Positions 1 to 9,583 of a stretch of DNA of 9,583 nucleotides are shown one piece after another (position 1 is the stretch's first letter; each line of letters starts with the position of its first letter). The stretch is taken from IMG/VR virus record IMGVR_UViG_2617271049_000002; one strand, written 5' to 3'. The DNA comes from a virus. Lineage: Duplodnaviria; Heunggongvirae; Uroviricota; Caudoviricetes. The notes beneath the pieces are model-generated. The model made no database searches. It was not told the origin of the DNA and saw only the letters and a list, made by a program, of their open reading frames with translations. The position numbers and the translations under genes are program-made.

Positions 1-12
1 CGCATCCAGCAT
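1..12 (-). CDS. First 4 codons (ATG CTG GAT GCG, M-L-D-A) of the next late gene after U, expected to be the P2 gpD-like tail protein; it runs off the window 5' edge.
   Basis: The ATG (complement of 10-12) overlaps the TAA stop of U (complement of 12-14) as TAATG, the usual coupled junction. Gene order in P2 is FI-FII-E-T-U-D. Only 4 codons are visible, so identity is by synteny alone. Confidence 0.35.
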
Positions 13-491
13 TATCCCGCCCCCGTCATACCCGTGAATTTAGTCGCCATACTGCCAGCCTTACCGATGAGCGATTCCGCCTGTTTACCGATATCGCCAT
101 AAAGCGCGGCCAGTGATTCATCAACGCGGGTGAGCGACAGCGTAAAATCAATTTTCCGGGGTGTGCCGTCTGCAAAGAAAATACTCCCTGTTTCACTCAC
201 CCTGCTGATGACATACATGCCGTAAATCATGCCGGTGCCATCCAGCAACGGCCACGCCCGGCCTTCCTCTGCCATCAGCCTGAGCGTGGTCATCGTCAGC
301 TTGCCGCCGGTCAGTTCGGGATAAAGCACGCCGGCAAGCGTGATGTTTTCCTCACCCACACCGAGAAACTGGTAGGCATCCCGTTTACCGATACGGGAAT
401 TTGACGGCCAGCGATAATCTGATTCACGCTGCATGGTCTGGTGTGGCAGCGTCTGGCGCATAAAAACAAACATACCTAACGCGAGCATCAT
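12..491 (-). CDS. U: Phage tail protein, P2 gpU-like (159 aa).
   Basis: Complete ORF with ATG at 491. A strong Shine-Dalgarno AAGGAGGTGA lies about 8 nt upstream and overlaps the stop of T. Size and position directly after the tape-measure gene match P2 gpU. Confidence 0.85.
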   Translation of the reverse strand: MMLALGMFVFMRQTLPHQTMQRESDYRWPSNSRIGKRDAYQFLGVGEENITLAGVLYPELTGGKLTMTTLRLMAEEGRAWPLLDGTGMIYGMYVISRVSETGSIFFADGTPRKIDFTLSLTRVDESLAALYGDIGKQAESLIGKAGSMATKFTGMTGAG

Positions 492-505
492 TTTTCGTCA
501 CCTCC

Positions 506-2803
506 TTAACCGTCATGCATCATGCTGGCACGGGCGCGCGCACGTTTATCCCGCTCGTATTTTTCGAGCGCATCCTGTAACTGGCGGTCAAGCTGTGTCC
601 CCGGCGCAGTACCACCGGTCAGGCTGATGTGATATTCGTTTTTACTCTGGTCCACATAAGAGCGGCCAGCCGGTGCCGTAACCGGCTGATAAGCCTGATA
701 GCCTGCATAAGAGCTGGTCGCCGGAATATAACCACCGGTGCCATACGTGGCGGCATTAGTCCTTGCGGCGGTCTGGTCAAGTGTGTCTGACTCTTTGTTG
801 ATGACACCGAGTTTTTCCAGTACCCAGTCAATACCACTGCGCAGTTTGTTGAACGCATTAAGCGGCAGCATCAGCGCGTCAGNNNNNNNNNNGACCGGGG
901 CAATCAGGTTTTTAAACCACTGCCACGCGGCCTGTAACTTTTCACCCAGCCAGTCAAACACCGGTTTAAGTGGCGTGAACAGTTCCCCCACCGGCGCAAA
1001 TGCCGCTTTCAGCCCTTCCACCACACCGCCAAAGAATGCGCTGACAGGCTCCCAGTATTTACGGATAAGCAACGCCCCGGCGACAATGGCAGCCACCACG
1101 GCCACAACCGGCCAGCTAATCGCACCGATGGCCGTCATAACGGCACTACCAACCGTCGTGAAGATTGCCCCCATTGCGCCTGCTGCCGCGATAATGGCAT
1201 TGATGCCGGTGATAACCGGCCAGGCTACAAGACCAATGGCACCGATGATGCCAGTAAGCGCCAGCGCGCCACCGACAATGAGGCCGATGGTTGACGCCAG
1301 TGATTTGTTTTTCTGGATCCAGCCGTCGAGTTTTAACACATACTTTGTGGCCGTCTGCGTGAGCTTACGCAGTGCGCCTTCCTGCTGGTCAAACAGGTCA
1401 GTCCCCACCGCCTCATAAGCGGACTGAAACTCCTTAAAGTCACCGCCAAGGTTGTCCTGCATGATATTTACCAGTTCTGCGGTCTTTCCGTCTGAGGCTT
1501 TAAACGCAGCGGTCAGTTTGTCCAGCTTTCCGGTTGACGCGGCAGTCATCAGCACAGCGGCGGCTGAGCTGGCCTCCTCCCCGAAAATGGTTTTCATGTA
1601 TTCGGCCTGCTGGGCAGTACCGAGCCGGTTTTTCTCAAAACTGGCCTGCATTTCTTTCAGAATGGTGAACAACGGACGCATATTTCCCTTTTTGTCCGAG
1701 GTTTTAACGCCAAGCTCTTTGAGTGCATCCCATGCTTTTCCCGTCGGTGCCTGCAGGCGGCTTAACACGGCACGGCTTCCCGTCCCCGCCATTGAACCGG
1801 TAATTTTTGCATCATGCAGCGCCCCGACCATTGCGGCGGTTTCTTCAATGCTGACACCAGCATTTTTTGCCACAGGTGCGGCATAGGTCAGCGCATCGCT
1901 CATGCCATCAAAATCGGCGGCGGTTTTGTTCATCGTCATGGAGAGAACATCCCCGATATGAGCGACCTTATCGTTTGAAAGCTGAAAGGCGGATTTCATC
2001 CCCATCAGCAGGGCGGCGTTTTCTTCCATCGTGCGACGGTTCGCCAGCGCCATATTCAGCGTGACCGGCGTTGCCGCCTGAATGGCATCAACATCCCCAC
2101 CGGCTTTCGCGATAATAATCTGCGCACCGGCTGCATCATCCGCCGAGGCGGCGGTATTGTCGCCGAGCTGGCGCGCCTGCTTGCGTAGTGCAGCCANNNN
2201 NNNNNNCGCCGCAATCCCCACACCGGCAGCGCCTACTGAGGCCATATTTCCGGCCAGTTCCTTTCCGGCCTGATAACGCTGTTTGACTGCGTTAAGTTTT
2301 GCCTGTTGCACACTGACACGCGCCAGCGCGTCGCGCTGACGGTTAAGCTGTGCGGTGGTTTCACTGATACGGTTTTTCAGTCCCTGCTCATCATGTGCAA
2401 GATTGCGGGTATTAATTCCCACAGCGGCCAGTTCCCGCTGCTGGCGTTTAACGGAATCCGTCAGGCGGTTATATTTCGCCTGTAAGTCCTCCGCCGCTCG
2501 CTTTGCGGATTCCAGCACTTTCGCCTGAGCACGGGTCGGACGTTCGGTGTTTTTAAACTGTGTGGCAAGGGCTTCGGCTTCCTGCCGTGCCTTTTCAAGT
2601 GCATGACCAGTCACGGCAAGCTGTGCACTGGTCTTGCGGAATCCCTCAATACGGGATGCGTGACCGTTCAGCTCGCGCAGTGATTTTTGTGTTTCCCGGA
2701 TATCCCCCGACAGCGACCTGCTCGCTGTGCGGATGGATTTAAACGGGCGGGATGCCTGGTCAACAGCCCTGAGCAATACCTGTAATTTTACATTGTTACT
2801 CAT
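506..2803 (-). CDS. T: Tail tape measure protein, P2 gpT-like (765 codons as assembled, including two 10-N runs).
   Basis: Long ORF directly downstream of E/E'. The N-terminal half is rich in Ala/Gln/Arg/Leu as expected for coiled coil. There is a long Gly/Ala/Ile-rich hydrophobic segment (LIVGGALALTGIIGAIGLVAWPVITGINAIIAAAGAMGAIFTT...) typical of tape-measure proteins. Its ATG at 2803 overlaps the E' stop. Confidence 0.9.
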   Translation of the reverse strand: MSNNVKLQVLLRAVDQASRPFKSIRTASRSLSGDIRETQKSLRELNGHASRIEGFRKTSAQLAVTGHALEKARQEAEALATQFKNTERPTRAQAKVLESAKRAAEDLQAKYNRLTDSVKRQQRELAAVGINTRNLAHDEQGLKNRISETTAQLNRQRDALARVSVQQAKLNAVKQRYQAGKELAGNMASVGAAGVGIAAXXXXAALRKQARQLGDNTAASADDAAGAQIIIAKAGGDVDAIQAATPVTLNMALANRRTMEENAALLMGMKSAFQLSNDKVAHIGDVLSMTMNKTAADFDGMSDALTYAAPVAKNAGVSIEETAAMVGALHDAKITGSMAGTGSRAVLSRLQAPTGKAWDALKELGVKTSDKKGNMRPLFTILKEMQASFEKNRLGTAQQAEYMKTIFGEEASSAAAVLMTAASTGKLDKLTAAFKASDGKTAELVNIMQDNLGGDFKEFQSAYEAVGTDLFDQQEGALRKLTQTATKYVLKLDGWIQKNKSLASTIGLIVGGALALTGIIGAIGLVAWPVITGINAIIAAAGAMGAIFTTVGSAVMTAIGAISWPVVAVVAAIVAGALLIRKYWEPVSAFFGGVVEGLKAAFAPVGELFTPLKPVFDWLGEKLQAAWQWFKNLIAPVXXXXDALMLPLNAFNKLRSGIDWVLEKLGVINKESDTLDQTAARTNAATYGTGGYIPATSSYAGYQAYQPVTAPAGRSYVDQSKNEYHISLTGGTAPGTQLDRQLQDALEKYERDKRARARASMMHDG
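883..892. other. Run of 10 N (unresolved or masked bases) inside T.
   Basis: Literal nnnnnnnnnn in the sequence; the T reading frame continues across it. Confidence 0.99.
2197..2206. other. Run of 10 N (unresolved or masked bases) inside T.
   Basis: Literal nnnnnnnnnn in the sequence; the T reading frame continues across it. Confidence 0.99.
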
Positions 2804-3223
2804 TCGTGTTTCCGCTTCGCCGGAGCGCCTTTTCGCGCCATGTGATGAGTTCGGTCAGGCTCATGGGATACAGTTCTGATGGCGGCCAGTGAAATATCAC
2901 TGCCACATCCGCCATCAGGTCATCGACCGAGAGATTTTTTGGAAACGTCACTGCACCGAGTTCGGCGACAAAAAACCGACCACCTTACCGGCCAGCGCCA
3001 CAAGGTCAGGCAGTTCCAGCGCGGCGACTTCCTGCTCGGTCAGCATCGGTGCCGTCATGCGCGGCAGCACCTTAATCAGTGCATCGACTTCGGAGTTCGC
3101 GACCGCTGCCAGACTGACACCGCGCAGCGTCCCGGCATTGGGTTTCATCAGCGTGACCTGTTCGATAATCTGCTCACCACGTTTGACCGGATTGTCCAGG
3201 GTAATGACGTTTTCTTTGTTCAT
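2796..3223 (-). CDS. E+E': Tail assembly chaperone E+E' (about 142 aa), made by a programmed -1 ribosomal frameshift at the slippery heptamer at 2969-2975.
   Basis: After a -1 slip at GGT-TTT-TTG the reading continues VAELGAVTFPKNLSVDDLMADVAVIFHWPPSELYPMSLTELITWREKALRRSGNTNE with no stop for 57 codons. It ends at a TAA (complement of 2796-2798) that overlaps the T start (ATGAGTAAC). This is the arrangement of P2 E/E+E' and lambda G/GT. Confidence 0.75.
2948..3223 (-). CDS. E: Tail assembly chaperone, P2 gpE-like (91 aa); the zero-frame product.
   Basis: ORF MNKENVITLDNPVKRGEQIIEQ...GKVVGFLSPNSVQ. It lies between the tail tube gene and the tape measure gene, the position of the chaperone pair, and matches my recollection of P2 gpE. 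Confidence 0.9.
   Translation of the reverse strand: MNKENVITLDNPVKRGEQIIEQVTLMKPNAGTLRGVSLAAVANSEVDALIKVLPRMTAPMLTEQEVAALELPDLVALAGKVVGFLSPNSVQ
2969..2975 (-). other. Slippery heptamer T TTT TTG (X XXY YYZ) for the -1 frameshift giving E+E'.
   Basis: Minus-strand sequence GTC GGT TTT TTG TCG inside the 3' part of E. The -1 frame is open from here to the T start. Confidence 0.75.
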
Positions 3224-3251
3224 GGTTTTCTCACTTCTGAATCGGGGTTAA

Positions 3252-3272
3252 CCGGTCAGCCAGGCTGACCGG
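3252..3272 (-). promoter_or_regulatory. Perfect 21-bp GC-rich palindrome (CCGGTCAGCC-N-GGCTGACCGG) in the FII-E intergenic region; candidate RNA hairpin (attenuator, partial terminator or mRNA stabiliser).
   Basis: Ten-bp perfect arms around one central base, found by eye. It lies 7 nt after the FII stop and about 28 nt before the E start. There is no clear U-tract after it on the minus strand. Confidence 0.4.
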
Positions 3273-3279
3273 ATGAAAA

Positions 3280-3798
3280 TCACAGGCCGATATTGCGGCG
3301 GTGTTGCTCCAGCCGGTCGACGCCGTTCACCTTCTCAATCATGTTGATGGTGTCAATTTCGACCAGCTCCTTACCGTCCATCGTCAGCCGGAAATAAGTG
3401 CAGACCACGGAGATTTTCGACTCGGTATCTTCTCCCTGTTTCCCCTCGCCGGTGTCGATTTCTTTCTGACGTCCACGCATGACCACCTCGACGGCCACCG
3501 TTTCGCCGGTATCGTCGCGCTGGTAAGAGCCTGCAAAACGAATCGGTACGGCATCCACACCGGTTGCGGCGTAAAGTTCCCAGATAACCGAATCCGGGAA
3601 GCCCCCGAGCGACCACTCCATTGACAGCGCATCGTCATCAAGGCCGAGGTCTACCGGTGCGCTGCCGTTCATCCCCGCACCGCGATAGTTTTCGAGCTTA
3701 CGGGTCAGTTTTGGCAGCGTGACGGACTTTGCAACGCCCTGATAGCTGTAGCCGTTCAGAAAGACGTTCATTAACTTGAGTTTGCGCGGCATTGCCAT
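3280..3798 (-). CDS. FII: Tail tube protein, P2 gpFII-like (172 aa).
   Basis: Complete ORF with a GGAG Shine-Dalgarno immediately after the FI stop. Size and position after the sheath gene fit P2 FII. Confidence 0.9.
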   Translation of the reverse strand: MAMPRKLKLMNVFLNGYSYQGVAKSVTLPKLTRKLENYRGAGMNGSAPVDLGLDDDALSMEWSLGGFPDSVIWELYAATGVDAVPIRFAGSYQRDDTGETVAVEVVMRGRQKEIDTGEGKQGEDTESKISVVCTYFRLTMDGKELVEIDTINMIEKVNGVDRLEQHRRNIGL

Positions 3799-3810
3799 CG
3801 GTCAGGCTCC

Positions 3811-5001
3811 TTAATTGCTGTTAACCGAGGTGACCAGATTTGCCAGATATTTATCAGTAATACGCTGGCGCAGGGTCAGGTTTTCGAGAGGAGGCACCGG
3901 GGTATAGTCATAGTCGATATACAGTTTTCCGGCCTTGAGGGTTTCCGCATCGTTGGATTCTTCGCTGAACCAGCAGGTCGCATCCACGATATAGCCGTTT
4001 GTTTTCAGCTCACGGAATTTGGCATTGATGCCGTCAACGATGTCGCGAATCAGCGTTGCGGTGATGGGCTTATCCACCGCCCACATGTGCGCCTCAGCCA
4101 TCGTGTCGGCCAGCACCTGCGCGGTGCGGGTGTAGTTTTCAAAGAGGAACAGTGGGTCATCAGAGCAGGTACGGTTACCCCAGAAGCGGAAACCGTCACG
4201 GCGAATCAGCGTTGTGACACCTGACTCGTTCAACAGGTCAGCATCGGTGCCGGACTCCTGCAAATCCCAGAATACAGAGGCGCTGATGCCGGTAACACCG
4301 TTTACCCCGACATTGGACAGCGTTTTATGCCAGCCCTGCTCCTGGTCGATTTTAGCGCGCAGACCCAGCGCACGGGCGGTGGCATACGCGGTGGCGGTGG
4401 TGCTGCTGACCGTATCCCATGCGAGGAAATCCGGCCAGATGACCATCAGCTCACGCTGGCTGAAATTCTGGCGGTAGGCTTTCACCTCGGAAATAGTCTT
4501 ACAGCCCCATGCGCTGATATATCCGAAAGCGCGCAGCTTCTGACAGACGGATGCCAGTGCAACAGCCACCTCTTTGGTATCCAGTCCCGGCACACCGAGA
4601 ATACGCGGTTTAACACCGGTTACCGACTCCGCCGCCAGCAGGGCTTTCAGTCCGGTGTACTGACCGTTTTCGTCGGTGGTGCCGATGATATTGGAAACGG
4701 TCTGCGCGAGTTTCGTTTCTTCGTCATCGCCGGTGCCGTCTTCCACGCGCACGACAACGGTGACCGGTTTTGACTGGTCGGCGATGGCCTGCAACGATGC
4801 CGCCAGCGTGCCTTTTTTACCGGCCTTTGCAATTGCGCTCTGCACATTGGTAATCAGCACAGGTTTATTGAGGGGGAAGGTTTCCGCATCCGCATCGCTG
4901 GCCGTGCAGACCATGCCGACAATGGCCGTGGATACGGTGGAAATGACGCGGGTGCCGTCGTTAATCTCCAGCACCTGCACGCCGTGATGATAGTCGCTCA
5001 T
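3811..5001 (-). CDS. FI: Contractile tail sheath protein, P2 gpFI-like (396 aa).
   Basis: Complete ORF MSDYHHGVQVLEINDGTRVISTV...YLANLVTSVNSN, which I recognise as near-identical to P2 FI. GGAG lies 9 nt upstream of the ATG. Confidence 0.92.
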   Translation of the reverse strand: MSDYHHGVQVLEINDGTRVISTVSTAIVGMVCTASDADAETFPLNKPVLITNVQSAIAKAGKKGTLAASLQAIADQSKPVTVVVRVEDGTGDDEETKLAQTVSNIIGTTDENGQYTGLKALLAAESVTGVKPRILGVPGLDTKEVAVALASVCQKLRAFGYISAWGCKTISEVKAYRQNFSQRELMVIWPDFLAWDTVSSTTATAYATARALGLRAKIDQEQGWHKTLSNVGVNGVTGISASVFWDLQESGTDADLLNESGVTTLIRRDGFRFWGNRTCSDDPLFLFENYTRTAQVLADTMAEAHMWAVDKPITATLIRDIVDGINAKFRELKTNGYIVDATCWFSEESNDAETLKAGKLYIDYDYTPVPPLENLTLRQRITDKYLANLVTSVNSN

Positions 5002-5093
5002 CCGTTTAACTCCGTGGTTAATGGGTGCAACTATTTTCTGTTGTGCAGAGCATGAGACGCTATTTGACCTGGCTGGTCAGGGGATGAAACAAC

Positions 5094-5123
5094 AGATAAA
5101 GAAAATGCGGGCAATTCGCCCGC
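5094..5123 (-). terminator. Rho-independent terminator for minus-strand transcripts leaving the cargo cassette.
   Basis: Minus-strand sequence GCGGGC-GAATT-GCCCGC followed by ATTTTCTTTATCTGTT: a 6-bp GC stem, 5-nt loop and U-rich tail. It lies about 155 nt downstream of the cargo gene B stop and about 95 nt upstream of the FI start. Confidence 0.6.
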
Positions 5124-5184
5124 CTGTCCTGATTTGTACTCACTCATTTTCCGCCTGACAATTTACATAGCCCAAATGCTATCA

Positions 5185-5219
5185 AATCTGACAGTCTGCT
5201 TTGAGCGAGGAGCGGAAGT
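5185..5219. repeat. Left copy of a 35-bp imperfect inverted repeat that brackets the AT-rich cargo (AATCTGACAGTC-TGCTTTGAGCG-AGGAGCGGAAGT).
   Basis: It matches the reverse complement of 7458-7492 at 31 of 35 positions: two perfect 12-mers separated by an 11-mer with 7/11 identity. It sits at the GC/AT composition boundary. Confidence 0.8.
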
Positions 5220-5276
5220 TCGCTTTGCTCCCGTGTTAATAGTGGGTATTAATCAATCGGGAGCATAACCATAGAA

Positions 5277-6434
5277 TTAGCTGTTTGATTCAGCATCAGC
5301 AACTTTTCTATATTTAGTAAGCAATTCTACTTTACGTAATTCAATCTCACGCATAATGTTTGATTGAATATCATGTATTTTAGAGGGCGACGCACCTTTA
5401 ACCTTTATATTTATAAAGGTAATGCACAATTCAGGATTAACAGGGGTTTTTCTTCCATATTCACTAAACTCGTATGCAACCTTACATTCACCTGAATAGG
5501 ATTCATAGCTAATTGTGTAACTTGCGACAACCTTAGTAACACGTACATACGGGTGTATGTGTTTCCATTTGATAGATATTATATTCTCTAGATTTCCTTT
5601 GACTCTATACTGGTCAATATCTTTTTCGAGAAAATTAGTCACAGCATCTGATTGTTTTTCGTAACCAGTAGAATGATCCGGATTAAAATGAACATCATCT
5701 ATTTTTTGATGGTAGAATAAGTATCCAATATGAAGGGATGCTAATTCATTAAGGAATTTTACTCTGTTTTCATTTTCAAAATCATCCATCAGAACTCTAC
5801 CTCGATGAGGCGAATGTTCAATTATATTATTTCTTTCCAAATGCTCCTCTATCAAGGTTATGACATTTTCAGCTATTTCTTTAGTTTCCGGAGATGTGTG
5901 ATTTAGTTTTACATTCATTAAAAGCTGGGAGTTACCAGTGATGCCATTAACGTCTTTCTTGATTTCCACAGATCCTTTAAAGAACTTCTCAGTTATATAC
6001 CAATCATCTAGAATATCTGTCTTGCAAATTTCGAACTCCATTATTACGGAATTATTACTTCTACCATCTAGAGATGTAAAATCGCTAAAATCTGATATCT
6101 CATAATTAATGTAACCATTTTTTGTGATTTTACTAACATCTACAAACCCACTAACTTCACCAAGCAAATCAACATCTTGCTTAAGATCAAAATTCCTGAA
6201 ATTTACTTTATCTAATTTTTCCTTTGTTTTAATACTGCTTAGTAAATCATAAGATTCATCAGGGCTTAGTAAAGAGGTGATCAAGTTTGGAACTGTGCCT
6301 GATTTTTCAGACACTCCGCAAAAAAGCCCTCTTTCTTTAAGTAGATTATTGATCATTGTAGAGCTACAGTTCTGCTGGCTCACAAGATTTTTCAGTTCAT
6401 CTCCGGAGGGGATGAAATCAATATCATTTTTCAT
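5277..6434 (-). CDS. Cargo gene B: hypothetical protein of 386 aa (MKNDIDFIPSGDELKNL...RKVADAESNS) with no motif I recognise; second gene of the two-gene cassette.
   Basis: Long ORF in about 30% GC DNA, where stop codons are frequent, so the ORF is very unlikely to be chance. I place the start at the ATG at 6434, which has an AGGAG Shine-Dalgarno (complement of 6443-6447) 8 nt upstream, rather than the TTG at 6470 used by the ORF track. The start overlaps the stop of gene A by 11 nt (ATGAAAAATGA), implying translational coupling. No Walker A motif is visible. Confidence 0.8.
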   Translation of the reverse strand: MKNDIDFIPSGDELKNLVSQQNCSSTMINNLLKERGLFCGVSEKSGTVPNLITSLLSPDESYDLLSSIKTKEKLDKVNFRNFDLKQDVDLLGEVSGFVDVSKITKNGYINYEISDFSDFTSLDGRSNNSVIMEFEICKTDILDDWYITEKFFKGSVEIKKDVNGITGNSQLLMNVKLNHTSPETKEIAENVITLIEEHLERNNIIEHSPHRGRVLMDDFENENRVKFLNELASLHIGYLFYHQKIDDVHFNPDHSTGYEKQSDAVTNFLEKDIDQYRVKGNLENIISIKWKHIHPYVRVTKVVASYTISYESYSGECKVAYEFSEYGRKTPVNPELCITFINIKVKGASPSKIHDIQSNIMREIELRKVELLTKYRKVADAESNS

Positions 6435-7350
6435 CAGAAATGCTCCTGAAGGTGCTATTATAAGAATCAACGATTAATGTAATATCTCCAACGACATCCT
6501 CAGAGCCATCTTCAAAATTTTGCGCCATTTTGACTTCATCAACTGAAGGGGAGTCTGTGAGTTTATTATATTTATTGAAATAAATCTCATAATGATTTGC
6601 GAAATCGGAACAAAGCTTTCTAGCTAATTTATACACCAACCCTAGTGATTCTTTACTGTAATTAAAATCGCAAAGTAATATAAATTTTCGCCCATTATCA
6701 TCAGGCACAGAAATGGGAATTATTGGAGAGGTAATGTATTCAACAGGCATTATTTTAGAATGTCTTGTTGAAGATGAAACATTTAAGGTAGTGTTAAGAC
6801 AGAAAAAAGATATTTCACCATGCTTTTTCTTGATAAAGCTTATCGAGTTGTATAAAAATTTTGCTCTTGCGTTATCAACGAGATGTATGGCGTTGAACTT
6901 GAGGGTAGAATCGATTCTATGATTGATGATTTCACCTTTAATATTATCATTTGAATCGCTTTCATCATTATTTAAATAAAACAAAACCCCAATATCTTCT
7001 TTTCTTGAACTACCTGGAAATTGTCTTGTTATGGTTCTTTTAAACTGGGATTTTGAATAACATTCAATGGTGTGTGCCAAGTCTTTGAAATGTGAGCGAA
7101 AAGTAGTTTTGACTTTATCGTAAGGTACTGATGAATACTTTGCAGAAACAACAACGCTTACTAATGATTGTTTTTGAAGCATAGAGTTGTAGACATACAA
7201 AGCATCTATTCCATGTGTCTTTTTAGCATGTTCTCCCACGCAGCAATCTAATTGCTTGTTACTACATAGGTTTTTCCATCCAAAGAGTTTCAGAAAGTCA
7301 TTGACTATCTCTTCGCCCACCTCGCCGACATATTTTGAGAACTCGCCCAT
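6424..7350 (-). CDS. Cargo gene A: hypothetical protein of 308 aa (MGEFSKYVGEVGEEIV...RSISDEK); first gene of the cassette. The N-terminal ~75 aa may be a nuclease-like module, which is speculative.
   Basis: Long ORF in AT-rich DNA with ATG at 7350. The N-terminal region shows a spacing of acidic helix (GEVGEEIV), then HGID on a hydrophobic stretch, then VVVSAK, which loosely resembles an E...D...(E/Q/S)xK nuclease signature. This is recognition by eye only. Confidence 0.8.
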   Translation of the reverse strand: MGEFSKYVGEVGEEIVNDFLKLFGWKNLCSNKQLDCCVGEHAKKTHGIDALYVYNSMLQKQSLVSVVVSAKYSSVPYDKVKTTFRSHFKDLAHTIECYSKSQFKRTITRQFPGSSRKEDIGVLFYLNNDESDSNDNIKGEIINHRIDSTLKFNAIHLVDNARAKFLYNSISFIKKKHGEISFFCLNTTLNVSSSTRHSKIMPVEYITSPIIPISVPDDNGRKFILLCDFNYSKESLGLVYKLARKLCSDFANHYEIYFNKYNKLTDSPSVDEVKMAQNFEDGSEDVVGDITLIVDSYNSTFRSISDEK

Positions 7351-7385
7351 TACCTAAACCGCCGTCTATTAAATTATAATTCTTT

Positions 7386-7414
7386 ATAGTATTAATCTTA
7401 TTCACATTTATCAA
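7386..7414 (-). promoter_or_regulatory. Candidate sigma-70 promoter for the cargo operon: TTGATA (-35), 17-nt spacer, TACTAT (-10).
   Basis: Hexamers read on the minus strand about 35-65 nt upstream of the gene A ATG. A perfect TATAAT also lies closer to the ATG. The region is AT-rich, so chance matches are likely. Confidence 0.25.
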
Positions 7415-7457
7415 CATTAGGAGTAAGCAAGACGAATTAGTAGTGAGTCATCAATCG

Positions 7458-7492
7458 ACTTCCGCTCCTGGCACAGAGCGGACTGTCAGATT
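7458..7492. repeat. Right copy of the 35-bp imperfect inverted repeat bracketing the cargo (plus strand ACTTCCGCTCCTGGCACAGAGCGGACTGTCAGATT).
   Basis: Reverse complement matches 5185-5219 at 31/35. It sits at the other GC/AT boundary, 108 bp upstream of gene A. Confidence 0.8.
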
Positions 7493-7510
7493 AGGCTTTA
7501 CTCTGTGCCA
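7469..7510 (-). promoter_or_regulatory. Stem-loop downstream of G: 10-bp perfect stem (TGGCACAGAG / CTCTGTGCCA) with a 22-nt loop; function unknown.
   Basis: Perfect inverted 10-mers at 7469-7478 and 7501-7510, starting 22 nt after the G stop. One arm lies inside the right inverted-repeat copy. There is no U-tract after it on the minus strand, so it is not a canonical intrinsic terminator. Confidence 0.35.
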
Positions 7511-7532
7511 TAGATATGTAAGCTAATACAAC

Positions 7533-8060
7533 TTATTGCGGCATTTCCGGCCATTCAGGATTTGCAGGATCCACACGACTGACCAGAACGCTGTAGCGTT
7601 CCCATGATTCCAGTCGGCTACGCTCCTCATCTGTTGCCATGTTCAGTCTGACCGCGCGCTCCAGCGGCAAAATCACGGATTCAGCATCTGCAAGAAGTCT
7701 GGCTTTCTGAATTTCTGCCTGCTGCTGTAATTCCTCTGCCGTATAAATGCGTTTAATCACTTTGCCGTCCTTAAACATCCAGTTCCCTGAAATGTCCGCC
7801 CGTCGGTTAGCAGTAATATCCGCCACTTCAACAACACTTAATCCATCCGGTCTGATAGCTGTCACATCCTTTTCCACATAGTGGATGATATTATCTTTGT
7901 CGTACGCTATTTTTATCGTGTCATCAGCAAAATACTTTTGTTCTTCGTACCAGTTCTTACCATCTTCTGAAAAAAACCAGACAACATCAAAGTCCTTTGT
8001 CAATTGATATTGTTCAACCGTTTTTGGATTACCCGCCGTAATATTTTTTAAATGCTGCAT
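7533..8060 (-). CDS. G: Tail fibre assembly protein, P2 gpG-like (175 aa).
   Basis: Complete [23 protein letters not shown]...[13 protein letters not shown], which matches my recollection of P2 gpG. Its ATG lies 3 nt after the H stop (TAA-TTT-ATG). Confidence 0.9.
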
Positions 8061-8063
8061 AAA

Positions 8064-9583
8064 TTATACCTGCGCCACGTTATACCATGTCCCGTTAATG
8101 TATTTCTGCACCGGTCTGTAATATACGCCACCAATGTTATCGGCAGAGTTTGAGCCGGTATCCTGAACAATAATGCCGGTATATACGCAACCTGACGGAG
8201 CCTGATGCGTCCATGTAGTACCATTATTTGCTGGTTTATATGTAGATGCACCGCCCAGCCGCATGTCTCTCACATAACGTGAATCTGATTCAGCTTTGGT
8301 GTATGCACCAACATCTCCCGCTGAGGGTTTATGAGCAGTTGTATATAGTTGCGCCCATCCAGACCAGTTAGCATCTGTGGTATCTCGTCGGGAGCGAATA
8401 TATGCCGGAGCATGAGCACCGCTGGTTCCACTCCAGCCAATAAGTAACTCACCCTCTCCTACTGCGGTTACGCCAGTGAGATGAAGCACATTACCATAGG
8501 CTGTTGGGTAGCCATTGTTGTATGCCTCATACATCTGAATACCTGGTGTCCCCTTTACGCTCCCACCTAATGCAGTAACACGGTTTCTGGATACCAGTGT
8601 ATTAATATTTATATCAGCAGAGCCATCAAATCTGACACCATTAATATTTCTTGCGTTCGCTAACTTCGTTGCTGTTGCAGCATTTCCCGAAAGGCTGGAA
8701 ATAAATGGATGTGAGCAGTAATAACCGCGCCCATTTTTAAAATCCAGAATAGCCTGTGCGTTCGTGCTTTCTGTAGCAGGATTAGTTGCCCCCCACTTAT
8801 ATGTCGTTTGACCGACGACATAATCCTCTGTCGGAACAATAACCGTTAGCCCTTCCTCTGCAAGAATTTGCACAGGGAAAGCTCTGGCTTCAACATAAAA
8901 AACACTACATACATCATCATCTTTCAGGCTTGTAACAATGGAATGGATTGAACGCTCATTAGTCTGATACGTCCAGAAATAACCTGCCGCATATGAACCA
9001 CGATCAGTCCAGCCTCCGGGCATAACCATGCCATTAAACTCGCAGTTATTCATTACATAATCGCTGTTATAACAACCAGTGGAAATAACGACGCGGGATG
9101 CCATTTCTCCTGAAAGGCTGGCAGCACGGCGAAAGATAACGGGATACCACTTCCCGGCAACGACATTTGCAGGGGCTGCAAACGAATACTTTCGCATTCC
9201 CTTTTTCTTATCCACTTCACCTTTGCTGTAAACATTAATGTTACTCAGGAAGCGTCCTTTATCAGGAATATCCGCACCGTTCTGATCTTTCTGAAGACGT
9301 TTTTCAGCATTGTCATAGGCAGACTTCACCGCTTTTGGTGTTGCGGCCTGCGTTTCAGAATCACTGTTGGTGGCGCTACTGAGCTGGACAAGGCCTTTCC
9401 GCGCGGTGGTGGCATCCTGTGCAGTGTATTTCCCGTTAGCAAGGTCATACGCTGTCTTAACCGCCTTTGGCGTTGCCGCAAGCGTTTCAGAATCGCTGTT
9501 GGTGACGCTACTGAGCTGGACAAGACCTTTTCGCGCTGTGGTGGCATCCTGTGCAGTGTATTTCCCGTTAGCAAGGTCATACG
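8064..9583 (-). CDS. H: Tail fibre protein, P2 gpH-like; 3' portion only, the 5' end lies beyond the window.
   Basis: The frame is open from the window edge to the stop at 8064-8066. The ORF-track start at 9329 is an internal GTG. The upstream in-frame translation reads ...AATPKAVKTAYDLANGKYTAQDATTARKGLVQLSSATNSDSETQAATPKAVKSAYDNAEKRL..., the repeat motif I recall from P2 gpH. The C-terminus ...YRPVQKYINGTWYNVAQV resembles the P2 H C-terminus. Confidence 0.88.
   Translation of the reverse strand, partial: YDLANGKYTAQDATTARKGLVQLSSVTNSDSETLAATPKAVKTAYDLANGKYTAQDATTARKGLVQLSSATNSDSETQAATPKAVKSAYDNAEKRLQKDQNGADIPDKGRFLSNINVYSKGEVDKKKGMRKYSFAAPANVVAGKWYPVIFRRAASLSGEMASRVVISTGCYNSDYVMNNCEFNGMVMPGGWTDRGSYAAGYFWTYQTNERSIHSIVTSLKDDDVCSVFYVEARAFPVQILAEEGLTVIVPTEDYVVGQTTYKWGATNPATESTNAQAILDFKNGRGYYCSHPFISSLSGNAATATKLANARNINGVRFDGSADININTLVSRNRVTALGGSVKGTPGIQMYEAYNNGYPTAYGNVLHLTGVTAVGEGELLIGWSGTSGAHAPAYIRSRRDTTDANWSGWAQLYTTAHKPSAGDVGAYTKAESDSRYVRDMRLGGASTYKPANNGTTWTHQAPSGCVYTGIIVQDTGSNSADNIGGVYYRPVQKYINGTWYNVAQV
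9320..9583 (-). repeat. Two tandem 132-bp (44-codon) direct repeats inside the tail fibre gene, cut by the window edge.
   Basis: Region 9452-9583 is near-identical to 9320-9451 at an offset of 132 bp. They encode the AATPKAVK(T/S)AYDLANGKYTAQDATTARKGLVQLSSATNSDSET(L/Q) unit. Confidence 0.85.

Follow-up and report, generated by a model that had tools for sequence, protein, structure and literature searches.

Mobile insertion cassettes (MICs), such as MIC231 of Bacillus cereus, are IS-derived, non-autonomous elements that carry passenger genes. In integrons, the gene cassettes of which are associated with attC, and in the pdif modules of Acinetobacter plasmids, interchangeable cassettes lie between short conserved sites. 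For the Z/fun variable locus of phage P2, a 2004 study by Nilsson et al. (Mol Biol Evol 21:1-13) reportedly names site-specific recombination in its title, and for that reason the conserved borders of Z/fun may already have been noted there. The study is cited for this variable locus by PMC9122126 and by bioRxiv 10.1101/2024.10.15.618418.

Here we analyse a locus in the window, by which we mean the whole stretch of viral DNA under study (9,583 nt); its insertion site is this same Z/fun locus of P2. A first-pass annotation had drawn attention to two 35-nt imperfect inverted repeats, hereafter the arms, on either side of an AT-rich cargo. We consider it likely that a non-autonomous transposable element with cargo extends from 5135 to 7530, and that the 35-mers are nt 51-85 of its two ~85-nt ends. 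Elements of this kind resemble MICs in having IS-type inverted ends around passenger genes and no transposase, with mobilisation in trans presumed; they differ from MICs in that a single frame is occupied by any of dozens of cargos, with divergence at conserved sub-terminal arms, and in their location at defence hotspots of phages and islands. With insertion sequences of the IS481 family they have in common the terminal 27 nt (TGTATTAGCTCAGACTTGATCTGACAG), TGT...ACA termini and a 7-bp target duplication; unlike these insertion sequences, the cargo elements encode no transposase, have ~85-nt ends with L- and R-specific arms, carry unrelated genes and occur in low copy number. Integrons and pdif modules likewise have exchangeable cassettes with a short conserved site on each side, and in pdif modules these sites are inverted too. 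In contrast to integron attC sites, however, there is neither an IntI integrase nor GTTRRRY (the boundaries read ...GGAAGT/cargo and AATCTGACAGTC), the arms of the window do not make up a single folded site but have the cargo between them, and the frame has the hallmarks of a transposon; unlike pdif sites, the arms have no similarity to dif that is evident by eye. We found no account of these repeats in the literature searched (Nilsson 2004 and Odegrip 2006 lay outside its scope), and in the Z/fun literature searched, with Nilsson et al. 2004 again outside, the hotspot is described as bounded by conserved genes, and inverted repeats, duplications and an IS relative go unmentioned.

The inverted repeat and the element ends

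A repeat search of the window found the arms to be complementary at 31 of 35 positions (89%), whereas the next-longest inverted repeats are only 19-22 nt long (77-89%). In 12 shuffles of the window the best 35-nt inverted match reached 24-27 positions, which confirms the claim of the first-pass annotation that the repeat is beyond chance. Direct reading bears out its description of the arms as two 12-mers that match perfectly, separated by a central 11-mer that matches at 7 of 11 positions and exists in an R-type and an L-type version (Table 1). Between the arms, GC content falls from ~0.55 to ~0.32.

The similarity had also been said to stop abruptly on both sides. This is correct inward, where cargo-specific sequence lies directly past the arms, but not outward, where weaker inverted similarity reaches TGTA termini at 5135 (50 nt from the left arm) and 7530 (38 nt from the right arm). 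The shorter distance on the right is due to a 12-nt deletion in the L-type copy. A profile of related ends (nhmmer) aligns to 5154-5221 and 7525-7456, and the R-type terminus at 5135 was placed by alignment with 51 FI-side ends. The placement of the arms exactly on the boundary between backbone and cargo must be revised: a comparison with phages that have the empty site gives 5135-7530 as the inserted DNA, and the arms therefore lie inside that boundary.

All ends of the family begin with TGTATTAGCTCAGAYTTGA, located exactly 50 nt outside the 12-mer. Conservation along the end is highest in the outer 12-mer (1.62-1.69 bits per position), in which ATCTGACAG of the terminal repeat recurs, and is higher there than in the terminal repeat itself; past nt 85, it collapses to 0.13-0.17 bits. 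One L-type and one R-type centre are present in every element (63 distinct cargos compared), and the arms of the window are close to the family consensus, made up of the outer 12-mer AATCTGACAGTC, an end-specific centre (L CGCTCTGTGCC, R TGCTTTGAGCG) and the inner ARRAGCGGACRT. Counted on the sequence, the R-type end of the window equals the IS terminal repeat at 16 of 27 positions; the L-type end is identical to it over the first 10 nt, after which the 12-nt deletion follows. The P2 frame combines decayed terminal repeats with arms that are still at consensus. Within the L-type end, a local hairpin sequence (GGCACAGAG/CTCTGTGCC) lies around the 12-mer. It is plausible that the arms would act as paired protein-binding sites, as had been proposed, with some protein presumably recognising the 12-mer.

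The cargo is a two-gene GAPS4 anti-phage system, as both proteins score above their cut-offs and the genes are adjacent and co-oriented. Neither cargo gene has a match in Pfam or PADLOC-2023. The 31 ORFs of the window comprise tail genes plus those for GapS4a and GapS4b, and no integrase is among them.

Table 1. Features of the element and its flanks (positions in the window)
Feature	Position	Strand	Remarks
Tail sheath gene FI	3811-5001	-	backbone; downstream flank in phage orientation
Intrinsic terminator	5107-5123	-	GCGGGCGAATTGCCCGC + ATTTTCTTTA
FI-side copy of 7-bp target duplication	5128-5134	.	CCTGATT (reverse complement AATCAGG), decayed
R-type end	5135-5219	+ (read inward)	85 nt: decayed terminal repeat TGTACTCACTCATTTTCCGCCTGACAA 5135-5161, spacer, left arm
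Left arm	5185-5219	+	outer 12-mer AATCTGACAGTC 5185-5196; R-type centre TGCTTTGAGCG 5197-5207; inner 12-mer AGGAGCGGAAGT 5208-5219
AT-rich cargo cassette	5220-7457	-	two genes; GC ~0.32
GapS4b	5277-6470	-	NCBIfam NF047934, 323.9 bits (cut-off 300)
GapS4a	6424-7350	-	NCBIfam NF047933, 291.3 bits (cut-off 270)
Promoter-like site	7414-7386	-	consensus match only
Right arm	7458-7492	-	reading inward: AATCTGACAGTC, L-type centre CGCTCTGTGCC, AGGAGCGGAAGT
L-type end	7458-7530	-	73 nt; terminus TGTATTAGCT...; 12-nt deletion vs common P2 form TGTATGAGCTCTGGTGTGAGCTTACAT
G-side copy of 7-bp target duplication	7531-7537	.	ACTTATT (reverse complement AATAAGT); contains G stop codon 7533-7535
Tail fibre assembly gene G	7533-8060	-	backbone; upstream flank in phage orientation

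The insertion site in P2-like phages

The element separates the stop codon of tail gene G from the terminator of the G operon, a position that is the classical P2 Z/fun hotspot. At the empty-site loci (L015, L021, L057, L069 and L072) the G stop codon is followed at once by the terminator, and no arm is present; in the window, this terminator has been displaced by 2.4 kb by the insertion. The empty site reads CCGC-AATAAAT-ACAGGCGGGC, with a single copy of the 7-mer, and the occupied site reads ...AATAAGT-element-AATCAGG-ACAGGCGGGC, in exact register with it; the two duplication copies of the window match at 5 of 7 positions. The comparison with empty sites that had been suggested earlier is thereby answered, in that cargo-less phages carry no copy of the repeat rather than one contiguous palindrome. 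As for target-site duplications just outside the repeats, a 7-bp duplication is indeed present, though decayed (5/7), but it is placed 50 nt outside the arm on one side and 38 nt outside it on the side with the deletion.

The frame was found in 45 of 79 P2-like loci. Across 80 IMG/VR P2-like loci, about 35 different cargos have these flanks and this decayed duplication in common, and the gap from G to FI ranges from 1144 to 4404 nt; the question whether the repeats flank different cargo at the same site in P2-like phages can thus be answered in the affirmative. In these loci the L-type end adjoins G and the R-type end adjoins FI, and in the reference P2 these two ends enclose fun(Z). We propose that the element would have entered an ancestral phage, from which the E. 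coli P2-like phages descend, by transposing into AATAAAT, a 7-mer that overlaps the stop codon of G, and that this insertion would have separated G from its terminator. Given that the terminal repeats and the duplication are decayed and that one end is partly deleted, the copy in the window is probably no longer mobile as a whole.

An IS481-family relative and the same ends elsewhere

An autonomous relative is a 1.2-kb IS with an IS481-family transposase (NF033577, 288.7 bits, cut-off 224), found in Pectobacterium fontis, Xenorhabdus, Alteromonas, Catenovulum and E. coli and annotated as 'IS481 family transposase' (e.g. WP_107236064.1). The terminal repeat of the P. fontis IS is identical to the first 27 nt of an element end from an E. 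coli chromosomal island (L312; 27/27), and nt 1-27 of the cargo-element family consensus equal the IS repeat. Complete IS copies are flanked by 7-bp duplications in five cases of five, perfect in four. The full-length IS is present in 77 of 5426 E. coli genomes (1.4%) and is rare, whereas frames are common; in a single case, E. coli BMH-17-0027, an element end and the full IS occur in one strain.

In a tblastn search of all loci, the IS transposase matched IS copies only and was found in none of the cargo elements, nor did Pfam identify a transposase in the long elements examined, including L193, L293, L248 and L215; the very long end pairs are probably mis-paired ends in lambdoid prophages near Q antiterminator genes. 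Nucleotides 28-85 of the cargo-element ends have 24-29 positions identical to IS ends, as against about 30 in shuffles. As the ends past nt 29 resemble IS ends no more than shuffled sequence does, the arms have no counterpart in the IS. A descent of the arms from a sub-terminal inverted copy in the IS (CTGTCAGATTA...) was considered and rejected, nt 28-85 being no closer to either IS end than are shuffles. The proposed link between element and IS is drawn from 27 nt and the equal length of the duplications. With its terminal 27 nt shared by an IS that makes 7-bp duplications, the element would likely be mobilised by an IS481-family transposase supplied in trans. The view of the first-pass annotation that the 35-mers could be terminal inverted repeats of a transposase-less mobile cassette holds in part: the element is without transposase, has inverted ends and target duplications and matches an IS481-family IS over its terminal 27 nt, but the 35-mers are sub-terminal and make up the inner third of the ~85-nt ends.

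In other places the same ends enclose different cargo, for instance CBASS, OLD-like ATPases and DarT, and the 7-bp duplications there are in many cases perfect. We found pairs of ends at the other P2 hotspot, downstream of gpA, in a P2-like phage (L165), in an unrelated phage with a CBASS cargo, where they adjoin a tail-fibre gene (L093), in E. coli chromosomal islands (L312, L313) and on Klebsiella plasmids, and the cargo elements carry 0.6-6 kb of unrelated genes. Direct repeats abutting TGT...ACA were compared at 20 distinct sites: they match at 7/7 positions in six and at 6/7 in three, while none of 80 offset controls has a direct repeat of at least 6/7. At the other 11 sites the match is 5/7 or lower, and some of these are probably mis-paired or nested ends. 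An alternative description, with a 5-bp duplication and one extra terminal base, was superseded by the 7-bp duplication that abuts TGT...ACA. In E. coli, the R-type end of non-P2 elements has a median of one location per genome. No match to the L165 and L093 regions was found among GenBank phages by megablast, and for two sites outside P2 a search with exact patterns yielded no empty allele.

Short-type matches in Alteromonadales and other taxa were considered as ~78-nt MITEs, and on longer sequence turned out to be ends of the IS or copies of it that have decayed; among them, L354 is a deletion derivative of ~115 nt.

Cargo exchange and the role of the arms

Alleles of the element were compared within and between frames. 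At one site, the outer ends of L254 are identical to those of L260, and on either side the two sequences part within the inner 12-mer; at the site with the duplication CTATATC we found elements of three lengths (1035, 1111 and 1916 nt). Between a P2 frame (L060) and another frame (L260), a 1966-nt cassette is 99% identical, and the homology starts and ends within the 12-mers. Because alleles at one site have common outer ends and diverge inside the arms, cargo has been swapped there, although the conservation of the arms across the family means that divergence 'inside the arms' is not placeable to the nucleotide. The earlier suggestion that the repeats are recombination sites for cassette exchange gains support from this comparison, both from the roughly 35 cargos in one frame and from the alleles that diverge inside the arms. 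Most likely, the present-day role of the arms is to provide short shared sequences at which cassettes would pass between frames, whether by homologous or by site-specific recombination. The cassettes so exchanged would be GAPS4 here and Fun(Z), OLD-like ATPases, DarT or CBASS elsewhere, and the frames would be those of different phages and islands.

Ordinary homologous recombination would also give divergence inside the arms. We regard it as rather unlikely that the arms are dedicated site-specific recombination sites, integron-like or pdif-like, where a recombinase, or a transposase acting on internal sites, cuts at the junction of 12-mer and centre. Conservation of the 12-mer in excess of that of the terminal repeat would suit such sites, as would P2-frame arms that stay at consensus despite decayed terminal repeats, and the presence of one L-type plus one R-type centre in every element. 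Moreover, cassette homology between frames has both its limits placed symmetrically inside the 12-mers, also in a recipient frame that carries unrelated 9-mers instead of AATCTGACA; the shared sequence then amounts to about 26 nt at most, a short length for RecA-type recombination. However, no recombinase gene is found consistently beside the elements, which occur near tail genes, gpA or diverse integrases and on plasmids; a near-identical cassette in two different frames is known from L060/L260 only; direct reading shows the integron core GTTRRRY to be absent from the boundaries; and homologous crossovers in the conserved 35-mer explain the divergence points equally well.

A broader proposal, which we also find doubtful, is that the arms are the sites of an unrecognised anti-phage cassette-exchange system. 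The IS481-type frames in phages, satellites, islands and plasmids of Enterobacterales would then be docking sites, and a specific protein would move the cassettes: either the transposase, acting on internal ATCTGACAG sites, or another recombinase, with cassettes bounded by the 12-mer core, the L/R centre and ARRAGCGGACRT. If true, this would amount to an integron-like platform for defence genes and would account for the very fast turnover at P2-type hotspots.

Papers on P2/P4 defence hotspots give the mechanism of the very high gene exchange there as unknown. Rousset et al. 2022 (PMC9122126) offer a speculation on cos ends, and a 2026 NAR study (PMC13586616) describes transposable elements as almost non-existent at P2/P4 hotspots and notes that homologous recombination would need flanking homology. 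Our preferred reading of the arms, as shared sequences within a transposon frame, would answer this question concretely and testably for one classical hotspot at least: Z/fun would be the inside of an old IS481-type transposon frame. Portable ~85-nt ends around the defence cassettes of unrelated phages, islands and plasmids would supply the short shared sequences for cargo swaps. The ends may also serve as a sequence tag for unannotated defence cargo, that is, for whatever sits between an L-type and an R-type end; they would delimit cassettes precisely for cloning, and they open simple experiments on the seeding of hotspots by transposition and their refreshing by exchange at the arms.

Other roles for the arms fare less well. 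It is very unlikely that they are transcription signals (terminators, insulators or promoters) which shield late gene expression from foreign cargo. In the L-type end the stop codon of G is indeed followed at once by a hairpin of 9-10 bp (GGCACAGAGC/GCTCTGTGCC), paired in 89% of cells across 53 diverse ends and with many one-sided changes that are G-U compatible on the inward-reading strand; but this hairpin has no U-tract, its covariation score is reached by 141 of 500 shuffles, and the R-type end has no hairpin at all. Furthermore, the sole terminator-like match in an arm (5195-5216, + strand) is weak and antisense to all genes here, promoter-like matches are not enriched (9 against 10.4 expected), and the same ends sit in many unrelated transcriptional contexts. 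A terminator or promoter role of the arms is unsupported, and the true terminator lies outside the element.

Still less credible is a pairing of the arms in a read-through transcript or in single-stranded DNA, such that a long-range stem would loop out the cargo, for example as a signal for RNase III processing or insulation. The arms of the window are complementary at 31/35 positions, and transcription from the late V operon has to run through the whole element before it arrives at the displaced terminator. Nevertheless, among the 63 distinct cargos the inner 12-mer matches its own partner no better than those of other elements (4.35 versus 4.33 mismatches; permutation P = 0.58), and the same is true of the outer 12-mer (P = 0.16). 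Changes in one 12-mer are uncompensated in the partner, the L-type and R-type centres are systematically unlike, Rfam 15 has no match at E <= 1 within 4900-7800, and local folds are unremarkable (z from -0.3 to -2.0). The lack of covariation between the arms disfavours long-range pairing, which we therefore reject.

Finally, the idea that the repeat is conserved P2 backbone beside the hotspot, with accidental inverted symmetry and no link to transposition, fits the conservation of the flanks in all occupied P2-like loci but is almost certainly wrong, being refuted by empty-site phages that have neither flank, by the same ends outside P2 with perfect 7-bp duplications and by a terminus identical to an IS terminal repeat.

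The inner 12-mer (GCGGACA) agrees with the P2 Int arm-site consensus tgTGGaCa (PMC3448106) at 6 of 8 positions, a weak match that differs at the conserved T, and the elements occur with many integrases other than P2 Int.

The inverted repeat and its frame

The window comes from a P2-like phage and comprises its late region in reverse orientation, with two AT-rich ORFs between G and FI, and this gene order indicates that the repeat brackets the classical Z/fun variable locus. The imperfect inverted repeat reported in the first-pass annotation was borne out by a repeat search of the window (arms 5185-5219 and 7458-7492, 31/35 match); on direct reading there is no mismatch in either 12-mer, AATCTGACAGTC or AGGAGCGGAAGT, and the central 11-mer agrees at 7 of 11 positions. 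With all diagonals scanned, the window's top 35-nt inverted match scores 31, against 24-27 for shuffles (n = 12). GC content is about 0.32 between the arms, down from about 0.55 outside. Within T, 20 consecutive N (masked or unknown bases) occupy 883-902, and a 132-nt unit is tandemly duplicated at 88% identity at the window's right-hand end (9306-9569; ORF upstream of the tail-fibre gene H region).

Genes, element and target duplications in the window
Feature	Position	Strand	Remark
U	12-491	minus	
T (tape-measure)	506-2803	minus	
FII	3280-3798	minus	
FI	3811-5001	minus	
Duplication copy	5128-5134		
Element	5135-7530		
GapS4b	5277-6470	minus	AT-rich ORF; above NCBIfam cut-off
GapS4a	6424-7350	minus	AT-rich ORF; above NCBIfam cut-off
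Duplication copy	7531-7537		contains G stop codon
G	7533-8060	minus	
H	from 8064	minus	

Comparison with 80 P2-like loci from IMG/VR, retrieved via the FI protein (numbers such as L015 denote loci collected for comparison), showed that different cargos, about 35 of them, lie within common flanks, with G-to-FI distances of 1144-4404 nt. Next to G the flank runs TAA-gt-TGTATGAGCTCTGGTGTGAGCTTACATATCTATGGCACAGAGTAAAGCCT-AATCTGACAGTC-CGCTCTGTGCC-ArrAGCGGAcrT before the cargo; on the FI side the arrangement is mirrored, with the centre TGCTTTGAGCG and the outer part ...TGATAGCGTTTGGGCTATGTAAATTGTCAGTCGGAAAATGAGTGAGTACA. In the cargo-less phages L015, L021, L057, L069 and L072 the G stop codon is directly followed by CAGGCGGGCnnATTGCCCGCCTTTTCTTT, the terminator, and by the FI promoter region. 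Neither arm is present; a single contiguous palindrome in such phages would have counted against the reading in the first-pass annotation. Both arms belong to a longer conserved frame that only occupied sites have. Among 79 usable loci the frame is found in 45; about eight have nothing at the site, and in about 20 a DNA invertase gene takes the place of the frame. The invertase loci (L003, L004, L008, L009, L023-L025 and others; site some 150 nt upstream of FI) represent the P2 site in a third state: the gene ends about 95 nt upstream of FI, replacing the frame, and the G terminator is missing. The reference P2 genome (NC_001895) has fun(Z) enclosed by the P2 frame, where its record lists neither a repeat nor a mobile element.

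Termini, target duplications and an IS481-family relative

The ends share the terminus 5'-TGTATTAGCTCAGAYTTGAnCTGACA, with the 12-mer beginning exactly 50 nt inside in all contexts, and a profile built from 96 ends matched 312 sequences at 488 ends, which mostly come as inverted pairs, two to a locus. Immediately outside the TGT...ACA termini are 7-bp direct repeats, of which CTATATC, TTTCATG, AATAATT, CATAAAT, GATTAAG, ATTAATG and GCTAACT are perfect. Over 20 distinct sites, taken from prophage predictions and probably including some mis-paired or nested ends, the duplication is 7/7 at six and 6/7 at three, and 0 of 80 offset controls reached 6. Empty alleles come from the P2 site only, where CCGC-AATAAAT-ACAGGCGGGC holds a single 7-mer and the duplication copies are AATAAGT and AATCAGG; one 7-mer was thus duplicated there in exact register. 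The first-pass annotation had proposed a search for duplications just outside the repeats: they do flank the element but do not lie beside the arms, which make up nt 51-85 of each end.

At 7510-7530 in the window, the G-side end lacks 12 nt of outer sequence (GAGCTCTGGTGT) that most P2 frames possess; the variant recurs in L005, L002, L013 and L001, and the deletion appears to sit between two GAGCT direct repeats. A 616-nt element occupying one site in many contigs (L198, L200, L205, L210 and about 20 more loci) has a perfect AATAAAC duplication, and one of its ends begins GGTTTCGGCTTA, not TGTATTAGCTCA.

IS481-family insertion sequences (ISs) are well known, as are non-autonomous IS derivatives carrying passenger genes. 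The terminus pattern also matches elements that are alike over the first 28-31 nt only, several of which are complete 1.2-kb ISs encoding a 346-aa DDE transposase (domains HTH_29, rve and rve_3; IS481 family by NCBIfam, 288.7 bits, cut-off 224). One copy is an entire 1203-nt contig of Pectobacterium fontis M022 (L335), in which contigs L318, L369, L382 and L386 end exactly at the IS terminus, which indicates a multi-copy, probably active element in M022. Further copies occur in Alteromonas, Xenorhabdus, Catenovulum and metagenome-assembled genomes, and a full-length E. coli copy, about 83% identical in nucleotide sequence to the P. fontis IS, is present in 77 of 5426 genomes, on chromosomes and plasmids.

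The IS terminal repeat, TGTATTAGCTCAGACTTGATCTGACAG, is the first 27 nt of the cargo-element ends (27/27 at the L312 end), and five complete IS copies are flanked by 7-bp duplications, perfect in four cases. No transposase of this or any other kind was detected in the cargo elements. The matching terminal repeat, the 7-bp duplication and the absent transposase give the cargo elements the look of non-autonomous relatives, resembling the known class of derivatives with passenger genes. We infer that they could be moved in trans by an IS481-type transposase. Beyond nt 29 their ends have no significant similarity to IS ends, and the arms belong to the cargo elements rather than to the IS. Within the arm 12-mer, ATCTGACAG of the terminal repeat recurs as a direct copy, 32 nt farther inward.

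Scanning IMG/VR with AATCTGACAGTCNGCT recovered the arm with quite different outer flanks. In L165 an end pair directly downstream of the gpA replication gene, the other P2-type hotspot, encloses a DUF2971 gene, and a Gabija-like pair (GajB/GajA; UvrD-like helicase and ATPase, 8510-11700) adjoins it outside the frame, so that this hotspot has framed and unframed cargo side by side. In L093, a non-P2 phage, the pair follows the tail-fibre gene and holds a CBASS operon (SMODS and 4TM effector). The R-type end occurs beside integrases in E. coli chromosomal islands (tRNA-Gly island, L312; leuX island of O157:H7, L313), and one-genome-per-species data contain full-length ends in many Enterobacterales genera and Klebsiella plasmids. 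Each of 63 distinct elements with both arms typed has one L-type centre, (C/A)GCTCTGTGCC, and one R-type centre, TGCTTTGAGCG, except L275, where both scored R-like. A 240-nt pair in L048 (4318-4557), a third degenerate arm in L066 (531-1190) and, in L415 (5564-6239), a pair of ends on the same strand at a distance of 600 nt suggest nested, tandem or internally deleted elements.

Role of the arms

The arms contain no convincing terminator or promoter and have no match in Rfam. Their inner-12-mer consensus AGCGGACAT (window 5208-5219, 7458-7469; some variants AGTGGACAT) has a weak resemblance, probably due to chance, to tgTGGaCa, which PMC3448106 quotes as the arm-site consensus of the P2 integrase. 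Pairing of the two arms was rejected: over 63 distinct cargos, mismatches to the own partner and to other partners average 4.35 vs 4.33 in the inner 12-mer (P = 0.58; outer 12-mer, P = 0.16), and single arm changes are uncompensated in the partner. Inner-12-mer mismatches span 0 to 11 across elements, the perfect match in the window being one extreme. In the L-type end a hairpin, GGCACAGAGC/GCTCTGTGCC, surrounds the 12-mer; this hairpin is conserved in sequence, shows no significant covariation and explains why the central 11-mer differs between arms. Each arm stays near a consensus, which fits protein recognition or use as shared homology.

The P2-frame terminal repeats are decayed (16/27 and 19/27 match to the IS repeat, by our own count), as is the duplication, and one decayed set accompanies all P2-frame cargos; this identical decay indicates a single old insertion, not repeated ones, with cargo replaced inside the frame. 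The P2-frame arms are at the family consensus and the outer 50 nt have drifted. Across the family the 12-mer is the most conserved end segment (1.62-1.69 bits per position), with a collapse to 0.13-0.17 bits just past nt 85.

L060 (P2 frame) and L260 (a different frame), the single pair with a near-identical cassette in two frames, have in common a 1966-nt cassette at 99% identity, the homology beginning ...AATCTGACA|GTCCGCT and stopping ...GCrGAC(T)|GTCAGATT. L254 (7951-9810) and L260 (7993-10086) occupy one site with identical outer ends and hold two different cassettes; on each side their sequences part inside the inner 12-mer. Their frame is itself divergent, the 12-mers being replaced by the unrelated 9-mers GGCGTGGTTGTC and AACCTTCTAGTC with only GTC kept, and has normal centres and inner 12-mers. 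At another site, with the duplication CTATATC, elements of three sizes occur (1035, 1111 and 1916 nt). The constant frame, the divergence within the arms and the shared cassette therefore mark the arms as the zone of cassette exchange between frames. Exchange may proceed either by homologous recombination on about 35 bp or by a site-specific reaction; here, as for all mechanistic steps, we infer beyond the sequence anatomy.

Earlier descriptions and cargo

Nilsson et al. 2004, whose title speaks of site-specific recombination at these loci, may already have noted the conserved borders of the P2 hotspot. Described here is a putative transposon frame whose sub-terminal arms would act as cargo-swap points, spread over phage and island defence hotspots. 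The exchange mechanism at P2 hotspots is an open question in PMC9122126, PMC13586616, bioRxiv 10.1101/2024.10.15.618418 and PMC13100340, none of which mentions inverted repeats, duplications or an IS relative there.

The window cargo (5277-7350, minus strand) is a complete two-gene GAPS4 anti-phage system; its ORFs as listed overlap by 47 nt, and neither product has a match in Pfam or PADLOC-2023. Other P2 frames hold an OLD-like ATPase-Toprim protein (699 bits, PADLOC), AriA/PtuA-like ATPases and DarT. Frames at other sites hold CBASS, a DUF2971 protein, an HNH protein and a histidine phosphatase, and one 5.6-kb element elsewhere has FadL/MscS/alkyl-sulfatase genes, so that the cargo is mostly, not solely, defence-like.

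Follow-up and report, generated by a model that had tools for sequence, protein, structure and literature searches.

GAPS4, first reported in bioRxiv 10.1101/2023.03.28.534373, is a two-protein anti-phage system whose mechanism is described in one preprint (Mahata et al., bioRxiv 10.1101/2025.09.07.674715), in which the proteins WP_028132563.1 and WP_028132564.1 of E. coli RiKo 2299/09 constitute GAPS4-RiKo. Carried under its native promoter on a low-copy plasmid, not in a prophage, GAPS4-RiKo reduced plating by up to 10^6-fold in a panel of 73 phages, and the substitution D49A in GapS4a, a protein identical to the one analyzed here, led to the loss of defence. The need for both genes was demonstrated with a Vibrio homologue, for which SEC-MALS gave a 2:2 complex, and AlphaFold3 predicts this assembly for both systems, with two GapS4b subunits forming a ring. 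The DNase degrades host and lambda DNA, and both nalidixic acid and a T6SS DNase act as triggers; over-expressed GAPS4 is toxic, and the host is killed upon DNA breaks. Viability was about 40-fold lower at an MOI of 5, with no measurable drop at an MOI of 0.1. The discussion of the same preprint likens this logic to that of Shedu and Hachiman, in which the sensing of free DNA ends or of an abnormal state of the DNA releases a PD-(D/E)xK effector (bioRxiv 10.1101/2025.09.07.674715). GAPS4 differs from both in its sensor (GapS4b) and in having no helicase, and no sequence relationship to either was detected.

The slot between genes G and FI, named a P2 defence hotspot and the second of phage P2 (Vassallo et al. 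2022), is where Shedu as well as GAPS4 is found. The locus described here occupies this slot within a stretch of 9,583 nucleotides of viral DNA (IMG/VR record IMGVR_UViG_2617271049_000002), referred to below as the window. Like fun(Z) of P2, its genes are AT-rich accessory cargo by which other phages are excluded, and they lie in the same G/FI slot between the same break points; fun(Z), in contrast, consists of one gene, runs in the other direction and has no sequence relationship to them. With near certainty, the two AT-rich genes in the slot are a GAPS4 cassette, that is a self-contained two-protein anti-phage system. Both the system and the hotspot are already described, and the finding is therefore genuine without being new.

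Results

Identity of the Cargo Genes

The translations of the two genes, termed A and B in the original prediction, are identical to WP_028132563.1 and WP_028132564.1, respectively, the former as encoded in NZ_CP063518.1. Both proteins exceed the cut-offs of their curated NCBIfam models: protein A reaches 291.3 bits with NF047933 (GapS4a; cut-off 270, E 8e-87) over residues 1-280, and protein B reaches 324.1 bits with NF047934 (GapS4b; cut-off 300, E 9e-97) over residues 8-371. The same proteins have precomputed matches to the Pfam families PF26115 (PDDEXK_GAPS4) and PF26110 (GAPS4b_N). At the DNA level, three complete E. coli genomes contain the G-FI interval of 2533 nt at 100% identity, PGAP there names the genes gapS4a and gapS4b, and their tandem order on one strand fits the GAPS4 rule (adjacent a then b, or fused).

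Compared with GAPS4-RiKo, the genes are without any difference: the proteins agree in full, including D49 and the rest of the HGxD-SxK motif, and so do the order of the genes, their overlap of 11 nt and the promoter block upstream of them. What the present locus adds is context, namely the P2 G/FI location and the borders of the cassette. GAPS4-RiKo is now set in its native surroundings, a P2-like prophage that carries it in the Z/fun slot; this setting goes unmentioned in the preprint, a text from which the word "prophage" is absent (bioRxiv 10.1101/2025.09.07.674715).

Genes and Signals of the Cassette

The features of the locus are collected in Table 1. Two co-oriented genes between G and FI had been proposed, A with 308 aa, the ends overlapping by 11 nt (6424-6434) and B preceded by an AGGAG Shine-Dalgarno sequence, and all of this is as described. 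The boundaries of B also stand and coincide with the PGAP call in the identical locus, but its length is 385 aa plus the stop codon, not 386 aa. The insert is indeed AT-rich, although at 35% GC for 5002-7532 (33.9% for gapS4a and 33.0% for gapS4b) it is less so than the 30% GC first given, and the 55-60% GC assigned to the flanking tail genes holds on the FI side (56%) but not on the G/H side (46.5%). No confident motif had been recognized in protein A, yet the HGxD-SxK nuclease motif of GapS4a is present there as H46-G-I-D49 and S69-A-K71. This motif and the PF26115 match on record are compatible with a place of GapS4a in the PD-(D/E)xK superfamily.

Table 1. Positions of genes, signals and borders in and around the GAPS4 cassette (coordinates of the window)
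Feature	Position	Strand	Remarks
G, tail fibre assembly gene	7533..8060	-	left neighbour in transcription direction
G-side inverted-repeat arm	7458..7492		swap-site border; backbone resumes at 7458-7461 with other cargo and in P2
Promoter-like TTGATA-17-TACTAT	7386..7414	-	consensus scan; carried by cassette
gapS4a	6424..7350	-	308 aa; probable PD-(D/E)xK-type nuclease subunit of GAPS4; NCBIfam, WP_028132563.1, PF26115
H46-G-I-D49 codons, first half of HGxD-SxK motif	7204..7215	-	located in sequence
S69-A-K71 codons, second half of HGxD-SxK motif	7138..7146	-	located in sequence; motif definition from preprint
AGGAG Shine-Dalgarno of gapS4b	6443..6447	-	8 nt before ATG 6434, within gapS4a 3' end
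gapS4b	5277..6434	-	ATG at 6434; 385 aa + stop; partner subunit, presumed DNA-sensing ring
Cassette 3' hairpin	5222..5269	-	right after gapS4b stop; -17.4 kcal/mol, z -4.4
FI-side inverted-repeat arm	5185..5219		swap-site border; conserved backbone stops at 5216-5220
Backbone intrinsic terminator, GCGGGCGAATTGCCCGC + T run	5097..5123	-	between cargo slot and F-operon late promoter
P2 late promoter PF region, Ogr-binding site + transcription start	5025..5098	-	by homology to NC_001895; approximate
FI, tail sheath gene	3811..5001	-	right neighbour

The proposal that the pair has a promoter of its own draws support from two sides. A block of about 110 nt upstream of gapS4a is kept with the cassette in Ewingella and Yersinia-like non-prophage loci, and the identical genes are active when cloned with their native promoter (bioRxiv 10.1101/2025.09.07.674715); the TTGATA-17-TACTAT consensus match itself, however, is no better than chance (9 sites against 10.4 expected). 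The reading of the pair as an autonomous module, with both genes under a promoter of their own, is upheld. A hairpin with a T run does exist downstream, where an intrinsic terminator of the pair had been placed, but it belongs to the P2 backbone: its stem (5123-5107, -14.1 kcal/mol, z -3.3) lies just upstream of the F-operon late promoter, within the shared flank, and is present for every cargo type. The cargo has its own hairpin at its 3' end, the stem of which is retained in another locus (L161) as a perfect stem of 19 bp, though of different sequence. In an alignment to NC_001895, the PF transcription start falls at about 5025-5027, and the Ogr site has its 3' end at about 5069.

The G/FI Slot

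The identical locus has the full P2-like gene order, and the genuinely variable DNA extends from about 5220 to 7457. The flanks are matched in 1335 of 5426 complete E. coli genomes, and this cargo is present in just 3 of them; S1 peptidase, HNH endonuclease, Shedu and hypothetical genes occur as cargo in others. A query that joined the left flank directly to the right matched no E. coli G-FI junction devoid of cargo, and the present cargo is in no phage record of INPHARED. The break points are exact in four other prophages and in phage P2 itself, where positions 15357 and 17429 correspond, to the base, to 7461 and 5220 of the window. Two points of the prediction are supported, namely that a P2-like prophage carries horizontally acquired AT-rich cargo in its G/FI (Z/fun) slot and that this interval is a swap site.

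Discussion

Mechanism

That the pair would be an anti-phage system of the abortive type is supported by the published work on the identical proteins; the mechanism, called unknown in the original prediction, has been studied experimentally on exactly these proteins (bioRxiv 10.1101/2025.09.07.674715). In the scheme drawn from this literature, GapS4a would be a divergent PD-(D/E)xK DNase that works together with GapS4b, both being required, in a 2:2 complex in which the two GapS4b subunits make up the ring. The complex would remain quiet until DNA breaks or linear ends appear, as when a phage infects, nalidixic acid is applied or a T6SS DNase attacks, and once activated would degrade host and phage DNA indiscriminately, so that the infected cell dies and the spread of the phage stops.

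For the step of sensing, we infer that the GapS4b ring may be an RdgC-like toroid, which would have to thread onto a free DNA end; it would thereby act as the sensor of breaks and would position the two outward-facing GapS4a nucleases. The RdgC fold is also that of lambda RexA. GapS4b has no sequence similarity to RdgC or RexA and differs from them in an additional N-terminal helical domain, the predicted dock of the nuclease. A Foldseek search of the PDB with the GapS4b monomer model returned weak START/Bet v 1-like matches alone, which were set aside at query TM-scores of about 0.17. If true, the RdgC-like ring would provide a testable physical reason for free DNA ends being the trigger.

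Alternative Interpretations

The pair had originally been put forward as a defence system not described before, with a mechanism yet unknown, and a number of searches would seem to agree: a scan of the local copy of Pfam-A gave no match for either protein, PHROGs nothing significant for A or B, PADLOC 2.0.0 a weak Hp1 match alone (N-terminal half of A, E 2.9e-5), and a sequence search of the PDB no relative of A or B with a solved structure. Against novelty stand the two curated models, both passed, the RefSeq annotation as gapS4a and gapS4b, the Pfam families named after the system, and the identity to proteins that have been characterized in published work, and on these grounds the undescribed-system reading is ruled out for practical purposes. 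Because the NCBIfam and precomputed Pfam matches are clear, the Pfam-A, PHROGs and PADLOC misses most likely reflect a lack of GAPS4 models in those library copies rather than doubtful membership. The prediction, made blind, correctly arrived anew at a defence system and a hotspot that had both been published, and the genes already bear their names in public annotation.

Two further readings accept the identity of the genes and concern their role. Within the prophage, the cassette might serve mainly for addiction or stabilization, or might sense DNA damage in the host to the benefit of the prophage, with defence being a side effect seen on plasmids. The killing of its own host on DNA breaks and the toxicity on over-expression are compatible with this, the system has been assayed on plasmids only, and, since P2-type prophages are not SOS-inducible, a DNA-damage sensor could be put to another use. 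We nevertheless regard this role as very unlikely in view of the defence of up to 10^6-fold under the native promoter on a low-copy plasmid and of the company that the cassette keeps: its slot otherwise holds defence genes (fun(Z) against T5, Shedu and systems of the Vassallo screen), and the same cassette is also found in classical defence islands beside GmrSD, PLD and AAA_15/HNH genes. A direct, restriction-like immunity, in which only the incoming linear phage DNA is degraded and the cell survives, would account for the degradation of incoming lambda DNA and for viability not being measurably lowered at an MOI of 0.1, but it is at odds with the roughly 40-fold lower viability at an MOI of 5 and with the degradation of host chromosomal DNA both after infection and after nalidixic acid, which make it a highly improbable account of GAPS4.

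Borders of the Cassette

A conserved inverted repeat of 32-35 nt marks the exact limits of the swap site. In the window the two arms measure 35 nt and are 89% complementary, and the cassette is laid out as G-type arm, promoter, genes, 3' hairpin and FI-type arm. Membership of these boundary repeats in a transposon or integron was rejected, as there is no target-site duplication next to the arms, the bases beyond them not being direct repeats, and no consistent association with recombinase genes near other copies of the repeat; the cassette contains no integron integrase or transposase. The boundary of the P4 hotspot was dismissed on the finding that phage P4 has no such arm. Neither the arms nor the cassette match a family in Rfam, and ARAGORN detected nothing in the way of a tRNA or an att-like gene. 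Parts of the arm sequence, when searched for in the literature, led to unrelated primers only. A role as RNA structure is unsupported because the covariation of the hairpin within the arm is weak, in a sample that is biased by the search pattern, and the FI-side arm has no significant fold on the sense strand (z 0.43).

Short conserved structured motifs that border variable accessory genes, and are possible cross-over points, are likewise known from the PeSL cassettes of T4-type phages (PMC2839356) and from integron attC. The arms here, by comparison, are inverted elements of 32 nt that Enterobacterales carry in P2-like prophages, in islands and on a 105-kb replicon; they come with no integron integrase, attI or GTTRRRY core, nor was any target-site duplication seen. 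It is conceivable, if on balance rather doubtful, that GAPS4 travels as a discrete cassette and that the 32-nt arms are an undescribed junction element by which accessory and defence cargo could be swapped among the P2-like prophages, chromosomal defence islands and plasmids of Enterobacterales. Part of this may already be covered by Nilsson et al. (2004, Mol Biol Evol 21:1). Two observations are offered as leads only on the exchange of defence cargo among prophages, islands and plasmids, namely the repeat-bounded swap site, whose repeat flanks unrelated cargo outside P2 phages too, and the occurrence of the same cassette outside phages, at 90-92% DNA identity, in non-phage islands and a separate 105-kb replicon of other genera.

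Identity of the cargo pair

The two cargo genes between G and FI, which had been put forward as an undescribed anti-phage system, encode GapS4a (gene A) and GapS4b (gene B), and the pair is an already known system, named in RefSeq, NCBIfam and Pfam, of which these exact proteins have been characterized. Scored against the curated NCBIfam models, protein A reaches 291.3 bits for GapS4a (cut-off 270) and protein B 324.1 bits for GapS4b (cut-off 300). Over its 2533 nt, the G-FI interval matches three complete E. coli genomes at 100% identity, and PGAP calls the genes there gapS4a and gapS4b; the products in NZ_CP063518.1, in a complete P2-like prophage adjoining yegQ/ogrK, are WP_028132563.1 and WP_028132564.1. 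The translations from the window are identical to both, and Pfam has precomputed matches for them, to PF26115 (PDDEXK_GAPS4) and PF26110 (GAPS4b_N). A large assembly collection contains GapS4a in exactly this form in 576 blocks, with the same P2 context in 10 of 10 among the places listed. Over 5277-7350, a local Pfam-A scan returned a family for neither protein and PADLOC-DB 2.0.0 gave a weak 'Hp1' match only; pipelines relying on those library versions would overlook GAPS4.

GAPS4 was discovered as cargo of Vibrio GMT islands and protects E. coli (bioRxiv 10.1101/2023.03.28.534373). A 2025 preprint deals with the Vibrio system and a homologue from E. coli, 'GAPS4-RiKo', whose accessions are those of the proteins in this window; with its native promoter on a low-copy plasmid, the RiKo pair reduced plating as much as 10^6-fold in a 73-phage panel (10.1101/2025.09.07.674715). 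The functional guess of the original prediction, an anti-phage system, was right in kind, and the cloning and plaquing experiment that it proposed is essentially what that preprint did with the same genes. The GapS4a motif is a non-canonical PD-(D/E)xK, HGxD-SxK, and RiKo defence is abolished by D49A (10.1101/2025.09.07.674715); protein A carries H46-G-I-D49 and S69-A-K71. The Vibrio system was used to show that defence needs both genes and, by SEC-MALS, that the complex is a 2:2 heterotetramer (10.1101/2025.09.07.674715).

Layout of the cassette

All genes of the window lie on the minus strand (see table). The observation of two AT-rich cargo genes is confirmed with small corrections: the 11-nt overlap of A and B, the AGGAG (8 nt ahead of the B start codon) and the length of A all stand, whereas B has one residue fewer than the 386 originally given. 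GC content is 33.9% in A, 33.0% in B and 35% across the entire G-FI interval; the flanks, described as about 55-60% on both sides, have 56% on the FI side but only 46.5% on the G/H side. The cassette's promoter block is kept in unrelated contexts. A terminator-like hairpin with a T run does lie downstream, as predicted, but it sits in the shared backbone, immediately upstream of the Ogr-dependent late promoter PF, and the cassette has a separate 3' hairpin.

Features of the window and of the comparison loci (L-numbers)
Locus	Feature	Position	Strand	Remark
Window	Gene order: D (partial), T, E/E', FII, FI, two cargo genes, G, H		(-)	H runs past window end
Window	FI	3811-5001	(-)	
Window	Terminator-like hairpin + T run	5123-5097	(-)	
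Window	Arm, FI side	5185-5219		
Window	Cassette's own 3' hairpin	5222-5269		-17.4 kcal/mol, z -4.4
Window	Cargo gene B	ATG at 6434 to 5277	(-)	385 aa
Window	Cargo gene A	6424-7350	(-)	308 aa
Window	Promoter-like TTGATA-17-TACTAT	7414-7386	(-)	
Window	Arm, G side	7458-7492		
Window	G	7533-8060	(-)	
L157	GAPS4, [Pantoea] beijingensis defence island	1030-1166, 4736-6208		adjoins PLD, GmrSD, helicase genes; gapS4a split by IS
L160	GAPS4, Ewingella americana separate 105-kb replicon	3958-6241		adjoins resolvase genes
L161	GAPS4, Yersinia-like island	3899-6206		with PDDEXK_4 and AAA_15/HNH genes
L160	FI-type arm, then G-type(-like) arm	6220-6283		~17-20 nt on
L018	FI-type arm, then G-type(-like) arm	7238-7301		~17-20 nt on
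L157, L161	FI-type arm, then G-type(-like) arm	7208-7229		~17-20 nt on
L008	Arms bracketing unrelated accessory DNA outside P2 prophages	780-811, 4001-4032		
L009	As L008	4005-4036, 6083-6114		
L013, L015, L018, L023, L025	As L008			

The G/FI slot and its boundary repeats

Reference P2 carries fun(Z), which blocks T5, in the same interval, and the window and P2 cease to be homologous at window positions 5220 and 7461 (P2 17429 and 15357, respectively). Comparison across genomes bears out the proposed swap site, as the interval flanks are matched in 1335 of 5426 complete E. coli genomes and this cargo is present in 3 only, other occupants including an S1 peptidase, an HNH endonuclease, Shedu and hypothetical genes. 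The locus had already been called a second defence-enriched site of P2-like phages by Vassallo et al. 2022 (PMC9519451). Outside the window, the near-identical prophage of strain EH01-18-02 (L001) has reverse-transcriptase family, helix-turn-helix and hypothetical genes beside the portal gene at 36328-38530, the side where P2 has the tin/old hotspot; this region looks retron-like, and the prophage therefore probably carries two defence cargos.

Each conserved flank closes with 32-35 nt that make up one arm of an inverted repeat, the two arms being 89% complementary. The inner arm ends are precisely where similarity stops in P2 and in four E. coli prophages whose cargo differs. The strict arm pattern is present in at least 120 IMG/VR contigs, and among those loci listed there are 72 inward-facing pairs, with cargo of 550-6533 bp and GC of 0.32-0.46. 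The P2-like contigs that were checked keep a fixed spacing between arm and gene; in L036, for example, 184 nt separate the arm from the FI start and 44 nt from the stop codon of G. When the viral and species-genome loci are pooled (135 in all), 73 of 78 pairs of adjacent arms point inward; most come from related P2-like loci and so are not independent events.

The arms are also found outside P2 prophages, where the accessory DNA between them is unrelated and the TCCGCT end points towards the cargo. Species-representative genomes hold 15 loci with the arm pattern (in Morganella, Xenorhabdus, Serratia, Yersinia, Pantoea, Raoultella, Yokenella, Lelliottia, Enterobacter, E. albertii and a MAG), and FI and G are nearby in only one. 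Of 5426 complete E. coli genomes, 420 contain the exact arm, 536 and Nissle among them, and some copies lie in islands that have no P2 genes. The islands of 536, Nissle and the EcPF14 type match it at 100% identity, and it is conserved in Serratia, Pantoea, Yokenella, Xenorhabdus and others. Searches of the arms for an Rfam family, a tRNA, a target-site duplication or a consistently associated recombinase found none of these. The title of a 2004 paper points to site-specific recombination at these loci, and we therefore claim no novelty for the arms. A 2026 preprint on P2/P4 hotspot swapping describes how the recombination takes place as still unknown and makes no mention of inverted repeats.

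GapS4b homologues at 94-98% identity occur in Citrobacter, Yersinia, Raoultella, [Pantoea] beijingensis, Rahnella and Ewingella, and the GAPS4 loci examined there (L157, L160 and L161) are non-prophage in three of three cases. These match the window DNA at 90-92% identity over the whole cargo, ending inside the arms (window 7470-7478 to 5195-5228), and an (AGCAGA)n hexanucleotide microsatellite lies at the upstream junction in L157 and L161. The Ewingella locus has an FI-type arm and, 17 nt later, a G-type-like arm; in the set of L160, L018, L157 and L161 extra arms also follow neighbouring genes, against a chance expectation of 0.005 arm matches per shuffled locus. The arrangement suggests that cassettes bounded by arms can follow one another.

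Probable mechanism and the predicted GapS4b ring

GAPS4 degrades both host and lambda DNA, with a viability loss of about 40-fold at MOI 5; it is triggered in the absence of phage by nalidixic acid and by a T6SS DNase, and its defence is weakened by phage homing endonucleases (10.1101/2025.09.07.674715). On the account of that preprint, GAPS4 would be a DNase let loose by DNA breaks, killing the infected cell. AlphaFold3 models of both systems have GapS4b as a ring and the GapS4a active sites outward (10.1101/2025.09.07.674715). We infer that a closed GapS4b ring would have to thread onto a free DNA end, which would explain breaks and linear DNA as the trigger.

An AlphaFold2 model of GapS4b (33 homologues; mean pLDDT 78.8, pTM 0.72) comprises a helical domain at the N terminus and two alpha+beta modules. 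RdgC, which is not mentioned in preprint 10.1101/2025.09.07.674715, forms a dimeric ring with a hole of ~30 Å in which dsDNA is bound (PMC1885664), and the prophage exclusion protein RexA of lambda has the same fold (PMC11077077). Generic-fold kinetochore proteins score nearly equal to RdgC in comparison with the GapS4b model, and Foldseek returned weak START-like matches only. The possible RdgC-like fold is a lead from the predicted structure; apart from this, only the cassette, with its repeat-bounded borders and its occurrence in different contexts, might be worth further work.

Other features of the window

Two 10-N runs in the tape-measure gene T (883-892 and 2197-2206) replace 65 and 106 nt of the L001 prophage, and because they stand for these lengths the 765-aa T ORF with X residues is a masking artefact, the real protein having 815 aa. 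The tail-fibre gene H contains a 132-nt tandem repeat at 9312-9583 (2.1 copies, 90% matches), encoding the usual 44-aa fibre repeat (...ATPKAVKTAYDLANGKYTAQDATTARKGLVQLSS...), a normal feature of P2-type fibres. G and the 3' part of H (7533-9583) have 38-50% GC, below the rest of the tail operon. G differs among otherwise near-identical prophages: its amino-acid identity is 73-99% at most IMG/VR loci and falls to ~33-39% at a few loci, including E. albertii; this variable G/H stretch is a familiar mosaic host-range module.
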